The position numbers and the translations under genes are program-made. Shown piece by piece: positions 1 to 64,000 of a stretch of 64,000 nucleotides of DNA. Positions within the stretch are counted from its first letter, which is position 1; every line of letters starts with the position of its first letter. Origin of the DNA: an uncultured Alphaproteobacteria bacterium (GTDB lineage Bacteria > Pseudomonadota > Alphaproteobacteria > RF32 > CAG-239); contig CALXTV010000005.1 of the NCBI GenBank assembly GCA_944391505.1, positions 5,033-69,032 on the forward strand, written 5' to 3'. Below the pieces are notes generated by a model. That model worked only from the letters and a program-made list of their open reading frames with translations, did not search any database and had not been told where the DNA came from.

Positions 1-6
1 TCTGCA

Positions 7-456
7 GTGGTGTTTTGTCTGGCTTTTTTCTGTGCGGCGGCGGTTTATGCAGGCGACGACATCTATGTCGTGGACGGAGACAGTTTGAAACTGGGCGAAC
101 AGAATGTGCGTTTGGCGCATATTGACGCGCCGGAATATTATCAGGCCTGCAAGAGGGCGGACAAAAGCACCTATAACTGCGGCATTAAGGCCCGCGAAAA
201 GCTGGAGAGCCTGCTTAAGCTCGGCGAACTCAACTGTAAGACGGTCGGCAAAGACATCTATAACCGCGATATGTGCGAGTGCTTTGCCGGCAAAGTCAAT
301 GTTAATCTGGAAATGGTGCGAAGCGGCTGGGCCGTGGTTTATAAAAGCAAAGACGCCGCCTATCTTGAGGCGCAGGCAGACGCCAAACGCGCCAAGCTCG
401 GAATCTGGCAGGGAAAATATATGAAACCCGAATTGTACCGGATTTTGTTCAAATAA
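7..456 (+). CDS. secreted thermonuclease (SNase-like) family nuclease
   Basis: 149-aa ORF with a hydrophobic N-terminus. DGDS...RLAHIDAPE motifs resemble the staphylococcal nuclease fold. Confidence 0.6.
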   Translation: MVFCLAFFCAAAVYAGDDIYVVDGDSLKLGEQNVRLAHIDAPEYYQACKRADKSTYNCGIKAREKLESLLKLGELNCKTVGKDIYNRDMCECFAGKVNVNLEMVRSGWAVVYKSKDAAYLEAQADAKRAKLGIWQGKYMKPELYRILFK

Positions 457-487
457 GAATAAAGTTAACTTTTTATATAGATTCTTA

Positions 488-515
488 TTGACAGCAGGAA
501 AAAGTTATGTATATT
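488..515 (+). promoter_or_regulatory. candidate sigma70-type promoter for rplU-rpmA (TTGACA-16nt-TATATT)
   Basis: TTGACA at 488-493 and TATATT at 510-515, about 50 nt upstream of the rplU start. Confidence 0.35.
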
Positions 516-564
516 GCAAACAACGATTTATGTAATGAAATAATCAAGAATTAGGTGAATTAAA

Positions 565-867
565 ATGTACGCAGTAATTAAAACAGGCGGAAAACAGTAC
601 AAAGTTGCTTCCGGCGACGTTGTTAAGCTGGAAAAAATCGCCGGTGAAGAAGGTAAGGAAGTAGTTTTCAACGAAGTTCTGGCTTTGGATGATGTTATCG
701 GCACGCCGCTGGTTTCCGGCGCTTCGGTCAAGGCTACCGTTTTGAAACAGGCTCGCGATGCGAAAGTTATTGTCTTCAAGAAAAAGAGAAGACAGAATTA
801 TCGCCGCAAAAACGGTCACAGACAGAATATTACGATTGTCAAAATTACTGACATTATCGGCAAGTAA
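565..867 (+). CDS. rplU: 50S ribosomal protein L21
   Basis: [14 protein letters not shown]... is the canonical L21 N-terminus; the ORF is 100 aa. Confidence 0.95.
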
Positions 868-891
868 TAAGAATTTTAGGAGAGAATAGTC

Positions 892-1146
892 ATGGCACAC
901 AAGAAGTCAGGCGGTAGTTCGAATAACGGACGCGACTCAGAAGGCCGCCGTTTAGGTTTGAAAAAGTCCGGCGGTCAGGCCGTTATTCCGGGCAACATTA
1001 TCATTCGTCAGCGCGGCACCAAGTATCATCCGGGCGAGAATGTCGGTATGGGTAAAGATCATACGATTTTTGCTCTGGTTGAAGGTAAGGTTGTCTTTAC
1101 CAAAAAAGCCGACGACAAGACGTTTGTTTCGGTTGTTGCCGAATAA
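892..1146 (+). CDS. rpmA: 50S ribosomal protein L27
   Basis: [16 protein letters not shown]...GLKKSGGQ is the canonical L27 sequence. Confidence 0.95.
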
Positions 1147-1165
1147 GCCTAAGGCAGAAGATTTC

Positions 1166-1200
1166 AGGCGGAGGGGGTGTTCAGCATCCCCTCCGTTTTT
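1166..1200 (+). terminator. intrinsic terminator after rpmA
   Basis: GGCGGAGGGGG..CCCCTCCG hairpin followed by a T-run. Confidence 0.5.
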
Positions 1201-1252
1201 ATCTTAGAAAACCGGTAGGAATTTCGGGGGCTGATGCTTAAATAGAAGCTGA

Positions 1253-2344
<1,092 letters not shown>

Positions 2345-2349
2345 CGGGA

Positions 2350-2721
2350 GTGAGAAGATTGGCAAAAGCAGCTAAGAAAATTAATACAAACGATGAAGAC
2401 AAAGTTTTGGAGATTATTACCAAAACGCTTGATGAAAACAAGGCCGAAGACGTTGTGGTTATTGATCTGCGCGGTAAGACGTCCATTGCCAACCAAATGG
2501 TGGTTGCCAGCGGAACGTCGCAGCGTCATGTGGCTTCTTTGGCTGAAAAAGTTCAGGAAAATCTGAAAGCAGCAGGTTTTAAGTCGGCAGTTGAAGGCGA
2601 AGAAAAAGCCGATTGGGTTCTGATTGACGCTTTTGATGTTATTGTGCATATTTTCAAGCCGGAAGTCCGAGAATTTTACAGCATTGAAAAAATGTGGCAG
2701 TCCGTTAAGGCTCGTTCTTAA
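2350..2721 (+). CDS. rsfS: ribosomal silencing factor RsfS (Iojap)
   Basis: VVIDLRGKTSIANQMVVASGTSQRHVASLAEKV...DWVLIDAFDVIVHIF matches the RsfS family. The start is probably a GTG/TTG near 2350-2359 (an RBS GGGAG sits upstream); the ORF track runs from 2326 and overlaps the obg stop. Confidence 0.85.
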   Translation: MRRLAKAAKKINTNDEDKVLEIITKTLDENKAEDVVVIDLRGKTSIANQMVVASGTSQRHVASLAEKVQENLKAAGFKSAVEGEEKADWVLIDAFDVIVHIFKPEVREFYSIEKMWQSVKARS

Positions 2722-2783
2722 ATTATAAAAAAACAAAAGCGGTTTTTGGGTATGGCCGCTTTTGCTTTGTTTGTACGATGATC

Positions 2784-2975
2784 TCATAACGGTTTGATGC
2801 AGACGACAGAAGCCATTAATAATATTGCGATGACAACCGCCAGAAAATACCAGCCGATGTGTGTCGTTTGTTTGAGCTCTTTATCGTGCCATAATTGTTG
2901 CAGATTTTGCTCTTCTGTCGACAGTTTGCTTTTTTTGTTTTGATCTTCCATACTGAAAATATTTAAATTAAACAT
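2784..2975 (-). CDS. small hypothetical membrane protein (63 aa, single TM helix)
   Basis: The ORF has a C-terminal hydrophobic stretch (WYFLAVVIAILLMASVV). It lies between rsfS and rlmH on the opposite strand. Confidence 0.3.
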   Translation of the reverse strand: MFNLNIFSMEDQNKKSKLSTEEQNLQQLWHDKELKQTTHIGWYFLAVVIAILLMASVVCIKPL

Positions 2976-3097
2976 AATAATTATAAAATAGTATCTTGAA
3001 TGTTGTTAATATGTCTGCGCTTGCAGCAAAAGTCAAGTCCGGTTGGTGATTTTAGAGTAATACAGTTTGCTTAAACGGTTTTTTTTGGGGGGGAAAT

Positions 3098-3538
3098 ATG
3101 AAGGTAACGATTTTGGCAATCGGCAAATGTAAGAAAAATTCACCGGAAGCTCTGATTATTGACGAGTATGTCAAGCGTTCTGGCTGGATGGTGGCAATTA
3201 AAGAAAAGGACAATGCTTCTCAGGAAGAAGAGGCAAAATTTTTGCAGGGGAATATTCCTTCCGGCGCAAAGGTCGTTGTTTTGGACGAACGCGGAGAAAA
3301 TATGAAAAGTTTGGAACTGGCTGCCAAAATTGAAAACTGGATGCTGAACGGTTGTTCGGAAATCTGTTTTCTGATCGGTGGTGCGGACGGGCATCTTCAA
3401 TCGACCAGAGACCGGGCGGACCTATTGCTTTCTTTCGGGAAACTGACTTTGCCGCATATGCTTATGCGGGCCGTTTTGGCCGAGCAGATTTATCGTATAC
3501 AGACGATTGTTAATCATCATCCTTATCATCGCGAATAA
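3098..3538 (+). CDS. rlmH: 23S rRNA (pseudouridine1915-N3)-methyltransferase RlmH
   Basis: SPOUT family at about 146 aa, with LIGGADGH near the C-terminus and conserved placement after rsfS. Confidence 0.9.
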   Translation: MKVTILAIGKCKKNSPEALIIDEYVKRSGWMVAIKEKDNASQEEEAKFLQGNIPSGAKVVVLDERGENMKSLELAAKIENWMLNGCSEICFLIGGADGHLQSTRDRADLLLSFGKLTLPHMLMRAVLAEQIYRIQTIVNHHPYHRE

Positions 3539-3545
3539 AAAACTC

Positions 3546-3582
3546 GTATAGTGGTCAACTCGTACAGAAACATCGGGGTAAA
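3546..3582 (+). repeat. 37-bp direct repeat, copy 1 (gtatagtggtcaactcgtacagaaacatcggggtaaa)
   Basis: Exact duplicate of 3776-3812. It contains the internal sub-repeat aactcgtaYa twice. Confidence 0.8.
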
Positions 3583-3775
3583 ATTTTTAGTCACGTACTT
3601 TTTTGACTCAGGAACCTAAGCTCGCTGTGGTCGCTGTTGCTTCCTGGCTCGCGTAAGGTTTTCTGAGATGTTGCAGATAAAAAAGCAACACTGGTTGCTT
3701 TTTTACTTAGCCATTGCTCAAAAAATTTTCCCCTTGTTTCTTACTATTTGACTCACTCTTCGAGTTTTTTAATTT

Positions 3776-3812
3776 GTATAGTGGTCAACTCGTACAGAAA
3801 CATCGGGGTAAA
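3776..3812 (+). repeat. 37-bp direct repeat, copy 2
   Basis: Identical to 3546-3582. The two copies are separated by 193 bp of AT-rich sequence containing TTGACT boxes and an A6-hairpin-T6 element. Confidence 0.8.
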
Positions 3813-4019
3813 TAGTTAAACTCTTCATAATTGTATTTAGCCAAAAACAAAGAGCCTCTCATTATATTTTGACTTATTATGAGAAGTAAGTTAACATATA
3901 TTTGATAGGTGTGATGTGAACAGCAATTGGCAGGTCTTATATCTGCTCTTTGCCGAAGTTTCTGCGCACCTCCGCCTTCGCAGGCGCCGTCCCTTATATT
4001 AACTTGTCCGAGGTGTGCC

Positions 4020-6323
4020 ATGGCTCGTGTTCATCTGTTCTTTTCTATCGTTTTGGCCAGCGGTGCTTTTTTTGCCGCGGCCGATGTTTCGGAGGCTGAA
4101 CAAAGCCTGCCGCTTACCTTGTCGGTTAATACACACACAAATACATTATCCACACCCCTGACGGCGTCTGCGTCTCTTTTTGCCGATTTGAAAAATTCTT
4201 ATCAGACTGTCGGCGTTTGCTTTATCGGTTTTGGCGATTGTATGGAAGATGCCGGTTTTGGCAGGGGCGGTGATGATTATTCGCTGGATACGGCCTCTCA
4301 ATGCAAAAACGAGGGATATGTTCTCAACAACTGCAATTCCGTTCAATCCCCCAAAGATTATTGCCCGTATAACAAGTCTTATGTTTCCGGATGTAAATGT
4401 GCGTCTAACCTTATAACCTGTCCGGCAGGGCAAGTCGGTGTGGGTGATGCCTGCGAGGGAAAGTACGCTTCCTGCAAATGCGACCCTAATCTTATAAGCT
4501 GCGCTTCCAACCAGACCGGACAGGGGGCAAGTTGCGGCGGCAAATATCAGTCCTGCGTCTGCAAGTCGGAATATCAATATAATTCATCAAACTGTACATC
4601 GCCGCGTTCGCTGACCGGTGCCAGCTGCGGCGGCAAGTATACGGGCTGCTCGTGTCCGGGAGGGATAACCAGTCTGCCTTACGGATGCGAGGAATATTAT
4701 GCGTCGCCCTGCAATTCCGTCTGTAAGAAAGCTTATGTGGACAACTGCAGGAATCGTACGGCGGTCAGTACACCGTACGGCTGCCAGACTTATTGGTCTG
4801 ACTGTTCTTCCAAATGTCAGAAGGCTTACCCGGACAACTGCCGGAATCGTACGGCCGCAACTTGTGCTTTTGGCTGTCAGACTTATTGGAGCGATTGTCA
4901 GTCGAAGTGCCAGACCTGCAAGACCGATAACTGTGCCAACCGAACCGCCGTTAATGCGCCATACGGTTGCCAGACTTATTGGTCAGACTGTGCTTCCAAG
5001 TGTCAGACGGCCTATGCCGACAACTGCCACAACCGTACGGCGGTCAGTACACCGTACGGCTGTCAGACTTATTGGTCTGATTGTACTTCCAAATGCCAGA
5101 CGGCTTATGCAGACAACTGTCGGAATCGTTATGTCAATAATGAGCAACAGGTGGCAATTTTCGGCTGTGCTAAGTATTTCGACGATTGTCCGACCAAATG
5201 TCAAATGCCTAATCCGACAAGCTGTACCTATGCCGCGCGAACGGCTCATCCGGAGGCCATTGTGGTCGGGACGAATGAAGAGCTCAGGACTGCGGCGGTT
5301 TCCGGAGAGAAAATTTACCTGAGCAGTGATTTAGATATATATACAAATTTTGAAATTAAAAACGGTACGGCAATCCATTCGGCCTATGAACTGGCGCCGA
5401 AATATTGTCTGGAAAAAGGATGGGGCGGTATATGGAATATTTATGAAGGAACCAAGATTAATGTTCCTTTATATAGTGCCGGGTTAGATGTTATGGGAAG
5501 TTTCAGTTTTTCAAAAGATATTAAGTTAAATTCTTTGTATTTTGGTGCACCGCCTTTGGGAATATCCGAAGAAACCGAAATTAGCATTACTTCTGAAAAT
5601 GATGCCAAAATTCAAAGTTATAACTTAGGTGGTTCGCTTGAGATTTTGAATGATTCGTTGAAGTCGATTTTTATTGATAATCTTGTCTGGGTCTCGACTT
5701 TGCGGCTTGATTTTATTTCAAACGAAGATCTGACGGTGACTGTGAGAAAATCTGGAGAATTTGATTCTCTTAATTTGAGTGGGGGACCGGGAAAGTTTGT
5801 TCTGGAAGACGGAACGTTTAATATTAGGGGTAATATGATTATTAACTCTATTCAGCCTCCTTATTTAGGCGACGGTATCGAAGTTTTGTTTAAAAATGCC
5901 AATGTTAATTTGCGTGACCTTGAGATGCAGTCAAATTCGGAAATCGTGCTGGATAATTCCACTGTTGATGCGAATAATAGCTTGGGAACTTATTTGGATT
6001 ATTCTAACCTTTTCTATGACAACTCTGTGCCGACGGGAGCAATCCGCTTTAAGAACGGCAGTAAATGGCTTAATATGTCCCATATTAGCATACACGACCT
6101 TTACGGCGGTGGATATGGCGTGGAGTTTGTTTTTGAACCGAACAGCCATTCTTATATTGAGACGTACAAAGGGTTTGGCACTTGTCAATACGGAAAGATA
6201 TCCGCTCAAGATCCGACGCAGGAAGCAAAATTGCAAAGTTACGGCGCTGCTACGACGGAGCTATGTTTCATACCTGATTATTATAATAATTATACCAAGC
6301 AAATTAATATAAAAGTAGAATAA
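4020..6323 (+). CDS. secreted cysteine-rich repeat protein (767 aa) with a Cys-free beta-rich C-terminal domain
   Basis: The in-frame ATG at 4020 begins a signal peptide, MARVHLFFSIVLASGAFFAAADVS. Residues 110-240 carry about 23-aa C.C..NLI.C...Q.G.G..C.GKY.SC repeats. Residues 240-400 carry five repeats of about 30 aa, NCRNRTAVSTPYGCQTYWSDCxSKCQxAY. The ~375-aa C-terminus is cysteine-free. I recognise no homolog by eye. Confidence 0.75.
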   Translation: MARVHLFFSIVLASGAFFAAADVSEAEQSLPLTLSVNTHTNTLSTPLTASASLFADLKNSYQTVGVCFIGFGDCMEDAGFGRGGDDYSLDTASQCKNEGYVLNNCNSVQSPKDYCPYNKSYVSGCKCASNLITCPAGQVGVGDACEGKYASCKCDPNLISCASNQTGQGASCGGKYQSCVCKSEYQYNSSNCTSPRSLTGASCGGKYTGCSCPGGITSLPYGCEEYYASPCNSVCKKAYVDNCRNRTAVSTPYGCQTYWSDCSSKCQKAYPDNCRNRTAATCAFGCQTYWSDCQSKCQTCKTDNCANRTAVNAPYGCQTYWSDCASKCQTAYADNCHNRTAVSTPYGCQTYWSDCTSKCQTAYADNCRNRYVNNEQQVAIFGCAKYFDDCPTKCQMPNPTSCTYAARTAHPEAIVVGTNEELRTAAVSGEKIYLSSDLDIYTNFEIKNGTAIHSAYELAPKYCLEKGWGGIWNIYEGTKINVPLYSAGLDVMGSFSFSKDIKLNSLYFGAPPLGISEETEISITSENDAKIQSYNLGGSLEILNDSLKSIFIDNLVWVSTLRLDFISNEDLTVTVRKSGEFDSLNLSGGPGKFVLEDGTFNIRGNMIINSIQPPYLGDGIEVLFKNANVNLRDLEMQSNSEIVLDNSTVDANNSLGTYLDYSNLFYDNSVPTGAIRFKNGSKWLNMSHISIHDLYGGGYGVEFVFEPNSHSYIETYKGFGTCQYGKISAQDPTQEAKLQSYGAATTELCFIPDYYNNYTKQINIKVE
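4731..5200 (+). repeat. intragenic tandem DNA repeat (about 90-bp unit, 5 copies) encoding the Cys-rich module
   Basis: Near-identical copies of gcttatg..gacaactgc.gaatcgtacggc...ccgtacggctgccagacttattggtctgactgt...aaatgtcaga. Confidence 0.8.
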
Positions 6324-6327
6324 AAAA

Positions 6328-6358
6328 ACAGGCCCTGCAAGTGATTGCAGGGCTTTCC
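6328..6358. terminator. bidirectional hairpin terminator between the Cys-rich gene and uvrB
   Basis: GCCCTGCAAGTGATTGCAGGGC palindrome flanked by an A-run and a T-rich tract. Confidence 0.45.
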
Positions 6359-6368
6359 GTTGAATTGG

Positions 6369-8351
6369 CTACAGGTTTTTCATGGCCAGTCGTTCAAGTT
6401 CTTTGAGCTTGTCGCGATAGACGACGGCCGTTTCAAACTCAAGATTGGCGGCGGCTTCTTTCATCAGTTTGGTATATTCTTTGATTTTTTTCTCAACGTT
6501 TTTGATTTCTTCAATATCTTTGGTGTCGTCTTTGACAAAGTCGGTTTCGGTCATTTCTTTTAGGGTGGCCGAAATGCTTTTTTTGATGGTTTTCGGGGTA
6601 ATGCCGTGTTCGGCATTGTATTTCATCTGTTTTTCGCGGCGGCGGCGCGTTTCGTCGAGCGCCTGTTTGATGGAGCCGGTTATTTTGTCGGCGTACAGAA
6701 TGACTTTGCCTTCGGCGTTGCGGGCCGCACGACCGATTGTCTGAATCAGCGAGCGGGTCGAACGCAGAAAGCCTTCCTTGTCGGCGTCAAGAATGGCCAC
6801 CAACGAACATTCCGGAATATCCAGGCCTTCGCGCAAAAGGTTGATGCCGACCAGCACGTCGAAAACGCCGAGGCGTAAATCTCTGATGATTTCAATACGC
6901 TCGAGCGTGTCAATGTCGGAGTGCAGATAGCGGACTTTTATGCCGTTGTCGTTTAAATATTCGGTCAGGTCTTCGGCCATTTTCTTGGTCAGTGTCGTTA
7001 CCAGAATACGTTCGCCTTTGGCGACAACCTTGCGGCATTCTTCCATGAGGTCGTCAATCTGGTTTTCTACCGGGCGCACAACACATACCGGGTCGGCCAG
7101 CCCGGTCGGGCGGATGACCTGTTCGACAAAGGTGCCGCCGCTTTGCTCAAGCTCCCAGTCGCCGGGGGTGGCGGAAACGAAAATTGTCTGGCCGCGCATG
7201 GCATTCCATTCGTCAAATTTGAGCGGGCGGTTGTCGACGCAGGACGGCAGGCGGAAACCATAAGCGGCCAAAGTCGATTTGCGGTTATAGTCGCCGCGGA
7301 ACATTCCACCGATTTGCGGTATGGAAATATGGCTCTCGTCAATGAAAATGATGGCGTTCGGCGGCAGATATTCAAACAGGGTCGGCGGCGGCGCACCGGC
7401 CGGACGTCCGGTTAGGTAGCGCGAGTAGTTTTCAATGCCTTTGCAATGTCCGGTCGCTTCAAGCATTTCAAGATCAAACCGGGTGCGTTGTTCCAGCCGT
7501 TGTGCTTCCAGCAGTTTGTTTTGACTTTTAAATTCCTCAAGGCGCTCTTTTAATTCTTTTTTGATGCCGACAATAGCCTGAGACAGAGCCGGGCGCGGCG
7601 TGACGTAGTGATTGGCCGGATAAACCGTGACTTCTTTCAGATCAACGGTTTTTTTGCCGGTCAGGGAATCGAACTCGCAGATGCTTTCAATCTCATCGCC
7701 GAAAAAGGAAATGCGCCAGGCACGGTCTTCGTAATGTGCCGGAAAAATATCCAGTATGTCGCCCTGAACCCGGAAGGTGCTGCGGACAAAATTCTGCTGA
7801 TTGCGCTCGTATTGCAGTTCGGCCAGGCGGCGGCAGACTTCCCGCGGGGCAATTTCATCGCCGACTTTTAGCGGAATGGTCATTTGCGAATAGGATTCAA
7901 CGTCGCCCAAGCCGTAAATGCAGGAAACCGAGGCAATGATAATGACGTCTTTGCTTTCCAGAATGTCACGGGTGGCCGCGTTGCGCATGCGGTCGATTTG
8001 TTCGTTGATGGCCGAATCTTTTTCAATATAGGTGTCGGTTTTGGGAACATAGGCTTCCGGCTGGTAATAGTCATAGTAGGAAACGAAATATTCGACATGG
8101 TTGTTCGGAAAAAATTCTTTCATTTCCGAGTAAAGCTGGGCCGCCAGAATTTTGTTCGGTGCCATAATCAGGGCGGGGCGCTTGCTTTGTTCAATGATTT
8201 TGGCCATGGTAAAGGTTTTGCCGCTGCCGGTAACCCCGAGCAGAACCTGATTTTTTTCGCCGTTTGCGATGCCTTCGCAGAGCTCCTTGATGGCTTCCGG
8301 CTGATCGCCCGCGGGAGCAAAGGGACTTTCAATTTTGAAATCACTGCTCAT
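6369..8351 (-). CDS. uvrB: excinuclease ABC subunit B
   Basis: [29 protein letters not shown]...; helicase motifs. The start was chosen at MSSDFK (8351). The ORF track extends to 8450, but that N-terminal extension is implausible. Confidence 0.95.
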
Positions 8352-10950
8352 TGTTTTTTGGGCCGTTGTTTTCCGTGTCTTCGTCCAAGTCGGCGAGCCG
8401 CAGCGAATCCGTATAGATTTTGGTAAAGTTGCTGAAAGCGGCAACGTCATTGACCATGCGGTCTATTGAGTTAAGGTCTATTTTATCGTCTTCAAGGCGT
8501 CCGGTCAGGATATTGAAGACGCTGTGATATTTTGTGTCTTTGAAGTAAGGCATGAAAGTATTGCGCAAACGTACGATAACGGTTTCTTTGCCGGATTTTT
8601 TCAAAGCTGTGGCCCAGTCGAGAATATAGTTAATCTGTTCTTCACTCAATGGCTGGCCGGGTGTCGGCTTTTCGACCAGATATTTGAGGTTGTCTGATGC
8701 GGGGCCCCATAATCCGGCGTTCCAGAATATTTCGCTTTTTAAGAGAATGGCGTTTTTGCTGTAGTCGTCTTTCAGCAGTTTGAGCGCTTCTTCCTGACGA
8801 TTGAGCGCGGTAAGCGCTTTGGCGCGGATGATTTTGCGCTGCAACGCCAAAGTCTGCGGAATGGCATCGCTTTGGGTATCGTCGAGCATAAGCAAAGTTT
8901 CGCCTTCTTTGTGGTTGAACAGATATATCAGAGCCAGGCGGGTGCCGATTTTTGCACGGTCAAGCGGTGTCATCGGAACGGTGCGCAACTGATTGGTCAG
9001 CAGGCTTTCGGCACGGTCAAGCAAATCAACGGCTACCAGCCGGTCGCTTAATTTCAGAATTATGGTGTTATATTGCGGGCTTTTAGGTGCCAGCCATTCA
9101 TAATCGTGGTACAAAGCCAGTGATTTCAGAGCCGGCAGATTGTCGGCTTCGTTATGAATATAGATGTTTTCAAACAAACGAACCATTCTGTCTTCAACGG
9201 CCGGTTTGTCTTCATAATCGGCATAGTTTTTCAGCTCCTGAAGCGTGCGGAGGGCATTGGCAAAATCTTTTTGACGGGCGTACATATCGGCCAGACCGTC
9301 AAGCAGGCTTAATTTGAAAGTTCTTTCACCCCAGGCATAGCGCAGGCGTTCAAACTCGCTGATAGCGTTGTCCAGCGGAAACAGATTTAATTTTAAGCCA
9401 AGCTCGACGATTTCTTTACGCGCCAATGAAGTATACTTAAGCGAATCGAGCGGCAATATCCGTCGGTATTCGTTAATTGCACTCATCGGCGATCCCTGCA
9501 ACACCAGCTTTTTTCCGGTCAGGTAGTGAACGGCGGGCACGAGGCGTCCCGGGTGACGGCTGTTTTTCAGAATATCAATAAAATTCTGCGTGGAGAGGTC
9601 GTCGCCGGCATTGAGCGCAACCTGGGCACCGACCAGAGCAATACGGTCTTTGATTTCGTCCGGATAGTCGCGAATAAGGGAGATGAAAGAAAGCAGAATA
9701 CCGCCATATTCATCTTTGTATTCAATTGCCGCTTCAGACAGAGTTCGCCAGAAAACGGCTTCGTTGTTTGTCGACAGGTGCCCGTATGAAAAGTCTTCGA
9801 CGGCCTGTTCGTAACGATTGGCCAGAAAGTTGGCTATACCGGAAAGTCCGTACAGGCGCTCGGATTGTGCCTCCGGTGCGCCGGAGGCTTTTATCTGGTT
9901 GATGATGCTCAGCGCATTTGTTCCCAATCCCCGCATGACATAGTATTTGGCAAGTTCCAGCCGGGTTTTATTTTTTTGTTCTTCCGGTGCGGCGGCAATG
10001 TCATCGCGTAACTGCTGTTCTGCTTCAATAAACGGTCGGCTCATCAGTTCGGCACTGATTGTTCCGGTCAGCGGAGAAAGCTCGTTTTCGTCCTGACCAA
10101 GCATGGCTTGACGTTTGAGGTAGTCGAGGTTATGGGATATGTTCAGACCCCGGTTGTATCCCTGAATCGAGATTCCGGTTGTTGCCCGGCTGACGACGAT
10201 GTCGTTAGTTTTGGATATGATGACAATCCCCTGATAAGATGCGAGAATATCCAAATCAGGATAAGTGTAGGGATGTTCAATTCCGACGCCGATGTCCAAA
10301 CTTGGGGCTGCGATGATGGTGTCGCCGATTTCCGGATCAAGCGTTGAGATGACGTTGCCTGTATTGGAAACCGGAACAAAGAGATATGGCTGTTTGCGGC
10401 TGTTGTATTGTGTGAAAGCCTGAAGGTAGCGGTGTTCTTCGTCAGGAAACGGCCTTTTCAGAATGTCGACGACCCAGAGCAAGCCTTCTTTACGAACGGT
10501 GTAATAAGTTCCTTCTTTGGGTTTTAGACGTAAAATAAGACCTTGATAATTCGGTATTTGTATCAGTTCATCAACCAGCGGTGCAGCGTTGGCTGCCAGC
10601 GCTTCGATATCAATGTTTTGCGAGTGGTCGAAAACAATCCACAGATAATCGCCGCGGTGGAAAACAGCCAAACCGACAGGAATGTTCCAGGGAAAGCTCA
10701 AGCTGACGCTTTGTTTTTCGTTGTTTTCCTGCGTCATTTGCGGCACCGCCATTTCGCTGCTGCTTGATCTTTTGGCTGTACTGCGGGTCTCAATCGGACG
10801 GATTTGTGCCGTGGAAACAGGTTCGACAGCCGCAGCGCTTCCAATGACCGAGGCAGGCGACGGCACAGGGAAAAAACAGGCAAAAACCAGCGTACAGAGT
10901 GCCATACGCCGGCCGACATTTTTTAATATATTTCTTGTCTTATTGCTCAA
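8341..10950 (-). CDS. large secreted TPR-like repeat protein, flagellar-cluster associated
   Basis: 869-aa ORF with a signal-like N-terminus and helical-repeat-rich (TPR-like) middle and C-terminal regions. Its last 11 bp overlap the uvrB start. Confidence 0.55.
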
Positions 10951-10968
10951 AACCTTTTTCCGTTGCCG

Positions 10969-11622
10969 TTAAATGCTGTTTCCGATAATCTCGTCCGTTA
11001 CGGCTTTTGCTTTTGCCGCTTCCATTTGGGAAACAATGGCTGATGCCGCGGACGGTTTCATTTCTCTCAACAGGTAGGCTGCCGTTTCGATGTCCAGCGT
11101 GTTGAATATTCTGGCAGCGCTTTGCGGTTTCATGCTGGTGTACATCTTGACCAGCGCGGCCATTTTTTCTTTTTCTTTTTCGTTGTATTCGTTAATGAGT
11201 TTCTTCAGTTTACTTTCATATTCGCGGAGCTGAACCAGCTTTTTTTCAATTTCCTCTTCAGCGACTTTTAGCTGGACGGCTTTCTTGTCAATCTCTCGGC
11301 TTCTCAGATCAAGAGCTTCGCGACGCTCGGCGAGTTCCTGCAAAATCATTATTTCGGACTGAGTAAAAGTACTGTTATTTTTTTCTCCGCTTCCTGCCGG
11401 GGTTTGTCCGCGTTCAGCCTGTTCCAAAACTTTGCTTAATTCCGCGGTTTCCTGTGAGGCTTTTTCTTCGGCCCAGGCGTGGCTTTGACCAAGATGAAAA
11501 CGGCTGTCATCGGCATTTTTCAGCGAATCAAAAACATTATTGACACGAATGGACAGTGTCAGAACGGCCAGAAAGATGAAGACGGGCAGAATGCGAAAAT
11601 GATTTTTTATTTTTGTCAGCAT
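10969..11622 (-). CDS. MotE-like flagellar protein (membrane anchor, coiled coil, MgtE-N-like C-terminus)
   Basis: N-terminal TM helix, a long charged coiled coil, and the C-terminal sequence LVKMYTSMKPQSAARIFNTLDIETAAYLLREM, which resembles MotE/MgtE_N. It sits downstream of fliL-fliM as in alphaproteobacterial flagellar clusters. Confidence 0.45.
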   Translation of the reverse strand: MLTKIKNHFRILPVFIFLAVLTLSIRVNNVFDSLKNADDSRFHLGQSHAWAEEKASQETAELSKVLEQAERGQTPAGSGEKNNSTFTQSEIMILQELAERREALDLRSREIDKKAVQLKVAEEEIEKKLVQLREYESKLKKLINEYNEKEKEKMAALVKMYTSMKPQSAARIFNTLDIETAAYLLREMKPSAASAIVSQMEAAKAKAVTDEIIGNSI

Positions 11623-11631
11623 TGAACTTCC

Positions 11632-12111
11632 TTATTTTATCGAACGAAGTGCTTTTAAAAGCTCCATTTCGGCTTCAGAGCGCGAATCCGAAACACCGAA
11701 AGTTTCAGATTCTTTGTCTTTGCGGAACGGCATTGCGGATTTTGTATTTCCGAAACGTTCTCCGGTATTTTTTTCGTCTTTAATGGTACGTCCGTCTTTT
11801 ATCATAATTTCCAAACGGTCGGCCAGATTATCCGCCCTTTCGTTAATGAAAGTCAAATCATCTTTCAGGGTTTTGGCATTGTCGACGATTTCTTTGAGGC
11901 CTTCCGACGAATGTTCGGTAACCGATTTGAGTTTGGGAATTGAATTTTCGGCTTTAAATGTTGCTTCGTTAAGTGACTGTACCAGTTGTGACAGACTTTT
12001 CTGGTTTTGACGCAGAATGTTTAAATTCCGATTGAGCCGGTATGCAAAGACAATGGTCGGAATCAAAAGCCCGATAATGGTCAAGTTGATGATTAGTTCA
12101 AAGCTATCCAT
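11632..12111 (-). CDS. membrane-anchored coiled-coil hypothetical protein in the flagellar operon
   Basis: 159 aa with an N-terminal TM helix (LIINLTIIGLLIPTIVFAY). It overlaps the fliM stop by 8 bp. Confidence 0.45.
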   Translation of the reverse strand: MDSFELIINLTIIGLLIPTIVFAYRLNRNLNILRQNQKSLSQLVQSLNEATFKAENSIPKLKSVTEHSSEGLKEIVDNAKTLKDDLTFINERADNLADRLEIMIKDGRTIKDEKNTGERFGNTKSAMPFRKDKESETFGVSDSRSEAEMELLKALRSIK

Positions 12112-13195
12112 TGCGTTCTGCCTTATCTTTTACTTTAATAACAACGTGTTCAGCTTTGCGTCCCATGCAGCCCTTAAGCAGGGGAACGTCGCCGCAGATG
12201 AGTGTGACGTCATCGGTGCAGGACATTTCCAAAGGCAGAAAAGAACCCTTTTCCCATTTGGCAATTTCGCCCAGACTAATCAGACGCTCTTTGAGAATGG
12301 CCTTGATTTCGACATCGGTTTCCCACAACTGTTCCATCAGGTGATTTTCCCAGATGGTGTCCCGTCCGTAGCGTTCGCCCATAAACATCTGAAGCAGAAG
12401 GTCACGAACCGGTTCCAGTGTTGCATAGGGAATCATCAGGTCGATTTTTCCACCGCGGTCTTCCATGTCTATGCGCAGGTGGGCGACGATGACAGCGTTG
12501 GAAAGCCGGGTTATGGTTGCAAAACGCGGATTGGTTTCCAGACGGTCATAAGAAAAGTTGACGGAAGTTATCGGGTCAAAAGATGTTGAAAGATCGGAGA
12601 GAATCAGCTCAATCATGTCTTTGACGAGGTTTAATTCAATCGTGGTGTAGGGTCTTCCTTCAATGCGCATGGCGGCTGTGCCGCGGCGTCCGCCGAGCAG
12701 AACGTCGACGATGGAATAAACCAGAGAAGAATCTACGGACATCAGACCGAAATTGTCCCATTCTTCGGCTTTGAAAACGGCCAACAGGGTCGGCAGAGTC
12801 AGGGAATCGATATATTCGCCGAAGCGCATGGATTCAATATTGTCGAGAGAAACTTCAACGTTGTCCTGTGTAAAATTGCGGAGTGATGTGGCCATCATGC
12901 GAATCAGGCGGTCAAACACAATGTCGAGCATGGGCAGACGCTCGTAAGAAACCATGGAGGCATTTAAAATGGCGCGGACGCCGGTTTTCATCTCATAGTT
13001 TTCTTCATCATCATCCGGCGTGTATCCGAACAGGGAATCAATTTCTTCCTGATTGAGAATTTTTGAATCGCCGGCATCTCCCGCTGGTGCTGCCGTTTCG
13101 CCGTCATCGCGGATTTTTATGGCATCGGCCCAGTTTTGGTCTTCCTTGCGGGCGGCGTCTTGTTCCTGATTATTTGTTTGATTTTCCTCTGCCAC
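12104..13195 (-). CDS. fliM: flagellar motor switch protein FliM
   Basis: LNQEEIDSLFG motif and the FliM middle domain; 363 aa. Confidence 0.85.
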   Translation of the reverse strand: MAEENQTNNQEQDAARKEDQNWADAIKIRDDGETAAPAGDAGDSKILNQEEIDSLFGYTPDDDEENYEMKTGVRAILNASMVSYERLPMLDIVFDRLIRMMATSLRNFTQDNVEVSLDNIESMRFGEYIDSLTLPTLLAVFKAEEWDNFGLMSVDSSLVYSIVDVLLGGRRGTAAMRIEGRPYTTIELNLVKDMIELILSDLSTSFDPITSVNFSYDRLETNPRFATITRLSNAVIVAHLRIDMEDRGGKIDLMIPYATLEPVRDLLLQMFMGERYGRDTIWENHLMEQLWETDVEIKAILKERLISLGEIAKWEKGSFLPLEMSCTDDVTLICGDVPLLKGCMGRKAEHVVIKVKDKAERNG

Positions 13196-13216
13196 TTTGG
13201 GTGTCCTTAAAGTTGG

Positions 13217-13744
13217 TTATTTATCAATTCCGAAAGCTTTGAAGTTAAGGTTGGATACCACAACCGGGCTGACAATCAGGTTGATGCGGTACAGCAGTTC
13301 TTCCTTGAGCCAATAAAGACCGTTGGAACCGCTGATTTCATCCGGTGTCAGTTCAATTGTATGCGCAATGACCGCGTCGACGATTTTGGGCATGAGCCCT
13401 TCGACAATCTGAACGTCTTCGACCCTGGTCAGTTCAAGATTGAGACGAAAACTGACATCCTGCGGTGTGCCGGCAGCATCTTTGATGCGGACGTTAATTT
13501 CGGGAATATCGTAGAGTATTGTAAGTTTGTTTTCTGCGTTTTCGCCTTCGGCCGGACGTTCGACAACGGCGTAAGAAAGACTCTGCGGCCCGGTTTTTTT
13601 ACTGAAAACAGAGTAAAAGCTTACAACCAGCCCGATTGCAATCAGTGCCGGCAGCAGAAAAACAAGTATTTTTTTGCGGTCGATTTTCTTTTTGCCGTCT
13701 TCGACATCCGAATCCGCATCAAAATCATCGTCCAAATTTGCCAT
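13217..13744 (-). CDS. fliL: flagellar basal body-associated protein FliL
   Basis: 175 aa with a single TM helix (ILVFLLPALIAIGLVV), a periplasmic domain, and a position upstream of fliM. Confidence 0.8.
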   Translation of the reverse strand: MANLDDDFDADSDVEDGKKKIDRKKILVFLLPALIAIGLVVSFYSVFSKKTGPQSLSYAVVERPAEGENAENKLTILYDIPEINVRIKDAAGTPQDVSFRLNLELTRVEDVQIVEGLMPKIVDAVIAHTIELTPDEISGSNGLYWLKEELLYRINLIVSPVVVSNLNFKAFGIDK

Positions 13745-14019
13745 AACCCAACCTTAACAATAGATTTTCCTATTCGGCATTTTATAATATTTTTTTTAGA
13801 AAGAAACCCTAAAAACATACTTATTAAACGGATTTGTCATTTTAACCATTATTTCAGGATTTTCGATGTATAAAACAGACAGAAAAGTTCTTTTGAAGCT
13901 TGGTGCCGCCGATTGTTACAGATATGTTAATTTTGAGGAAAATTAAAGCTTTGACATGGAAAAAAAGGCGTGTTTATGGTAAGATAGACAAGAGTTGAAT
14001 AAGACGAGGCATAAGTGTA

Positions 14020-14790
14020 ATGTACATATGGGTTCTGCTGGCGACATTTATAGCAATTTTGTATTCGTTTAATCTGCCGACGCGTTCAGATATGCGCGAA
14101 ATTTATGTCGAACCACAAGCGGAGGCGATTGTCAGCAAAATGCTTTTGCAACATCGGGCGGCTGAAAATTATGCCAGGGATCTTGGTTATACGTCTTATT
14201 ATCCCGGAGAAGTCGATTTTGATCTGCTGTGTCGGATGAATTATCTTCCGTACGGTCTGGAAGGATGTAACCCTGCCGATACCAGCAAAATCGAGCGCAG
14301 GCAGGAAATTCATTCGCGGATATATTGTCTGGACGAAAGTTCGTCCGGTTATTCCAAATCGGTAACCGGCTGTCCGGGGAGCCCGAGCTGCTGTAGCAAA
14401 GATAATTCTTACAATTATGTCGTGACTTACGGCTGTGTGCCGCAGCGGTGGCGGAATATTAAGACCGGCAAGCCCAACAATGACCTGCTGAACGCAATAA
14501 AAAACACAGTCGGCGTCGGTGTTAATATCGGATATGCCGATTTTGAAGACAAAACGTTTACGCGGGTTTATGACGAGGCTGACAACAAGACCGTGCAGGA
14601 CAAATATACGATGCATCTGGTCGGACGGGAAATTGAATGGATCGGTATTCCCGAGTATGTGGTTAACGATACGGAAGGCGGCAGCGAATCTTTCAACCGG
14701 ATGTGCGTCGAACCTCTGAGGGACGACGAAGGAAATGTGGTTGAGCAACAGGGCTGTTCCTATTGTATGGTTTATATCACGCCGATTTAG
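14020..14790 (+). CDS. hypothetical membrane-anchored Cys-containing protein (256 aa)
   Basis: N-terminal TM helix (MYIWVLLATFIAILYSF) and 12 cysteines. It lies 7 bp upstream of the giant pilin-like gene and is probably co-transcribed with it. Confidence 0.5.
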   Translation: MYIWVLLATFIAILYSFNLPTRSDMREIYVEPQAEAIVSKMLLQHRAAENYARDLGYTSYYPGEVDFDLLCRMNYLPYGLEGCNPADTSKIERRQEIHSRIYCLDESSSGYSKSVTGCPGSPSCCSKDNSYNYVVTYGCVPQRWRNIKTGKPNNDLLNAIKNTVGVGVNIGYADFEDKTFTRVYDEADNKTVQDKYTMHLVGREIEWIGIPEYVVNDTEGGSESFNRMCVEPLRDDEGNVVEQQGCSYCMVYITPI

Positions 14791-14796
14791 GCGGAG

Positions 14797-17700
14797 ATGA
14801 GGAGAAAAATGATGTCGAAAAGCAGATTTGCAAAGCTGAATGAGCTGGGAAGCCTGATGGTCGAGGCGATGGCTATGCTTGCCCTCATTTCCATGGTTAC
14901 GCCGATTTTGTACCGGAAAGCTGCCGAAAGAACGACTGAATTGCAAGATATTAATGCGGCCGGACAGATGCGTAGCCTGATTAAGGCAGTAGACGATTAT
15001 GTCCGCGATAATTATAATGCCATTGTTGCCGGCGAGCGGGTTGAAAACAGTGCCAACAACTCGGTTAATTACAGCGATTTGGTCAGCGGTGGCAAAAAGA
15101 CGATTAACATTACGCATTTCCGCGACTATCTGCCTTACGGTTTTTTGGATTCTTCCGGAAATGTACAGGATACAAAGACTTTCAGCAAGGATTATAAGGT
15201 TGCGTTCAAATATACCGATGCGGGAGGGCGCAAGGCCGTAACCGCTTTTGTTGTGGCAGAACCAAAAGAAAAAGATGATTTTCCGATGCTGCGGGCATCG
15301 CGTATTGCGTCCATGGTCGGCACAAACGGCGGTTATGCTCAGGTCAGCGGAGGAAAGGTTACAGTTAACGGTGTGCAGGGTATTTGGACGATTGACAATA
15401 TGAACAATGAACTGGGAATTACGACGACCAACGGTTCAATCGTTACCTCTTCCGTTCAGCCCATTACGGAGGCCGGAGGTGGCGGCAACAACGAAAATTA
15501 TCTGTATCGTATAGATATGAGTGGCAACCCGTCAACGGCCAAGCTGAATCAGATGGAGGCAAATCTGAAACTCGGGGCGGACAACGGAACGCATCATAAC
15601 ATCACTAACGTCAACCAACTGATTATTTCGGCACAGAATCAGGCCAATTTTTCGGATAAAAGCAGCGGGAATGACGGTGCTTTGCTGATTGAAGGTACCG
15701 GCGGTGCTACAATCGGCGGCAATACGATTATCGGTGGAAGTTCGACGATTACGGGGACGTTGTCGGCGCTGGCTGATAAGTTCAGGGTTAATGAGGCCGG
15801 TCTGCAATATGGTGATTTGTTTACAGTTACCGAAACCAACCTGAAATACGGCAATAACGGCGACGTTATCAACGCCAGCAGTTCCAATCTGAATTTGCTG
15901 AACGGAAAAATTACGGTTGATGCGAACGATACAAAGATTGCCAACAAGACGACGATTGGAACGACTGGGACAGCAACGACTTCCGACTATCAGATGCTGG
16001 TCAAGGGCAATGCTGAAGTAACCGGAATATTGACGGCGGGAGAAGTTCGTACGCCTAAATTTAAATCCCTTACTTTGGATGCCGGTGCGACGACGTACAA
16101 CGGCCCTTGGAACTTGCATGTTGAATCGACAAAAGCCAGTTTGGCACAACCGGATTTCAACGTGGCGACGGATAAGTTGAAAATTACTTCTGCGGAATCG
16201 AGCATGAGAAATGCGACGGTTACGCTGAATGCAAATGACGTGGCTTCCGTTGTCCTTAATACAAGCGGTGCCGAAATCAGTTCGACGAATAACGTTAAGA
16301 TGCACGGCAATAATAGTGTTCATTTGTATACGGGGACAATGTCGCCTACATTGACAGCCGGCGAAGTTAGTATTCAGGATTCAATGTTCCGAGCAAACCG
16401 CAATACGGTTGCGATTAACTCCATCGTCAACAGCTTTACGGTCAGAAACACGGTCGGAGACAAGCTGGATCAGGCCGATATTGCCAATGCGGTAAGCCGG
16501 GTTCGCAATATGACTTTTCAGGCTGAAAATCCGGACGGTACCTCTGTCTTTTCAGTTAACCCGAAAACGGCCGGTTCGGAAACAATAAGTGCCAATGTGC
16601 GCACGGTTGACGTGCGTTCTGCCGGGTTGGTCATTGATTCATCGGACGGAAACACCAATCGCAGCGTTAATGCCAAGAACGGCGGCACGGCGACAACGCA
16701 GGCTTATACTTACATCGGCAAAGGCAGAATCGATGTTAAAGATAACGCCGCCAATAAGATTTTTGTCGTTGATGCCAGAGATGTAGACAAGTCTACGGCT
16801 AACCGCGGCAGCGTTTATGTCCGCAAAGGTGTTCTTGAGCTGGAATCCGGCTATGCTTCCAAATTGACCGATGCACAGGTTCAGGCGCAGGCAACTTCTA
16901 CGGCTAATGACAAGGGCTATGTGCGGGCGGACCGTTTCGTCTCCAACCGCAGTTGGACGAATCCTATACAGAGCGGTGTTCCGTCCGGGTTTAACCGTGG
17001 GGTTGTCTATGATGCATATCAGGTTAATCCGGCTTATACGTCGGTTATGCACGATATAAAACTGACCTCCAGAGGTGGAGCTCGTTTAAGTGACATTCTG
17101 CCGGATTTCATTAACAAAGGTATTTATGTGGTTGACAATACTTATCTGGAAACTTTTGGCAGCTGGGAAAATTCTTCGGGTTGTCCGAACCATACCAGCG
17201 GTAACAGCTGTCAGACGGTGGCTAACGGCTATGTGGCCAACAACCATACCGACTGGACGTCGCCGTGGTTGGGTGTGGTTCCGGCGCCGATGTGTCCGCC
17301 TGGATATGCCAAGGTTATTACGATTACACCGGCCGGTTTCGCCATGGCTCAAGCCGGTATTCCGGGAACCAGACAGCCCGGCAGAAAGCAGGATATCGTG
17401 ATTGTGAACTATCCGAAGAATCCGAATGAGGATTATTCAGCCAATCCGTCCGCAGCGCCAGTGCCGCTTTATTTCCAAAAGAGTACCTGGTTGCGTGCCA
17501 AGGTCTATACGCATGGCTCGGACAATACGTTTAAGGGTTGGAGTGCTATCATGGGCTTTATGTATCCTTACACGTACTATAAACAGTATATGGATGATTT
17601 GGGTTTGGGACTGAGCGGCAGTGACGCCATTGCCTGGAATCTGTTTCCGGTTTTCAGAAAGCAGTTGGAAGCTTATGCTACGGTTTATTGTTACTTTGAC

Positions 17701-17874
17701 CGCAAGGGTGGTTTGGGAACGATATTTAACTCGGATTTGGTAGATACAACTTATGATCAGTTGTCGAATTTCCGGGCGCCGATGAGCGGAAAAACACCAA
17801 GTGCAACAGGAAATGACAACGGTTACTTTAACCGTCTGAACGATCCGAATCTTAAATATACGGAACCGTGGTAA
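14797..17874 (+). CDS. giant (1025 aa) Asn/Thr/Gly-rich surface protein with a TadE/pseudopilin-like N-terminal segment
   Basis: The N-terminus, MMSKSRFAKLNELG|SLMVEAMAMLALISMVTPIL, has a Gly followed by a hydrophobic helix with Glu at +5. This matches the TadE-like/type IV pilin class-III signal pattern. The body has low complexity, with about 30% N/T/G/S. Confidence 0.55.
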   Translation: MRRKMMSKSRFAKLNELGSLMVEAMAMLALISMVTPILYRKAAERTTELQDINAAGQMRSLIKAVDDYVRDNYNAIVAGERVENSANNSVNYSDLVSGGKKTINITHFRDYLPYGFLDSSGNVQDTKTFSKDYKVAFKYTDAGGRKAVTAFVVAEPKEKDDFPMLRASRIASMVGTNGGYAQVSGGKVTVNGVQGIWTIDNMNNELGITTTNGSIVTSSVQPITEAGGGGNNENYLYRIDMSGNPSTAKLNQMEANLKLGADNGTHHNITNVNQLIISAQNQANFSDKSSGNDGALLIEGTGGATIGGNTIIGGSSTITGTLSALADKFRVNEAGLQYGDLFTVTETNLKYGNNGDVINASSSNLNLLNGKITVDANDTKIANKTTIGTTGTATTSDYQMLVKGNAEVTGILTAGEVRTPKFKSLTLDAGATTYNGPWNLHVESTKASLAQPDFNVATDKLKITSAESSMRNATVTLNANDVASVVLNTSGAEISSTNNVKMHGNNSVHLYTGTMSPTLTAGEVSIQDSMFRANRNTVAINSIVNSFTVRNTVGDKLDQADIANAVSRVRNMTFQAENPDGTSVFSVNPKTAGSETISANVRTVDVRSAGLVIDSSDGNTNRSVNAKNGGTATTQAYTYIGKGRIDVKDNAANKIFVVDARDVDKSTANRGSVYVRKGVLELESGYASKLTDAQVQAQATSTANDKGYVRADRFVSNRSWTNPIQSGVPSGFNRGVVYDAYQVNPAYTSVMHDIKLTSRGGARLSDILPDFINKGIYVVDNTYLETFGSWENSSGCPNHTSGNSCQTVANGYVANNHTDWTSPWLGVVPAPMCPPGYAKVITITPAGFAMAQAGIPGTRQPGRKQDIVIVNYPKNPNEDYSANPSAAPVPLYFQKSTWLRAKVYTHGSDNTFKGWSAIMGFMYPYTYYKQYMDDLGLGLSGSDAIAWNLFPVFRKQLEAYATVYCYFDRKGGLGTIFNSDLVDTTYDQLSNFRAPMSGKTPSATGNDNGYFNRLNDPNLKYTEPW

Positions 17875-17896
17875 TATGGTTTTGAAAACTGCAAGC

Positions 17897-17930
17897 CCCG
17901 GAAAAACGGGGCTTTTTTTTGTAAAATGGG
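17897..17930 (+). terminator. intrinsic terminator (GCCCCGGAAAAACGGGGC + T8)
   Basis: Perfect hairpin followed by T8, lying after the stop of the 1025-aa gene. Confidence 0.6.
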
Positions 17931-18013
17931 AAAAGTGGATATTTTTTGATGTAAAAATTTTTTATTTAAGTATTATGTACGAATAATGCATATTGATTTG
18001 AAGGAGATTTTGA

Positions 18014-18751
18014 ATGAAATTCGCAGCGCTGTTGATGATGGGGGTTTCGCTTGGATTGACATTTCCTGCAATGGCTCAGAATGCCAGATATGGCGTGCAG
18101 TCTTTTCAGCAAAAAAGTACTTCCTTGCGTCAGACGGAAGAAGACAATCTGCCGCCGGTTATCAGCCAAAGTATGATTGACTCCATCGGCAGCAGCGGAA
18201 TTGCCAATATTACCGATGCCGAGGCCGTTTTTTGTTATCAGGTTGCTTCCAAGCCGGCCGGTTATAAAGGATATACGATTAACAACGTTGCGGTTTCCGG
18301 TTTTTGCGGAATTATTGAGGACAACCTCAAAAACATGATTGTCCGGCAGTTTTTTGCTACGCCGGAAAATATTTCTTCCGATGTGGCGCAGTGTGTTATT
18401 AAGCCGCGGTTGATGCTGCGTTTTGTCCGCGGCGTGGATTATACGGATGTTTTGCTTTCGTCTCCCTGTCATTCTTTTTCTGTTTTTTACGGCGGCAAAG
18501 TGCGTTCTTATAACTTTAGTCCGGCGGCGGAGATTATTGATGTCATGGTTGAGTCTTTCCGTCCGAAGACCATTCCGTTTGTGTCTCCGGCAATGCTGCG
18601 ACAGTTGCTGCCGATTGGCGTTGCACAGACGCCGGCTCAAAAAGAAATGGTGGCCAAGCAAAGCGGCCCCGTTCGCAACTGGGAAACTCAATCTGCTCCA
18701 GCCAAACCTGCTGTCCAGAAAAAAGGCGGGTGGAATAATTTGAACCTTTAA
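18014..18751 (+). CDS. secreted hypothetical protein (245 aa)
   Basis: Clear Sec signal peptide (MKFAALLMMGVSLGLTFPAMAQ). No family recognised. Confidence 0.5.
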   Translation: MKFAALLMMGVSLGLTFPAMAQNARYGVQSFQQKSTSLRQTEEDNLPPVISQSMIDSIGSSGIANITDAEAVFCYQVASKPAGYKGYTINNVAVSGFCGIIEDNLKNMIVRQFFATPENISSDVAQCVIKPRLMLRFVRGVDYTDVLLSSPCHSFSVFYGGKVRSYNFSPAAEIIDVMVESFRPKTIPFVSPAMLRQLLPIGVAQTPAQKEMVAKQSGPVRNWETQSAPAKPAVQKKGGWNNLNL

Positions 18752-18793
18752 AACCTCGTATTGGGTGTTTGGTAAAGAATGTCTTTCTGAGTT

Positions 18794-19846
18794 TTAAGGT
18801 AGGTAAACGACCTGATTGAAGACGTTTTCCAAGAAAAACAGCGATATAAAACAAAGCAAAGCGGCCATTATCGGCGTAAATATCCAGCCGAGGGCAATAT
18901 GTCCAAGGATATTCCAGCTTATGCTGCGGCCGCCTTTTGCCAATCCGATGCCGATGATGGCGCCGATGACAGCCTGGGAACTGGAGACAGGCACCAGCGG
19001 CAAGGCCGGCAGGTTATTGGCCAGCAAAAAGGCTTCCAGTTTTTCGGAGGCGAAAAGATAAAGTACCAATGACTGGGAGACCACCACAATCCAGGCGACA
19101 ATCGGTGACATACGCATCAGACCGTTGCCGATGGTTTTGATGATTTTGTGCGAGTAAGAAAAAATGCCGCTGCTGACGGCCAGGCCGCCGATAAAAAAGA
19201 GGACTTGTTCGGGGCTGAAAGTAAGCTGTCCGATTTTCAACGTCTGAAAGGGGGCGGAATCGACAAAGACGCCCATAACATTGGCAATATTGTTAGCGCC
19301 GAGAGCGTAGGCGCCGAAAGCGCCGGCGACAATCAGACCGATACGAGTATATAAATCCTGTCGAATCAGGTGGATTTTCGAATATTTTATCAGCGAACGG
19401 ACCAGAAAATAAATCAGCGTGGCCAGAATGCCGGCCAGAACCGGGCAGATAACCCAGGTGCTGACGATTTTGGAAACTATGCTTAAGTCAGTGGCCTTGC
19501 CGCTGTAAAAGTTCCAGCCGATGATGGCTCCGACGATAGCCTGCGAGGTGGAAACCGGCAGTCCGCCTTTGATCATCCAGTAAACACTGGCTGCGGCCGA
19601 AAGAGCAACCATGAAAGCGCCCGGAAGAGCGTTGACGTTGCCGAGTTCGGTCAGCGTTTCGGTTGTTCCGCCGCCGGAATAGACGGCGCCGAGAATCAGA
19701 AAAAAAGAGGAGATGACGGCAGCCGTGCGAAAGCGAACCATTTTGGTGCCGACAGCTGTGCCGAAAACGTTGGCGGCATCGTTGGCTCCGAGCGACCAAC
19801 CCAAAAACAGGCCGCTGCTCAGAAATATGAAATAGCTCAAATCCAT
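18794..19846 (-). CDS. pitA: inorganic phosphate transporter, PiT family
   Basis: GANDAANVFGTAVGT repeated signature; polytopic membrane protein. Confidence 0.85.
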   Translation of the reverse strand: MDLSYFIFLSSGLFLGWSLGANDAANVFGTAVGTKMVRFRTAAVISSFFLILGAVYSGGGTTETLTELGNVNALPGAFMVALSAAASVYWMIKGGLPVSTSQAIVGAIIGWNFYSGKATDLSIVSKIVSTWVICPVLAGILATLIYFLVRSLIKYSKIHLIRQDLYTRIGLIVAGAFGAYALGANNIANVMGVFVDSAPFQTLKIGQLTFSPEQVLFFIGGLAVSSGIFSYSHKIIKTIGNGLMRMSPIVAWIVVVSQSLVLYLFASEKLEAFLLANNLPALPLVPVSSSQAVIGAIIGIGLAKGGRSISWNILGHIALGWIFTPIMAALLCFISLFFLENVFNQVVYLP

Positions 19847-20505
19847 CAGATGTCCCTTTTAATGGTGAAAATCAGCAATTCGTCGACGCAGTCTTCGGCA
19901 ATGTCGGCAATATCGGCGACTTCGGTAATCAACAGGTCCATCTGCAGTTTGTTGGCAAGCGGCAAATCGGAATCGAAAATGGCCTCAAGCATACGGCCGG
20001 AGGTCAGATCCGATTCATGTTCAATAAAATATACTTTTTGTGAATAGTCGCGAACAGTGCTGAAATCCCGGAAAAAAGCCCGCGAGGCGATGGCCATGTT
20101 TTCGGCGCAATCGGAAACCTGCTCGCAGAGCTCAATGACCCGCGAATGGTACTCGGCCGGGATGTCGGGTTGCTCAATGTAAAATTTGTAGGTGACTTCA
20201 TCAAATTTGTTAACGATTTTATCAAGATTTTCAACCAAATGCAGAACATCGCCGCGAAGGTCCGGAATCAGGTTTTGGATGTAGAGTTTGTTTTCAATGT
20301 CACGGCGGAGGGCATCGGCGTCGTGTTCGATGGTTTTTATCTGTTTGCTCAGTTTGCGGTAGGCTTCGCTGCGTTTCTCGCTTAAAAATACGCGAATGGC
20401 CTTTTTGAAGGTCATGGCCGCGTCAATAATTTTGTCGTGGAACAGGTCTATTTTGTTTTCCAGCGATTTTGTGCGCGCAAACATAGAAACTTTAATATGG
20501 AACAT
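19846..20505 (-). CDS. DUF47 / PhoU-like Pit accessory protein
   Basis: 219-aa helical protein whose stop overlaps the pitA start (ATGA). This is the classic DUF47-pit pair. Confidence 0.75.
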   Translation of the reverse strand: MFHIKVSMFARTKSLENKIDLFHDKIIDAAMTFKKAIRVFLSEKRSEAYRKLSKQIKTIEHDADALRRDIENKLYIQNLIPDLRGDVLHLVENLDKIVNKFDEVTYKFYIEQPDIPAEYHSRVIELCEQVSDCAENMAIASRAFFRDFSTVRDYSQKVYFIEHESDLTSGRMLEAIFDSDLPLANKLQMDLLITEVADIADIAEDCVDELLIFTIKRDI

Positions 20506-20675
20506 CTCCGCATCCTTAATTTAAATTTTTTGACATCATACTCTTAAATTATGAAAAAAGCTTTAGCATTTTGAATGAAACACGAAAATTATTATATAAT
20601 TTTAGACTTGTAAATATATTTCAGATTGGCTAAATTATTAGGTGTTTTATTATATAATAATTTAAGGATACTAAA

Positions 20676-21398
20676 ATGAGTAAAATGAATTCACTTTACG
20701 TTTCGCTGCTGGCTTTGGTCGTGGCAATGGTTGCATTGGGTATGTGCATTCACTGCTGCGCTCAGAAGCAGTCGCTCAGCGTTGAAGAAACCCTGAACAA
20801 TAATCCGGAAATTATCATCAATGCCATGCAGAACTATGAGCAGAAGATGAGAGAACAGGCAGCAGCCGAAGCTCAGAAGCTGGTTGAGGCCAATCTGCCG
20901 GCGCTGAATAATGATCCGAACACGCCGTTTATCGGTGCTGCCGATGCAGAAACCGTTTTGGTAGAATTTTTTGACTTTTCCTGCCATTTCTGCCATCAGG
21001 TTTATCCGGCGGTTAAAAAAGCTGCCGAGGCTAATCCGGACATTAAAATTGTCTTTAAGCCGTTGACTTTCGTTGCGCCGATTTCTCAGTATGCGGCTAA
21101 GGCTGCTTTGGCGGCCAACGAACAGGGTAAATTCTTTGATGCTTATAAGGCTATCTTTGAATTTGACGGCAGACCGGATGAAGCCAAAATTGACGAACTG
21201 GTTGCTTCGACCGGCGTCGATATGGAAAAGCTGAAAGCCGACATGAATTCGGAAAAAGTTAATAGTGCTTTGAGCGGTATTAACGATTTGGCCGGCAAAA
21301 TTCAGGTTAACGGTGTTCCGGCTCTGTTCCTGAACGGCAAGCAGCTTCAGACGATTGATGAGGCTGAAATCCTGAGACAGATTGACGCTGCCAAATAA
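20676..21398 (+). CDS. DsbA-like thiol:disulfide interchange protein
   Basis: Signal/TM N-terminus and a thioredoxin fold with a CHFC active site (FFDFSCHFCHQVYP). Confidence 0.7.
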   Translation: MSKMNSLYVSLLALVVAMVALGMCIHCCAQKQSLSVEETLNNNPEIIINAMQNYEQKMREQAAAEAQKLVEANLPALNNDPNTPFIGAADAETVLVEFFDFSCHFCHQVYPAVKKAAEANPDIKIVFKPLTFVAPISQYAAKAALAANEQGKFFDAYKAIFEFDGRPDEAKIDELVASTGVDMEKLKADMNSEKVNSALSGINDLAGKIQVNGVPALFLNGKQLQTIDEAEILRQIDAAK

Positions 21399-21413
21399 GC
21401 CGTTTTCTGTTCA

Positions 21414-21497
21414 AAAAAAACAGCTTCCGTAAGGAGGCTGTTTTTTTGTGTATGGTTTGATTGAAAAAAAAAGCTCCCGGAAAGGAGCTTTTTTTCA
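21414..21497. terminator. pair of bidirectional A7-hairpin-T7 terminators between dsbA-like and pfk
   Basis: aaaaaaaacagcttccgtaaggaggctgttttttt and aaaaaaaaagctcccggaaaggagcttttttt. Confidence 0.55.
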
Positions 21498-21503
21498 ATT
21501 TGT

Positions 21504-31255: not shown

Positions 31256-32092
31256 TTATAAATTAAAACAAAAATCAGCGTTATTCATATGCAATAGTGA
31301 TTCCGGTGTAAAGCGGATGCCGTTAAGAGACGCGCCCCAATGCAGGTGCGGACCGGTAACACGTCCGGTTTTGCCGACTTTGCCGATGATTTGTCCCTGT
31401 TTAACATAATCGCCCGGTTTGACGGAAGTTTCTTTCAGATGCGCATAAATGGTAAAAAGCCGGTGTCCGTGATCTATGACTATTGTGTTGCCGGAATAAA
31501 AATAGTTACCGCCGCTTAAGCGGATAATTCCGTTGGAAGCCGCTTTGACCGGTGTTCCTTCCGGGGCGGCTATATCGGTTCCCTGATGCGGATTCATCTT
31601 CTTGCCGTTCATAATGCGCTGGCCGCCGAAATGACCGCTGATACGTCCTTTGACCGGCATAATAAAGCCTTTTTCCCAATAATTTTTGTTCAGTCCTTTG
31701 GCCAAGGCCTTTTTGAGATCACTGCGTTCGCGGCTGATTTCTTTTTGGTCGGCCGCGGAGGGGGTTACTTTTTTCTGCGGAATGCCTTTGATGTCCTGAA
31801 TGTCCCATTTGGTGGCTGCAATGTTCAGAGAATAGTCTTTGATGTTTCCGTTGCTTTCAACAACTGTCAGCTTTTTTGACGCCGCTTCGTCGCGGCCGAA
31901 AGCCAATAAAAAATTTCCCGAGGGCGTAAGCATATACTCCCTGTCGTCAAAAAGAATCTTTTGCGCGCCGGGTGCATAGCCTTTCAGTATTTCGCCCTGT
32001 GCCGCTTTTCCGCAGAGTTCCAGAGCTTTATTTTCGGTCGGAAACAGCGCCGTCAGAAAACAGGTCAAACAAATCGCCTTGCAGAGTTTCAT
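31256..32092 (-). CDS. M23 family metallopeptidase
   Basis: [16 protein letters not shown]...[14 protein letters not shown]. Signal peptide from [10 protein letters not shown]. The upstream ORF extension is ignored. Confidence 0.8.
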
Positions 32093-33392
32093 TTTTCTTT
32101 CGTTCCGTTTTGGTTTTAATGCTGCCGTCAATAAAACGGATTTCCAGCGATGGGCTTTTCTGTGCCTGAGCAACGGAGTAGACCGTTTGCCGGCGGTTGT
32201 CTCGAACCCAGGCAAAACCGCGGCTTAAAACCGAATCTATTGAGACAGAATCAAGTCTAAACGCTAAATTCTTTAAATTTTCTTGCTTTTTTTCAAAAAT
32301 GTTCAAAATGTGATAAGGCCGCAAACTGGTTTGGGCAATCTGGTTTTGTTTGCCGGCAAGCATATTTTTAAAGGCCAGGTGAAGGCGTTCAATCCGGTCG
32401 TCCAGTTTTTGGCGGCTTTCGGCAAGTATTTGTTCCAGATTGGGTATGCCGCGGCTTAAGCCCTCCAGACGGCTGCGGCGTTCTTCAAAATAACGGTTAA
32501 TGCCGTTTGTCAAACGGCTTTGCGCGGTTTGCAGTGTTGCCAGAATTTCGGCCTTGACCGGAACGGCAAATTCGGCGGCGCCGGTCGGGGTCGGTGCACG
32601 TAAGTCGGAAACGTAGTCAATCAGCATGGTGTCGGTTTCGTGGCCGACGGCGGAAATGAGCGGAATTTCCGAATCATAAACGGCTCTGATGACGATTTCT
32701 TCGTTGAACGGCCACAAGTCTTCGAGGCTGCCGCCGCCACGGGCGACAATCAGTACGTCGGGGCGGGGGATTATGCCGCCGCGGGGCAGAGCATTGAACC
32801 CTCTGACGGCCGCGGCAATTTTTTCGGCGGCGCCTTCGCCCTGTACGGGGGTTGGCCAGACAATAATACGGCTGGGAAAGCGGTCGCGAACGCGGTGAAT
32901 AATGTCACGAATGACGGCACCGCTGGCCGATGTGACCACGCCGATGACCTCCGGCAGAAACGGAATTGGCTTTTTGTGCGCAGGGTCGAAAAGGCCTTCG
33001 GCGGCAAATTTTTGTTTGCGCTCTTCCAACAGTTTGAGCAGTGCGCCGGTTCCGGCGATTTCCATTTGTTCAATGACCAACTGATAAGAGGATTTTCCCG
33101 CAAAAGTGGTTATTTTTCCGGTGGCGACGACTTCGAGGCCGTCTTCGGGTTTAAAACCGAGACGGGAAGCGGTGCCTTTCCATATAACGGCGGAAAGTAC
33201 GGCATTCGGGTCTTTTAGTGACAAGTACCAGTGTCCGGAATCGGCGCGTTTGGCGCCAAAAATTTCGCCGCGGATTTTAACCCGGCTGAAGGTCGTTTCA
33301 ACGAATTTTTTTATTTCAAACGAAATTTCACTGACCGTGTATTCGGGCAGTTGCGGGGTTTGCGGTTCCACCAGTTTCAAAAGATCTTCCAT
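32028..33392 (-). CDS. xseA: exodeoxyribonuclease VII large subunit
   Basis: OB-fold N-terminus ([24 protein letters not shown]) and 454 aa. Confidence 0.9.
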
Positions 33393-33394
33393 AA

Positions 33395-34309
33395 TCAGAT
33401 ATCCAAGAGGTTTTTGGCGTAATCCGCCGCATTGAAAGTATCAAGATCGTCAATGCCTTCGCCGATGCCGATGTAATGTATCGGCGCGGGCTGCTCTTCG
33501 GCGACGGCGACCAGAATGCCGCCTTTGGCCGTGCCGTCGAGTTTGGTGACAATAAGACCTGTGACGTCAACCATTTCCTTAAAAGTCTGTACCTGGGAAA
33601 GGGCGTTTTGTCCGGTGGTGGCGTCAAGAGTCAGCAAGGTGGCATGGGGTGCATCGGGAATAACTTTTTTGATGACGCGGACAACTTTTTTCAATTCGTC
33701 CATCAGGCCGGTTTTGTTTTGCAGGCGTCCGGCAGTGTCAATGAAGACGATATCGTCTTTTTGTCTGACGGCTTCGTTTAGTCCGTCATAGCAGAGGCCG
33801 GCGGCGTCGCAGCCGGCAGCTCCCTTGAAGACGCGTACATCACAGCGTTTTCCCCAGATTTCCAGTTGTTCGACCGCGGCGGCGCGGAAAGTGTCGCCGG
33901 CGATGAACGAGACTTTTTTGCCGTCGGCTTTAAACTTGGCCGCCAGTTTGCCGATGGTTGTGGTTTTGCCGGCACCGTTGACGCCGACCATGAGAATAAC
34001 GAAGGGTTTTTTTGCGTCGTCAATTGTCAGCGGCCGTTCGCAGGGCTTGAGAATCGTTTCAATCTCACCTGCCAGTTCCTTTTTTATTTCGGTTTCGTCG
34101 GCATCTTTGTTCAGGCGGCGCTTGGCAAAAGAACCGATAATTTTGGCACTTGCCCGAACGCCGAGATCGGAGGAAATTAACAGCTCCTCAAGCTCGTCGA
34201 GCGTTTGGGTGTCAACCCTGCGTTTGGTAAAGATGTCGCTGATGCCGCCGGTAAGTTTGGCGGAAGATTTTTTGAGGCCGAAACCTAATTTTTGAAAAAA
34301 ACTAGTCAT
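33395..34309 (-). CDS. ftsY: signal recognition particle receptor FtsY
   Basis: NG domain ([22 protein letters not shown]). Start chosen at MTSFFQKLG. Confidence 0.9.
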
Positions 34310-35345
34310 TGTCCGTTTCTCCGAGTTCCCGCAGAATATGTGCCCGTTTCCGGCGGATTTCAACCGGCACCTGCGGCATGCGGGCCGCAGGGGTTCCGGG
34401 GCGTTCCGAATAGGGGAAAACGTGCAGTCTGGTAATGCCGGCTTCGGTTACCAGCTTGAGGGTGTTCTGAAAATTTTCGTCGCTTTCGGTTGGAAAGCCG
34501 CAGATGAAGTCAGCGCCGAACGTTGCTTCGGGGCGTATACGGCGGACGGCATTGCAAAGTCTGATAACGTCTTCACGGGTATGCCGGCGCCGCATTCTTT
34601 TTAAAATTAAATTATCGCCGGACTGGACGGACAGATGAAAGTGTGGGTAAATATTTTGGTATTTGCCGACCAAAGCGATGAAATCGTCATCGACGGCGGC
34701 CGGATCAAGTGAGCCGAACTGCAGGGAAGGAAGTTCGGGAATTTGTTCCAGAATGTGCCGCACCAAACCGCTGAACGAGGGGCGGTAGGAACAGGCGTCG
34801 ACGCCGGTCAGACAGATTTCCCTGAAACCGCGGCCGAGGAGCTCGCGAATCTGGCTGATGATGTCTTCTTCTTTTACCGAGCGGTTGTTGCCGCGCGCAT
34901 AGGGGACAATACAGTAAGTGCAGCGGTGGCTGCAGCCCTGCTGAATTTGAACAAAAGCGCGGTGCCGTCCTTCAAAACCGGTTATCAGGTAACGGTCGTA
35001 ATCGTCATAAGAAAAAATGTCGCCGACAAAGCTTTTTCTGTCAGGATTTTCGGTCAGATATTTTTCGATTTCGGCTTTTTCTTTGTTGCCGAGGACCAAG
35101 TCGACTTCCGGCATGGCGGCGAATTTTTGCGGTGCGATTTGGGCGGCGCAGCCGGTAACGATTATCCGGACGTTCGGCTTTTCGCGGCGGAGTTTGCGAA
35201 TGGCCTGCCGGCACTGGCGTTCGGCTTCGCCGGTGACGGCGCAGGTGTTGATTATGACAAGGTTGTCCAAAGCGGCAAGCTTTTCTTTTAATACTTCCGA
35301 TTCATACGCGTTTATGCGGCATCCGAACGTGATGACTTCAACCAT
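34302..35345 (-). CDS. MiaB/RimO-family radical-SAM methylthiotransferase (MtaB-like)
   Basis: N-terminal MTTase cysteines (FGCRINAYES...NTCAV...TGC) plus the radical SAM CSHRCTYC motif. Confidence 0.75.
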   Translation of the reverse strand: MVEVITFGCRINAYESEVLKEKLAALDNLVIINTCAVTGEAERQCRQAIRKLRREKPNVRIIVTGCAAQIAPQKFAAMPEVDLVLGNKEKAEIEKYLTENPDRKSFVGDIFSYDDYDRYLITGFEGRHRAFVQIQQGCSHRCTYCIVPYARGNNRSVKEEDIISQIRELLGRGFREICLTGVDACSYRPSFSGLVRHILEQIPELPSLQFGSLDPAAVDDDFIALVGKYQNIYPHFHLSVQSGDNLILKRMRRRHTREDVIRLCNAVRRIRPEATFGADFICGFPTESDENFQNTLKLVTEAGITRLHVFPYSERPGTPAARMPQVPVEIRRKRAHILRELGETDND

Positions 35346-35408
35346 AAAAAATCCTCCTCAGCGCAATATACGGCAAGAGGAGGATAAAATCAAACCAGAA
35401 ATTTGTTA

Positions 35409-36386
35409 TTAAACCGATTTCAGATTTTCTTCCATGTCTTTGGTTATGATTTCAACGGCTTTGTCGGAATATTCCTTAATCTTCCGGGCGCTGTAACGCA
35501 GGTCGTTGTGCTCGTTTTCTGAAAGTTTCGGATAGATGACGCCGTGTATGCCGCGTTTGCCGATGACGGTCGGCAGCGAGAGGCAGACGTCTTTGACGCC
35601 TTCAACATCGTCATGGTGCGTAGAAACGGTCAAAATGGCATATTCGTTGTTGGAAATAGCCTGACAAATCTGGCAAAGTGCTCCGGCGATTCCGTAAAAC
35701 GTGGCGCCTTTGCCTTCGATAATCTGGTAGGCGGCATTGCGGACACAGTCGTCTATATGAGCCTTGACTTCGGCTGTAAGCGGTTTATTTTCCATGCGGG
35801 CCAGTTCTTCAATCTGTACCGAGCCGGCGTCGCCGTTTGACCAGGCGAGAACTTCGCTGTCGCCGTGTTCACCGAGAACATTGGCATGGATTGATTTCGG
35901 CGAAACGCCGAGGTGGTAGCCGAGCAGGGTGCGGAAACGGGAGGTATCAAGCACGGTGCCGCTGCCGATGACCCGTTCACGCGGAAAACCGGAGAGCTTG
36001 AGCGCCACTTCGGTCATGATGTCGGCCGGATTGGAAGTAATAATCAAAATTGTATCCGGTGCGTGTTCGGCAATTTGAGGAATAATGTTTTCAAAAATTT
36101 TGGCGTTGCGGCCGAGAAGGTCAATACGGGTTTCGCCGGGTTTTTGATTGGCGCCTGCGGTAACGATGACGACTTCGGCTCCCTTCAAATCTTCATAAGT
36201 TCCGGCCTTGACTTTGTTGGCGTAAGCAAAAGGCGCCGCATGGGCAATATCCATGGCTTCGGCCTGAGCCTTTTTCTCGTTGGCGTCAATTAAAACGACT
36301 TTGCGGGCGACGCCTCTCATAATCAGTGCAAATGCCGTTGCCGAACCTACCGAGCCGGCTCCTATTATTCCTACTTTCATTTTCAT
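35409..36386 (-). CDS. ldh: L-lactate dehydrogenase (LDH/MDH superfamily, Gln at the substrate-specificity position)
   Basis: MKVGIIGAGSVGSATAF... and GANQKPGETR. Start chosen at MKMKVGII. Confidence 0.75.
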   Translation of the reverse strand: MKMKVGIIGAGSVGSATAFALIMRGVARKVVLIDANEKKAQAEAMDIAHAAPFAYANKVKAGTYEDLKGAEVVIVTAGANQKPGETRIDLLGRNAKIFENIIPQIAEHAPDTILIITSNPADIMTEVALKLSGFPRERVIGSGTVLDTSRFRTLLGYHLGVSPKSIHANVLGEHGDSEVLAWSNGDAGSVQIEELARMENKPLTAEVKAHIDDCVRNAAYQIIEGKGATFYGIAGALCQICQAISNNEYAILTVSTHHDDVEGVKDVCLSLPTVIGKRGIHGVIYPKLSENEHNDLRYSARKIKEYSDKAVEIITKDMEENLKSV

Positions 36387-36411
36387 CTTTCCTTTCAAGC
36401 TTGTCTGGCGC

Positions 36412-36449
36412 GCATTCAGAGCAATTTGCCGCGGTCTCGAAAAATTCAT
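36412..36449 (+). repeat. 38-bp direct repeat, copy 1 (gcattcagagcaatttgccgcggtctcgaaaaattcat), ldh upstream region
   Basis: Exact duplicate of 36536-36573. Preceded by an inverted-repeat arm, caagcttgtctgg (36398-36410), whose partner ccagacaagcttg lies at 36507-36519. Confidence 0.75.
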
Positions 36450-36535
36450 GTACTTCTTTGTACACTGGAATTTTTTTCGCCTTGCAAACTTACTCCGACT
36501 GCATCACCAGACAAGCTTGAAGCTTAGTTGGGTAC

Positions 36536-36573
36536 GCATTCAGAGCAATTTGCCGCGGTCTCGAAAAATTCAT
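36536..36573 (+). repeat. 38-bp direct repeat, copy 2
   Basis: Identical to copy 1. Confidence 0.75.
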
Positions 36574-36725
36574 CTCCATTGTCAAGACGGCGTTGCGCGT
36601 TCAGCACAAGGGTTATTTTTGTCTCTTATAAATTTTCAGGTGCTAATATAGGAATTTTTTTGCTAAATACAACAAAAAAGGTCATCAAAAATGATGACCT
36701 TTTTGTAACAATTTTTAATTTGCGT

Positions 36726-36995
36726 TTATTCGGCGGGAACGGCATCTGCCGGAATTTCCTCTTCAGCCGGTTCGGCAGCTTCTTCGACACTGACGGCCTC
36801 TTCCGCGCTGACGGTTTCTTCTTCGGCAATCGGGTTGCCGTTTTCGTCGACTGCAATATCTTCAGAAACGCCCTCAGGAATGACTTCTTCTGTGGTAATT
36901 ACTTCGGAAGGAACTGTCTGATTGCCTTGTTTGACAAAACGGCTGATGACCATCAGGGCAACGATAACCAAAACAATATAAAAAATTTTTTTCAT
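36726..36995 (-). CDS. small membrane-anchored acidic (Glu/Pro/Ala-rich) protein
   Basis: TM helix starting at MKKIFYIVLVIVALMVI, followed by a highly acidic tail. Confidence 0.4.
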   Translation of the reverse strand: MKKIFYIVLVIVALMVISRFVKQGNQTVPSEVITTEEVIPEGVSEDIAVDENGNPIAEEETVSAEEAVSVEEAAEPAEEEIPADAVPAE

Positions 36996-37287
36996 GTTCT
37001 TACCTTTAAAGCCAGAGTTGAAATAACTGTATATAATGATTATTTCCTTAATGTCCAATTGTCAATAAGAAGCGTATTTATTCGGCGGAAAAATATCTGA
37101 AATGATTTTATCCACTTTTTTGCAGAGCTGAAAAGTCGGGTTTTTAAGCGTTTCTGGCTTTTTGCACATTTTGCCGCCGCAGAATTTTAAAATAATGCTT
37201 GTCAAATAATATAAATTTGTGCTAACTAGTCAATCACAGGCCGGGAGGTCTGAAAATTTGTTTTAATATTTTTTGAGGTTTATCCAT

Positions 37288-37521
37288 ATGACTGATACAG
37301 CTAACCGCGTTAAGAAAATTGTTGCAGAACACCTTGGCGTCGAAGAATCCAAAGTTACCGATACCGCTAGCTTCATCGATGATCTGGGCGCTGACAGTTT
37401 GGATACGGTAGAATTGGTTATGGCTTTTGAGGAAGAGTTCGGCTGTGAAATCCCGGACGAAGCTGCCGAAAAGATTCTGACCGTAAAAGACGCTATCGAT
37501 TATCTTTCGAAGAACGCATAA
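37288..37521 (+). CDS. acpP: acyl carrier protein
   Basis: [20 protein letters not shown] is the canonical ACP sequence. Confidence 0.95.
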
Positions 37522-37642
37522 GTCTACAGGCTTTGTACAATTGATGAAACTCGCTTGACTAAGCGAGTTTTTTCATATAATAGAGTGATAAATTGTGCGG
37601 CGGCCGCCGTGCATGATGATGTAACTTATTCGGAGTTAGTTA

Positions 37643-38911
37643 ATGAGAAGAGTTGTTGTAACCGGACTGGGCATGGTTTCTCCTTTTGGCAGAGGCGTGG
37701 ACTTTAACTGGAAAAACATTTTGGACGGCAAGTCGGGTATCAGAAAAATTGATAATATTGATTTGAAAGATATTCCGTGCCAGATTGCCGGTCAGGTTCC
37801 TTTCGGCAAAGGCGAAAACCAGTTTGATCCGGATACTGTTATGGCTCCCAAAGACCAGAAAAAGGTTGATAAATTTATATTGTACGGACTGGCGGCCGGC
37901 GGAGATGCCATTGAAGATTCCGGATGGAAACCGGAAAGTGATGAAGATCAGTTCCGTTCCGGCGTTATGATGGGTTCGGGTATCGGCGGTTTGCAGACGA
38001 TTTACGAAAATTCGCTGATTTTTAATGAATCCGGTTGTCACAAAATGTCGCCGTTTTTTATTCCGGCCTGTCTGATTAACATGATTTCCGGCAACCTTTC
38101 GATTGTCTATAAATATAAAGGTCCGAATCATGCTTGCGTTACGGCATGTTCGACCGGCACACACGCCATCGGTGATGCCATGCGCATTATTGCCATGGGC
38201 GATGCCGATGTTATGGTTGCAGGCGGTGCCGAATCAGCGGTTAATGTCTTGTCTTTGGCCGGTTTTTCCCGTTTGCGTGCGGTAACGACAGCTTTTAACG
38301 ATTGTCCGGAAAAAGCTTCTCGTCCGTGGGACAAAGAACGCAGCGGTTTCGTCATGGGCGAAGGTTCCGGTGCGCTGGTGTTGGAAGAATTGGAACATGC
38401 AAAAGCCCGCGGTGCCAAGATTTATGCCGAAGTTGTCGGCTATGGCATGAGCGGTGACGCTTATCACATTACCGCACCGTCGGGAGACGGTGCTTACCGT
38501 GCCATGAAGCAGGCCGCGGCTCATGCCAAGGAGCACGGCATTGAGCTGAGCGATATCGGATATATTAATGCACATGGTACTTCAACGCCCGCCGGTGATG
38601 TCGGTGAAGCTTTGGCTGTTGAGCGCTTGTTTGGCGAAGACATGAAAACGGTTTCGATGTCTTCAACCAAGTCGGCCATCGGGCATCTGCTCGGAGCGGC
38701 CGGTGCCGTTGAGGCGGTTTTGTCGGTTAAAGCGCTGCAGGATCAAATTTGTCCGCCGACGTTGAATCTTGAAAATCCGGCTGATGAAGTCGCTCATATG
38801 GATTTGGTGCCGCTGAAGGCCAAGCCGAAAGCCCTGAAGGCGGTTATGTCGAATTCGTTTGGTTTCGGCGGGACGAATTCCTCGTTGATTTTCAAAAAAT
38901 ACGAAGCTTAG
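37643..38911 (+). CDS. fabF: 3-oxoacyl-ACP synthase II
   Basis: MRRVVVTGLGMVSP...ACSTGTHAIGDA...; 422 aa. Confidence 0.95.
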   Translation: MRRVVVTGLGMVSPFGRGVDFNWKNILDGKSGIRKIDNIDLKDIPCQIAGQVPFGKGENQFDPDTVMAPKDQKKVDKFILYGLAAGGDAIEDSGWKPESDEDQFRSGVMMGSGIGGLQTIYENSLIFNESGCHKMSPFFIPACLINMISGNLSIVYKYKGPNHACVTACSTGTHAIGDAMRIIAMGDADVMVAGGAESAVNVLSLAGFSRLRAVTTAFNDCPEKASRPWDKERSGFVMGEGSGALVLEELEHAKARGAKIYAEVVGYGMSGDAYHITAPSGDGAYRAMKQAAAHAKEHGIELSDIGYINAHGTSTPAGDVGEALAVERLFGEDMKTVSMSSTKSAIGHLLGAAGAVEAVLSVKALQDQICPPTLNLENPADEVAHMDLVPLKAKPKALKAVMSNSFGFGGTNSSLIFKKYEA

Positions 38912-38928
38912 CAAATTAAAGAACACCG

Positions 38929-39888
38929 ATGAAGAAACTTATAATTATTTTATTGGTTGTTGTCTTGTCGGTGTCTGCCTATATGCAGGTTAAGGGGTGG
39001 ATTGCCGACAGCGGTCCGCTCCTTAATGTTACGAATGTGATTATTCCGAAGGGTGCATCGCTGAAAGCGGTTACCGAAGAGCTTGTGCGAGCAGGTGTGA
39101 TTGACAAGCCCCGGTTGTTTCGTGTCATGGCCCGTCTTAACGGACTGGACAAGCATCTTAAGGCAGGGGAATATCAGTTTATACCGGGTGTTTCGCTGCA
39201 GGCGGTTATGGATAAAATTTCGCAGGGAGAGGTTTTCTTTCGGAAAATTACTATTCCCGAAGGGCTTACAAGCGGTCAGATTATGTATCTGATTGCCAAT
39301 TATCCGGATTTGGAAGGCGAAATTGATATTGACGTTAAGGAAGGCGAACTTTTGCCCGAAACGTACAGCTTTGAGCTGGGTGCCAGCCGCAACAGCATTA
39401 TCTTGCAGGCTAAGGCCGCCATGCAGAAAACTTTGGAGGAAGTCTGGGCCGGGCGCGACAGTGATTTGCCTTTGAAAAATATTGACGAATTGTTGACGCT
39501 GGCTTCGATTATCGAAAAGGAAACCGGCGTGCCGGAAGAAAGACCGTTGGTGGCTTCGGTGTTTTTGAACAGATTGAAAAAAGGGATGCGGCTGCAAACT
39601 GATCCGACGGTTATCTATGCCATTACGGAAGGGGAGACTTCGTTTGGACGCAGTTTGAAACGTGCGGATCTTAAAATCGACAGCCCTTACAACACTTATC
39701 TGAATTATGGTTTGCCCCCCGGGCCGATATGTAATCCGGGACGGGAGGCTCTTATGGCTGCCGCGCGACCGCAGCAGAGCCGATATCTGTTTTTTGTGGC
39801 GGACGGCAAAGGCGGACATCGTTTTGCCGAAACTTTAAAAGAGCATAATCGCAATGTGAAAAGCTGGCTTCGGTCGCTGAAAAAATAA
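38929..39888 (+). CDS. mltG: endolytic murein transglycosylase MltG (YceG-like)
   Basis: N-terminal TM helix and YceG domain; conserved position after fabF. Confidence 0.85.
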   Translation: MKKLIIILLVVVLSVSAYMQVKGWIADSGPLLNVTNVIIPKGASLKAVTEELVRAGVIDKPRLFRVMARLNGLDKHLKAGEYQFIPGVSLQAVMDKISQGEVFFRKITIPEGLTSGQIMYLIANYPDLEGEIDIDVKEGELLPETYSFELGASRNSIILQAKAAMQKTLEEVWAGRDSDLPLKNIDELLTLASIIEKETGVPEERPLVASVFLNRLKKGMRLQTDPTVIYAITEGETSFGRSLKRADLKIDSPYNTYLNYGLPPGPICNPGREALMAAARPQQSRYLFFVADGKGGHRFAETLKEHNRNVKSWLRSLKK

Positions 39889-39972
39889 ATCATTTACATT
39901 TTGGACAAAAAGTTCTATGCTAATCCATAGTTTTTTATGGATATGTATTTATAATTCTTAAAATCAGATATT

Positions 39973-40242
39973 ATGTTCGAGAGTTTAATTTTGATTGTCG
40001 TTGCAGCAGCTGCGGCGGCATTGTCAATTTGGTTTTGTTTGCGGATGTTTAAATTGAAACGGGTCAGTCCGCGGTTTTCAATAACGTTATTAAAAATACT
40101 TGTCTGTTTTTTTGTTATTGAACTTTTGGCCGTTGCGAACGATTTTTCCCGGTTGACCTGCTGGGCCTTTGGTAATGTGATTATTACAGCCGTGGTATGG
40201 ATTGTCTATATCGGCGGCAAACATTTAAAAACCAAAAAATAG
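39973..40242 (+). CDS. small hypothetical membrane protein (89 aa)
   Basis: Two predicted TM helices. Confidence 0.35.
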   Translation: MFESLILIVVAAAAAALSIWFCLRMFKLKRVSPRFSITLLKILVCFFVIELLAVANDFSRLTCWAFGNVIITAVVWIVYIGGKHLKTKK

Positions 40243-40251
40243 ATTACTATT

Positions 40252-40488
40252 ATGGATTACAGAAAAGAACTGAAAGAACTTCTTGTTTATCAGGTCGGTG
40301 GTGGAGTTCCTATGTCGGAAATTAACAATAAGACCGAACTTTATCTATTCGGAATTAATGACCTTGATATGTTGAGATTAAGCTCGTTGATAGAGTTTCA
40401 TCTTGGGGTGTGTATACCGGTATTTGTTTTGCAAACGGAAGTGAAGACTTTCGGGGATTTGGTGGAACAGGTTTATCTGTTTGCGTAA
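40252..40488 (+). CDS. ACP-like small protein lacking the phosphopantetheine Ser (78 aa)
   Basis: LFGINDLDMLRLSSLIEFHLGVCIP...TFGDLVEQVY parallels [15 protein letters not shown]...FGVEIP...TVGDAIDYI, but the Ser is replaced by Asp. Confidence 0.3.
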   Translation: MDYRKELKELLVYQVGGGVPMSEINNKTELYLFGINDLDMLRLSSLIEFHLGVCIPVFVLQTEVKTFGDLVEQVYLFA

Positions 40489-40534
40489 AAAAGAAGAGGT
40501 TTTTGCCCGGTGCGGTAAAGACCTTTTCTTGTTT

Positions 40535-41095
40535 TCAGGCATTACCCTTTGTTTCCATCATCATCGGGTAGAGCGCCTGTTTGGGATCCATGCCTTTGGT
40601 CAGGACAACGTTGAAAATCGGATACATGCGTTCGCATTCTTTGATGGCAATGTCAATAATCTGCGAAATTTTGTTCTCAAGCATTTCTTCGTCGTCGTTG
40701 ATGATGACGGAATGTTTGAAAACGGGCATGTTTTGTTCGGTCCAGTAAGAAAAGTGTCCGACCCAGAGCTCTTCATTGGCCAGCGCCAGAAGTTCAAAAA
40801 TTTTACTGCGGTCTTCAATGGTGCTTTTGATATCCATCAGGCAGGAAAAATGCAGACAGCGCATATTTTCTTCCCAGGCAAAGAAAAGCAGCATGTTGTT
40901 CCACTTTCCCTGAACTTCAACGACAACTTCGTTGAGGCCGCGTCGTTCCAACTCGAAAGAACGGCTGCCGAAAATGGTTTCGACCGTGTCTATCGGATTG
41001 TATTCTGAGGCTAAATTCTTTGCCGGGTTCATCGTGAGTTTCTCCGCCAGGGTTTGATTTTGCAGCCGTGCCGCATCGATAAAAACAGATTGCAT
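40535..41095 (-). CDS. YbjN-like (T3SS-chaperone-like fold) hypothetical protein
   Basis: 186 aa; family assignment is tentative, from size and pattern. Confidence 0.35.
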   Translation of the reverse strand: MQSVFIDAARLQNQTLAEKLTMNPAKNLASEYNPIDTVETIFGSRSFELERRGLNEVVVEVQGKWNNMLLFFAWEENMRCLHFSCLMDIKSTIEDRSKIFELLALANEELWVGHFSYWTEQNMPVFKHSVIINDDEEMLENKISQIIDIAIKECERMYPIFNVVLTKGMDPKQALYPMMMETKGNA

Positions 41096-41287
41096 TACCG
41101 AGTCGGTGATTACAATAAATTAAAAAAAGTTTTCCACTTAAATCGGGAAACGAAAAAAAACTGAAAAGAAAATTTACGTTAAATCAGTGTGCTGACAAGG
41201 AACAGTGCAAATTAAAATTTTTTAGATGTGGATATATTTTTTTTTGTTAATATAGTTTTAATCAATTTGCTGCCGAGAAAGGAAAAA

Positions 41288-42088
41288 ATGATGACAGGCC
41301 TTGATTTTCCAGATATCTCACCGATTATGTTTTCTATCGGTCCGGTTGCCGTGCGCTGGTACTCGATGGCATATCTGTTCGGTATTCTGGCCGGGTGGTA
41401 TCTGGTTGTCCGGAACGTAAAAAAATACAATTTGTCTTTAAGCAAAGCGGATATTGAAGATATGGTTTTTTATCTGACGCTGGGGATTATTCTAGGCGGG
41501 CGTCTGGGGTATGTTTTGTTTTACGGCAAAGAGTATTTTTGGGAAAATCCGCTGCGCATATTGGAAATCTGGCAGGGCGGTATGTCTTTTCACGGCGGGG
41601 TCATCGGCGTTGCCGCGGCTTTGTGGCTGTTTTCCAAAAAGATAAATTACGGTTTTTTGCGACTGACGGATTTGGTGGTTTTATATGCACCTATCGGTAT
41701 TTTCTGCGGCCGGCTGGCCAATTTTGCAAATGACGAGTTGTGGGGGCGGGTAACCGATGTGCCTTGGGCTGTGCGCTTTCCGAGCGGCGGTTATCTGCCG
41801 CGCCATCCGTCGCAGTTGTATGAGGCTTTGTTTGAGGGGCTGGTCATGTTTATCGTGCTGAATTTGTTGTGGCGGTATAAGTGGATACGCGAAAGGCACG
41901 GTTTCGTTTCCGCGTTGTTTGTGGCGCTGTACGGTGTTTTTCGTATTGTTCTGGAACAGTTTCGCGAGCCTGACGAGCAAATGGGGTTCTTTTTCAACTC
42001 GGTTACGATGGGGCAGATTTTGTCGTTGCCGTTGGTGTTGCTTGGCGTATCGGTTATGTTGTATCTGGCCAGGAAGAAGCCGGCCTGA
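41288..42088 (+). CDS. lgt: prolipoprotein diacylglyceryl transferase
   Basis: FSIGPVAVRWYSMAYLFGIL...; polytopic membrane protein. Start at MMTGLDF. Confidence 0.9.
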   Translation: MMTGLDFPDISPIMFSIGPVAVRWYSMAYLFGILAGWYLVVRNVKKYNLSLSKADIEDMVFYLTLGIILGGRLGYVLFYGKEYFWENPLRILEIWQGGMSFHGGVIGVAAALWLFSKKINYGFLRLTDLVVLYAPIGIFCGRLANFANDELWGRVTDVPWAVRFPSGGYLPRHPSQLYEALFEGLVMFIVLNLLWRYKWIRERHGFVSALFVALYGVFRIVLEQFREPDEQMGFFFNSVTMGQILSLPLVLLGVSVMLYLARKKPA

Positions 42089-42102
42089 TTTGTTTTGTAA
42101 GA

Positions 42103-43278
42103 TCAGGCCTTTGAGGTGACGTTTTGGGTAAATTTGTAGGTTTTTTGCAGTGCTTTGTGAGCTCGAACCAGAACTTCCACGGCGTTGGCGTCGCTGCGTT
42201 TCTTTTCTGAAACTGCACAGGAAACGGTCAGCTTTATCGGTTTTTTGCGGCGGGCGAGCATGAATTCCGCAGAAGCTATGGCGCGGCGGATTTTTTCCAG
42301 TCGGTCGAAACTTTCGTTTTTATCTTCTTTTTTGAAGATGATGACAAATTCGTCCGGGGTGTAGCGGTAAATTTGATTTTCAAATTCGGTTTCGGTAATG
42401 CGGCCGGCAATCATTTTGGTCAGTGCATTTTGACCGCTGCGTCCGAAAACCTGTCCGAGCTTATCATAATCATCTATGCAGACAATACCTACCGAATATT
42501 TGAGAGGAAAGTTTTTGGCATTGACGATGAAAGCGTTGCGGCCGGATAATCCGGTCAGGACATCGCGGTAAGACGTGTAATAAATATCCTGAATGACGGC
42601 AACGGTAATGCCGAGCATGGCCGAAGCAAAAAAGACGGTAAGTGCCGACGGAAACCGGGAATAGTAAAAACCGAGGAAAATTCCGAAACTACCGAAAAGC
42701 AATGCCGTACTGCCGATGGAGCCGCTGATTGACGCATGAATGAAAAAAGCGGAGAGCATAAGCAGAAAAAGCAGCAGGCTGAGGCTGTTTAAGCCGTCGG
42801 CGGAAACGCCGTCAAGGTTCCAGGACGGTGCCAGTCCCGCGGCACTGAGTTTTTCGGCAATCGCGAATTGGGCAAAAACCGACAACAGCAGCCAGACGTT
42901 TTCTTTGCAAAGCAATTTGTTTTCGGGTAAAAAATAAAAAAATATTAAATTGACGGGAACAAAAAAGCAAAGATTTAAGTATTCGGCCGAAGTCTGGTAG
43001 TCGTCTCCGTAAGTTTTTTTGATATAATTGATTAAGATGTAACTCAGCAGAGTTATGAAGATAAAAAATGCCGGTTTGCGGGTGTCAAAATACAGTAAAA
43101 TCAAAAAGACCGTAAAACACAGGACATAAAACAGGCTGTGAAGAGTCAGAAGAGGCGCTTCGGGAAAAGGTTCCGCCGCATAAAAACCAACAATTCCGGC
43201 ACCGAAAATCAATGCCGGCAGAAAAGTATTTTTCAGCAGCGGCAGTATTTTATCCAAGCTTATGTTCGGTTTGAGCAC
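42103..43278 (-). CDS. membrane protein with a C-terminal degenerate GGDEF domain (TPDEF)
   Basis: Six or more N-terminal TM helices and a C-terminal GGDEF-like fold with YRYTPDEFVIIF in place of RYGGEEF. Confidence 0.7.
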   Translation of the reverse strand: MLKPNISLDKILPLLKNTFLPALIFGAGIVGFYAAEPFPEAPLLTLHSLFYVLCFTVFLILLYFDTRKPAFFIFITLLSYILINYIKKTYGDDYQTSAEYLNLCFFVPVNLIFFYFLPENKLLCKENVWLLLSVFAQFAIAEKLSAAGLAPSWNLDGVSADGLNSLSLLLFLLMLSAFFIHASISGSIGSTALLFGSFGIFLGFYYSRFPSALTVFFASAMLGITVAVIQDIYYTSYRDVLTGLSGRNAFIVNAKNFPLKYSVGIVCIDDYDKLGQVFGRSGQNALTKMIAGRITETEFENQIYRYTPDEFVIIFKKEDKNESFDRLEKIRRAIASAEFMLARRKKPIKLTVSCAVSEKKRSDANAVEVLVRAHKALQKTYKFTQNVTSKA

Positions 43279-43319
43279 CCTGTTTCTCCCTTATGCCGTC
43301 ATCATAAGCGGAAAGTGGT

Positions 43320-44402
43320 TTAAATTTTGTTTACGCATTTTAAAATCGAGCTGTCGCCATAGGAATAAAAACGATATTTATGTTCCATGGCATAGCGGTA
43401 GGCATTCTGCATCCGTTCGGTGCCGGCAATGGCACAGATGAGCATGAACAGCGTTGATTTCGGCAGATGAAAATTGGTAATGATGTAGTCGATAATTTTG
43501 AACTTGTAACCCGGGGTGATGAAAATGTCGGTTTCGCCGGCAAAAGGGTGCAGAATGCCGTTGTCATCGGCAGCGCTCTCCAGCAAGCGCAGTGAGGTTG
43601 TGCCGACGGCGATAATGCGGCGGCCGCTGCTTTTGGCTTTATTGATTTCCGCACAGGCTTCAGGCGTGATAATTCCGTATTCGGCGTGCATTTTGTGATC
43701 TTTGGTGTCTTCGACTTTGACCGGCAGGAAGGTTCCGGCGCCGACGTGCAGGGTAAGAAAGACTTTTTTGACGCCTTTTTTATCCAAGGCGTCCAATACC
43801 CGCGGCGTAAAGTGCAGACCGGCAGTCGGTGCAGCCACGGCGCCTTCGTGTTTGGCATAAACCGTTTGGTAATCTTCCTTGTCGTTGTATTTGCTCCACA
43901 GTCCTTCGGTCGGTTTTTCCCGTTTAATGTACGGGGGAAGCGGCATGGAACCGTATTTTTCCAGATAATGGCCGAGGTCTTTCGGATTACAGTTAAATTT
44001 GAGCAGGACGCCTTCCTCGCCGTTTTTTTCCAAGACTTCGGCAGTAAAGTCCGTTTTTTCGGCAGGAGTTTCGGCCGTATAAAAAGCAACCGTATCGCCG
44101 GGATGCAGGCGTTTGGCATTTTTGATAAAAGCTTGCCAGCGAATGCCGTCGACCGGATGATACAACGTCACTTCAACCTGAGCTTCGCCCCGCTTTCCAT
44201 AAAGTCGCGCCGGAATAACCTTGGTGTCGTTGAAAACGAGGACGTCGCCTTCGTGCAGAATTTCGGGGAGTTCGTAAAAAATGCGATCCGTGATTTTGTC
44301 TTCTTCCGAAAGGTCAAGAAGCTTGGATGTATCGCGCGGATTGGCCGGTTTGTCGGCAATCAGGCTGCGGTCGAGGTCAAAATCAAAAATATCCACTTTC
44401 AT
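43320..44402 (-). CDS. queA: S-adenosylmethionine:tRNA ribosyltransferase-isomerase
   Basis: MKVDIFDFDLDRSLIADKPANPRD...; 360 aa. Confidence 0.9.
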   Translation of the reverse strand: MKVDIFDFDLDRSLIADKPANPRDTSKLLDLSEEDKITDRIFYELPEILHEGDVLVFNDTKVIPARLYGKRGEAQVEVTLYHPVDGIRWQAFIKNAKRLHPGDTVAFYTAETPAEKTDFTAEVLEKNGEEGVLLKFNCNPKDLGHYLEKYGSMPLPPYIKREKPTEGLWSKYNDKEDYQTVYAKHEGAVAAPTAGLHFTPRVLDALDKKGVKKVFLTLHVGAGTFLPVKVEDTKDHKMHAEYGIITPEACAEINKAKSSGRRIIAVGTTSLRLLESAADDNGILHPFAGETDIFITPGYKFKIIDYIITNFHLPKSTLFMLICAIAGTERMQNAYRYAMEHKYRFYSYGDSSILKCVNKI

Positions 44403-44479
44403 GTTTTTTCGTCCTTTATTTTCAGGCTGTTATATTATATAAACATGCCTGACGCAAGTTATTTTTAAGGAGCTGAGAG

Positions 44480-45313
44480 ATGAAAATTGCCTATCAGGGC
44501 GTTGCCGGTGCTTATTCGCATATTGCCTCAATGACGGTGTATCCCGGTCAGGAATATCTGCCCTGCGACACTTTTGAAAAAGCAATGAATTCGGTGGCCG
44601 AAGGAGAGGCTGATCTGGCGATGATCCCGGTTGAAAATTCTAATGCCGGCCGGGTTTCCGACGTCCATTTTCTGCTGCCACAGACAGGTCTGCATATTAT
44701 CGGTGAATTTTTTCTGCCGGTGCATCATCAGCTTTGGGTTTTGCCGGGAACAAAGCTGTCTGACGTCAGAACGGCTTCTTCTCATCCGCAGGCTTTGGCG
44801 CAATGTGCCGAATTTTTGAAAAAGCACGATATTAAGCCGGTGGCGCGTATTGATACGGCGCTCAGTTGTCAAGATGTTTTGAAGTTTCAGGATAATTCGA
44901 TCGCCGCAATAGCCTCAGAGCTGGCCGGCGAGATTTACGGTTTGGAAAAGGTAGCCTCAAATATTGAAAATGCCAGCAATAATACGACCCGTTTTTTGAT
45001 TATGTCACGGCAGCCCGAGATTCCGGAAGACGACGGCGGTGTGTTCATCACTTCTTTTATTTTCAAAGCCAAAAATATTCCGGCGGCGCTGTATAAAGCG
45101 TTGGGCGGTTTTGCCACGAACGGCATTAATATCACGAAATTGGAGAGTTATCTGTTGGAAGGAAAATTCGTGTCGGCGCAGTTTTATGCCGAAATCGAAT
45201 CGCATCCGTCGAGAAAGTCATTTAAGAACGCTTTTGATGAACTTGAATTTTTTTCCGGTTCCATACATGTTTTGGGAACTTATAAGGCAAACAAGTACAG
45301 GTATCAGGATTAG
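44480..45313 (+). CDS. pheA: prephenate dehydratase
   Basis: PDT domain (MKIAYQGVAGAYSH) plus a C-terminal ACT domain. Confidence 0.85.
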   Translation: MKIAYQGVAGAYSHIASMTVYPGQEYLPCDTFEKAMNSVAEGEADLAMIPVENSNAGRVSDVHFLLPQTGLHIIGEFFLPVHHQLWVLPGTKLSDVRTASSHPQALAQCAEFLKKHDIKPVARIDTALSCQDVLKFQDNSIAAIASELAGEIYGLEKVASNIENASNNTTRFLIMSRQPEIPEDDGGVFITSFIFKAKNIPAALYKALGGFATNGINITKLESYLLEGKFVSAQFYAEIESHPSRKSFKNAFDELEFFSGSIHVLGTYKANKYRYQD

Positions 45314-46209
45314 GATTTTCGTTCAATAATGTAGTGTGCCAACTGTTTCAACGTATCGGCCTTGTTGCCGAAAATGTTGAGAACATGTTCGGCTTCGGAG
45401 ATAAAATCTTTGGCAATCTGTTTGGCTTTGGATAGGCCGTAAATGCTGACAAAGGTTATTTTCCCCTGTTCGGCGTCTTTGTTCAGGGTCTTGCCGACCA
45501 AAGCCTGATCTCCTTCGACGTCAAGAATGTCGTCGGCAATCTGGAAAGCAATGCCGATGCGGCGCGAATAGTCAATCAGAGCCTGATATTTTTCGTCCCG
45601 GGCGTTGCCGAGAATGGCGCCGGCTTCGCAGGCGTAGCGCAGCAGACGGCCGGTTTTCATCTCTTCGATGTTTTTTATCAGTTTTTCGGGTTCGGAGGGA
45701 TTTTTAAGATTTTCAGCATAAAGGTCAAGCATTTGTCCGGCAATCATGCCGTTGAAGGCGCCGGCCGCTTCGGCCAGCAATTTGATCAGCCGGCTGCGGA
45801 TAACCGGCCGGGGGTGGGTCTTTTCGTCGCTGATAATTTCGAAAGCATAGGTCAGCAAGCCGTCGCCGGCCAAGATGGCGGTTGCTTCGTCAAATTGTTT
45901 GTGGCAGGTTGGTTTGCCGCGGCGAAGATCATCGTTGTCCATGGCCGGAAGGTCGTCGTGTATCAGCGAGTAGGAGTGCAGCATTTCCAGTGCAGCAGCT
46001 GTGCGGAAAGATTTTTCTTCGGATATGCCAAACAGGGCGGCGCATTCGGTAACAAGAAAAGGACGCAGGCGTTTGCCGCCGTTCATGACCGAATATTCCA
46101 TGGCCTGAACCACTCTTTTTTCAGGGCCTGCCGGGAGGGTAAAAAATTCGGGCAGGCGATTATTAAAACGTTGGGAAAAAGCGGTCAGTTTTTCTTTAAT
46201 GTCAGTCAT
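45310..46209 (-). CDS. ispA: farnesyl diphosphate synthase
   Basis: LIHDDLPAMDNDDLRRGKPT and the second DD motif DDILD. Confidence 0.85.
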   Translation of the reverse strand: MTDIKEKLTAFSQRFNNRLPEFFTLPAGPEKRVVQAMEYSVMNGGKRLRPFLVTECAALFGISEEKSFRTAAALEMLHSYSLIHDDLPAMDNDDLRRGKPTCHKQFDEATAILAGDGLLTYAFEIISDEKTHPRPVIRSRLIKLLAEAAGAFNGMIAGQMLDLYAENLKNPSEPEKLIKNIEEMKTGRLLRYACEAGAILGNARDEKYQALIDYSRRIGIAFQIADDILDVEGDQALVGKTLNKDAEQGKITFVSIYGLSKAKQIAKDFISEAEHVLNIFGNKADTLKQLAHYIIERKS

Positions 46210-46225
46210 GTTATGTCGTCCGTAA

Positions 46226-46471
46226 TCAGTCTTCGATTTTATCCAGTTCGCTTAATTTCATTTCGCCGTCGGGGGAAAGTTCGATTTTTTCAATTTTAAG
46301 CTGTGCGGCTTTGAGCTTGCTTTCGCAGAGTTTTTTGAGGCTGACGGCGCGTTCGTAAGCGGTGACGGCGTCGTCAAGTTTGATGCGTCCGCTTTCCAGT
46401 TCGCGAACCAGATTTTCGAGCCGGGCGAGCGCGTCTTCAAAACTCAAATCGTTAATTTCTTTTTCTTCCAT
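46226..46471 (-). CDS. xseB: exodeoxyribonuclease VII small subunit
   Basis: 81 aa, FEDALARLENLVRELESG. Confidence 0.85.
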   Translation of the reverse strand: MEEKEINDLSFEDALARLENLVRELESGRIKLDDAVTAYERAVSLKKLCESKLKAAQLKIEKIELSPDGEMKLSELDKIED

Positions 46472-46629
46472 TTTATCCTCTCCGTTTGATTTAGGACATC
46501 ATATTATAATAATTTTGCGATGGCAACTCGGAATCTCTACTTTATGCCATCATCAACAAGTATATATGATAATTGGTTTGCCCTGAACTGTTTTGACCGT
46601 TGGAAATGTGTTAAATTAGAATCAGTTAA

Positions 46630-46935
46630 ATGAGGAGAAACGAAATGGACAGTTCGGCGATTGTATCCGGATCAAAACTTTTGAAAGCAATGGGTAATGC
46701 CCGGCGGCTTGAAATTTTGTATTACCTGCAGCAAAGGGAAATGAACGTGAGCGAACTTGAAAAGGTCATCGGGTTGAGTCAGTCGGCTTTGTCGCAGCAT
46801 TTGGCCGTTTTGCGTGCCGAAGATATTGTTAAAACCCGGCGGTCGGCGCAAACGATTTTTTATTCAATTAAAAGCGAAAAAGCGCTGAAAATTCTTCAGT
46901 TGCTGAACAAGTTGTACAATTTGTTTTATAAATGA
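46630..46935 (+). CDS. ArsR/SmtB family transcriptional regulator
   Basis: wHTH region: ARRLEILYYL...NVSELEKVIGLSQSALSQHLAVL. Confidence 0.75.
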   Translation: MRRNEMDSSAIVSGSKLLKAMGNARRLEILYYLQQREMNVSELEKVIGLSQSALSQHLAVLRAEDIVKTRRSAQTIFYSIKSEKALKILQLLNKLYNLFYK

Positions 46936-46950
46936 AAAGAAAAGGCCGGA

Positions 46951-48114
46951 TTAATTTCCGGTCTTTTCCGTAAGCTCAACAGCGTGTTTTTCGGCATTGT
47001 AGGAAATGGTCAGTCTTCCCTGTTGCAGAGCCAAAGCGTCTTTGCCGAAAATTTCGTAACGCCAGCCTCTAAGGACGGGGTTGGATTCAGAAGGCGAAAC
47101 GGCCAGTTGTTTGAGAGTTTCGTCAGAGGCTATCAGTTTGGCGACGACGCCTTGTTCCTGTGCCCGGATTTTCAGCAGCAGGCGCAACAGTTCGTACAGC
47201 GCCGCGGCTCCGGATGGCAGCGGTTTTTCGGGCTCGCCCTTAACATAGTCCGCGGGTGAAATTTGAACGGCTTTGCGGACGACATCCAGAATTTCGCTGC
47301 CTAATTTGCCGGTGATGATATCCGGCCGGATATTGCGGATTTTTTCCAAATCTTTTTTGTTGAGCGGGCAGGCAGAAGCGATGTTTACCAAACAGTCGTC
47401 GCGGACAATACTCTGCCGCGGCGTGTCCTTTTCCTGCGCCCGCCGTTCGCGCCAGGCCGCCAATTCACGCAGGACGGTCAAAATGCGGTTGTTGTGCGAA
47501 CGGTGTCTGATTTTCTGCCAGGCTTCTTCCGGGCGGATAGTGTAGTTTTGCTTATCGGCAAGGGCGGCAAAATCTTCATCCAGCCAATGCAGACGCCCGT
47601 TCTCGGTGAGTTTGTCACGCAGATATTCATAAACGTGAATAAGGTGGGTGACGTCGGAAAGCGCATATTCCAACTGGTTGGCATCCAGCGGGCGCAGGCT
47701 CCAGTCGGATAAACGGCAGCTTTTGTCCAACTGAATGCCGAGAATGTTTTTGACCAGATTTTCATAGCTGACGGCTTCGCCGAAACCAAAAACCTGGGCG
47801 GCGGTTTGCGTGTCGAACAGCGGCTGGGGGACAAAGCCGGCCATATGGCAGATGATTTCGATATCCTGTCGGCCGGAATGAAAGATTTTGACGATTTTTG
47901 GGTTGCGCAGCACGGCAAAAAAATCTTCCAATTTCATATTCGGTGCCAGAGGGTCGATGATGGCGGCGTCATTCGGCGCCGCAACCTGAATCAGGCAGAG
48001 TTTGGCGTAATAAGATTTTTCTCGCAGAAATTCGAGGTCCACGGCAATATAGGGTTGCTGGTTAAGCTCTTTGCAAAAGCTTATCAGGTCAGATGTGTTT
48101 TCAATCAGTTTCAT
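46951..48114 (-). CDS. rnd: ribonuclease D
   Basis: DEDD 3'-5' exonuclease domain (IAVDLEF...) and an HRDC-like C-terminus. Confidence 0.85.
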   Translation of the reverse strand: MKLIENTSDLISFCKELNQQPYIAVDLEFLREKSYYAKLCLIQVAAPNDAAIIDPLAPNMKLEDFFAVLRNPKIVKIFHSGRQDIEIICHMAGFVPQPLFDTQTAAQVFGFGEAVSYENLVKNILGIQLDKSCRLSDWSLRPLDANQLEYALSDVTHLIHVYEYLRDKLTENGRLHWLDEDFAALADKQNYTIRPEEAWQKIRHRSHNNRILTVLRELAAWRERRAQEKDTPRQSIVRDDCLVNIASACPLNKKDLEKIRNIRPDIITGKLGSEILDVVRKAVQISPADYVKGEPEKPLPSGAAALYELLRLLLKIRAQEQGVVAKLIASDETLKQLAVSPSESNPVLRGWRYEIFGKDALALQQGRLTISYNAEKHAVELTEKTGN

Positions 48115-48311
48115 AAATTTAATCCGTTGTTTTGTAGCTTGTTTTAAGCATAGCCTCTGATGTTTAATATTTTTTTAAGGGCAGAGCAAGACGTTTTGAA
48201 ACACAAAAACAGATTTTCGGTGTCTGAGTTCCTAATTTTGCTTGCTTTCGGGAGAATTTCGTTTTAACAATTAAATCTAAATAATAATATTGAAAACAAA
48301 GAGGTCTTTTA

Positions 48312-50081
48312 ATGAACAGCTATCGTACTCATACCTGCGGCGAACTGAGGAGTTCTGACGTTAACAGGGAAGTTAAGCTTGCGGGGTGGATTCACCGCAA
48401 ACGGAATCTGGGCAATCTGTGTTTTGTGGATTTGCGAGATCATTACGGCATTACCCAGTGTGTGTTCGACAGTTCTTCCGATTTGTTTGAAAAAATTGAG
48501 GCAATTCGTCCCGAATCGGTTATCGGCATTACCGGCAAAGTGACGATCCGCGAGAGCATCAACAAGAATATTCCGACCGGTGACATCGAAATCAAAGTCA
48601 GCGGCCTGGAAGTTTATTCCGAGGCCGAGGTTCTGCCTTTTCAGGTCGCGATAGAAGACGATGCGCCGGAAGAAATGCGTCTGAAGTATCGTTTTCTGGA
48701 CTTGCGTAAAGATCGCATACACAAAAATATTCTGCTGCGTTCGGCGGTTATTCAACGTTCCCGCGAGTTGATGCGTGAGCAGGGTTTTACCGAATATCAG
48801 ACGCCGATTTTGACCGCTTCGTCGCCGGAGGGTGCGCGCGACTTTTTGGTACCGTCCAGACTGAATCCGGGGCGCTTTTATGCCCTGCCGCAGGCGCCGC
48901 AGCAGTTTAAGCAATTGTTGATGGTTTCGGGATTTGACAAGTATTTTCAGATTGCACCGTGCTTCCGTGATGAGGATCCGCGTGCTGACCGTTCTCCGGG
49001 CGAGTTTTATCAGATGGATATGGAAATGTCCTTTGCCACGCAGGACGATGTGTTTAAGGTTATTGAGCATACGCTGGGAACGATTTTTAACGAGTTTGCC
49101 AACGGTAAGAAAGTTGATCAGGCGCCTTATGTCCATATTCCGTTCCGCGATGCAATGATGAATTATGGTTCCGACAAGCCGGATCTGCGTAATCCGCTGA
49201 TTTTGAAAAATGTAAGCGCGATGTTCGGCGAATCGGGTTTCGGGGTTTATGATAATCTGGCCAAAGAGGGCAAGGTTATTAAGGCGATGGTCGTTGCCGG
49301 TGCCGGCGAAAAGCCCCGTTCGTTTTTTGACAAGCTTGACGCTTATGCCAAGGAAGAAGGCATGGGCGGTATTGCCTATATCGCTTATGCGGCCGGCGGT
49401 GCCAAAGGAATTGCCAAACTGCTTGGCGCTGAAAAGCTGGAAGAATTTAAGAAAGAAACCGGTGCCAAAGACGGCGACGCGATTGTCTTTATGGCCGGAA
49501 AGGGTATGAAGTTTGACAAGTTTACCGGCCGTTTGCGCAACAAGGTCGGCGAGGAACTCGGCTTGATTGACGAAAACGCGTTTAAGATGTGCTGGATTGT
49601 CGATTTTCCGTTTTATGAGGAAAACGAGGAAACCGGTGCCGTCGAGTTTTCGCATAATCCTTTCTCAATGCCGCAGGGCGGAATGGATGCGCTGAATAAT
49701 AAGAATCCGCTGGAGATTTATGCGTATCAGTATGACTTTGTCTGCAACGGGGTCGAGTTGTTGTCGGGTGCGGTGCGTAACCATAAGCCGGAGATTATGT
49801 ATAAGGCTTTTGAAATCGCCGGTTATGACCACAGTGTGGTTGACAACAAATTCGGCGGTATGATAAGCGCTTTTAAGTTTGGAGCGCCGCCGCACGCAGG
49901 TTCGGCTTACGGTGTCGACCGGCTGGTCATGCTGCTTTTGGACGAGCCGATTATACGCGATGTGATCTTGTTTCCGCTGAATGGCAAAGCGCAGGATTTG
50001 ATGATGCAGGCGCCGAACTTTGTTACGCAGCAGCAGCTTGACGAACTGCATATTAAGGTGGTTGAAGACGATAAGAAATAA
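48312..50081 (+). CDS. aspS: aspartate--tRNA ligase
   Basis: MNSYRTHTCGELR..., class II motifs, and the GAD insertion; 589 aa. Confidence 0.95.
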   Translation: MNSYRTHTCGELRSSDVNREVKLAGWIHRKRNLGNLCFVDLRDHYGITQCVFDSSSDLFEKIEAIRPESVIGITGKVTIRESINKNIPTGDIEIKVSGLEVYSEAEVLPFQVAIEDDAPEEMRLKYRFLDLRKDRIHKNILLRSAVIQRSRELMREQGFTEYQTPILTASSPEGARDFLVPSRLNPGRFYALPQAPQQFKQLLMVSGFDKYFQIAPCFRDEDPRADRSPGEFYQMDMEMSFATQDDVFKVIEHTLGTIFNEFANGKKVDQAPYVHIPFRDAMMNYGSDKPDLRNPLILKNVSAMFGESGFGVYDNLAKEGKVIKAMVVAGAGEKPRSFFDKLDAYAKEEGMGGIAYIAYAAGGAKGIAKLLGAEKLEEFKKETGAKDGDAIVFMAGKGMKFDKFTGRLRNKVGEELGLIDENAFKMCWIVDFPFYEENEETGAVEFSHNPFSMPQGGMDALNNKNPLEIYAYQYDFVCNGVELLSGAVRNHKPEIMYKAFEIAGYDHSVVDNKFGGMISAFKFGAPPHAGSAYGVDRLVMLLLDEPIIRDVILFPLNGKAQDLMMQAPNFVTQQQLDELHIKVVEDDKK

Positions 50082-50203
50082 CAGAGAGGGCTCCGCTGGT
50101 ATGCGGAGCCTTTTTGTCTGTTGGGACTCACCGGTACAGTTTTTGTGAAAAAGTTGTTGACTTGTAAATTAAAATGGCATAAATATTCCTTTGTTCTGCA
50201 TAT

Positions 50204-50277
50204 TGCTTCATCGTCTAATGGTAGGACAGCGGACTCTGACTCCGTTAATCTTGGTTCGAATCCAGGTGAAGCAGCCA
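50204..50277 (+). tRNA. tRNA-Gln (anticodon CUG)
   Basis: TGCTTCATCGTCTAATGGTAGGACAGCGGACTCTGACTCCGT...GGTTCGAATCCAGGTGAAGCAGCCA. Confidence 0.8.
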
Positions 50278-50288
50278 ATAAAAAAACG

Positions 50289-50363
50289 CCCTCAACAGGG
50301 CGTTTTTTTATTGGCTGAAAAGCATTTGTTAAACGGCGAAGGCAGCGACAGCAACAGAGCCGT
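50289..50363 (+). repeat. 75-bp direct repeat, copy 1, containing a perfect palindromic terminator (ccaataaaaaaacgccctcaacagggcgtttttttattgg)
   Basis: Repeated at 50438-50512 with 2 mismatches; begins 12 bp after tRNA-Gln. Confidence 0.8.
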
Positions 50364-50437
50364 TGTTAAAAATGCTTTGACCGAAGCGCAGTTGTTGAGC
50401 GATGCAGTCGCGAAACTTACGGAGCAAGAGCCAATAT

Positions 50438-50512
50438 CCCTCAACAGGGCGTTTTTTTATTGGCTGAAAAGCATTTGTTAAACGGCGCAGGTAGCGACAG
50501 CAACAGAGCCGT
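50438..50512 (+). repeat. 75-bp direct repeat, copy 2
   Basis: See copy 1; the two copies are separated by a 74-bp spacer. Confidence 0.8.
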
Positions 50513-50686
50513 CGGTATTAATCAGAAAAAAATTTATGTCCGGAAAACCGCAGGAATCCTTTGTTTCAGGAAAGTATAACAAAAAAAATAAAAAATTATT
50601 TTTGCCTTAAGCGTTCCTTAAGTTCAGATTGTTGTACTGACCATGTAATAACGAACGACTTAACTTTTTATTTGAGGAGAAAAAAC

Positions 50687-51049
50687 ATGAAAAAGATTTT
50701 TGCAGTATCTGCTTTGGCTTTGGTTCTGGGTATGAGCGGCGCGGCTTCGGCACAGATGGCGGCCGGCGGTTTTCAGGGGCCGGGACTGGCGCCGATGAGC
50801 GTAACTGATGCTCTGAAGCTTAATGACGATACCGCTGTCGTTTTGGTCGGACAGATTGAAAGAAGTCTCGGTGATGAAAAATATTTGTTTAAAGATGCTT
50901 CGGGAACTGTTACAGTCGAAATTGACAATGAGGACTGGAGAGGTCTGAACGTTACGCCGCAGGATACGGTTATTTTGAACGGTGAAATTGACAAGGAAAT
51001 GTTCAGAGACACCATTGTTGATGTTAACAGCATCGCTTTGAAAAAATAA
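50687..51049 (+). CDS. YgiW/BOF family periplasmic OB-fold protein
   Basis: Signal peptide followed by about 100 aa of OB fold; conserved position upstream of the QseB/QseC-like two-component pair. Confidence 0.7.
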   Translation: MKKIFAVSALALVLGMSGAASAQMAAGGFQGPGLAPMSVTDALKLNDDTAVVLVGQIERSLGDEKYLFKDASGTVTVEIDNEDWRGLNVTPQDTVILNGEIDKEMFRDTIVDVNSIALKK

Positions 51050-51064
51050 AAACGGGAAACCCAA

Positions 51065-51724
51065 ATGCGTATATTGCTTATCGAGGATGATGCCCTGATC
51101 GGGGACGGTTTGAAAATCGGATTGGAAAAGCTTGGCTTCAGCGTTGACTGGTTTACGGACGGCGCCGAAGGGGAAGAAGCTTTGTTTCAGGCTCCGTATG
51201 CCGCAGTCATCCTCGATTTGGGTTTGCCGAAGAAAGACGGTTTGGAAATTTTGCAGGACTGGCGGCGTAAAAATAAAAAAGAACCGGTGTTGATTTTGAC
51301 GGCCCGCGGCGACGTAGACCAGCGTATTGCGGGGCTGAACAGCGGCGCCGACGATTATCTCGGCAAGCCGTTTGCCCTGAAGGAGGTTCAGGCCAGGCTG
51401 AATGCGCTTATCCGCCGAAGCGGCGGTCAGGCGGCTCCGATTATCCGGCACGGCAAGGTTGAGTTTGATCCGGAAACGCGCAAAGTCCGGCTGGACGGCA
51501 GGGAAACAGTGTTGGCGCCCAAAGAGCTGGCTTTGCTGGAGCTTTTGCTTTTGAACAAAAACCGGGTGCTGTCAAAAGAGACGATTGAGAATAAGATTTA
51601 TTCCTGGGACGAGGAGGTTTCGAGCAACGCGGTGGAGGTGCATGTTCATCATCTGCGCAAAAAGCTCGGTCGGGAGATTGTCAAAACGGTCAACAAAATC
51701 GGTTATATATTGGGGGACGAATGA
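51065..51724 (+). CDS. OmpR-family response regulator (QseB/BasR-like)
   Basis: Receiver ([16 protein letters not shown]...DLGLPKKDG) plus a winged-helix C-terminus. Confidence 0.9.
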
Positions 51725-53067
51725 ATAAGCTCAGTTTGAGATTGCGGTTGATTGTTTATTTTATCGGAATAGCCTGCGTTATCTGGATAACGGCGGGTAT
51801 TTTGGCGTGGAAAGAAACCAAAGATACCGTAGACGAATTTTTTGATACCTACCAAATGGCTCTGGCCCGGCAGCTTTCCGGCGCGGATTGGAGCACTCTT
51901 GCGTCCGGGGCGCAGAAGATAACCGATGGTTTGATAAAAAACGTTCATAATGCCGATGAAGAAGATGATTCTATCGGTTTTGCAGTTTTTAATCGTGACG
52001 GTCGTTTGGTTTTTCATGATAACGAAAACGGAAAATATTTCGGCTTTTTGCCGGCAGCCGGAAGTTTTATCCGACAAATCGTTGACGGTGACGACGAATG
52101 GCGGATTGTCTGGCTGCAGTCGGCAGACGGCAATTTTTATATTGCCGTCGGTCAGGAAGAGGAATATCGGGCTGACGTGGTTTGGGATATGACCGAAGAA
52201 TTTATGATTCCGTGGGCGGCCGGTTTGTTTGTGCTTATGGTTATGATTGTGGCCGTTTTGACCCGGGAATTCCGTCCGCTTGGCGATTTGGCCGAAAGTC
52301 TGCAAAATCGCAACAGTGGCGATCTTTCGCCGTTGGGCGAAAAGGGGGTTCCCGCCGAAGTGCTGCCGCTGGTCAAGGCGATGAATGTGCAAATGCGGAG
52401 GATTGAGAGTATGTTGTCTTCCGAAAGGCGTTTTGTGGCCGATGCGGCACATGAGTTGCGGACGCCGTTGACGGCGCTGCAGGTGCAGTTGGAAGTGGCG
52501 GAAATGGCCGGTGATGACGAAAAGATGCGGCAAGAGGCTTTGGATAAGCTGCAAAAAGGCATTGAGCGTTCATCGCGTTTGGTTGAACAACTGTTGGTCT
52601 TGTCTAAAATCGATACGTCTTTCGGTGTGTATGATGAAAGCTGTGAAAAAATAGACTGGAAGCAGGTTATTGAAGATTTGCGGGTCGATTATGCTTCGGC
52701 AATTGCGGCAAAAAATATTGATGTTTCTTTGGAAATCAGCGGGAACGGGCCGGTCGAACGAGGAAATCCGCTGTTATGGACTCTGCTGTTGCGGAATTTG
52801 CTGGATAATGCCCTGAAGTACAGTCCGGAAGGGGCTTTGGTAAAAGTCAACGTTGCAGAAAATGCGCTGACGGTTATTAATTCCGGTGTGTCGGTTGATG
52901 ACGAAGTCATCGGGCATTTGAGCGAACGCTTCTTCCGTCCGGCTGGGCAGAAGGTTTCCGGCAGTGGTTTGGGATTGTCGATTGTCAAAAGGATTGCCGG
53001 ACATTACGGCTGCCGGCTTGAGTTTGCCAATACGGCGGAAGGATTTTGCGTCCGGGTAGCCGGTTAG
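51721..53067 (+). CDS. sensor histidine kinase (QseC/BasS-like)
   Basis: Two TM helices, a HAMP domain, an H-box ([13 protein letters not shown]) and a HATPase_c domain; overlaps the regulator's stop. Confidence 0.9.
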
Positions 53068-53071
53068 CTTT

Positions 53072-54034
53072 TCAGGATCTGCTCAGGCGCCGGTTGCGGG
53101 AATAGTTTGTATACCATTCGTAGGTAAACAAGACGATGCCCGAAATAATCAGCGGAAAAAGGTAATATATGATACGATAGGCAATCAGGGCGCCGAAAAT
53201 CAGCGCCTGGTTGTGGTCTCCCGGAATGATGTAGAGGAACAGGCCTTCAAAAACACCCAGACCGCCCGGAACCTGACTGAAGACGCCGAGAACCTGAGCA
53301 ATGATGAAAACGCCGATGAAAACGTCAAAAGGAATGTCTAAAAAAGGTATCAGAGAATAGTAAAGGACCAGCGAGGCGAGCAAAATGTCGGCGCCGCCGA
53401 TGAAAACCTGAGCCAGAGCCATTTTGAAAGACGGAATTTTAAATTCGATGTCCTTGATGATGATTGATTTTTTATAAAACAGAGAAGCGCCGAAATATAT
53501 GAGCAGGCCGATTGCCGAAATGATGGTAACGGTCAGCGTGGTCAGGTGCGAAATCGAACCCTCGCCGAAAGCATGGTCGGGTGTCAGAAAGTAGCCGAGA
53601 ATAATCAGGAAAAAACAGGCAACCAGATAAGTGAAGCCGGAAAAGGTGACCATGCGGACGATTTCGGAAGCATGAAACCGCCAGCGGGTGTACAGCCGGT
53701 AACGAATTGCACCGCCGGAAACGATGGCGTGACCGGCATTGTTACTTACGGAAAAGCCGATAAAACCGGCAAAAATCCATTTCCAGGCCGCCAGCTTGCG
53801 GCCGATGTATTTTAGAGCCAGAAAGTCGTAAGAGGAAAGGGCGACATAACCGCCGAAAGAGGCCAGACAGGCAAGGAGCAGGTTGCGGTTCGGTATGCTG
53901 ACAAGCGCTTCCTTGATGTCTTCAAGCTTGTATTTGGAAAGTTGATGATAAATCATATAAGCGGCGACGGCAAAGAAAAACAGGCCGGACCAGGATACGA
54001 TTTTTTTCAGCAGTCTTTTGGTTTTGAATGCCAT
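53072..54034 (-). CDS. UPF0104 / lysylphosphatidylglycerol-synthase-TM-like membrane protein
   Basis: 320 aa with 7-8 TM helices. Confidence 0.55.
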   Translation of the reverse strand: MAFKTKRLLKKIVSWSGLFFFAVAAYMIYHQLSKYKLEDIKEALVSIPNRNLLLACLASFGGYVALSSYDFLALKYIGRKLAAWKWIFAGFIGFSVSNNAGHAIVSGGAIRYRLYTRWRFHASEIVRMVTFSGFTYLVACFFLIILGYFLTPDHAFGEGSISHLTTLTVTIISAIGLLIYFGASLFYKKSIIIKDIEFKIPSFKMALAQVFIGGADILLASLVLYYSLIPFLDIPFDVFIGVFIIAQVLGVFSQVPGGLGVFEGLFLYIIPGDHNQALIFGALIAYRIIYYLFPLIISGIVLFTYEWYTNYSRNRRLSRS

Positions 54035-54243
54035 AAAATTCCCTCATTTATAACTTCTCGTATATATTATTTCAATATGGTATAAAAATGTTTAAATATC
54101 AATTTAAATCGGGAAAATATTTTGCGGAATTTGTTAAACCCATATCGAATGATGCTCCTGACTAATTTTTACGTTTTATTATTTGTTTTAAATTAGATTT
54201 TTTGAGAAAGTAAGAACGCTACCCAAAAGAGAAAACGCGAAAT

Positions 54244-55212
54244 TTATTGTCTGGGAATATCTGTTGTTTTTTCTTTATTCAAATTATCTGTTTTATTTAT
54301 TATGTCTTTTAACGAGGGAGAAGCCCGAAGCCCTATAACTTCATTATAGCGTACACCATATTTATTTCGAATAGTTGTATCAGCCCCTGCTTTTATTAAC
54401 AATTTTACAGCTTCCTTATTGTTTGCCATTTCAGCAATAAATAATGGTGTATTTCCATCAAAATCAGGACTATTTATATCTGCACCTTTTGAGATTAAGT
54501 AATGAATTGGTTCAATGGTTAATTCGGAAGGAATTTCTACAGCATGATGTAAAGCTGTGCGTCCTCTAAGGGTATCTTTTTTGTTAATATCCGCACCATT
54601 TTCTACAAGAAGTTTCAACATATCCATAAGATATGGCACTGTCGTTTTTCTTACTTCCAGAAAAGCGTTATGCATTGTTGCTTTAACCGCAGATATTTCA
54701 TCTTTTGTAATATCTTTACAAGGCTTAGAAATAAGGTTAGGAATATTACAATATCCATTTTTTTGTAATTCTATATCAATTGCTTGATTCGATAATTCCT
54801 CATATCCTTGTAATTCTAAGGGCATAGCTAATACAACAACTAATGGAAATCTGGCGTTTCTCTGGCAAATTTCTTGATTAACGTCAGCTCCTTGAGCAAT
54901 TAAATATTTAATTTTTTCAATAGAATACTTTAAAGCATCTTGCCTCTGTTCTTGGATCCCCAAGATACTTCTAATAGCTAAAGTTAAAGGAGTGTTACAT
55001 TCATACATGGCATTTGCATCGGCTTGACTACGAATTAAGGCCTTCACATCATCAGGAGAACCAAATAAAATAGCAGACTGAATTTTGTCAGCAGTATGTG
55101 CTGTTTGTAATTCTACCGGAGGATTGGAAATTGATACTGATTGCTGTGCATTTATATTTGTCGATAAGCACAACATAACAACTGCTGATGCTAAGAGTTT
55201 TCTTGTATTCAT
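54244..55212 (-). CDS. secreted ankyrin-repeat protein
   Basis: Signal peptide and at least six ANK repeats (e.g. GRTALHHAVE, DGNTPLFIAEMANNKEAVKLLIKAGAD). The gene is markedly AT-rich compared with its flanks. Confidence 0.85.
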   Translation of the reverse strand: MNTRKLLASAVVMLCLSTNINAQQSVSISNPPVELQTAHTADKIQSAILFGSPDDVKALIRSQADANAMYECNTPLTLAIRSILGIQEQRQDALKYSIEKIKYLIAQGADVNQEICQRNARFPLVVVLAMPLELQGYEELSNQAIDIELQKNGYCNIPNLISKPCKDITKDEISAVKATMHNAFLEVRKTTVPYLMDMLKLLVENGADINKKDTLRGRTALHHAVEIPSELTIEPIHYLISKGADINSPDFDGNTPLFIAEMANNKEAVKLLIKAGADTTIRNKYGVRYNEVIGLRASPSLKDIINKTDNLNKEKTTDIPRQ

Positions 55213-55297
55213 GTTTATCTCCTAATAAAAGATATTTTAGTATTCTATAATGTTAATGGTTAAAATGATGTTTAGAAGATAAATTGGGAAAATTTCT

Positions 55298-55337
55298 ATC
55301 GGTTCGCGCCCGCTTGGGTTCAAGTCCCAAAAATTAA
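55298..55337 (+). other. tRNA-like 3' fragment (T-arm TTGGG-TTCAAGT-CCCAA) without an acceptor/CCA end
   Basis: Seen in the sequence between the ankyrin gene and tRNA-Thr. It may be an integration scar. Confidence 0.25.
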
Positions 55338-55373
55338 TACCATAAAAAAACTCCCCGCAGGGAGTTTTTTTTA

Positions 55374-55449
55374 TGGTGCCGACTGAGGGACTTGAACCCC
55401 CGACCCACTGATTACAAATCAGTAGCTCTACCAACTGAGCTAAGTCGGC
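55374..55449 (-). tRNA. tRNA-Thr (anticodon UGU)
   Basis: Reverse complement is GCCGACTTAGCTCAGTTGGTAGAGCTACTGATTTGTAATCAGTGGGTCGGGGGTTCAAGTCCCTCAGTCGGCACCA. Confidence 0.85.
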
Positions 55450-55500
55450 ATTAACTCGGTTTTTATAGCTTACGGGGGCATCAATGTCAATGATAAATTT

Positions 55501-56010
55501 TTAAAAACCAAATATACGGACGGCTTCTTTCATTTTGGCGCGCACAGCAACCTGAAACGGGCAACGTTTTTCGCAGAGCCCGCATTGGATACATTCAGAT
55601 GCGTGATGTTTTAATAACCTATAATGATTTTGCACGGTTTCCGGAACTTCGTTTTGTGCCAGAGCTTCGCCGGCTAACAACTCGTTGTTTAACGGCCCGT
55701 AAATTATGGCGGTATCAAAAAGCGTTACACCATGGTCTACGGCCTGATGAAGCAGGCGGATGCACTGTTTTTTGTCAGGATGGGCGCTGCGATTGTAAGT
55801 CATTCCCATAACGCCGAAACCCAAAGCGGAAACTTCCATGGCCGCGTTTCCTTTGCCAAGCGTTCTTTTTTGAGTCAGCAGCGGTGTGTCAATATCATCT
55901 TTTGCATTAACATATGCGTGAGATTTTTTTATTATCGGCGGCATAACGCTGATTGCAGCCAGTGCGGCCGCTGTTTTTAAAAAATTTCGTCTTCCCATTT
56001 TCAAAGTCAT
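55501..56010 (-). pseudogene. remnant of a Tat-exported aldo/keto reductase with a C-terminal Fe-S motif (internal deletion)
   Basis: Tat motif RRNFLK; residues 40-115 match the AKR N-terminus (GFGVMGM...LFDTAIIYGP..NELLAGEAL). The sequence then jumps to a C-terminal CIQCGLCEKRCP motif. The ORF is 169 aa, whereas this family is normally about 330-370 aa. Confidence 0.45.
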
Positions 56011-56104
56011 TTTGTTTTCCTCGAATTTTTATTTATGTAGATAATTTTAAATAAAAAATGAGAAAATATCTAATATTGTTTTTTTATAAAATGATAAATT
56101 TTAT

Positions 56105-56998
56105 TTATGCTTTCGGGTTGTCCGTGCCGAGAAGCATAAGTGCGTTGTCCTGCAGCCAGCGGATTATTCCGCCGAGACGTTTTTTATCGGTTTGGGAAAA
56201 TGAAAACCAGTAAAGAGCCGAGATACCTTCATCTTCCAGCGGAACGGCAATCCGTTCGCCATCGTTGCGATATTGCTGTACCAGACGGGTGGTAAAGCTC
56301 AGAACCTTTTTGTGTTCCAGCATCTGCCGAAAAACGAAATAGTCGGTATAAATGGTTACGGACGGCAGAGTTTCGAGCCAATCAAGAAATTTGTGAATTT
56401 CCCGCTCGTAAGCGCCGTAAATGCGATAAGCCGCTATTTTGCGTTCGGTGTAGTGGTGCAGACAGACGGCAGGCTTATCCGCCAAGGGATCGTCTTTGGC
56501 TACGGAAAGCATCAGTTCTTCCTTGGCAAAAGGTATGCTGACAATGTTCTGATGTTCCAGTTTTTTTAGGGTGATGACGGCGTCATATTTTTTTGACAGC
56601 AGATTGTTCAGGGCATCTGCGCCATCGGCCAGAATTTCCGATGTCAGTTCTAGTTCCGGATATGTTTTTTGGAGCATCGGCACCGAGAAACGCATCGGTC
56701 CGGGGTCGCAAAAGCCGAGGGAAATTGTTTTGTTGTTTTGAGCATAAATCCGGAAAGCGTTTTTCATTTCTTCCGCACGTCCGATAACGGCGCAGGCGTG
56801 CGTCAGTGCCAGTTGTCCGGCCTGATTGAGGATAAGGTGGTTTTTTTGGCGCTCAAAAAGCCGGACGCCGAGTTCCGTTTCCAGATTTTTCAGAGAGGAA
56901 CTTAATGCCGGCTGCGAAATATGCAGACGTTCGGCAGCCTCGCGCATGGTTTTGCTTTCGGCGATGGTTTTAAATTGCAGCAGTTGGGTCAGTTCCAT
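56105..56998 (-). CDS. LysR-family transcriptional regulator
   Basis: N-terminal HTH (LHISQPALSSSLKNLETELGVRLFER) and a LysR substrate-binding domain. Confidence 0.85.
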   Translation of the reverse strand: MELTQLLQFKTIAESKTMREAAERLHISQPALSSSLKNLETELGVRLFERQKNHLILNQAGQLALTHACAVIGRAEEMKNAFRIYAQNNKTISLGFCDPGPMRFSVPMLQKTYPELELTSEILADGADALNNLLSKKYDAVITLKKLEHQNIVSIPFAKEELMLSVAKDDPLADKPAVCLHHYTERKIAAYRIYGAYEREIHKFLDWLETLPSVTIYTDYFVFRQMLEHKKVLSFTTRLVQQYRNDGERIAVPLEDEGISALYWFSFSQTDKKRLGGIIRWLQDNALMLLGTDNPKA

Positions 56999-57157
56999 AA
57001 TAAATTGCTATAAATAAAATTTATTGTTCTATAAAAAACAATATTAGACTTCGGCAGGGGAGTCAAGCAGAATGAAGGCAGCTTTCTTTCCTTGATGTTT
57101 TGTTTTCTGCTTGTGGTAACATATCAAATTGCCGTCGGAAGGTGTTTTGTCTGCCGG

Positions 57158-57649
57158 TCAGTCTTCGCCACCGAAAAAGGCGTTTATCTGATATTGCAGG
57201 TTTTCCGAGAAGCTGACCGGATCGGACGCTTCGTTCTGGAGATTTTCCAGTTTTTTGTAACCGATGCTTTGTCCGTCGGCAACATCGACCAGAACGACTT
57301 CCAACGGCTGGTTTAAGTCATAAGTCTCGATGAAGTTGTATTCGTCATCGTTCTGGTAATTGATTAAAAACAGGCTGTATTCGTCCTGATAGTTTTGGTT
57401 GTAAACCTGTTCAATCAGCTCAATGGTCTGCGGGCATTGAAAACAGGGATTGTTATTGAAGAAAACATAAATTATCGGTTTGTCGTAGTTTTGATAAGCT
57501 TCGTTGAAATATTCCTGCAGATTCTGGTTCGGGTTATAGGCGCCTTCGTAAGTCAGTTCGGCGCGCAGGGGAAGCGCCAGCGCAACCATAATCATAAAAG
57601 CCCACAGCAGTTTTATCATCTTTTTTCTCCGCTTGATGTTGAATATCAC
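57158..57649 (-). CDS. secreted thioredoxin-like protein (CFQC)
   Basis: Signal peptide; IYVFFNNNPCFQCPQTIELIEQV resembles a thioredoxin-fold CxxC site. Confidence 0.4.
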   Translation of the reverse strand: MIFNIKRRKKMIKLLWAFMIMVALALPLRAELTYEGAYNPNQNLQEYFNEAYQNYDKPIIYVFFNNNPCFQCPQTIELIEQVYNQNYQDEYSLFLINYQNDDEYNFIETYDLNQPLEVVLVDVADGQSIGYKKLENLQNEASDPVSFSENLQYQINAFFGGED

Positions 57650-59373
57650 AGCGGAGAGCAGGCATCCTTTAACCAGATCTTTTCGTCAGAGGTCAGGAAC
57701 GGCGAGAGCCGCTCGTAAACCTGCTTGTGATAGTTGTTCAGCCAGGATATCTCTCCGCTGGTCATTAAATATTTATTAATCAGCAGCTTATCAACGGGGC
57801 AGAGCGTTAAAATTTTAAATTCCAGAAAATCGTCCGTAAAATCAACCTGTTCGCATTTGACAACCCGAACGAGGTTTTCAATGCGAATACCATAAGCGCC
57901 TTCACGGTAATAACCCGGTTCGACGGAGAGAATCATATTTTCTTTCAGAGGGCGTGAAGAACCATACATTCCCATATTCTGCGGCCCTTCGTGGACATTT
58001 AGAAAACAGCCGACGCCGTGGCCAGTGCCGTGTTTGTAGTCTTTGCCCTCGTTCCACATCGGGCTGCGGGCAATCTTATCCAGCGACATGCCGTCGGTGC
58101 CTTTGAGAAATTTTTGGGAAGCAAGGGCGATATGCGCCTTTAAGACCAGCGTGAAATTGTCGCACATTTCCGGGGTGGGCGTACCGAGGGCGACGGTGCG
58201 GGTAATGTCGGTTGTGCCGTCAAAATATTGTGCACCGCTGTCAAGCAGAAGCAGTGAAGCTTCTGCCAGTTTTTGGTTGGTTTCTTTGGTTGGCCGGTAG
58301 TGAACAACGGCGCCGTTTTGTCCGCTCGCGGCGATTGTGCCGAAGCTTTCTGACCAATAATTTTCGCCGCGGGCACGGAAATCATGCAGTTTTTTGACAA
58401 TGTCAAGTTCGGTTTTGCCCTGCCAGTTATCGGAAAGCCAATGCAGAAAACGAACCATGGCAACGCCGTCGCGTAAATGTGCGGCCTCAATTCCGCCGAT
58501 TTCGACCGGGTTTTTTTCGGCTTTTGCCGATTGGCAGAAATCTTCCAGCGGTTTTTCGTTGATTCGGTGCCCGGCAAAAAGCTCACAAAACAAATACGGT
58601 GTTGTTTCGGCGTCAAAACCGACGGTTTTGTTTTTGTATGTTTTCAGAATCTTAGGAAGCCTGCCCATCGGTTCTATGTCAAAGTCTCTGGTTGCAAAGT
58701 CAAAATTCAAGCCATCGCCGAACAACGTGACACGGCCGTCTTTGTCCAGCAGCGCATAGGCGCGCACCAAAGGCGTATCGGGAAGCGCATCGGAACGAAC
58801 GTTCAAAAGCCAGGAAACGCTGTCGGCCGCCGTAAAGAGATATGCGTCGCAGCCGGACAGTCCGATTTGTTTGCAGATATTGCTGATTTTTTCGTTGCGG
58901 TCAATGCCGCAGAATTCAATTTTGTGTTCAAATACCCGGCAGGGGCTGTTGCAGCGGTTGTTGGCAAAAATTTCAGAGGCGTCGGGCATGAAAGAAATGT
59001 TCGGAAAGCGTCGGCGCAGGTGTTCGACGGATTGGATTGAATTGGTAAAGGCATTGAAGCCGACTTTGGCCGCTTTGCCCTCAAAAAGTTTGTTCAGACA
59101 CTGTATGAGCGGGTTGCCGCGCTCGCAGACAATATTTATTTTGTCCGGGTCTGTCTGGCGGGCGGCCTGAATCTCGTAGCGGCCGTCAACAGACAGAAAG
59201 GCCTTGTCCGGTGTGACAACCAGCGTTCCCGCCGAACCGTTGAACCCGGTCAGTTCCGGCAGCGGATTTTCGCTGTCAAGCAGATCCTGTCCGATGAACA
59301 TGTTGGAGCGGGTAACGATATAGGCGTCAAGTTTGTGCCTTTTTACGGCAGACTGCAGTTCTTTGAGCGTCAT
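57646..59373 (-). CDS. pepP: Xaa-Pro aminopeptidase (M24B)
   Basis: C-terminal pita-bread domain with HGTGHGVGCFLNVHEGP. Confidence 0.85.
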   Translation of the reverse strand: MTLKELQSAVKRHKLDAYIVTRSNMFIGQDLLDSENPLPELTGFNGSAGTLVVTPDKAFLSVDGRYEIQAARQTDPDKINIVCERGNPLIQCLNKLFEGKAAKVGFNAFTNSIQSVEHLRRRFPNISFMPDASEIFANNRCNSPCRVFEHKIEFCGIDRNEKISNICKQIGLSGCDAYLFTAADSVSWLLNVRSDALPDTPLVRAYALLDKDGRVTLFGDGLNFDFATRDFDIEPMGRLPKILKTYKNKTVGFDAETTPYLFCELFAGHRINEKPLEDFCQSAKAEKNPVEIGGIEAAHLRDGVAMVRFLHWLSDNWQGKTELDIVKKLHDFRARGENYWSESFGTIAASGQNGAVVHYRPTKETNQKLAEASLLLLDSGAQYFDGTTDITRTVALGTPTPEMCDNFTLVLKAHIALASQKFLKGTDGMSLDKIARSPMWNEGKDYKHGTGHGVGCFLNVHEGPQNMGMYGSSRPLKENMILSVEPGYYREGAYGIRIENLVRVVKCEQVDFTDDFLEFKILTLCPVDKLLINKYLMTSGEISWLNNYHKQVYERLSPFLTSDEKIWLKDACSPL

Positions 59374-60251
59374 GCTTTTTTCTCCATAAGGGCGGCGCGC
59401 CAGTTGTCCATTTCATATATTTTAACCAATGACAGTCCTTGGGCTTCGTGCGCTTTGATAACCCAGTTCTCCTGGTCGCCGACAAAGCCCGACAGAATGC
59501 AAAAACCACCGGGTTTAAGATTTTGAGCCAGATCCGGTGCCATTTCAATCAGCGGGCGGGCCAGAATATTGGCAAATATAATGTCATAGGGGGCGTTTTT
59601 CGATACCAGTTCGGACTGATAGCCGTTGCTGATGCCGGTGGTGATGAATTTTTCAAGACCGTTGTCTTCGGCGTTGCTGCGGGTGACGATAACGGCTTCC
59701 TCGTCAATGTCCACGGCAGTAACATGTGTGGTTTTGCCCCAGAGCTTTGCCGCCGCCAGCGACAAAATTCCCGAACCCGTGCCGACATCAAGAATGCGGG
59801 CATGCGGTACGTTTTTTTTGTTGAGTTCGCTCAATGCCTTGAGGCAGGATTTGGTGGTTTGGTGCTCCGAGCCGAAAGCTGTGGCGGCATAGATGCGGAT
59901 GGCCAGTTTATCGGTTTTGGGCGCTTCTTTTTCGTGGACACCGTAAATAAGAAAGTCTTCAACCTCGACCGGTGCAAACTGAATGACGTAATCTTTAAGC
60001 CAGTTGGCGCTTTCGAGCAGTTCGGTCTTGTATGCGGGCAGGTTGAGATTGTTGGCGGCAATAAAACGCGTCAGTTCGTCTTCTTGAAAGGACGCGTTTT
60101 TGTAGCCTTTATAAATTTCGAACCCGTCGTCGGTATAGTCAACCGAAACGACGTCAAAAAATTCTTCCAGCATTTCCTGCGTAAAATTGTCCAGACTTTC
60201 GACCGGGGCAAAGGTTACGACCCGGCAGCTGCCGCCTTTATCCGTCATCAA
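59370..60251 (-). CDS. prmA: ribosomal protein L11 methyltransferase
   Basis: ILDVGTGSGILSLAAAKLWG SAM motif; 293 aa. Confidence 0.85.
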   Translation of the reverse strand: MMTDKGGSCRVVTFAPVESLDNFTQEMLEEFFDVVSVDYTDDGFEIYKGYKNASFQEDELTRFIAANNLNLPAYKTELLESANWLKDYVIQFAPVEVEDFLIYGVHEKEAPKTDKLAIRIYAATAFGSEHQTTKSCLKALSELNKKNVPHARILDVGTGSGILSLAAAKLWGKTTHVTAVDIDEEAVIVTRSNAEDNGLEKFITTGISNGYQSELVSKNAPYDIIFANILARPLIEMAPDLAQNLKPGGFCILSGFVGDQENWVIKAHEAQGLSLVKIYEMDNWRAALMEKKA

Positions 60252-60342
60252 ATTGTTCCTAACAAGTTATAATCATTTGTTTACTATCGGCGGATTATAG
60301 TATATTAATTAAAATTATTGAACCTTAAAAAGAGATTATTCG

Positions 60343-61113
60343 ATGAAAAAATTTGCGGTTTTGTTTTCGTGTCTGGTCTTGAGTTCCTGCTTCAGCGCGG
60401 GGAATCATGGCATTCTGAGTTTCAGAAATACGTTTCTGGAATATTTCAGCACCTATTCGATTTCTTTTTATGACGATGAGCCCGAACTGGTCAGCAGCGA
60501 TTATATTGAGGAAAACAATTTTAAATATAATGTTATTCTGACGGCTTATACGGGATATACGGTGGTTGACACCAAGGTCTACCGCAAGGACGTTTATCGC
60601 AGCGAATATCTGACCGTTAACGAAGACGGCGTGCTGAACTGCGGTTCGGTGCCGGTGGCGTATCAGAAAGGCGAGCGCGTGCGGGCGGTCGGTGAGGTGA
60701 CGGTTGACGGTACGGATTTTGTTTTGGTGGAGACCAAACTGAAAAACTTTGTGGCTCTGGTACGGCAGGACGGTACTTTTTATAACCGCATCGGTCAGAT
60801 ACGCCACGGCCGCCTGGCTCTGCTGGATACTGATTTTGTGCCGTATCCGGATGGTTTTAAAATGGTGCAGATTACAACGTCAAAAAGCGTGCAGACCGAA
60901 CCGGTTAAAGGTTTTGACATCAAATATGAGGGACTTAATCTGGGACGGTTGAAATTTACGCTGCTTGATTACAGTAAGTCCGACGGTGACAGCGGGTACT
61001 TCAAAAATGTTTCTTATCCGTACGAGGTCGGCGGAATTCTTGATTTGAACGGCGTCGGCATTAAGGTTATTCAGGCAACGGCCGAAAAGCTCGATTACAT
61101 TATCCTGAAATAG
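60343..61113 (+). CDS. hypothetical lipoprotein (256 aa)
   Basis: Lipobox LSSC within MKKFAVLFSCLVLSSCFSAG. Confidence 0.5.
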   Translation: MKKFAVLFSCLVLSSCFSAGNHGILSFRNTFLEYFSTYSISFYDDEPELVSSDYIEENNFKYNVILTAYTGYTVVDTKVYRKDVYRSEYLTVNEDGVLNCGSVPVAYQKGERVRAVGEVTVDGTDFVLVETKLKNFVALVRQDGTFYNRIGQIRHGRLALLDTDFVPYPDGFKMVQITTSKSVQTEPVKGFDIKYEGLNLGRLKFTLLDYSKSDGDSGYFKNVSYPYEVGGILDLNGVGIKVIQATAEKLDYIILK

Positions 61114-61220
61114 CCGGTAAAAGCAGAATAATTTCTTGCAAAAAATTGTTGCGGAAAAAACGGCTTTAGCGTATATATGCCTTAATCAAATGAAAAAGTT
61201 CGATTTTAAGGAGATTTTGT

Positions 61221-61982
61221 ATGTCTGGACATTCCCAGTTTAAAAACATTATGTATCGTAAAGGCGCTCAGGATGCCAAAAAGGCCCGTGTTTTTGCCAA
61301 GCTGGCCCGTGATATTACCATTGCGGCTAAAAGCGGTCTGCCGGAACCCGATAAAAACCCGCGCCTGCGTCTGGCTATTCAGGCCGCCCGTGCCGAGAGT
61401 ATGCCGAAAGACAATATTGAGCGCGCCATTGCCAAAGCCAGCCAGACAGCCGGCGGCAGCGATTATGTTTCCGCACGTTATGAAGGTTTCGGCCCCGGTA
61501 AGGTTGCGGTTATCGTTGAGGCAATGACCGATAACAAAAACCGCACGGCCGGAAATGTCCGTACCATTTTCGGAAAACGTGGCGGCGTTATGGGCGAGAG
61601 CGGTTCGGTGGCTTTCAATTTTGAGCGAATCGGCTATATCAAATATCCGGCCGATACGACCGATGCCGACAAAATGTTTGAAACGGCGCTGGAGGCGGGA
61701 GCCAATGACGTGGTATCTGACGAAGAAGCGCACGAGATTGAAACGGTTCCGGAGGATTTGAATGCGGTTACCGAAGCTTTGGAAAAGGCTTTCGGTACGC
61801 CGTCGGCTTCGCGTCTGGACTGGAAAGCGACGGTCAAAACCAATATTGACGATTTGGAAACCGCGCAGAAGTTTCTGGAATTTGTCGATGCTCTGGAAGA
61901 TGACGACGATGTGCAGAAAGTTTATCACAACGCCGAATTTTCGGATGAAGTCATGAAGGCTCTGGAAACTTCCGAAGATTAA
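61221..61982 (+). CDS. yebC: YebC/PmpR family transcriptional regulator
   Basis: MSGHSQFKNIMYRKGAQDAKKARVFAKLAR is the canonical N-terminus. Confidence 0.9.
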   Translation: MSGHSQFKNIMYRKGAQDAKKARVFAKLARDITIAAKSGLPEPDKNPRLRLAIQAARAESMPKDNIERAIAKASQTAGGSDYVSARYEGFGPGKVAVIVEAMTDNKNRTAGNVRTIFGKRGGVMGESGSVAFNFERIGYIKYPADTTDADKMFETALEAGANDVVSDEEAHEIETVPEDLNAVTEALEKAFGTPSASRLDWKATVKTNIDDLETAQKFLEFVDALEDDDDVQKVYHNAEFSDEVMKALETSED

Positions 61983-62047
61983 TTGTTTTTTGGAAAAGGG
62001 CGCATTCCCGGCGGAATGTGCCCTTATTTTTTTATAAGGAAAAGAAA

Positions 62048-62539
62048 ATGCGGATATTGGGACTGGATCCGAGTTTGTCGTCTACCGGCTGGGGAATTAT
62101 CGAAGTCGAGAACAACCGTGTCCGCTATGTGGCCGACGGATTTATCAAAACCGAGCCGAAGACGGATTTGACCGAACGGCTGTATACGATTTATAAAACT
62201 CTCTGTGACGTTATCGAATTTTACAAACCGGACGAGGCGGCGATTGAGCAGGTTTTTCTGAACTCGAACGCGGTATCGACGATTAAGCTCGGACAGGCGC
62301 GCGGCGTGGTTATTCTGGCTCCGGCAACTTACCGGATTCCGCTGACCGAATATGAACCGAACCAGATTAAGAAGGCGGTGGTCGGGGTCGGTCATGCCGA
62401 AAAGGGACAGGTGGAAACAATGGTAAAAATCCTGCTGCCGGGTTGTAAGCCGAAAAACAACGACTCTTCCGATGCACTGGCAGCGGCGATTTGTCACAAC
62501 AGCTTTCACGGAGCGCACAGCATCAGGGGTTTAAAATGA
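62048..62539 (+). CDS. ruvC: crossover junction endodeoxyribonuclease RuvC
   Basis: MRILGLDPSLSSTGWGIIE...; 163 aa. Confidence 0.9.
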   Translation: MRILGLDPSLSSTGWGIIEVENNRVRYVADGFIKTEPKTDLTERLYTIYKTLCDVIEFYKPDEAAIEQVFLNSNAVSTIKLGQARGVVILAPATYRIPLTEYEPNQIKKAVVGVGHAEKGQVETMVKILLPGCKPKNNDSSDALAAAICHNSFHGAHSIRGLK

Positions 62540-63219
62540 GCGTCAGGGAAAAAGCGGCGGCTGCGGTTCGGGCGTTGCTTGAAAACGAGAAATCCATGCA
62601 CGACTGGGAACACAGCAAGCGGGTTTGCCAAACAGCGCTGCGTTTATGCCGGTCGGAGAGCGGCGACGAAGAAATCGTGGCGCTGGCGGCGTTGCTTCAT
62701 GACTGCGATGATTATAAAATTTTCGGTTTTGATAATGCCGAAAAACTGACTAATGCCCGACGGATTCTGGCGGAGAGCGGTGCCGACGAAAAGACGGCTG
62801 CCGCAGTGTTGGAAATCGTGTCAAATCTGGGATACAGCAAATATTTGAGCGGTGAGCAGAAACTTGATAAAAACGGACATATCGTTCAGGATGCCGATAT
62901 GTTGGACGCGATGGGCGCCGTCGGCATCGTGCGGACAATAGTGTATAATACGGCGGCGGGCAGCGGCAGATTTTTTAATCCGGAGGTATTTCCACGTGAA
63001 AATCTGAGCCGGGAGGCTTATCAGGACAAAAGCAAAACCGGAGAAACGGCGGTTAATCATATGTTTGAGAAGCTGTTGAAGCTTAAGGGACTGATGTATA
63101 CGGAGAGCGGCCAGCGCGAAGCGGAAATCCGGCATAAGACGATGATTGCGTTTCTGGAAGCTTTTTTCCGGGAGGAAGAGCGGAGCGACTGGCTTGAATA
63201 TCTGCGGCGTTTTGCATAG
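62536..63219 (+). CDS. HD-domain phosphohydrolase
   Basis: H..HS.RV...LLHDCDD HD motif; the ATGA start overlaps the ruvC stop. Confidence 0.65.
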   Translation: MSVREKAAAAVRALLENEKSMHDWEHSKRVCQTALRLCRSESGDEEIVALAALLHDCDDYKIFGFDNAEKLTNARRILAESGADEKTAAAVLEIVSNLGYSKYLSGEQKLDKNGHIVQDADMLDAMGAVGIVRTIVYNTAAGSGRFFNPEVFPRENLSREAYQDKSKTGETAVNHMFEKLLKLKGLMYTESGQREAEIRHKTMIAFLEAFFREEERSDWLEYLRRFA

Positions 63220-63320
63220 AAAATTTGTTCTTTTTTTGTTCTTATGTCTTAAATAAAACTTGAAGAGGATTATATATTTGTATAATCTTGAGATAAATTT
63301 TTTTAACTCAGGACGGAAAC

Positions 63321-63986
63321 ATGATTGCGAAACTGCGCGGAATTATTGATACAATCGGTGAAGACTTCTGCATTGTCGACGTGAACGGGGTCGGGTATCT
63401 GGTGTTTGCTTCGGCAAAAACGCTCGGACGGCTGGCACGCGGACAGGAGGCGGCGCTGCGGATTGAAACCGTAGTGCGCGAAGACAGCATTTCGCTGTTT
63501 GGTTTTTACGATGCCTGGGAGAAAGAATGGTTCTCAACGCTGACCAAGGTTCAGGGTGTCGGCGCCAAGGTCTGTCTCAGCATTTTGTCGGCATTGTCGC
63601 CGAACCAACTGTCGCAGGCAATTGCGGCGCAGGACAAAACTTCGTTTACGCGGGCGAACGGCGTGGGGCCGAAGCTGGCGGCGCGTATTGTGACCGAGCT
63701 TAAAGACAAGATTGTAACAATTCCTTTGAGCGCAGAAACCAACGATTTTGCGAAAGGAATGGATATGGATGCAAATGAGGAAACGGCAGCTTATGAAGAT
63801 CAGTTGGAAGCGCGCGCCGCTGATCCGAATCTGATGGAAGACGCGATTTCGGCGCTGGTCAATCTCGGTTACCAGCGGCTGGAAGCATATCGTGCGGTCA
63901 ACAAGGCGATGGCTGACGGGCAGGCGCAGGACGTGTCGTCGGTTATCCGGCTGGCGCTGAAAGAATTTGCCAACAAGGAAATTTAG
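63321..63986 (+). CDS. ruvA: Holliday junction DNA helicase RuvA
   Basis: MIAKLRGIIDTIGEDFCIVDVNGVGYLV...LTKVQGVGAKV. Confidence 0.9.
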   Translation: MIAKLRGIIDTIGEDFCIVDVNGVGYLVFASAKTLGRLARGQEAALRIETVVREDSISLFGFYDAWEKEWFSTLTKVQGVGAKVCLSILSALSPNQLSQAIAAQDKTSFTRANGVGPKLAARIVTELKDKIVTIPLSAETNDFAKGMDMDANEETAAYEDQLEARAADPNLMEDAISALVNLGYQRLEAYRAVNKAMADGQAQDVSSVIRLALKEFANKEI

Positions 63987-64000
63987 CGGAAATTAAGGAT

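Follow-up and report, generated by a model that had tools for sequence, protein, structure and literature searches.

Direct repeats after rlmH in an uncultured gut alphaproteobacterium: probable arms of an extragenic family of long imperfect palindromes

Integron attC sites, such as the VCRs of Vibrio, are imperfect palindromes of ~60–140 nt that lie right after the stops of ORFs, with conserved structure and extrahelical positions and with variable arm sequence. The Correia elements of Neisseria carry terminators and promoters. In alphaproteobacteria, intergenic mosaics of palindromic modules, ~100 bp or more in size, are known as RIMEs. These Rhizobium-specific intergenic mosaic elements are mentioned in PMC2873474. 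BIMEs consist of palindromes in alternating orientation; their modules occur in tandem and in hybrid arrays, mutations in them are complementary, and their length varies markedly between strains (PMC2817692). REP and BIME sequences occur in Enterobacteria, Pseudomonas, Stenotrophomonas and Xanthomonas (PMC2817692; PMC3116915, PMC3733652), and a REP is defined as a palindrome of 20–40 nt whose end bears a conserved tag, GTAG or CGTC (PMC3733652). QMITE2 of Coxiella inserts at or overlapping the 3′ ends of genes, and in some cases the C-terminal codons of a gene, or its stop codon, come from the element (PMC5896051).

Here we analyse a repeat downstream of rlmH in a stretch of 64,000 nt (the window, 64 kb) from an uncultured alphaproteobacterium. 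A sequence-only reading of this DNA had noted two exact copies of a 37-mer between rlmH and a gene for a Cys-rich protein, and had proposed that they mark the attL/attR-like scar of a lost insertion, a duplicated operator or a small RNA locus. We think it likely, instead, that the two 37-mers are successive arms, in the same orientation, of a lineage-specific family of long imperfect palindromes, extragenic and mosaic, REP/BIME- or MITE-like, in uncultured human-gut Alphaproteobacteria.

Architecture of the repeat after rlmH

The 37-mer GTATAGTGGTCAACTCGTACAGAAACATCGGGGTAAA has two exact copies on the + strand of the window, at 3546–3582 and 3776–3812. No third copy was found in the 64 kb at ≤3 mismatches, and the number expected by chance is 0 (100 shuffles). 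If two mismatches are admitted, the direct repeat grows to 42 nt (starts 3541/3771). The sequence-only reading was correct about the exact pair and its 193-bp spacer (3583–3775), and about the first copy beginning at the 8th base past the rlmH stop (TAA, 3536–3538). Its description of the spacer also held: a TTTGACTCA box occurs at 3602–3610 and again at 3747–3755, and an A6...T6 terminator-like element lies at 3678–3705. The spacer is moderately AT-rich, with a GC content of ~0.36–0.41 versus ~0.47 in the flanks. An AACTCGTAYA sub-repeat had been claimed for each copy; it is whole in the first, but the second reads AATTTGTATA. The identity of the two copies (37/37) would fit a recent insertion, or gene conversion, as well as it fits successive arms of an array.

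Overlooked by that reading was a third arm. Positions 3717–3771 form an inverted, imperfect copy of 3536–3588, which comprises the first 37-mer and its flanks (R1). The alignment of R1 with the inverted arm (R′) scores 55, compared to 14.9 ± 2.1 in shuffles, and 44 of 49 positions are identical when three 1-nt gaps are ignored. The order along the DNA is hence arm R1, a loop containing the hairpin at 3607–3667 and a bidirectional terminator-like element, inverted arm R′ and arm R2 (Table 1). Nucleotides 3536–3771 fold as a single long hairpin of 236 nt, in which R′ pairs with R1 (z = –6.6 as RNA, –8.55 as DNA) and which is flanked by an A-tract and a T-tract. The stop codon of rlmH provides the opening three bases of the repeat element. 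An ungapped inverted-repeat scan of the window returned seven pairs, none of them adding another element of such architecture, gapped arms being invisible to such a scan; Tandem Repeats Finder returned no rows for the rlmH locus or for a related array on contig L035.

Table 1. Features of the rlmH repeat locus and of the second array, in window positions
Feature	Position	Strand	Evidence
rlmH (23S rRNA m3-pseudouridine1915 methyltransferase)	3098..3538	+	ORF; Pfam SPOUT_MTase on identical product; homologues named RlmH
Arm R1, R-type, TAAAAAACTCGTATAGTGG...GGGGTAAAATTTTT, holds first exact 37-mer	3536..3588	+	nhmmer R profile, E = 7e-11; alignments
Loop-start motif CACGTACTTTTTTGACT (family motif CAYGTACTT.T.TGTAC)	3592..3608	+	TCACGTACT alignment
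Internal hairpin of nested 'core' module	3607..3667	+	–23.4 kcal/mol, z = –2.2
Bidirectional intrinsic-terminator-like hairpin A6-GCAAC-ACTG-GTTGC-T6	3678..3705	both	12/12 complementary; folding
Arm R′, R′-type, inverted, holds second TTGACTCA box	3717..3771	–	inverted-repeat search; nhmmer minus-strand match 3769–3722
Arm R2, terminal solo R of array, holds second exact 37-mer	3771..3812	+	repeat search; R profile
230-bp unit, present or absent between strains	3546..3775	.	boundaries ambiguous inside 37-bp repeat
Cys-rich secreted-protein gene, neighbour outside the element	4020..6323	+	ORF; no Pfam match
Second array, same architecture, unrelated arms	36411..36573	+	exact 39-nt direct repeat, 124-nt period

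The palindrome at 3678–3705 folds at –13.7 kcal/mol on the + strand and at –14.9 kcal/mol on the – strand (z ~ –3.5 each). By its sequence it has, on both strands, the GC-containing stem-loop followed by a U tract that is typical of intrinsic terminators, and no other structure of this kind lies in the interval from rlmH to the Cys-rich gene. A simple terminator scanner did not list this hairpin, we suspect on account of pairing between its T and A tracts. A promoter-like sequence, TTGACT-17-TAACAT, is present at 3869–3897, ahead of the Cys-rich gene, and a weak promoter-like match, TTATCA-18-TATAGT, overlaps R1; no convincing promoter for a separate RNA was found at the rlmH repeat locus. Searches of Rfam 15, at the gathering threshold for the whole window and at permissive thresholds (E ≤ 10, E ≤ 1) for 3400–4100 and the L035 array, yielded nothing relevant, the best match reaching 18.4 bits where the gathering score is 48. 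A tRNA/tmRNA scan gave no hit near the locus, and Pfam gave no matches for the Cys-rich protein and two neighbours.

The unit is non-coding, and no coding capacity is conserved between units. A small ORF in the core (e.g. MTQEPKLAVVAVASWLA) was considered and rejected, as it is not conserved in the second unit described below and has no ribosome-binding site. Two ideas about the divergence of R from R′ fared no better. Selection at the RNA level through G:U-compatible mismatches is unsupported, the mismatches being T.T, T.C and C.T by inspection, and a DGR-like, adenine-specific mutagenesis was rejected, the substitutions not being A-specific.

The window holds a second array of similar design, upstream of an ldh/mdh gene. 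Its inverted, diverged arm aligns with a score of 37, compared to 12.9 ± 2.0 in shuffles. Its loop, CATGTACTTCTTTGTAC (36447–36463), is identical at 15 of 17 positions to the family loop motif CAYGTACTT.T.TGTAC, which also comes after R arms at other loci, and its arms are unrelated to R. In P0006-type strains this unit is repeated in tandem at least twice, and contigs begin inside the array.

Related arms at other loci

A profile built from ten R- and R′-type arms detected no copy in the 64-kb window outside the rlmH locus. Elsewhere in the genomes of related strains, such arms recur. The spacer between the convergent genes ruvX and lepA, in strains from the same sample sets, is 506 nt long and consists entirely of R/R′ units; in relatives with 88% identical RuvX, it is 44 nt long and has a solo R-like sequence right after the lepA stop. 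A relative with 87% identical RlmH (GCA_944391485.1) retains an R relic after rlmH, identical at 24/24 positions to another arm subtype. Scanning metagenomes with the subtype TACAGGATTAGCGGGTAAAATRAA gave 43 human-gut contigs, which contain at least five further genomic contexts, hybrids and two extra sites on the same contigs. Across related gut strains, the distinct loci number about eight (at least eight), one of them in the window. The genome of the source organism is absent from the scanned DNA collections, which limits how the following negatives are to be read: species-representative genomes gave 0 matches to a degenerate R pattern and only two unrelated terminator hairpins of Caldilineaceae with the R′-R junction palindrome, and the R subtype of the window itself had 0 matches in metagenomes and in viral contigs.

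R nearly always starts at a stop codon (TAA, then AAACCTCGTATA...). Long ORFs (315–721 aa) end exactly at the start of R (TAA, then AAACCTCGTATAACGGGG), as rlmH does in the window. The ORFs before R are presumably TonB-like, RelA/SpoT-like, Slt-like, EttA-like and LepA, names that we assign by sequence and not from a protein-family library. A XerD-like ORF extends into R, which holds its final five codons and its stop. The window itself contains none of the TonB-like, RelA, XerD, Slt and EttA genes that stand ahead of R at other loci. Among the genes called or inspected beside the repeats in the fetched loci, inspection, as opposed to a systematic scan, revealed no transposase.

The arms are ~50 nt long, begin with (T)AAAAACCTCGTATA and are not palindromic themselves. 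Three forms of the unit can be distinguished: a short one of ~84 nt, made of R and a truncated R′; a long one of ~125 nt, with the loop TGCTCACGTACTTCTGTGTACGCTCCGC; and a giant one of ~230 nt, to which the window unit belongs, with a nested module of hairpin and terminator in its loop. Units without any core exist beside those with one. The corresponding folding z-scores are –5.5 (84 nt), –8.5 (126 nt) and –8.55 (236 nt), and nine distinct units of the long form are nearly identical. Identity between R and the reverse complement of R′ is ~90% inside one unit and ~65% across loci and arm subtypes. Their differences (a 3 × 3 internal loop TAT/CTC, an extra A, a C/A and two 1-nt gaps) occupy the same positions in both subtypes, indicating that the imperfect-palindrome architecture is conserved while the arm sequence covaries. 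One hybrid context combines a type-2 R with an R′ identical at 47 of 51 positions to that of the window, which shows mosaic recombination between subtypes. There are also hybrid units with poorly matched arms, and hairpin complementarity is therefore not strictly kept.

Strain variation downstream of rlmH

To describe variation at the locus, we compared gut-metagenome contigs whose RlmH is identical or 98% identical to that of the window. This set holds ~25 contigs and ~10 structural variants. The segment 3′ of rlmH is hypervariable among these strains with 98–100% RlmH identity. Three contigs (L001, L003, L004) have the window allele. Two others (L019, L022) have the unit, with a single G-to-A SNP in R2 (GTAG). 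In four contigs, three with GTAG (L002, L006, L007) and one with GTGG (L024), there is a single R and the segment is shorter by exactly 230 bp. The unit is present in L011, with R2 shortened and diverged; in L009, R2 is likewise diverged and shortened, and R1 and the start of the spacer are missing as well, deleted between two CTCG tetranucleotides. Many contigs end 25–225 nt past rlmH, as expected at a repeat.

In L010 and L017, R′ is followed by a second unit of similar layout and different sequence. It comprises an R-like arm, a hairpin, a terminator (AAAAATAGTCC..GGACTATTTTT) and an R′-like arm, and more R/R′ pairs lie beyond; the additional units in L010 are those of a different locus (ruvX-lepA). 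The layout of hairpin then terminator is common to the second units of L010 and L035, their hairpin being analogous to that of the window and not similar in sequence. Comparison of the core of the window's unit with that of the second unit, or with a tRNA-Gln-adjacent repeat of the window (50289–50522), revealed no significant homology beyond the TCACGTACT loop motif.

The junction k-mer of the empty allele, AACTCGTATAGTAG, is absent from all filled alleles and was seen in three samples. Because this k-mer is unique to the empty allele and recurrent, the allele is real and not a product of assembly collapse. One caveat is that a second deletion, in addition to the confirmed one of the L002 type, is seen only in L024, a contig of 765 nt that could in principle be a collapsed assembly. 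SNPs in the flanks put the window, L002 and L019 lineages ~0.5% apart from each other, and the P0006-type strains (L009, L010, L011) ~1% apart. The P0006-type outgroup is filled, as are two of the three ingroup lineages, and the empty L002 has derived SNPs (GTAG and TATATG) in common with the R2 side of the filled L019. Parsimony over these four strain lineages makes it most likely that the filled state is ancestral and that the single-R alleles arose by precise deletion between the direct arms.

A separate observation, on the side against deletion, is that the crossover deriving L002 from an L019-like parent would be confined to 7 nt.

The sequence-only reading had also raised the question whether the repeat pair and the Cys-rich gene form one indel. 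The pair does bound an indel, of 230 bp, but the Cys-rich gene is present in filled and empty alleles alike, and the two are therefore independent. The gene is itself hypervariable between strains. In the relative with 87% identical RlmH it is absent, and the interval from rlmH to uvrB contains an HTH gene (93 aa).

A probable extragenic mosaic family and its alternatives

The same architecture recurs at several other loci, and strains differ in the number of units (0, 1 or more). Each unit begins with an R arm of ~50 nt, starting with or at the stop of the upstream gene (TAA-AAAACTCGTATAGTGG...). This arm is followed by a loop starting CAYGTACTT..., able to host a nested hairpin and bidirectional intrinsic terminator, and then by an R′ arm of ~50 nt, an inverted copy whose mismatches and bulges are fixed. 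An array takes the form n × (R-loop-R′) plus a terminal R. The window has n = 1 (3536–3771) and the terminal R (3771–3812), and in the model that we favour it is this combination that gives the look of direct repeats bracketing an insert. Units may be lost, and probably also gained, when direct R arms recombine or replication slips between them, and the original spread of the family may have been transposition-like, as proposed for REP/BIME elements and MITEs. The likeliest cellular effect, judging from the predicted structures, is termination and insulation at gene ends: the giant hairpin, with its terminator and flanking A- and T-tracts, would stop transcripts of rlmH and shield the next gene from them.

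The likeness to REP/BIME elements is extensive. R/R′ units are extragenic, imperfect palindromes that form stem-loops, located at the 3′ ends of genes or in the gap between two convergent ones, and roles in termination and at mRNA 3′ ends can be proposed for both. They alternate in orientation and form tandem modular and hybrid arrays, with complementary changes in the arms and interstrain length polymorphism (at rlmH, at ruvX-lepA and in the 124-nt array). In contrast to REPs, however, R arms of ~50 nt are not palindromes, the palindrome being the unit of 84–236 nt; they have no GTAG or CGTC tag; and we see ~8 loci across related strains, compared to >100 copies per genome for REP/BIME. The exact start at stop codons and the nested hairpin-terminator module in the loop are further differences. 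Structured MITEs resemble the units in being non-coding, shorter than 300 bp and dispersed, with long terminal inverted repeats, a very stable stem and copies at or overlapping the 3′ ends of genes. Unlike MITEs, the units form tandem arrays, and a consistent short target-site duplication (2–10 bp) was not found across the R contexts examined, the flanking repeat of 37–42 bp being another copy of the arm.

RIMEs, by their description, are like the R units in being alphaproteobacterial, intergenic, mosaic and palindromic. To our knowledge, they neither abut stop codons nor form arrays of such variable copy number. With attC sites, the units have in common an imperfect palindrome after the ORF stop, conserved imperfections and variable arm sequence. 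R, however, has the ends AAAAACCTCG ... CGAGGTTTTT, without RYYYAAC/GTTRRRY core sites, and, unlike in integron cassettes, the genes upstream are dispersed housekeeping genes. Deletion of the unit would resemble the direct-repeat deletion seen in precise excision of inverted-repeat transposons, in that a 37-bp repeat flanks an inverted-repeat segment and one copy is left. The rlmH repeat is thus a member of an ordinary, previously unnamed family that works like a BIME or a MITE. We file it under neither, because it differs from classical REPs in unit and tag and, as far as the loci seen in related strains show, in copy number, and from MITEs in target-site duplication.

The history of the locus could also be read in the opposite direction. 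A single R would then be ancestral, and a mobile unit of 230 bp (loop + R′ + R, or R + loop + R′) would have been inserted into or beside this solo R and regenerated it, with the help of a site-specific or hairpin-recognising enzyme, leaving the 37-bp repeat as its signature and not as what is left of an array. Such a recent targeted insertion would explain why R1 and R2 are identical while R′ is diverged, why arrays always end in R, why relatives have solo R-like sequences at 'empty' sites, and why both empty and filled alleles occur inside each of two RlmH haplotypes; in addition, the conserved positions of bulges and mismatches suggest recognition of the folded strand by a protein. We nonetheless consider it unlikely, since the more distant P0006-type strains already hold the unit, with a diverged R2, meaning that the filled state predates the window lineage. 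Moreover, no recombinase or transposase was identified among the genes inspected beside the repeats, and deletion between 37-bp direct repeats requires no special enzyme. We regard it as quite improbable, too, that the units are an undescribed mobile hairpin element, homing to the stop codons (TAA, then AAAA) of co-oriented genes, delivering a bidirectional terminator, regenerating R and mobilised by a putative HUH/Y1 or tyrosine recombinase. Recognition of such an element as a folded single strand would account for the conservation of loop and bulge positions while arm sequence covaries. The attL/attR interpretation, with the 3′ end of rlmH as attB of a lost integrative element, has in its favour an identical 37-bp core around extra DNA at the 3′ end of a conserved gene, and alleles with one core. 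We give it very little credence: none of the ~25 contigs, with their ~10 structural variants, has an integrase remnant, a larger insert that includes genes of a phage or an integrase, or any coding DNA between the cores, viral contigs have no match, and the core is not unique, being present in inverted form inside the insert and, as core-like arms, in arrays at unrelated loci.

Two further alternatives assign a function to the insert. The core hairpin and terminator (~3600–3705) could be a functional RNA, processed from the rlmH 3′UTR or transcribed on its own, with the R copies as structural or regulatory flanks. The hairpin-plus-terminator is stable, its order is repeated in the second unit of L010/L035, and the weak promoter-like match over R1 could serve it. 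A small RNA locus is nevertheless very unlikely in our view, given the lack of an Rfam family even at the permissive thresholds and of a convincing promoter, the modest z-score of the internal hairpin (–2.2), the absence of significant sequence common to the two cores past the loop motif, and the finding that the core is dispensable, being missing in some strains and from some units. Alternatively, reversible gain and loss of the terminator unit could act as a contingency (phase-variation) switch, tuning read-through from the rlmH operon into the gene for a hypervariable Cys-rich surface protein. The unit is present or absent in both RlmH haplotypes, it has the only terminator in this interval, and a junction variant creates TTGACT-17-AATAGT. 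But the alleles split by sample and strain lineage, each with SNPs of its own, and not within a lineage, and the same elements follow housekeeping genes that have no such target; we can hardly believe in a switch of this kind. That the same arms recur past the stop codons of unrelated housekeeping genes argues equally against the duplicated operator. The sequence-only reading had set its proposals against a dispersed REP/MITE-type family. At the family level, this is essentially what we find, the 37-mer being one arm subtype, although the exact 37-mer is seen at the rlmH locus only.

Reading the locus as part of a repeat family guards against its annotation as a prophage scar, an operator or an sRNA gene. 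For an abundant, uncultured alphaproteobacterial lineage of the human gut, metagenome assemblies break at R/R′ arrays, which also give rise to apparent rearrangements, for example a junction of rlmH with ruvX. Their length polymorphism may offer markers for strain typing. The family is of modest interest in its own right for its terminator-bearing palindromes placed exactly at stop codons and for hairpin imperfections that are conserved across arm subtypes. If the abutment to stop codons and these imperfections do reflect active targeting, the units would be a useful model for the spread of mobile terminators.

Repeat arms at stop codons and a second array

The R arms, the same-direction arms of the palindromic repeat family, begin at or overlap the stop codons of co-oriented housekeeping genes, both at window position 3536 and in human-gut contexts A, C, D, E and H (contigs L070, L085, L081, L093 and L092, respectively). 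Genes with an R arm at the stop are rlmH, lepA and those encoding TonB-like, RelA/SpoT-like, Slt-like and EttA-like proteins; in the case of a XerD-like gene, the final five codons and the stop are contained in R.

Upstream of an ldh/mdh gene lies a second array, built on an exact 39-nt direct repeat with a period of 124 nt. This array and the rlmH element have an identical arm–loop–inverted arm–arm architecture and a loop motif in common, although their arms are unrelated. Other strains carry at least two tandem units of it, and contig breaks fall inside the array.

Coordinates of the second array and of the tRNA-adjacent features in the window
Feature	Position	Detail
Second array	36411-36573	Exact direct repeat 36411-36449 / 36535-36573; loop motif 36447-36463
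Direct repeat by tRNA-Gln	50289-50373 and 50438-50522	tRNA-Gln at 50204-50277
Terminator hairpins, AAAAAACCTCCCTTAGGGAGGTTTTTTT type	29781-29817 and 55336-55372	Adjoin tRNA-Leu and tRNA-Thr

Repeats and hairpins beside tRNA genes

The 85-nt copies of the repeat by tRNA-Gln are 93% identical, with a period of 149 nt. The repeat starts with the tRNA-Gln terminator hairpin and includes a second, imperfect hairpin; its similarity to the R family is not significant. Identity between the two terminator hairpins listed last is 84%.

Junction contigs

In contig L010 (4441-5040), rlmH with unit 1 is connected to tolB and to the array on the ruvX side. Independently of this, unit 1 is followed in L017 by unit 2, which has the same layout and other sequence. 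In L071 the TonB-like gene is connected to the ruvX side. These joins represent either true rearrangements through recombination between family members or chimeric assembly across the repeat.

Two short contigs (L023, 1692-1725; L025, 538-567) depart from every other allele, one past GTACTTTTTT and the other directly past the rlmH stop, hinting at additional structural variants or chimeras at the rlmH locus.

The Cys-rich gene and a candidate promoter

The Cys-rich secreted protein (4020-6323) has no Pfam match. Its gene contains 93-nt tandem repeats (4740-5204), encodes 736, 766, 767 or 810 aa depending on the strain, and diverges by 7-11% in nucleotide sequence between strains with flanks about 1% apart. 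A 93-aa HTH gene takes its place in a relative at 87% in RlmH.

In P0006-type strains, the junction between the inverted arm R' and the terminal arm R2 is 6 nt shorter (L011, 1330-1410; L009, 4560-4645; corresponding to window 3747-3790), creating TTGACT-17 nt-AATAGT; spacing in the window counterpart is 23 nt. Judged by its sequence, the P0006-type version would make a good sigma-70-like promoter, directed toward the Cys-rich gene.

Follow-up and report, generated by a model that had tools for sequence, protein, structure and literature searches.

A Predicted Stalk-and-Head Protein with a Strain-Variable Beta-Helix Head from an Uncultured Gut Alphaproteobacterium

Introduction

The passengers of type Va autotransporter adhesins, such as UpaB of uropathogenic E. 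coli (PDB 6bea), Ag43, pertactin, Hap and Vag8, are right-handed beta-helices, which are located N-terminally. The parallel beta-helix is also the fold of pectin-lyase-like enzymes and tailspike depolymerases (GH28, PL1, PL3, PL6, PL9, P22-type). A repetitive stalk that carries a C-terminal binding head is the logic of the Lcl/DUF1566 adhesins (PF07603, Lcl_C) of Legionella and Leptospira, in which the stalk is made of collagen-like repeats. Tandem modules of 27–31 aa with four to six conserved Cys build the disulfide-rich stalks of eukaryotes, i.e., EGF-like modules, the CRDs of TNFR and the Cys-rich variant surface proteins of protists.

Here, a 767-aa protein is described that is encoded in a window of 64,000 nucleotides from an uncultured gut alphaproteobacterium. 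Its head is predicted to be a right-handed beta-helix like the type Va passengers, but the helix is C-terminal and sits on a Cys-rich stalk, while classical passengers are Cys-poor. In contrast to the pectin-lyase-like enzymes and tailspikes, the head has neither a family sequence match nor conserved acidic catalytic residues, and the protein lacks the trimerisation or particle-binding domain of tailspikes. The logic of the Lcl adhesins is shared, but Lcl_C is absent from the protein and the stalk consists of Cys-rich modules. These modules correspond in size and Cys number to those of the eukaryotic stalks; however, the host is a Gram-negative bacterium and the likeness is one of design only, with a faint structural similarity to the CD40 CRDs (Foldseek E about 2). 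A search of the literature found nothing on this stalk-and-head family, and a 2026 preprint about eukaryotic HGT and cysteine-rich repeats deals with different proteins (10.64898/2026.06.07.730663).

Results

The Gene and Its Locus

The features of the gene are compiled in Table 1. The reading frame was intact, and it was verified that contigs from different samples (at least six) carry the identical protein, so an assembly artefact as the source of the repeats was ruled out. The ORF is genuine, and its product is an exported protein of the uncultured bacterium. It was also confirmed that the gene is flanked by rlmH (SPOUT_MTase, E 5e-42) and uvrB, as had been proposed from the sequence alone.

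The upstream intergenic region was found to be polymorphic. The two 42-nt direct repeats enclose a 188-bp segment with a terminator-like hairpin (about 3679–3705). The extra 230 bp are present in the window and in the alleles L067 and L069, while the alleles L071–L074 have only one copy of the 42-nt repeat and a spacer of 251 bp compared to 481 bp. An Rfam search of the region upstream of the gene gave 0 matches, and the polymorphism is probably not part of the function of the protein.

Table 1. Positions of the features in the window.
Feature	Position	Strand	Remarks
Upstream intergenic indel polymorphism	3541..3812	+	42-nt direct repeats 3541–3582 and 3771–3812
Shine-Dalgarno GAGGTG	4010..4015	+	read from sequence; 4 nt 5′ of ATG
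CDS, 767 aa + stop	4020..6323	+	identical product on at least six independent contigs
Predicted Sec-type signal peptide (aa 1–21)	4020..4082	+	hydrophobicity scan; predicted cleavage between AAA and D, no lipobox
Conserved, model-disordered N-terminal segment (aa 22–87)	4083..4280	+	THTxTP motif, VCFxGxGDC (C67, C74)
N-terminal Cys domain (aa 88–124)	4281..4391	+	pattern DTxxQCxNEG...NCNSxQ...CPYN..Y..GC
Three type-A Cys-rich units (aa 125–151, 152–178, 179–209)	4392..4646	+	CxCx6Cx10Cx6
Degenerate first type-B unit (aa 210–240), CSCPGGITSLPYGCEEYYASPCNSVCKKAYV	4647..4739	+	Cys and Tyr invariant across family
Five type-B units, 31 aa / 93 bp	4740..5216	+	DNCxNRx6YGCx6Cx2KCx5
C-terminal head (aa 400–767), predicted right-handed parallel beta-helix	5217..6320	+	hypervariable between strains
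GC-rich hairpin, bidirectional terminator	6332..6353		between convergent stops of the 767-aa gene and uvrB
Secreted 130-aa mini-paralogue, N-terminal Cys domain only	23323..23715	-	tblastn E 3.6e-5 to aa 85–125

Signal Peptide and N-Terminal Region

The N-terminus, MARVHLFFSIVLASGAFFAAA followed by DV, comprises an n-region, a hydrophobic core of 15 residues and an AxA site. In 112 of 115 homologues, a similar hydrophobic stretch lies about 52 aa ahead of a conserved CFxG motif. The export suggested by the initial annotation was borne out. A bacterial lipoprotein was rejected, because the signal peptide ends with AAA in front of DV and a lipobox ([LVI][ASTVI][GAS]C) is missing; the first Cys of the protein is residue 67 and is preceded by VGV. 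An autotransporter barrel, a TPS domain, an RTX signal and a known C-terminal sorting signal were likewise not found in the 767-aa protein. A type Va autotransporter was rejected for want of the C-terminal 12-stranded beta-barrel translocator (PF03797), with Pfam empty up to E ≤ 10 and no barrel in the model, and a two-partner secretion (TpsA) adhesin was rejected as no TPS domain was detected with Pfam and NCBIfam, the neighbors are rlmH and uvrB, and a TpsB gene is not among them.

The pLDDT of the AF2 model was below 50 across residues 1–87. The conserved part of this region that follows the signal peptide is a candidate anchoring or sorting region. The adjacent N-terminal Cys domain had a pLDDT of about 89, and its Cys are invariant across 120 homologues. 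The mini-paralogue, which consists of this domain, belongs to a small conserved family with members of 116–142 aa.

The Cys-Rich Stalk

The predicted Cys-rich units and the tandem array were both recovered, the latter by TRF at 4740–5119 (period 93, 4.1 copies, 69% matches). The three type-A units are 27, 27 and 31 aa long (C125-C152-C179-C210) instead of about 23 aa as initially reported; they are near-invariant in the whole family, with pLDDT values of 86–90. The five-unit type-B array could be retained, while its unit lengths of about 30 aa and 90 bp had to be corrected to those given in Table 1. Four copies are canonical (aa 241–271, 272–302, 303–333 and 334–364), the second unit has an additional Cys pair, and the fifth copy (aa 365–399) is divergent and contains a 4-aa insertion. 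The repeats had been regarded as near-identical on the DNA level, which they are not: pairwise identities are 62–87% for the DNA and 68–87% for the protein, and the same codon is used at just 43–81% of the identical residues. The type-B DNA repeats are old and diverged. According to the AF2 secondary structure each type-B unit forms a short helix and a beta-hairpin, and the pLDDT of the stalk is about 62–90.

All Cys of the N-terminal 240 aa are invariant across the family (120 homologues), and the total number of Cys is even in 107 of these 120 proteins (binomial p 1.5e-19). An extra loop Cys occurs in 97 of 303 canonical type-B units, and in all 97 cases the unit has a partner Cys at the third residue past the fourth Cys (Fisher p 1e-76; three singletons). 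As far as can be judged from these sequence patterns, the cysteines of this exported protein seem to occur in obligate pairs, as anticipated for disulfides. A profile of the stalk had 0 matches to PDB sequences, and the protein's own repeats had no significant sequence or structure match with family HMMs, Foldseek and PDB sequences. Neither the stalk nor the N-terminal segment has a match in Pfam, NCBIfam and PDB; both would represent new domain families.

The C-Terminal Head

The head was modelled by AF2 with a pLDDT of 86.8 and is nearly all beta in the model. About 40 aa follow the end of the beta-helix, and a barrel is absent. Foldseek yielded no significant match for the models; the closest structural match to the head was the UpaB passenger, with 8% sequence identity. 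Sequence searches with the 767-aa protein in Pfam (to E ≤ 10), NCBIfam, PHROGs and PDB were empty. The earlier view that no known domain is present is thus valid for the sequence but not for the fold, which is modelled as a right-handed beta-helix and hence is not novel. The beta-rich character of this part was also correctly recognized, but it is Cys-poor rather than Cys-free (C402, C463, C722 and C749), and its enrichment in Asn, Ser and Leu (8–10% each) is equally found for Gly and Ile. No invariant Asp was present among five heads, and of seven charged or His residues that are invariant in these five heads none was retained once a distant sixth head (P0071) was added. An exhaustive phmmer search, for which the head alone was the query, yielded four clusters.

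A Multigene Family with Different Heads

The protein had initially been treated as a singleton; instead, it is one of at least 515 homologous proteins. In 13 MAGs, all from uncultured gut Alphaproteobacteria, 62 family loci were counted, with a maximum of 13 loci per genome. Among the homologues found, the family is restricted to Ca. Scatocola and its relatives, all of them uncultured Alphaproteobacteria of the gut. The family matches include assemblies of about 1.9 Mb. Conserved neighbor genes were not found across the family members, and the other members adjoin unrelated genes.

The best 120 matches have at least 12 distinct C-terminal ends, one type of which is common to 27 of them. Of nine such tails tested, four weakly resemble Lcl_C (best E 2.7e-6, below the Pfam gathering score), and there was one precomputed PF07603 match among the homologues. 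Paralogues contain a third type of repeat, for which a weak match to EGF_MSP1_1 was obtained (9 of 79, best E 1e-4). There are mosaic members, e.g., P0007, in which the N-terminus of P0006 is joined to the middle part of P0004. Judged by these comparisons, the proteins form a large lineage-restricted family with a constant signal peptide and stalk and with interchangeable C-terminal heads.

Strain Variation at the rlmH-uvrB Locus

Conspecific alleles at the rlmH-uvrB locus were compared with the window. The flanks were 95–100% identical. Codons 1–240 showed 100% identity to the allele L065, while the identity fell to 71–83% in the repeats and the head. The divergence peak was limited to the head, between strains that are otherwise 98–100% identical. 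The dN/dS ratio was at most 0.16 for the stalk and 0.7–0.9 for the head. Because the latter value stays below 1, relaxed constraint instead of diversifying selection could be the cause. The variable positions of the head showed no preference for loops or polar residues. By this allele comparison, the stalk can be described as near-invariant and the head as hypervariable between conspecific strains.

The copy-number variation that had been predicted for the repeats was verified: in close alleles of 736 aa (L073, L074) precisely one 93-bp unit is missing and the junctions are of two kinds, and thus the repeat has been lost twice independently. A target of a diversity-generating retroelement was rejected, because tblastn found no part of the gene a second time in the 64-kb window except for the mini-paralogue, and because the variation covers the whole 1.1-kb head plus the repeats.

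Discussion

On balance, the 767-aa protein is probably a Sec-exported, disulfide-bonded stalk-and-head protein with a variable head that binds a ligand in the manner of an adhesin. After cleavage of the signal peptide, the approximately 44 cysteines of the N-terminal half would be oxidised in the periplasm. The product would be a rod in which the N-terminal Cys domain is followed by the three type-A and the six type-B units, and this rod would bear the 370-aa right-handed beta-helix at its distal, C-terminal end. The conserved N-terminal segment of 60 residues and the stalk would be the constant part, which presumably serves export and/or attachment, and the head would be the specificity module contacting the ligand, most likely a glycan or protein of the host or of other microbes. 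Three processes would generate the diversity of the heads: paralogues exchange head domains that are unrelated, alleles recombine, and the head is under weak or diversifying selection. The 93-bp units would recombine unequally and thereby alter the length of the stalk. The putative binding or adhesion role is suggested by the fact that the family keeps the stalk and swaps the heads. The initial characterization as adhesin-like is supported. The location of the protein on the surface or outside of the cell and the binding by the head are both probable.

The beta-helix fold is common to many polysaccharide lyases and hydrolases, and the fold alone cannot separate binding from catalysis. Thus the head could also be an enzyme, i.e., a secreted pectin-lyase-like polysaccharide lyase or glycoside hydrolase on a Cys-rich spacer that degrades mucin, capsule or dietary glycans. 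This is regarded as unlikely, as a GH or PL family match was not obtained in Pfam, NCBIfam or PHROG even at E ≤ 10, neither an invariant Asp (five heads) nor any charged residue kept across all six heads exists, and in structure the head is closest to an adhesin passenger, which is not an enzyme. Furthermore, the paralogues put unrelated heads that are not enzyme-like on the same stalk, and the strong sequence turnover between strains would be unusual for an active-site scaffold. It is similarly improbable that the protein never leaves the cell and is a structural component of the periplasm or envelope, e.g., a spacer or scaffold, the head of which varies due to relaxed constraint. A genome can contain as many as 13 paralogue loci that differ in their heads, recombination mosaics occur, and the divergence between strains peaks sharply in the head and nowhere else. 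These features are hallmarks of a protein that faces an external, changing partner. In one class of heads, a weak similarity to the adhesion domain Lcl_C is seen.

The constant N-terminus, variable C-termini, multiple paralogues and recombination are also reminiscent of polymorphic toxin systems, and a toxin-like protein had been considered initially. A polymorphic toxin or bacteriocin, in which a conserved N-terminal trafficking part delivers variable C-terminal toxin domains to competitors, is nevertheless very improbable, because no head contains a recognised toxin domain, the head is a predicted beta-helix of 370 aa, and the genes of an associated secretion system are absent. In addition, what comes after the gene is a terminator and the convergent uvrB, not a small immunity-like ORF, and the other members lie next to unrelated genes.

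With the adhesin-like stalk-and-head protein as the preferred interpretation, it is tempting to speculate about a more far-reaching one, which is tentative and somewhat on the improbable side. The family might be an undescribed system of variable surface proteins, with a disulfide-knotted stalk that is novel in sequence and eukaryotic in style, an N-terminal segment of a new kind for sorting or anchoring, interchangeable heads (beta-helix, Lcl_C-like and small Cys-rich knots), and recombining paralogues at up to 13 or more dispersed loci per genome. It would be a bacterial analogue of the Cys-rich variant-surface-protein families of protists, in which host immunity (IgA), phages or shifting ligands would drive the turnover of heads between strains. 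The route of export would differ from all type V, type I and lipoprotein pathways that are known.

For the uncultured gut Alphaproteobacteria of this clade, the stalk-and-head family is a prime candidate for the determinants of colonisation or specificity in their contact with the host or with other microbes. Antibodies of the host or phages could also target it. The absence of a known outer-membrane export signal may point to an unrecognised route of surface display in Gram-negative bacteria, and a head that is hypervariable while its gene keeps a fixed position in the chromosome offers a ready marker for strain typing.

Gene, Locus and Protein Architecture

The secreted protein is encoded by an intact reading frame, and both neighbors were identified, which bore out the proposed setting between rlmH (SPOUT_MTase, E = 5e-42) and uvrB. 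A longer reading from an upstream TTG is also open (Table). The ATG was favored because it is preceded by GAGGTG, because a typical signal peptide starts there and because close homologues begin at this position. At least six contigs, obtained from different samples with different assemblers, encode exactly this protein, each time between rlmH and uvrB, and therefore an assembly artefact was ruled out as the source of the repeats.

Table. Features of the gene, its spacer and further ORFs (nt, window positions; aa, residues)
Feature	Location	Description
Alternative start	nt 3927	TTG
GAGGTG	nt 4010–4015	ahead of ATG
Gene	nt 4020–6323 (+)	767 codons
Signal peptide	aa 1–21	Sec-type; basic n-region, 15-residue hydrophobic core, AAA/D
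Conserved-motif segment	aa 22–87	THTxTP; VCFxGxGDC; modelled as disordered, pLDDT <50
Small Cys domain	aa 88–124	
Three type-A units	aa 125–209	27, 27, 31 aa
Six type-B units	aa 210–399	one degenerate, four canonical 31-aa, one with 4-aa insertion
Four canonical type-B units	nt 4740–5111	93 bp each
GC-rich hairpin	nt 6332–6353	between stops of gene and convergent uvrB
42-nt direct repeats	nt 3541–3582, 3771–3812	bound 230-bp spacer segment
Terminator-like hairpin	nt ~3679–3705	within 230-bp segment
869-aa ORF	nt 8341–10950 (-)	directly downstream of uvrB, same strand; called 854 aa on related contigs
256-aa ORF	nt 14020–14790 (+)	contains Cys
1025-aa ORF	nt 14797–17874 (+)	with long Asn/Thr/Ser/Gly-rich region
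130-aa ORF	nt 23323–23715 (-)	signal peptide, stand-alone Cys domain

The signal peptide recognized in the initial annotation was recovered; a comparable hydrophobic stretch was seen in 112 of 115 homologues, where its spacing from the conserved CFxG motif that follows is constant (median 52 aa). The signal peptide has no lipobox, the first cysteine being residue 67. The type-A units turned out to be longer than the about 23 aa first estimated. Five near-identical copies of about 30 aa had also been described; they are indeed tandem repeats, but the type-B units number six, and the canonical ones share only 68–87% protein and 62–87% DNA identity, with frequent synonymous differences (TRF: 69% matches across the array). 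These repeats are old and are maintained by selection on the protein. In the full-length model residues 88–240 had a pLDDT of about 87–90 and the type-B units of 62–84, each of the latter with a short helix and a beta-hairpin.

Within the first 240 residues each cysteine is invariant or nearly so among 120 homologues, and the cysteine number is even in 107 of these (p = 1.5e-19). An extra loop cysteine occurs in 97 of the family's 303 canonical type-B units, always together with a second one three residues past the fourth cysteine (97/97); only three units have one without its partner. The Fisher p of 1e-76 is overstated, because type-B units are not phylogenetically independent, and the co-occurrence is the pattern that a third disulfide predicts. 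From the pairwise behavior of the cysteines and the signal peptide it follows that the protein is folded in an oxidising compartment, i.e., the periplasm or outside.

Three further ORFs of the window lie in a flagellar gene neighborhood and had no Pfam match: the 869-aa, the 256-aa and the 1025-aa ORF. The last adjoins genes for FliM, FliL, DUF6468 and an MgtE_N-like protein on the opposite strand. Its N-terminus resembles a prepilin-type (class III) signal (LNELG/SLMVEAMAMLALISMV, Glu at +5) and is followed by a long, probably beta-rich region. The ORF could encode a giant pilin-like protein.

The C-Terminal Head

The C-terminal part had been described as cysteine-free and beta-rich. It is cysteine-poor instead, since its 373 residues contain Cys402, 463, 722 and 749, while the second property was reproduced by an AlphaFold2 model of long stacked strands (six-sequence alignment, pLDDT 86.8, pTM 0.88). 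The head is thus modelled as a beta-helix. Its closest structural relative, judged from the predicted model, is an adhesin, UpaB of uropathogenic E. coli (PDB 6bea), the ligands of which are glycosaminoglycans and fibronectin (PMC6488583). Foldseek ranked the same fold class, without significance. An exhaustive phmmer search with the head against 1.84 billion representatives retrieved only four clusters, all within the family.

A Multigene Family With Different Heads

The full-length search yielded at least 515 homologues. Gut metagenomes are the source of nearly all of them, and the few that carry a name come from Alphaproteobacteria MAGs. Full-length matches were few (P0002, P0003, P0022, P0036), and most others span only the N-terminal 40–50%. 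The C-termini fall into at least 12 unrelated classes. The query-type beta-helix occurs in five proteins, and P0071 has a distantly related version of it. A class ending in VRPVLEF (27 of 120) resembles the Lcl C-terminal adhesion domain weakly and below threshold, and several short Cys-rich tails and others were also found. Some members contain a third, EGF-like repeat type, and type-B copies range from 1 to 8. The family contains mosaics, such as P0007, whose first 120 columns are 100% identical to P0006 and the next 200 to P0004.

When one genome per species was scanned, 62 loci were located in 13 MAGs, every one of which belongs to uncultured gut Alphaproteobacteria (Ca. Scatocola faecigallinarum, Ca. 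Scatocola faecipullorum, 'Azospirillum sp. 51_20' and unnamed bins). In single genomes 13, 13, 9, 6 and 6 loci with differing heads were counted. Some loci lie in tandem, and the position of many at contig ends suggests that these counts are too low. In other genomes, L005, L012 and L017 are adjacent tandem pairs with different heads. Neighbors vary by locus, without any recurrent secretion or partner gene beside the family loci. In the window, the 130-aa ORF encodes the family's N-terminal Cys domain alone (DDYxL...C..EGY...C......CPY......CC...CGG.YKC) and is a member of a conserved, small protein family (116–142 aa) found in metagenomes of the same kind.

Allelic Variation Between rlmH and uvrB

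Five further alleles were recovered with DNA (L065, L071–L074). Their flanks are 95–100% identical, and UvrB is 99.7–100% identical at the protein level. Compared with L065, codons 1–240 are devoid of nucleotide differences, the repeat region has a dS of 1.6 and a dN of 0.09, which indicates a replaced segment, and head identity is 71–83%. For closer alleles dN/dS was 0–0.16 in the stalk and 0.7–0.9 in the head. Variable sites make up 2–4% of residues 1–240, 16% of the repeats and 21–40% of the head, with no enrichment of head variation in loops or polar residues. Omega is below 1 throughout, and the variation in the six alleles may reflect imported recombinant blocks, relaxed constraint or diversifying selection.

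The reading frame is intact in all alleles. Two of 736 aa (L073, L074) are short by exactly 93 bp: L073 carries a unit 3/unit 4 hybrid with the junction within the CAGACTTATTGGTC stretch common to both, and L074 has kept unit 3 intact. The two losses go back to independent unequal exchanges. A second family cluster has 604-, 572- and about 542-aa forms, so that the anticipated copy-number variation exists despite diverged repeats.

Further polymorphisms were observed nearby. The 230-bp spacer segment is present in the window, L067 and L069, while L071–L074 have a single 42-nt repeat copy and a 251-bp spacer; the contigs L065, L066, L068 and L070, which carry the gene, start within 3541–3812. 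The segment has no other copy in the window and no Rfam match. An acidic, Pro/Glu/Val-rich protein without cysteines (L067, 2366–4498; L069, 1838–4066), encoded upstream of the window's first base, has 711 versus 743 aa in otherwise identical strains, due to an exact 32-aa tandem duplication; it is a further case of repeat-length polymorphism within a few kb of the gene.

Discussion

On balance, the data favor a constant stalk part combined with a variable, ligand-specific head and swapping or recombination. The constant part would comprise the signal peptide, the N-terminal segment with its conserved motifs and a rod held together by disulfide bonds, the head at the rod's far end would confer ligand specificity, and head diversity would arise by domain swapping among paralogues and recombination among alleles. 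Modular adhesins and variable surface proteins have the same building plan. A glycan-degrading beta-helix enzyme is unlikely: no Asp is invariant among the five alignable heads, and none of their seven invariant charged or His residues remained once the distant P0071 head was included, which makes a conserved catalytic site less likely. A polymorphic toxin is very improbable, as neither a toxin domain nor an immunity gene was found.

Topology is the weakest point of the stalk-and-head model. The protein has neither an autotransporter barrel nor a TPS domain, and a lipobox, an RTX signal and a sorting tag are likewise missing; because these known outer-membrane passage or anchoring devices are absent, we infer a surface or extracellular location only from the family's evolutionary behavior. 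A purely periplasmic or envelope role is unlikely.

In agreement with the initial view that no known domain is present, the query had no matches in Pfam, NCBIfam, PHROGs or PDB sequences, and the stalk profile had none in PDB. The fold of the head is already known, while the stalk modules, the N-terminal segment and the whole family are unmatched in these collections, and a literature search found no paper on any of the three. A stalk with a swappable head, multigene and strain-variable, is a known design. What is new is how the design is implemented here, with a eukaryote-style disulfide-rich stalk in a Gram-negative bacterium, with a beta-helix that lacks a type V translocator, and with a family confined to an uncultured gut clade.

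Follow-up and report, generated by a model that had tools for sequence, protein, structure and literature searches.

A two-gene operon of uncultured gut and rumen Alphaproteobacteria encoding a giant prepilin-like protein with a PilV-homologous domain

Type IV pilins are normally 10–20 kDa. In a 64,000-nt stretch of DNA from an uncultured alphaproteobacterium (the 64-kb window) a pair of genes lies beside fliL and fliM, and the second of these encodes a protein of about 1000 amino acids that begins like a pilin. What kind of protein is this, and in what structure might it serve? It was originally put forward as a giant pilin-like adhesin or fibre subunit, and with a prepilin motif and homology to PilV this is now the best-supported reading.

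Layout and distribution of the operon

The features of the locus are itemized in Table 1. The two open reading frames lie at the positions first assigned to them, and fliL and fliM were identified by Pfam and NCBIfam. The start of gene 2 is probably ATG 14812, giving a protein of 1,020 aa rather than 1025. The candidates, ATG 14809 and ATG 14812, agree with the starts of the homologs and give a basic leader of 13–14 aa; the start was inferred from alignments of the homologs and from P0001.

The two genes make up a bicistronic operon complete in itself, which has a conserved box upstream, an extended −10 element, a Shine–Dalgarno sequence and a terminator. The candidate promoter scored 10 of 12 in a consensus scan, and its extended −10 element (TGnTAnnnT) is kept across diverse loci. 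The 21-nt box occurs once in the window. It is found at the same promoter position in 60 of 81 related loci, and within 1.82 Mb of DNA from the lineage 59 of its 62 occurrences sit at the promoter of this pair. The terminator lies past gene 2 and ahead of the next gene (18014), and closes the operon.

In 83 of 86 loci the genes lie side by side, which with the terminator bears out their description as a two-gene module. Their position beside and divergent from fliL/fliM is seen in the window and in 53 of the 86 loci, but is not a functional constant. That neighbourhood, but not the pair or its promoter box, is lost in about 30 of the 86 loci; the box is retained in 26 of the 30 loci in which fliL is not a neighbour. 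The family was found in 297 species, all of them gut or rumen alphaproteobacterial MAGs, and all its members come from uncultured organisms. It comprises at least 318 clusters at 50% identity (E ≤ 1e-30), all labelled hypothetical. The setting of the pair is one of chromosomal housekeeping synteny, not that of a plasmid- or ICE-borne R64-type pil operon.

Table 1. Coordinates of the features of the locus within the 64-kb window
Feature	Position	Strand	Remarks
fliM	12104–13195	−	divergent from the pair
fliL	13217–13744	−	divergent from the pair
Operator-like 21-nt box TGTTACAGATATGTTAATTTT	13914–13934	+	family consensus TGTTACARAWWTRTKAANNTT; ~105 nt 5′ of gene 1 ATG
Candidate sigma-70-type promoter	13951–13985	+	TTGACA 13951–13956; extended −10 TGGTAAGAT 13977–13985
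Gene 1, PilM-like leaderless protein of predicted pilin fold, 256 aa	14020–14790	+	N-terminal membrane helix MYIWVLLATFIAILY; Cys-rich globular domain
Gene 2 open reading frame, 1025 aa	14797–17874	+	
Shine–Dalgarno AGGAG of gene 2	14800–14804	+	read from the sequence; 4 nt 5′ of ATG 14809, 7 nt 5′ of ATG 14812
Class III (prepilin) leader MSKSRFAKLNELG	14812–14850	+	invariant Gly last, codon 14848–14850
Mature N-terminus S L M V E, hydrophobic α1 and PilV-like globular pilin domain (aa 19–225)	14851–15471	+	Glu+5 14863–14865
Gly/Asn-rich linker (aa 226–300)	15472–15696	+	PilV-type motif LYR..G.P.LN.ME..L..G....NI.NVNQ
Hypervariable β-rich stalk (aa 301–700)	15697–16896	+	Thr/Ala/Asn/Val/Ser/Gly-rich; no Cys
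Conserved C-terminal head (aa 701–1025), including stop codon	16897–17874	+	invariant stretch NPAYTSVMHDIKLT.RGG.RLSDI.PDF
Intrinsic terminator AAGCCCCG-GAAAAA-CGGGGCTT, then T-run	17893–17924	+	from scan: 8 pairs, 6 G–C, then TTTTTTGT

Prepilin signal and pilin domain

The N-terminal sequence of the giant protein reads as first quoted, and has the form of a class III signal. The leader is short and positively charged with Gly at −1, and the mature protein would start S-L-M-V-E-AMAMLALISMVTPILY, with Glu at +5 and then some 20 hydrophobic residues as the first part of the helix (α1N). Both Gly−1 (G18 in the numbering of the ORF) and Glu+5 (E23) are invariant across 82 aligned homologs of about 37–85% identity. 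A strict regular expression for the class III motif, applied to all ORFs of ≥45 aa in the six frames of the window, matched gene 2 alone, and 83 of its 94 matches in 1.77 Mb of related DNA are members of the giant-pilin family.

Profiles of known N-terminal domains gave no match. This was so for N_methyl (PF07963) at E ≤ 10, whether the N-terminal 70 aa or the whole sequence was searched, and for the NCBIfam prepilin N-terminal domain TIGR02532 at E ≤ 1. The genuine pilin PilV, used as a control, likewise fails the N_methyl test, which therefore discriminates poorly for type IVb pilins. TadE (PF07811) was not matched by the first 70 aa at E ≤ 10 or by the full length at E ≤ 1, and is also absent from eight homologs. 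The original prediction had described the N-terminus as of TadE or prepilin type and proposed comparison with these two Pfam families. Neither matched it at E ≤ 10; the prepilin-type signal stands on its invariant Gly and Glu, and the assignment to TadE does not. By these searches the family is not of the TadE/TadF/TadG kind. All the positive homology is to PilV/Shufflon_N and type IVb pilins.

The window protein itself has no direct match in Pfam, NCBIfam or the sequences of the PDB. Among its homologs the Shufflon_N profile (PF04917) matches across the globular part (profile positions 54–277). Three of 24 family members match at E ≤ 0.01, the best with 46.9 and 43.4 bits against a cut-off of 27.5, and several more homologs lie at or just under that cut-off (26.4–28.7 bits). 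Homology of the family to Shufflon_N is supported by these scores, while formal membership of PF04917 for the window protein is not. Aligned by hhalign with IncI PilV, the family profile gave a probability of 91% (E 1e-6), with aa 57–277 placed on PilV 44–226 and the LYR..LN.M motif included. The linker, which is modelled at low confidence, aligns there with a 32-residue segment of PilV, and its residues L236, R238 and M253 are invariant among homologs. Plain tblastn with PilV matched the N-terminal part of 12 family loci (E 1e-6 to 3e-3). The predicted fold of the globular domain is that of a pilin, with a long N-terminal helix packed on an antiparallel β-sheet, and its best matches are type IVb. 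On these sequence comparisons the domain is homologous to PilV/Shufflon_N of R64-type type IVb pili, and the first ~280 residues correspond to a type IVb minor pilin like the PilV of plasmids.

The same data bear on whether the protein is indeed a pilin. An adhesin of the surface or periplasm, Sec-dependent and signal-anchored, could resemble a prepilin by chance, and the window protein's want of a direct database match would agree with this. Against it stand the invariance of Gly−1 and Glu+5 over 82 sequences, the specificity of the motif in the 1.77 Mb of lineage DNA, a homology to PilV that reaches well past the helix, and a predicted pilin fold closest to type IVb. A non-pilin adhesin is strongly disfavoured, and we consider it very improbable.

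Stalk, head and partner protein

The body takes the protein well beyond the size of known pilins, as had been pointed out. Its composition (N 9.3, T 9.3, A 9.0, G 9.0, S 8.3 and V 7.7%) confirms the enrichment in Asn, Thr, Gly, Ser and Val that had been described, but the body is not truly of low complexity. Across homologs the stalk has a mean identity of 28% and a length of 310 to 591 aa. AF2 models it as short, regular β-strands with pLDDT of 60–75, and in some homologs it gives borderline Pfam matches to Bactofilin or LbH. A Foldseek search returned a weak, non-significant likeness to trimeric fibres (T4 gp34, the R2 pyocin spike and the Bd2133 fibre; best E 0.011, TM below 0.1).

Trimeric phage fibres, as the top though non-significant matches, might suggest that the chromosome has domesticated a fibre protein like those of prophages or phage tails. 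However, there was no PHROG match, no tblastn match in 50,697 phage records and no relative in IMG/VR. The synteny is conserved and of housekeeping kind, phage genes are absent nearby and the GC content is unremarkable. Derivation from a phage fibre is disfavoured, and extremely improbable.

The C-terminal head exists in a single version with 58% identity among homologs. Its ~320 aa match no known domain, and it has no match in plasmid records. The protein contains four Cys, all of them in the C-terminal part (796, 805, 833 and 965) in agreement with the original description of that region; C833 (in CPPGY) and C965 (in YCYF) make up the invariant Cys pair of the head.

The product of gene 1 has the character first given to it, that of a membrane-anchored, Cys-rich partner, with an N-terminal hydrophobic helix and 10 Cys, four of which are invariant. 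It is predicted to adopt a PilM fold with a leaderless N-terminal membrane helix. None of 39 members of the gene 1 family has a Pfam match, PF07419 included, and hhalign against IncI PilM returned a probability of only 0.5%. It comes closest to R64-type PilM, itself a protein of poorly defined function, and this likeness is one of structure only. The invariant Cys pairs of both proteins of the operon fit a periplasmic or extracellular location.

Processing, role and relation to known systems

The lineage has an orphan prepilin peptidase of the A24 type, whose gene shares a contig with the pair in one case (L085, 3 kb away, 60 bits) and a MAG in another (L027). The original prediction had depended upon the existence of such an enzyme. 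It is 228–238 aa in length and has no methyltransferase domain, both catalytic Asp motifs are conserved, and it also matches IncI PilU (tblastn, E 2e-4). The peptidase was not found in the window. No gene for an assembly ATPase, platform protein, secretin or major pilin turned up in the window, within 10 kb of the pair at any of the 86 loci or beside the peptidase in eight loci, and this counts against display on a pilus. Since dispersed pil genes are common, absence of the machinery nearby is weak evidence.

The peptidase also bears on a form of the original prediction in which the protein is a pseudopilin, either of the TadE/TadF/TadG type or a giant one serving a Tad (Flp) or type II secretion system whose genes lie elsewhere. 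The processed N-terminus (G/SLMVEAMAML) resembles the TadE-type pattern (G/xxxVEFA); the short leader, Gly−1, Glu+5 and hydrophobic helix are common to both, and TadE, TadF and TadG are cut by an A24 peptidase (TadV/CpaA) that, like the one in this lineage, is short and has no methyltransferase domain. Tad loci are common in Alphaproteobacteria. Yet the globular domain is PilV-like, the protein matches neither PF07811 nor PF07963, the partner resembles R64-type PilM, which is no Tad component, the peptidase also matches PilU, and no tad genes were seen in the regions searched. The profile–profile comparison already leans towards PilV and away from TadE. We regard a pseudopilin of this kind as distinctly improbable.

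On balance, the giant protein is, somewhat more probably than not, a modular, PilV-class minor prepilin that, with its PilM-like partner, belongs to the R64/IncI-type branch of type IVb pili and is used for display at the tip. It would insert in the inner membrane, where an A24 peptidase encoded elsewhere would cut the 13-aa basic leader after the invariant Gly, leaving Ser+1 to Glu+5 and the hydrophobic α1 helix. The PilV-like pilin domain would carry the length-variable, β-rich stalk and the conserved, disulfide-bonded head. The head is too bulky for packing in the body of a filament. By analogy with PilV, TcpB and CofB a location at the tip is expected, where the protein may prime or cap the filament. 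In whatever oligomeric state it might take there, the head would be shown as a binding module for a putative ligand. Within the membrane, the gene 1 protein may partner the pilin domain in assembly or at the tip.

Alternatively, the pilus machine may have been lost or never present. The processed protein would then stay anchored in the inner membrane by α1, forming with its PilM-like partner a fibre that spans the envelope or lies in the periplasm, possibly in association with the flagellar basal body. We think this unlikely. It would agree with the absence of assembly genes near the pair, near the peptidase and in the window, with the status of pair and peptidase as core genes in housekeeping contexts outside islands, and with the frequent divergence from fliL/fliM; the strong conservation of the head suggests a conserved, perhaps endogenous, partner. 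However, the flagellar adjacency is gone in about one-third of loci while the pair and its box stay, and so variable a stalk is poorly suited to a fixed periplasmic span. Moreover, a mere membrane anchor has no need of the invariant Glu+5, the residue for docking into the filament (PMC5207764). More doubtful still is that the lineage keeps three dispersed type IVb core genes (for the PilM-like protein, the giant PilV-like prepilin and the orphan peptidase) without ATPase, platform, secretin or major pilin, the processed pilin acting filament-free, for instance as a fibre that is anchored in the membrane, spans the envelope and bears a conserved head of new fold, perhaps beside the flagellar motor. 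If the genomes do lack pilus machinery, the family would illustrate how a pilin can be recruited to work independently of a filament; a filament-free function, if true, would put the type IV pilin scaffold to a new use.

As a PilV-class prepilin, the giant protein and its partner give an annotation to two Pfam-less families. The giant family, of 920–1,470 residues and invisible to the usual pilin signatures, is an unannotated protein, probably exposed at the surface, that uncultured Alphaproteobacteria of gut and rumen have conserved, and its head is a candidate module for binding to a host or a glycan. Through this family the R64-type PilV/PilM module, familiar from conjugative elements, also comes to include a chromosomal core gene.

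The largest modular type IV pilin in a published survey has 860 aa (PMC8179133). That survey would miss the giant family because the IPR012902/N_methyl signature is absent, and unlike those of modular pilins such as PilB and PilC of Streptococcus sanguinis, the added modules of the family match no known domain. The TcpB/CofB class of minor pilins has a pilin domain, a β-repeat and C-terminal β-sandwich or H-type lectin domains that trimerise. TcpB of Vibrio cholerae and CofB of ETEC, proposed tip and initiator subunits (PMC5207764), share with the giant protein Glu5 and a pilin domain followed by β-rich domains; sequence similarity to them is not detectable, and they are encoded inside their own pilus operons. 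R64-type PilM (PF07419; PDB 3eoi, 3hg9), distinct from the actin-like protein of that name in type IVa pili, starts like the gene 1 protein with a leaderless hydrophobic helix and in some systems is likewise encoded beside a PilV-type gene, but the gene 1 protein is ~100 aa longer, Cys-rich and without sequence similarity to it.

PilV, which serves the R64/IncI1 thin pilus as type IVb minor pilin and tip adhesin, differs from the giant family in several respects. It has about 430–475 aa, so that the family is more than twice its size, with an added stalk of 310–591 aa. The C-terminus of the family is conserved rather than shuffled: there is a single version with no sign of a shufflon, and the genes called up to 10 kb away at six loci include no recombinase Rci. 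With its conserved head and variable stalk the family reverses the shufflon logic of PilV, which tells against the reading as a PilV-class tip pilin. The family is a chromosomal core gene of its lineage outside any conjugative element or pil operon, and the window protein itself falls under the Pfam threshold. The likenesses are of sequence, domain order and gene order. The family shares with PilV and PilV2 a class III signal with a residue other than Phe at +1 and Glu at +5, and with PilV a homologous globular pilin domain with the common motif LYR..G.P.LN.M.T...MG..N..NV, followed in the same order by a Gly/Asn-rich β region and a C-terminal binding part. A PilV-type gene beside a PilM-type gene, as in this pair, is found in the pilV2–pilM2 adjacency of PAPI-1 and Burkholderia Tfp7, whose operons likewise lack a peptidase of their own (PMC3984277, PMC5297154). 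The giant protein is probably an unusually large, unannotated form of a known kind of pilus-tip protein.

Organization of the gene pair and its control region

The two genes are divergent from fliL and fliM, both of which are confirmed by Pfam and NCBIfam. The positions of the two ORFs, their orientation relative to the flagellar genes and the N-terminal sequence of the second product all agree with the original prediction. Since a Shine–Dalgarno sequence precedes two ATG codons within gene 2, and its homologs in the alignments begin at a Met matching this ATG 14809/14812 region, the product is most likely 1,020–1,021 aa with a 13–14-residue leader (MSKSRFAKLNELG). About 20 nt separate this likely start from the stop codon of gene 1 (14788–14790). 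Gene 2 is followed by a strong intrinsic terminator with 8 base pairs, six of them G–C, and a T-run. The next gene encodes a 245-aa protein having a Sec signal peptide (…FPAMA-Q), four invariant Cys and no family match. It was considered as a third member of the module and rejected, because the terminator stands between it and the pair and because its location in other genomes varies independently of them; it is present in 54 of 86 loci, sometimes at another position or on the other strand.

Gene 1 is preceded by a TTGACA element and an extended −10 of the form TGnTAnnnT that is kept in distant relatives. Further upstream lies a 21-nt box with an invariant GTTAC, found at equal distance in 60 of 81 related loci and in 26 of the 30 with no fliL neighbour. 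Of 62 copies in 1.82 Mb of lineage DNA, 59 lie at this promoter, and the window holds no second copy. Because the box stays at the promoter, including in loci without fliL, the pair has a conserved regulatory region to itself. In sequence the box is similar to a CtrA box, with a single mismatch. Inspection of the sequence led to rejection of a canonical CtrA box, as GTTAC stands where TTAA is needed and no other copy occurs in the window, and also of a sigma-28 reading of the intergenic region, which fits poorly.

Coordinates of the gene pair, its protein segments, the surrounding features of the window and the regulator genes of related loci (L numbers)
Feature	Position	Strand	Basis or remark
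ORF, 368 aa	1259-2365	-	
ORF, 798 aa	3927-6323	+	
uvrB	6369-8450		intact
DUF6468, 217-aa MgtE_N-like and 869-aa TPR proteins	8341-12111	-	downstream of fliM, then uvrB
fliM	12104-13195	-	Pfam and NCBIfam; divergent from pair
fliL	13217-13744	-	Pfam and NCBIfam; divergent from pair
21-nt box TGTTACAGATATGTTAATTTT / TGTTACARAWWTRTKAANNTT	13914-13934	+	~105 nt upstream of gene 1 ATG
TTGACA and extended -10 TGGTAAGAT	-10 at 13977-13985	+	upstream of gene 1
Gene 1, 256 aa	14020-14790	+	ORF call
Gene 2, 1025 aa	14797-17874	+	ORF call
Shine-Dalgarno AGGAG for gene 2	14800-14804	+	precedes ATG 14809 and ATG 14812
Linker with LYR motif	aa 226-300		mean identity to window 44%; homolog length 51-99 aa
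Stalk	aa 301-700		mean identity to window 28%; homolog length 310-591 aa
Head	aa 701-1025		mean identity to window 58%; homolog length 300-378 aa
Most conserved stretch of head	16996-17127 (aa 734-777)		
Intrinsic terminator	17893-17914, then T-run	+	between gene 2 and next gene (18014)
245-aa secreted protein	18014-18751	+	
Low-GC patch	26918-29712	+	GC 0.38 at 28-30 kb
Low-GC patch	54244-55212	-	GC 0.36 at 54-56 kb
Regulator and peptidase, L089	9306-10702		
Regulator and peptidase, L092	7296-8702		
Regulator and peptidase, L093	5309-6699		
Regulator and peptidase, L094	5307-6702		
Regulator ortholog and pair, L049	8296-13228		

Architecture of the large protein

Starting at the N terminus, the large protein was compared with a strict prepilin pattern comprising a leader of at most 30 residues, Gly, one small or hydrophobic residue, any three residues, Glu and 14 more, the 17 residues on either side of this Glu being uncharged and mostly hydrophobic. 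Amongst window ORFs of at least 45 aa, read from every start in six frames, only gene 2 matches. Of the 94 matches in 1.77 Mb of related DNA, 83 belong to its family, and neither the window nor the flanks of related loci contain a further prepilin-like ORF. Across alignments of 24 and 82 homologs (~37–85% identity), Gly−1 (G18) and Glu+5 (E23) never vary, and the α1 segment has a mean identity of 76%. Judged by its sequence pattern, the gene 2 product carries a conserved class III signal. A chance N-terminus on a protein that is not a pilin, of the kind that the lack of any Pfam match to the window protein might suggest, is thus very improbable.

Standard pilin signatures miss the gene 2 family. 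Neither Pfam N_methyl nor TadE matches the protein even at E ≤ 10, the check that the original prediction had set for its TadE assignment. These models are uninformative here because PilV, a genuine type IVb pilin used as a control, fails both too. Searches with the window protein gave no match in Pfam, NCBIfam, PHROGs or PDB sequences (phmmer).

The relationship to PilV emerges from the homologs. PF04917 (Shufflon_N), which models the constant part of PilV, the adhesin of the R64 thin pilus, aligns with their residues ~116–376. The profile positions covered, 54–277, are those of the globular part rather than the helix, and top scores are 46.9 and 43.4 bits (cut-off 27.5). With the PilV reference and the whole IncI pil operon taken from a Salmonella plasmid, hhalign aligned family positions 57–277 to PilV 44–226 (91% probability, E 1e-6), a region including GGY..G and the motif LYR..G.P.LN.M.T...MG..N..NV. 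Searching with PilV by tblastn found the N-terminal region of 12 family loci (E 1e-6 to 3e-3). An AlphaFold model made from 82 sequences (mean pLDDT 66) has residues 50–220 as a long helix and β-sheet at pLDDT about 88–90. From these four lines of evidence the N-terminal ~280 residues form a type IVb minor pilin domain of the PilV class; the TadE-type N-terminus originally proposed finds no support. Affiliation to a Tad system or a T2SS, for which that proposed N-terminus would speak, is improbable.

The PilV-type motif falls in a Gly/Asn-rich linker that is modelled with low confidence. This leads into a hypervariable, Cys-free stalk, predicted as many short β-strands at pLDDT 60–75; some homologs give borderline Pfam matches to Bactofilin or left-handed β-helix families. 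The protein as a whole is rich in N (9.3%), T (9.3%), A (9.0%), G (9.0%), S (8.3%) and V (7.7%), and its four Cys (796, 805, 833 and 965) all lie in the C-terminal third, where C833 and C965 of the head are invariant. The head contains the most conserved stretch of the protein, rich in His, Asp, Lys and Arg, in which NPAYTSVMHDIKLT.RGG.RLSDI.PDF is almost wholly invariant in 82 sequences. It is modelled at pLDDT below 50, and its fold may depend on a partner or on oligomerization. The segment may be one for oligomerization or partner binding, or a processing site. Residues 775–990 are predicted to be β-rich at pLDDT 80–88.

The head is without detectable relatives, being unmatched in plasmids, phages and IMG/VR. 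Both family profiles found nothing among PDB sequences, and Foldseek with the full model gave nothing in the PDB at E ≤ 1e-3. The top matches were trimeric phage fibres; as all were non-significant they were given no weight, and a phage-fibre origin is the least probable of the readings considered.

The partner protein and the prepilin peptidase

Gene 1 encodes a 256-aa protein with 10 Cys and a hydrophobic helix at its N terminus, which matches nothing in Pfam, NCBIfam or PHROGs. Its family begins invariably with MY(I/V)W, running straight into the helix with no leader or Gly−1, with Val at position 5 in nearly every member and Met in one. The family shares a YLPYGF motif with the large protein, and hhalign to the pilin domain of the latter aligns the end of α1 and this motif (52% probability, E 1.4e-4), which is suggestive only. 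A good AlphaFold model (pLDDT 78.5, pTM 0.75) has a kinked N-terminal helix (2–16, 23–54) packed on a β-sheet, and the predicted fold is a PilM-like pilin fold. IncI PilM likewise begins with a membrane helix (MGWLVMAVGLTILII). No sequence-level similarity to IncI PilM was detected by hhalign or Pfam, and the likeness is a resemblance of fold and topology rather than demonstrated membership. The pilV and pilM genes are adjacent in PAPI-1 (pilL2...T2-V2-M2) and Burkholderia Tfp7 (pilV2-M2-S2...), and both operons use a peptidase encoded elsewhere (PMC3984277; PMC5297154).

A peptidase of the cognate type occurs in the lineage. The original prediction held that absence of any prepilin peptidase from the genome would count against it; such enzymes are found in the lineage, though none lies in the 64 kb of the window. 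The genes of the window are housekeeping and flagellar only, with no T2SSE or T2SSF protein and no secretin among their products. In L085, the most divergent locus, an A24 prepilin peptidase (Pfam 60.3 bits) lies 3 kb from the pair on the same contig. Its orthologs (714 matches, 228–248 aa, named prepilin peptidase in Alphaproteobacteria MAGs) retain the two catalytic Asp motifs, E(I/V)DKR..LLPD and GGGDIKL. One of them, P0243, is on JAISVX010000001, with the pair on JAISVX010000005 of one and the same MAG. In eight loci examined the peptidase lies amid housekeeping genes (groESL, HSP90, enolase, PPDK), with no pilus genes beside it. Directly upstream of it in four loci is a NarL/FixJ-type response regulator (Response_reg and GerE, 209 aa). 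In L049 an ortholog of this regulator (54% identity) immediately precedes the pair, so that peptidase and pair may be linked in their regulation. The 21-nt box is absent upstream of the peptidase gene, and also of this regulator save for one relaxed-pattern, reverse-strand match in L089 only.

Distribution, proposed function and comparison with known minor pilins

The large protein has 364 relatives at 90% clustering among 8,000 candidates scored. Clustering at 50% gives 1,276 clusters at E ≤ 1e-3, of which 318 reach E ≤ 1e-30, and the best 150 listed are nearly all full-length (830–1,470 aa). When one genome per GTDB species was scanned, 297 species proved to be carriers, and the pair are chromosomal core genes across these uncultured gut Alphaproteobacteria. 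The 78 loci listed are all from MAGs of uncultured Alphaproteobacteria of gut, rumen or faeces; Candidatus Scatocola faecigallinarum is the closest of them (81% identity). Two MAGs carrying the pair are labelled Lactobacillaceae (L027, JAISVX010000005.1) and Bacteroidaceae (L085, CAVIDY010000002.1) bacterium; these bin labels are probably wrong. L027 retains much of the usual flanking synteny (uvrB, TPR gene, PHO4/PhoU/DsbA). Literature searches on pili in the RF32/Scatocola lineage yielded nothing useful.

The partner is immediately upstream in 83 of 86 loci, the other three ending at contig ends, and where fliL is not adjacent the pair is the sole conserved content; the unit therefore consists of two genes, as first proposed. 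The flagellar neighbourhood is frequent but not constant, fliL/fliM being adjacent in 53 of the 86.

Several other features of the window were seen. In 51 loci the DUF6468, MgtE_N-like and TPR genes accompany fliL/fliM, and their products may be flagellar accessory proteins specific to the lineage; the TPR protein has a weak SctY-chaperone-like match. Both low-GC patches could be acquired DNA, the first holding two ORFs (425 and 495 aa) unmatched in Pfam and NCBIfam and the second an ankyrin-repeat protein. The 798- and 368-aa ORFs are likewise unmatched in both databases, and the former is shared with the closest related contigs (L001 and L002).

The pair is a two-gene regulated operon. In its second product a class III signal and a pilin domain homologous to PilV are followed by a variable stalk and a disulfide-bonded head that is conserved. 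On balance we lean towards display of this protein at a pilus tip, by analogy with PilV, TcpB and CofB (PMC5207764; PMC9045228). The A24 peptidase would cut the prepilin after Gly, and the processed protein would use α1 and Glu5 to dock where a type IV filament begins. It would finish at the tip, since bulky C-terminal modules cannot pack into the filament body, with the head displayed as a binding module and the PilM-like protein serving as a membrane or tip partner. The pair is genetically detached from any pilus operon. When the whole IncI pil operon (PilL–PilV) was compared by tblastn with the window and ~90 loci, only PilV and PilU gave matches. In the main alternative, which we consider unlikely, the pair and the peptidase gene are the three genes left of a type IVb system, and the processed protein acts without a filament, perhaps near the flagellar basal body.

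The concept of a modular pilin is established, and large minor pilins are already known in PilV, TcpB and CofB, so that the gene 2 family is no new category. The protein is roughly twice the size of PilV, and it exceeds the largest modular pilin in a published survey, of 860 aa (PMC8179133). Set apart by its size, its invisibility to pilin signatures, its unmatched head, its core chromosomal status and its detachment from a pilus operon, the family is a distinct variant among the large minor pilins represented by PilV, TcpB and CofB.

Follow-up and report, generated by a model that had tools for sequence, protein, structure and literature searches.

The ankyrin-repeat gene and its surroundings

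The locus described here lies in a 64-kb stretch of DNA, referred to below as the window, from an uncultured alphaproteobacterium of the gut that belongs to the Candidatus Scatocola group, and its features are collected in Table 1. At its centre is a gene for an exported ankyrin-repeat protein (ANK) that is single-copy in the window, with no second copy or paralog found there. A first-pass annotation of this DNA, made from the sequence alone, had described an AT-rich ankyrin-repeat gene lying between a tRNA-like T-arm fragment and an intact tRNA-Thr and flanked by two-component and LysR genes. The gene and the tRNA are as described, however the T-arm sequence and tRNA-Thr both lie upstream of ANK, 5' of its start codon, and as they are on one side of the gene ANK does not lie between them. 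Its immediate neighbours encode an LPG_synthase_TM protein and an aldo/keto reductase, and the two-component and LysR genes do occur but stand one gene further out. The product encoded at 55501-56010 matches positions 2-60 only of the 291 in the AKR profile and carries a TAT signal and a C-terminal Fer4 domain (Pfam); this 169-aa aldo/keto reductase-ferredoxin gene is found in this species only.

Table 1 Features of the ankyrin-repeat locus, in window positions
Feature	Position	Strand	Remarks
LPG_synthase_TM-family membrane protein gene	53072..54034	-	Pfam; conserved distal anchor of the variable interval
Right junction copy of direct repeat, ATTTTCCCGATTTA	54105..54118	-	Present singly in ANK-less L011 and L014 too
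AT-rich cassette, 1154 bp	54139..55292	.	Holds the ANK ORF plus flanks of 80 nt (5') and 105 nt (3')
ANK gene	54244..55212	-	Intact 322-aa ORF, exported all-ankyrin-repeat protein (export predicted)
Three canonical ankyrin repeats	54355..54624	-	Residues 197-286; Pfam Ank_2 197-283, Ank 252-284
Sec-type signal peptide, MNTRKLLASAVVMLCLSTNINA	55147..55212	-	Codons 1-22; predicted cleavage after INA, judged by eye
ANK Shine-Dalgarno AGGAG	55223-55219	-	Read from sequence, pattern match only
ANK promoter-like hexamers	55263-55234	-	TTAACC, 18 nt, TAAAAT; consensus scan, pattern match only
Left junction copy of imperfect direct repeat, ATTTTCCCAATTTA	55280..55293	-	13/14 match to 54105-54118
X, first ~46 nt of repeat unit	55293..55338	-	Contains the 13-mer; decayed inverted tRNA-Thr 3' half
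Bidirectional intrinsic-terminator palindrome	55339..55377	.	ACCAT-A7-CTCCC..GGGAG-T7-ATGGT; overlaps tRNA ACCA end
tRNA-Thr(UGU)	55374..55449	-	Intact, CCA encoded; ARAGORN; Rfam 73 bits
Internally deleted aldo/keto reductase-ferredoxin gene, 169 aa	55501..56010	-	On the tRNA-Thr 5' side

Both profile matches and a helical solenoid fold place the product among ankyrin-repeat proteins (PF00023 / PF12796). The Pfam models matched are Ank (3.4e-21, 74.6 bits), Ank_2 (1.8e-20, 73.7 bits) and Ank_4, with the Ank and Ank_2 bit scores exceeding the curated Pfam cut-offs, and the PDB profile matches fall at alignment profile positions ~186-277. In the AF2 model (pLDDT 83.6) the solenoid spans residues 37-300 and pLDDT is below 50 over residues 1-36. 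Foldseek matched the model to DARPins and ankyrins with a probability of 1.00, and neither this search nor the PDB sequence-profile search returned anything beyond generic ANK/DARPin matches or any specific structural relative.

The Sec signal peptide of the first-pass annotation also held when read by eye, as the N-terminus (MNTRKLLASAVVMLCLSTNINA followed by QQ) has the n/h/c layout of Sec leaders. A hydrophobic N-terminus ending in xAQ is common to members of the family alignment, in which A22 is nearly invariant and four cysteines (C72, C116, C155 and C165) are invariant or near-invariant. The leader and the four conserved cysteines point to a periplasmic location, and we infer a Sec-exported, disulfide-bonded periplasmic binding protein without a catalytic domain. 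The dN/dS of ANK against orthologous copies is 0.21-0.30, which reflects purifying selection, and the gene is therefore functional. An identical protein is present on 22 metagenome contigs; one copy elsewhere (L117) is truncated at its 5' end.

The tRNA-like fragment belongs to a tandem repeat unit

The sequence that had been likened to the 3' half of a tRNA contains a 13-mer, GGGTTCAAGTCCC (55316-55328), whose reverse complement is identical to the T-arm sequence of tRNA-Thr (55387-55399); the score of this inverted match was reached by 1/1000 shuffles. The resemblance is thus genuine but the orientation is inverted, unlike that of a direct-repeat att scar, and the fragment did not score as a tRNA: ARAGORN made no call and the Rfam tRNA model gave no match at E<=10 in a 371-nt search. 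Other Rfam matches at E<=10 were terminator-like chance matches and a 10-bit match to a tmRNA T arm. The tRNA-Gln at 50204-50277 was also considered, as a possible intact counterpart to the fragment, and rejected because its T arm (GGTTCGAATCC) fails to match.

The 13-mer lies within X, whose homologue in L022 aligns with 30 nt of that genome's own tRNA-Thr 3' half, a score equalled by 0/1000 shuffles. In related strains and species X is part of a ~200-bp unit that occurs in 0.4-2.5 tandem copies whether ANK is present or not. In order, the unit comprises a terminator, an inverted pseudo-tRNA half, hairpins and the final 19-20 nt of the tRNA in direct repeat, a sequence that agrees with each host's own tRNA. 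One array has a period of 199 with 2.5 copies at 99% identity (L008); further copies are found in L011, L014, L032, L037 and L042, with at least two units in L011 and L042, and the window retains only 0.4 of a unit. The T-arm fragment is therefore the start of a separate ~200-bp tandem unit and not a scar flanking ANK, so that the ANK locus becomes an ordinary gene islet with two unexplained features at its side. A tRNA-like fragment near an AT-rich gene is no proof by itself of a decayed island.

The unit is nearly invariant among species whose core genes diverge by 12-28%. Across the window lineage tRNA-distal units measure 199-202 bp behind tRNA-Thr and 149 bp behind tRNA-Gln, and their copy number varies by strain. 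In L014 one unit with its 19-nt repeat sits between the tRNA and a terminator that directly adjoins the tRNA in L053 and L065. The unit is thereby a candidate for a non-autonomous, CIME-like mini-element that an integrase would mobilise in trans; the prophage arm motifs (GGTAGCTC) are missing from it, and neither an excision product nor a cognate integrase was identified. Stem changes in the terminator palindrome are compensatory between species. A structured RNA in the remainder of the unit was considered and set aside: RNAalifold gave hairpins on both strands with covariation terms of +0.47 and -0.28 kcal/mol, almost no covariation outside the terminator, and the sequences are too similar to judge.

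An AT-rich cassette younger than its flanks

The borders of the cassette follow from L011, the nearest ANK-less genome, whose homology to the window ends at 55293 and restarts at 54138. ANK and one nested antisense ORF are the only ORFs of >=50 aa wholly within it, and a short spurious ORF (55237-55434) overlaps the cassette edge and the tRNA. The cassette truncates the ~200-bp repeat unit and its start is the exact end of the X part of that unit, a junction common to the window, L095, L112, L119, L120 and L008-L010. At least two species carry it at identical junctions, and it has neither integrase nor tRNA-derived flanking repeats. The possibility that the region upstream of ANK is a diverged duplicate of the LPG-synthase promoter was dropped when alignment similarity proved confined to the 14-nt junction repeat listed in Table 1.

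The foreign composition attributed to the gene is borne out by the numbers. Its GC content is about 0.32-0.33 compared with 0.47 window-wide, the 48 long ORFs of the window average a GC3 of 0.537 (sd 0.073) while that of ANK is 0.204 (z = -4.6), and the bin at 54001-55000 has the lowest GC (0.31) of any 1-kb bin. Genes of the ANK family have a GC of 0.31-0.35 in every host, even where they adjoin secretion genes of 0.50 GC, and so the low GC of ANK may be partly a family trait and not simply the signature of a donor.

Using tblastn ANK was not found in L011, L014 or L017, whose LPG synthases (88-94% aa identity) make them the nearest genomes. Presence and absence also occur within a second species, where L095 has the cassette and L011 has two repeat units in its place, the two sequences being 97.1% identical over 4.85 kb. 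Between the window and L095 dS is 0.69-1.17 for the neighbouring LPG, RR and HK genes but 0.27 for ANK, a difference that indicates recent horizontal transfer between the species. L091-L094 have a 91%-identical copy in unrelated surroundings, which comprises the ORF and the 51 nt preceding it. Our analysis shows that the cassette was acquired horizontally and is younger than its flanks. When metagenomes were scanned for a donor locus with the upstream sequence of the cassette, only two further contigs came up, each again with the tRNA-Thr/LPG-synthase arrangement, and no donor was identified. A phage-borne 'moron' origin was also examined and discarded, as a single viral contig has a family member, beside giant ORFs, and the tRNA-Thr prophage stops before ANK.

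tRNA-Thr as an integration hotspot

In this clade prophages and islands use the tRNA-Thr as their attB. Copies of its 47-nt 3' half are found at the island ends in L008-L010, L013, L036 and L104, and elements ending in this copy occur in strains with an identical ANK protein, in which the prophage attR adjoins the repeat units and ANK lies outside it. A P4-type integrase adjoins tRNA-Thr in L103 and L018 and integrase-less island-arm remnants are found in other species (L014, L013). The interval between tRNA-Thr and the LPG-synthase gene, the orthologs of which are 74-94% identical in 80 genomes, differs in length among species (147 bp to 4.3 kb) and holds varying cargo including Fic, TPR, a dehydrogenase and another ANK with an RTX N-terminal fragment. 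In composition, and in its presence and absence beside an attB tRNA, ANK is thus an accessory gene of foreign origin in a plasticity zone linked to a tRNA, an ordinary and well documented case.

The first-pass annotation had gone further and read the locus as site-specific integration at a tRNA followed by decay of the mobile element. The hotspot it implied is there, with its prophages, islands and P4-type integrase, but no scar accompanies ANK and the window holds no integrase or remnant of one (tblastn with the L103 P4-type integrase, best E 0.66, located elsewhere). When the stretch from ANK to the LPG-synthase gene was searched for a direct repeat of the terminal 25 nt of tRNA-Thr, none was significant, the best match being equalled by 1834/2000 shuffles in the window and, as a 7-mer, by 185/2000 in L095. 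A candidate distal att scar picked out by eye, AGTCAGGAGCATCA (TCAGGGGCACCA in L095), was likewise not above chance.

Origin and spread of the cassette

Taken together we consider it probable that ANK is an acquired one-gene cassette in a hypervariable interval, spread by recombination, whose product binds an RTX partner. The cassette would have entered by a single founding insertion, perhaps an illegitimate one of which the 14-nt junction repeat is the mark, and would then have spread by homologous recombination through its conserved flanks, with the tRNA and repeat unit on one side and the LPG-synthase gene on the other. The shared junctions and the dS values point to this mode of spread.

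Other histories have to be weighed against this one. That ANK is ancestral, vertically inherited and lost in relatives, its AT-richness being a property of the gene family, is very improbable: the family is AT-rich in all hosts examined and ANK is under purifying selection, however between two species the dS of ANK is about a third of the value for the flanking genes, which already contradicts vertical descent, and presence and absence inside one species, the 91%-identical copy at an unrelated locus and the GC3 of the gene speak against it too. We also think it unlikely that a transposition-like or illegitimate insertion upstream of the LPG-synthase gene made a ~14-nt target duplication (ATTTTCCCRATTTA) and that a later deletion fused the cassette to the repeat unit. 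A 13/14 direct repeat does lie exactly at both junctions, and ANK-less genomes carry a single copy in the right-hand position. The score of this repeat is moderately above chance, being reached by 21/5000 shuffles and 1.1% of in-block control window pairs, which is of modest significance, and an extra deletion is required for the left copy to abut X. The cassette has neither a transposase nor terminal inverted repeats and the L091 copy, sharing the ORF and its short upstream stretch, lacks the repeat.

The decayed-island reading, with ANK as cargo of an element integrated at tRNA-Thr, the tRNA fragment as its scar and the product as a secreted eukaryote-directed effector, seems to us distinctly unlikely. 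It gains from the position of ANK 3' of a tRNA proven as attB in the clade, from the integrase-less arm remnants elsewhere and from the strong compositional outlier status of ANK, and the cassette begins at the end of X, the expected place for cargo if X were an element arm. The fragment is nevertheless inverted, lies on the tRNA side of ANK and is present in ANK-less genomes, there is no distal tRNA 3'-end repeat, the integrase remnant is absent and ANK lies outside the prophage attR, and among 2.9 million viral contigs the one encoding a relative has it adjoining giant ORFs. As regards the product, the Sec leader and conserved cysteines argue against one-step T1SS or T4SS export. A translocation signal had also been proposed as a check, and judged from the protein sequence it is probably lacking, as the C-terminal ~20 residues of ANK are unconserved and contain no RTX repeats. 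Host-translocated effectors combine a missing Sec leader, a C-terminal signal, a secretion system and an intracellular or symbiotic host, and ANK appears not to show this combination. The idea of an effector typical of intracellular or symbiotic lineages agrees poorly with the gut host, the leader, the four cysteines and the relatives described below.

Linkage to giant RTX proteins

More distant ANK homologs (35-59% identity) lie directly beside a giant RTX/SPM-type protein gene in 8/8 loci examined (P0009, P0015, P0019, P0030, P0033, P0036, the L027 copy and L118), and type I secretion genes are visible in 5/8. The ANK gene is always immediately 5' of the RTX gene and usually co-oriented with it, and some loci carry tandem arrays of 2-3 ANK paralogs. 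In the conserved N-terminal domain (~190 residues) with which the RTX product begins there are glycine-zipper-like GxxxG motifs and, after these, a motif of the self-processing type, PLVIDLDGDG, and the precomputed domain tags on the RTX neighbours include PF26745 'SPM'. No RTX or type I secretion gene was found in the 64-kb window, and so a partner, if any, would be encoded outside this stretch or by competitors. As the more distant homologs examined all lie beside giant RTX genes, we regard the window copy as the orphaned partner of a protein of this kind. An exported ankyrin family of this kind, uncharacterised and tied to giant RTX loci that usually hold T1SS genes in abundant uncultured gut Alphaproteobacteria, may represent a new toxin-immunity or adhesin-handling pair.

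By analogy ANK would most likely act as a neutralising, immunity-type binder and less likely as a handling or retention factor. The immunity assignment draws on gene neighbourhood and analogy. In its fullest form we put it forward tentatively: an exported, disulfide-bonded ankyrin family of ~300 aa would serve as the periplasmic immunity partner of T1SS giant RTX proteins in gut Alphaproteobacteria, with orphans such as the window gene passing from species to species through the tRNA-Thr hotspot and protecting against RTX bacteriocins of competitors. Immunity genes usually come after their toxin gene, and the ANK-first order reverses this. In a similarly tentative reading ANK is no immunity protein but would help in the periplasm to handle or retain type I-secreted giant RTX adhesins by their N-terminal domain, or would serve there as a general scaffold like Pseudomonas AnkB. 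The constant position of ANK just upstream of a gene that starts with the conserved RTX N-terminal domain, usually in the same orientation, would suit such a role. LapA-type adhesins hold their N-terminus in the periplasm, which speaks for handling as well. An orphan copy moving between species without an RTX gene better fits protection however, and the arrays of ANK paralogs look like immunity-gene arrays.

Comparison with known systems

Exported ankyrin proteins of bacteria offer some precedent. Rickettsia RARP-1 and Pseudomonas aeruginosa AnkB are Sec-dependent ankyrin proteins that act in the periplasm or envelope and not inside host cells; both have an N-terminal export signal like the ANK protein and differ from it in genomic context. 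Tli of Enterobacter cloacae is a periplasmic immunity protein with a signal sequence and six ankyrin repeats that acts against the T6SS phospholipase Tle (PMC11470151). Like the ANK family, in which a predicted export signal precedes a pure ankyrin solenoid, it is an exported all-ankyrin protein without a catalytic domain and is encoded beside a secreted toxin-type protein. No specific kinship of sequence or fold was detected between the two past generic ANK, and Tli neighbours T6SS lipases whereas the ANK homologs neighbour type I secretion and giant RTX genes and the window copy is an orphan. The Ank effectors of Rickettsiales and Legionella, secreted by type I or IV systems of obligate or facultative intracellular bacteria (PMC3417381, PMC4315096), are likewise horizontally mobile bacterial ankyrin-repeat proteins, however they have C-terminal signals and no Sec leader, in contrast to the leader and conserved cysteines of ANK and its gut-lumen MAG lineage.

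The att hotspots at tRNA and tmRNA genes accumulate elements by tandem accretion and contain decayed elements, as in the ssrA islands of Dehalococcoides (PMC3146451), and cis-mobilizable elements have been reviewed (PMC5704250). As in such tRNA-linked islets, foreign cargo here lies just 3' of a tRNA that integrase-bearing elements use, together with tandem att-type repeats of the tRNA 3' end and integrase-less remnants. The ANK cassette differs from them in having neither an integrase nor tRNA-derived flanks, and it seems to have moved by homologous recombination.

The repeat units behind tRNA-Thr recall those of Escherichia coli tyrT-tyrV, where we confirmed distal repeats of 178 bp x 3.1, each with the last 19 nt of tRNA-Tyr including CCA. 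In relatives of the window lineage (55293-55377 in the window) tandem units of similar size likewise lie directly 3' of the tRNA and carry its terminal ~19 nt, although there they start with a bidirectional intrinsic terminator and carry an inverted pseudo-tRNA half. The two kinds of unit have no sequence similarity, and the L014 unit behaves as a discrete insertion. Tandem units of ~150-200 bp with a tRNA 3' end, a long-known curiosity of E. coli tyrT, thus reappear behind two tRNAs of an unrelated lineage, and their strain-level copy variation together with one discrete-looking insertion provides a comparative handle on the origin of tRNA-distal repeats. The E. coli tyrT-tyrV repeat region is annotated as rttR and tpr.

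Organisation of the ankyrin gene and its tRNA-Thr locus

The ankyrin-repeat gene (ANK) is a real, horizontally acquired and functional gene within a plasticity zone linked to tRNA-Thr. It falls within two kinds of system already known, the accessory-gene islet at a tRNA hotspot and the exported bacterial ankyrin protein. The features reported by the first-pass annotation (an ankyrin gene, a T-arm-like fragment and an intact tRNA-Thr) are present, however the gene had been placed between fragment and tRNA when both in fact lie upstream of it, the fragment being inverted relative to the tRNA. The fragment sits in a 46-nt piece (X), in which GGGACTTGAACCC is the perfect reverse complement of the tRNA-Thr T arm (score reached in 1/1000 shuffles), and it does not score as a tRNA, with no call by ARAGORN and no match to the Rfam tRNA model at E<=10. 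ANK had also been described as AT-rich against its surroundings and this is borne out, with a GC of ~0.32-0.33 for the ORF vs 0.466 for the window and a GC3 of 0.204 vs a mean of 0.537 (sd 0.073, 48 long ORFs; z = -4.6), the window's extreme for this measure. By tblastn there was no second copy elsewhere in the 64-kb window.

Features of the window at and around the tRNA-Thr locus and at other sites
Feature	Position	Strand	Remarks
798-aa ORF	3927-6323
93-nt tandem repeat	4740-5119		4.1 copies, 69% identity, inside the 798-aa ORF
425-aa ORF	26918-28195		precedes the 495-aa ORF; no Pfam match
495-aa ORF	28225-29712	plus	beside tRNA-Leu; GC3 0.389, second most AT-rich long ORF; no Pfam match
tRNA-Leu	29820-29905
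Terminators after the other two tRNA genes	29783-29826; 50271-50318		long palindromes
tRNA-Gln	50204-50277
tRNA-Gln array	50278-50520		149-bp unit, ~1.5 copies
LPG-synthase gene	53072-54034	minus	LPG_synthase_TM-family membrane protein
Cassette	54139-55292		1154 bp, AT-rich, carries ANK
Direct repeat ATTTTCCCRATTTA	55280-55293; 54105-54118		13/14 match
ANK ORF	55212-54244	minus	intact, 322 codons; strong ankyrin profile matches
ANK leader	between X and ORF		80 nt, AT-rich; promoter-like hexamers and AGGAG Shine-Dalgarno (pattern matches)
X	55338-55293	minus	46 nt, follows the terminator; contains GGGACTTGAACCC
Palindromic bidirectional terminator	55377-55339		ACCAT-A7-CTCCC..GGGAG-T7-ATGGT; long palindrome, overlaps ACCA end of tRNA-Thr
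tRNA-Thr(UGU)	55449-55374	minus	ARAGORN; Rfam 73 bits
169-aa ORF	55501-56010	minus	TAT signal, first ~60 positions of aldo/keto reductase (AKR) profile, C-terminal 4Fe-4S motif
LysR gene and AKR remnant	within 55450-57157
163-aa gene	57158-57649

A variable interval downstream of tRNA-Thr

The exact ANK protein is present on 22 metagenome contigs. Orthologs of the neighbouring LPG-synthase gene (74-94% identical) occur in 80 MAGs labelled as uncultured gut Alphaproteobacteria, 'Azospirillum sp. 51_20' or Candidatus Scatocola (genus assigned to Rhodospirillales), and in many MAGs tRNA-Thr(UGU) lies just upstream of this gene across an interval of 147 bp to 4.3 kb. What the interval carries varies by genome: among the cargo are a membrane-anchored TPR protein, a dehydrogenase-like gene and a 2-kb islet with a Fic/DOC protein. 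In L027 (L-numbers denote comparison contigs or genomes) the cargo is a 41%-identical ANK homolog, and the ORF after it is similar to the N-terminus of giant RTX proteins. The 2-kb islet of L036 (6043-8115) has a single 489-aa Fic/DOC-family gene between tRNA-Thr and a 56-nt repeat that copies the tRNA 3' part plus the first nucleotides downstream.

ANK is absent from L011 (94% aa), L014 (92%) and L017 (88%), the nearest genomes by LPG-synthase identity. Homology between the window and L011 runs from the tRNA to 55293 and restarts at 54138, which delimits the cassette carrying ANK. The 5' side of tRNA-Thr is variable too: the LysR gene and AKR remnant separate the 163-aa gene from the tRNA in the window, a mere 72 nt lie between tRNA and 163-aa ortholog in L014, and by tblastn the remnant is confined to the window species and LysR is found elsewhere only as a distant 27% match (L025). 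The 169-aa ORF has the look of an AKR-ferredoxin gene with an internal deletion, and every contig of the window species covering it has this form.

A tandem repeat unit distal to the tRNA

X is part of a conserved unit of ~200 bp that directly follows the tRNA in L011, L014, L032, L037, L042 and L008-L010 and consists, in order, of a terminator, X with GGGACTTGAACCC, a segment Y with hairpins and the last 19-20 nt of the host's own tRNA-Thr in direct repeat. Copy number reaches 2.5 in L008 (period 199, 99% identity), with 2 in L011, 1.4 in L009, L010, L112 and L119, and 0.4 in the window, L095 and L120, where there is a terminator and X and nothing more. The fragment had been read as the scar of an integration followed by decay of the element; it belongs instead to this separate tandem repeat, found also in ANK-less genomes.

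The tRNA-Thr 3' half has, by alignment, a decayed and inverted copy in X. The match covers 30 nt in L022, taking in variable loop, T arm and acceptor strand, and 13-22 nt in L019, L024 and L027 (each <=1/1000 shuffles); the shuffle test gave nothing comparable at loci without the unit. In L014 X is unchanged although the T arm differs, and X is therefore not maintained for pairing with the tRNA. This genome has one unit and its repeat ahead of the terminator that directly follows the tRNA in L053 and L065, an arrangement that looks like a discrete insertion. The sequence downstream of the unit is in turn similar to that arm of the L103/L018 element which lies next to the integrase. The unit had no match in Rfam, and RNAalifold found hairpins with essentially no covariation except in the terminator.

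tRNA-Gln is also trailed by an array, of which L002 (11783-12155) has 2.5 copies at 99% identity and L004 ~0.5 copy as estimated from gene spacing; its unit combines the GCCAAT of the tRNA end with a palindromic terminator and ~110 nt of hairpin-containing sequence. The closest described analogue of these tRNA-distal units is the E. coli tyrT-tyrV distal repeat (178 bp x 3.1), where every unit bears the last 19 nt of tRNA-Tyr (checked on NC_000913). In the terminators after all three window tRNA genes, the outer arms take in the 3' end of the respective tRNA (ACCAT...ATGGT or GCCAAT...ATTGGC).

tRNA-Thr as an attachment site

tRNA-Thr is a live attachment site, and ANK lies outside the inserted elements. 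In L008-L010, which encode an identical ANK protein, AT-rich DNA upstream ends in 47 nt copied from the 3' half of tRNA-Thr, and the repeat units and then ANK follow. The same junction terminates L104, an IMG/VR prophage contig that also encodes a tail fibre and an Eco57I-type methylase. In L103 and L018 tRNA-Thr adjoins the gene for a 390-aa integrase, whose domains are Phage_integrase and Arm-DNA-bind_3. Neither an integrase nor a remnant of one is present in the window (best tblastn E-value 0.66), and there is no significant tRNA-derived repeat on the far side of ANK. The sole junction feature of the cassette is the direct repeat ATTTTCCCRATTTA, of which ANK-less genomes have one copy, at the right-hand position, and which is moderately significant (21/5000 shuffles; 1.1% of control window pairs).

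The integrase directly 3' of tRNA-Thr (within the regions L103 1-3556 and L018 7993-9770) is of P4 type, and repeated GGTAGCTC motifs nearby may be arm-type sites. L103 also has an inverted 46-nt copy of the tRNA-Thr 3' end with repeat units 1.7 kb off on the other strand, and L018 an additional copy of the tRNA 5' 40 nt; these extra pieces may reflect inversions or nested integrations.

Horizontal transfer of the cassette

L095 and L011 are 97.1% identical over 4.85 kb and are thus strains of one species, and the cassette stands in L095 where L011 has two repeat units, with the same junctions as in the window. Between the window and L095 the dS of ANK is 0.27 (dN/dS 0.21), vs 0.76 (0.04) for the LPG-synthase, 0.69 (0.03) for the response-regulator and 1.17 (0.08) for the histidine-kinase gene; the dN/dS of ANK is 0.21-0.30 over three pairs (window-L095, window-L091 and L095-L091). 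On these values ANK is a functional gene that passed from one species to the other once the two had split.

A 91%-identical copy (ORF and 51 nt upstream) lies in L091-L094 in an unrelated AT-rich context beside a convergent ANK paralog. In L117 (629-2276) the gene is truncated: its 3' 60% is kept (homologous to window 54827 downward), and the DNA in place of the 5' 40% codes for a 326-aa multi-pass membrane protein. The cassette leader as a metagenome query retrieved two more contigs only, both with the same arrangement. As the X-ANK junction is identical wherever the cassette occupies the tRNA-Thr site, we infer a single founding insertion, after which the cassette would have spread by homologous recombination via its conserved flanks.

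The ANK protein and its association with RTX-type genes

In all aligned family members the N-terminus is hydrophobic, with xAQ at its end. Conservation extends to the motif ISKPCKDIT, and C72, C116, C155 and C165 are invariant or nearly so in a 15-sequence alignment. The AlphaFold2 model (pLDDT 83.6, pTM 0.78) has an ankyrin solenoid across residues 37-300, the C155-C165 loop forming a small β-hairpin, and is of low confidence for the first 36 residues; PDB profile and Foldseek searches for specific structural relatives returned only generic ankyrin/DARPin matches. The predicted Sec leader and conserved cysteines suggest a periplasmic protein and speak against export in one step by type I or type IV secretion. 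The C-terminal 20 residues are without conservation. The proposal of a secreted effector directed at eukaryotes is unsupported.

Homologs at 35-59% identity with readable context all directly adjoin a giant RTX-type protein gene (8/8 loci: P0015, P0019, P0030, P0033, P0036, P0009, the L027 copy and L118; P-numbers denote homologous protein loci). The RTX-type products range from 374 aa to >4500 aa and have the precomputed tags PF26745 'SPM', HemolysinCabind and HCBP_related. Five of the loci also show genes for a C39-type ABC transporter and a HlyD-family protein, and several loci carry 2-3 ANK paralogs. The ANK-family genes here are likewise AT-rich (0.31-0.35), even where they adjoin secretion genes of ~0.50 GC. 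There is no RTX or type I secretion gene within the 64-kb window. Among published ankyrin proteins Tli of E. cloacae, with a signal sequence and six ankyrin repeats, provides a precedent for an immunity protein in the periplasm (PMC11470151). Given this precedent and the RTX linkage of the homologs, we favour ANK as a putative orphan periplasmic binder of RTX-type proteins. By analogy with Tli it could confer immunity, a role to which we give a fairly low probability, and the main rival to that role is handling or retention of RTX-type proteins.

In L096 the first ~200 codons of the giant RTX gene (7015-12483) beside an ANK homolog encode a Gly/Ala-rich stretch of consecutive GxxxG motifs and then SPLVIDLDGDGIE, an N-terminus that may act on membranes as a module open to release. 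The 'SPM' tag is shared by small ORFs upstream of the same gene.
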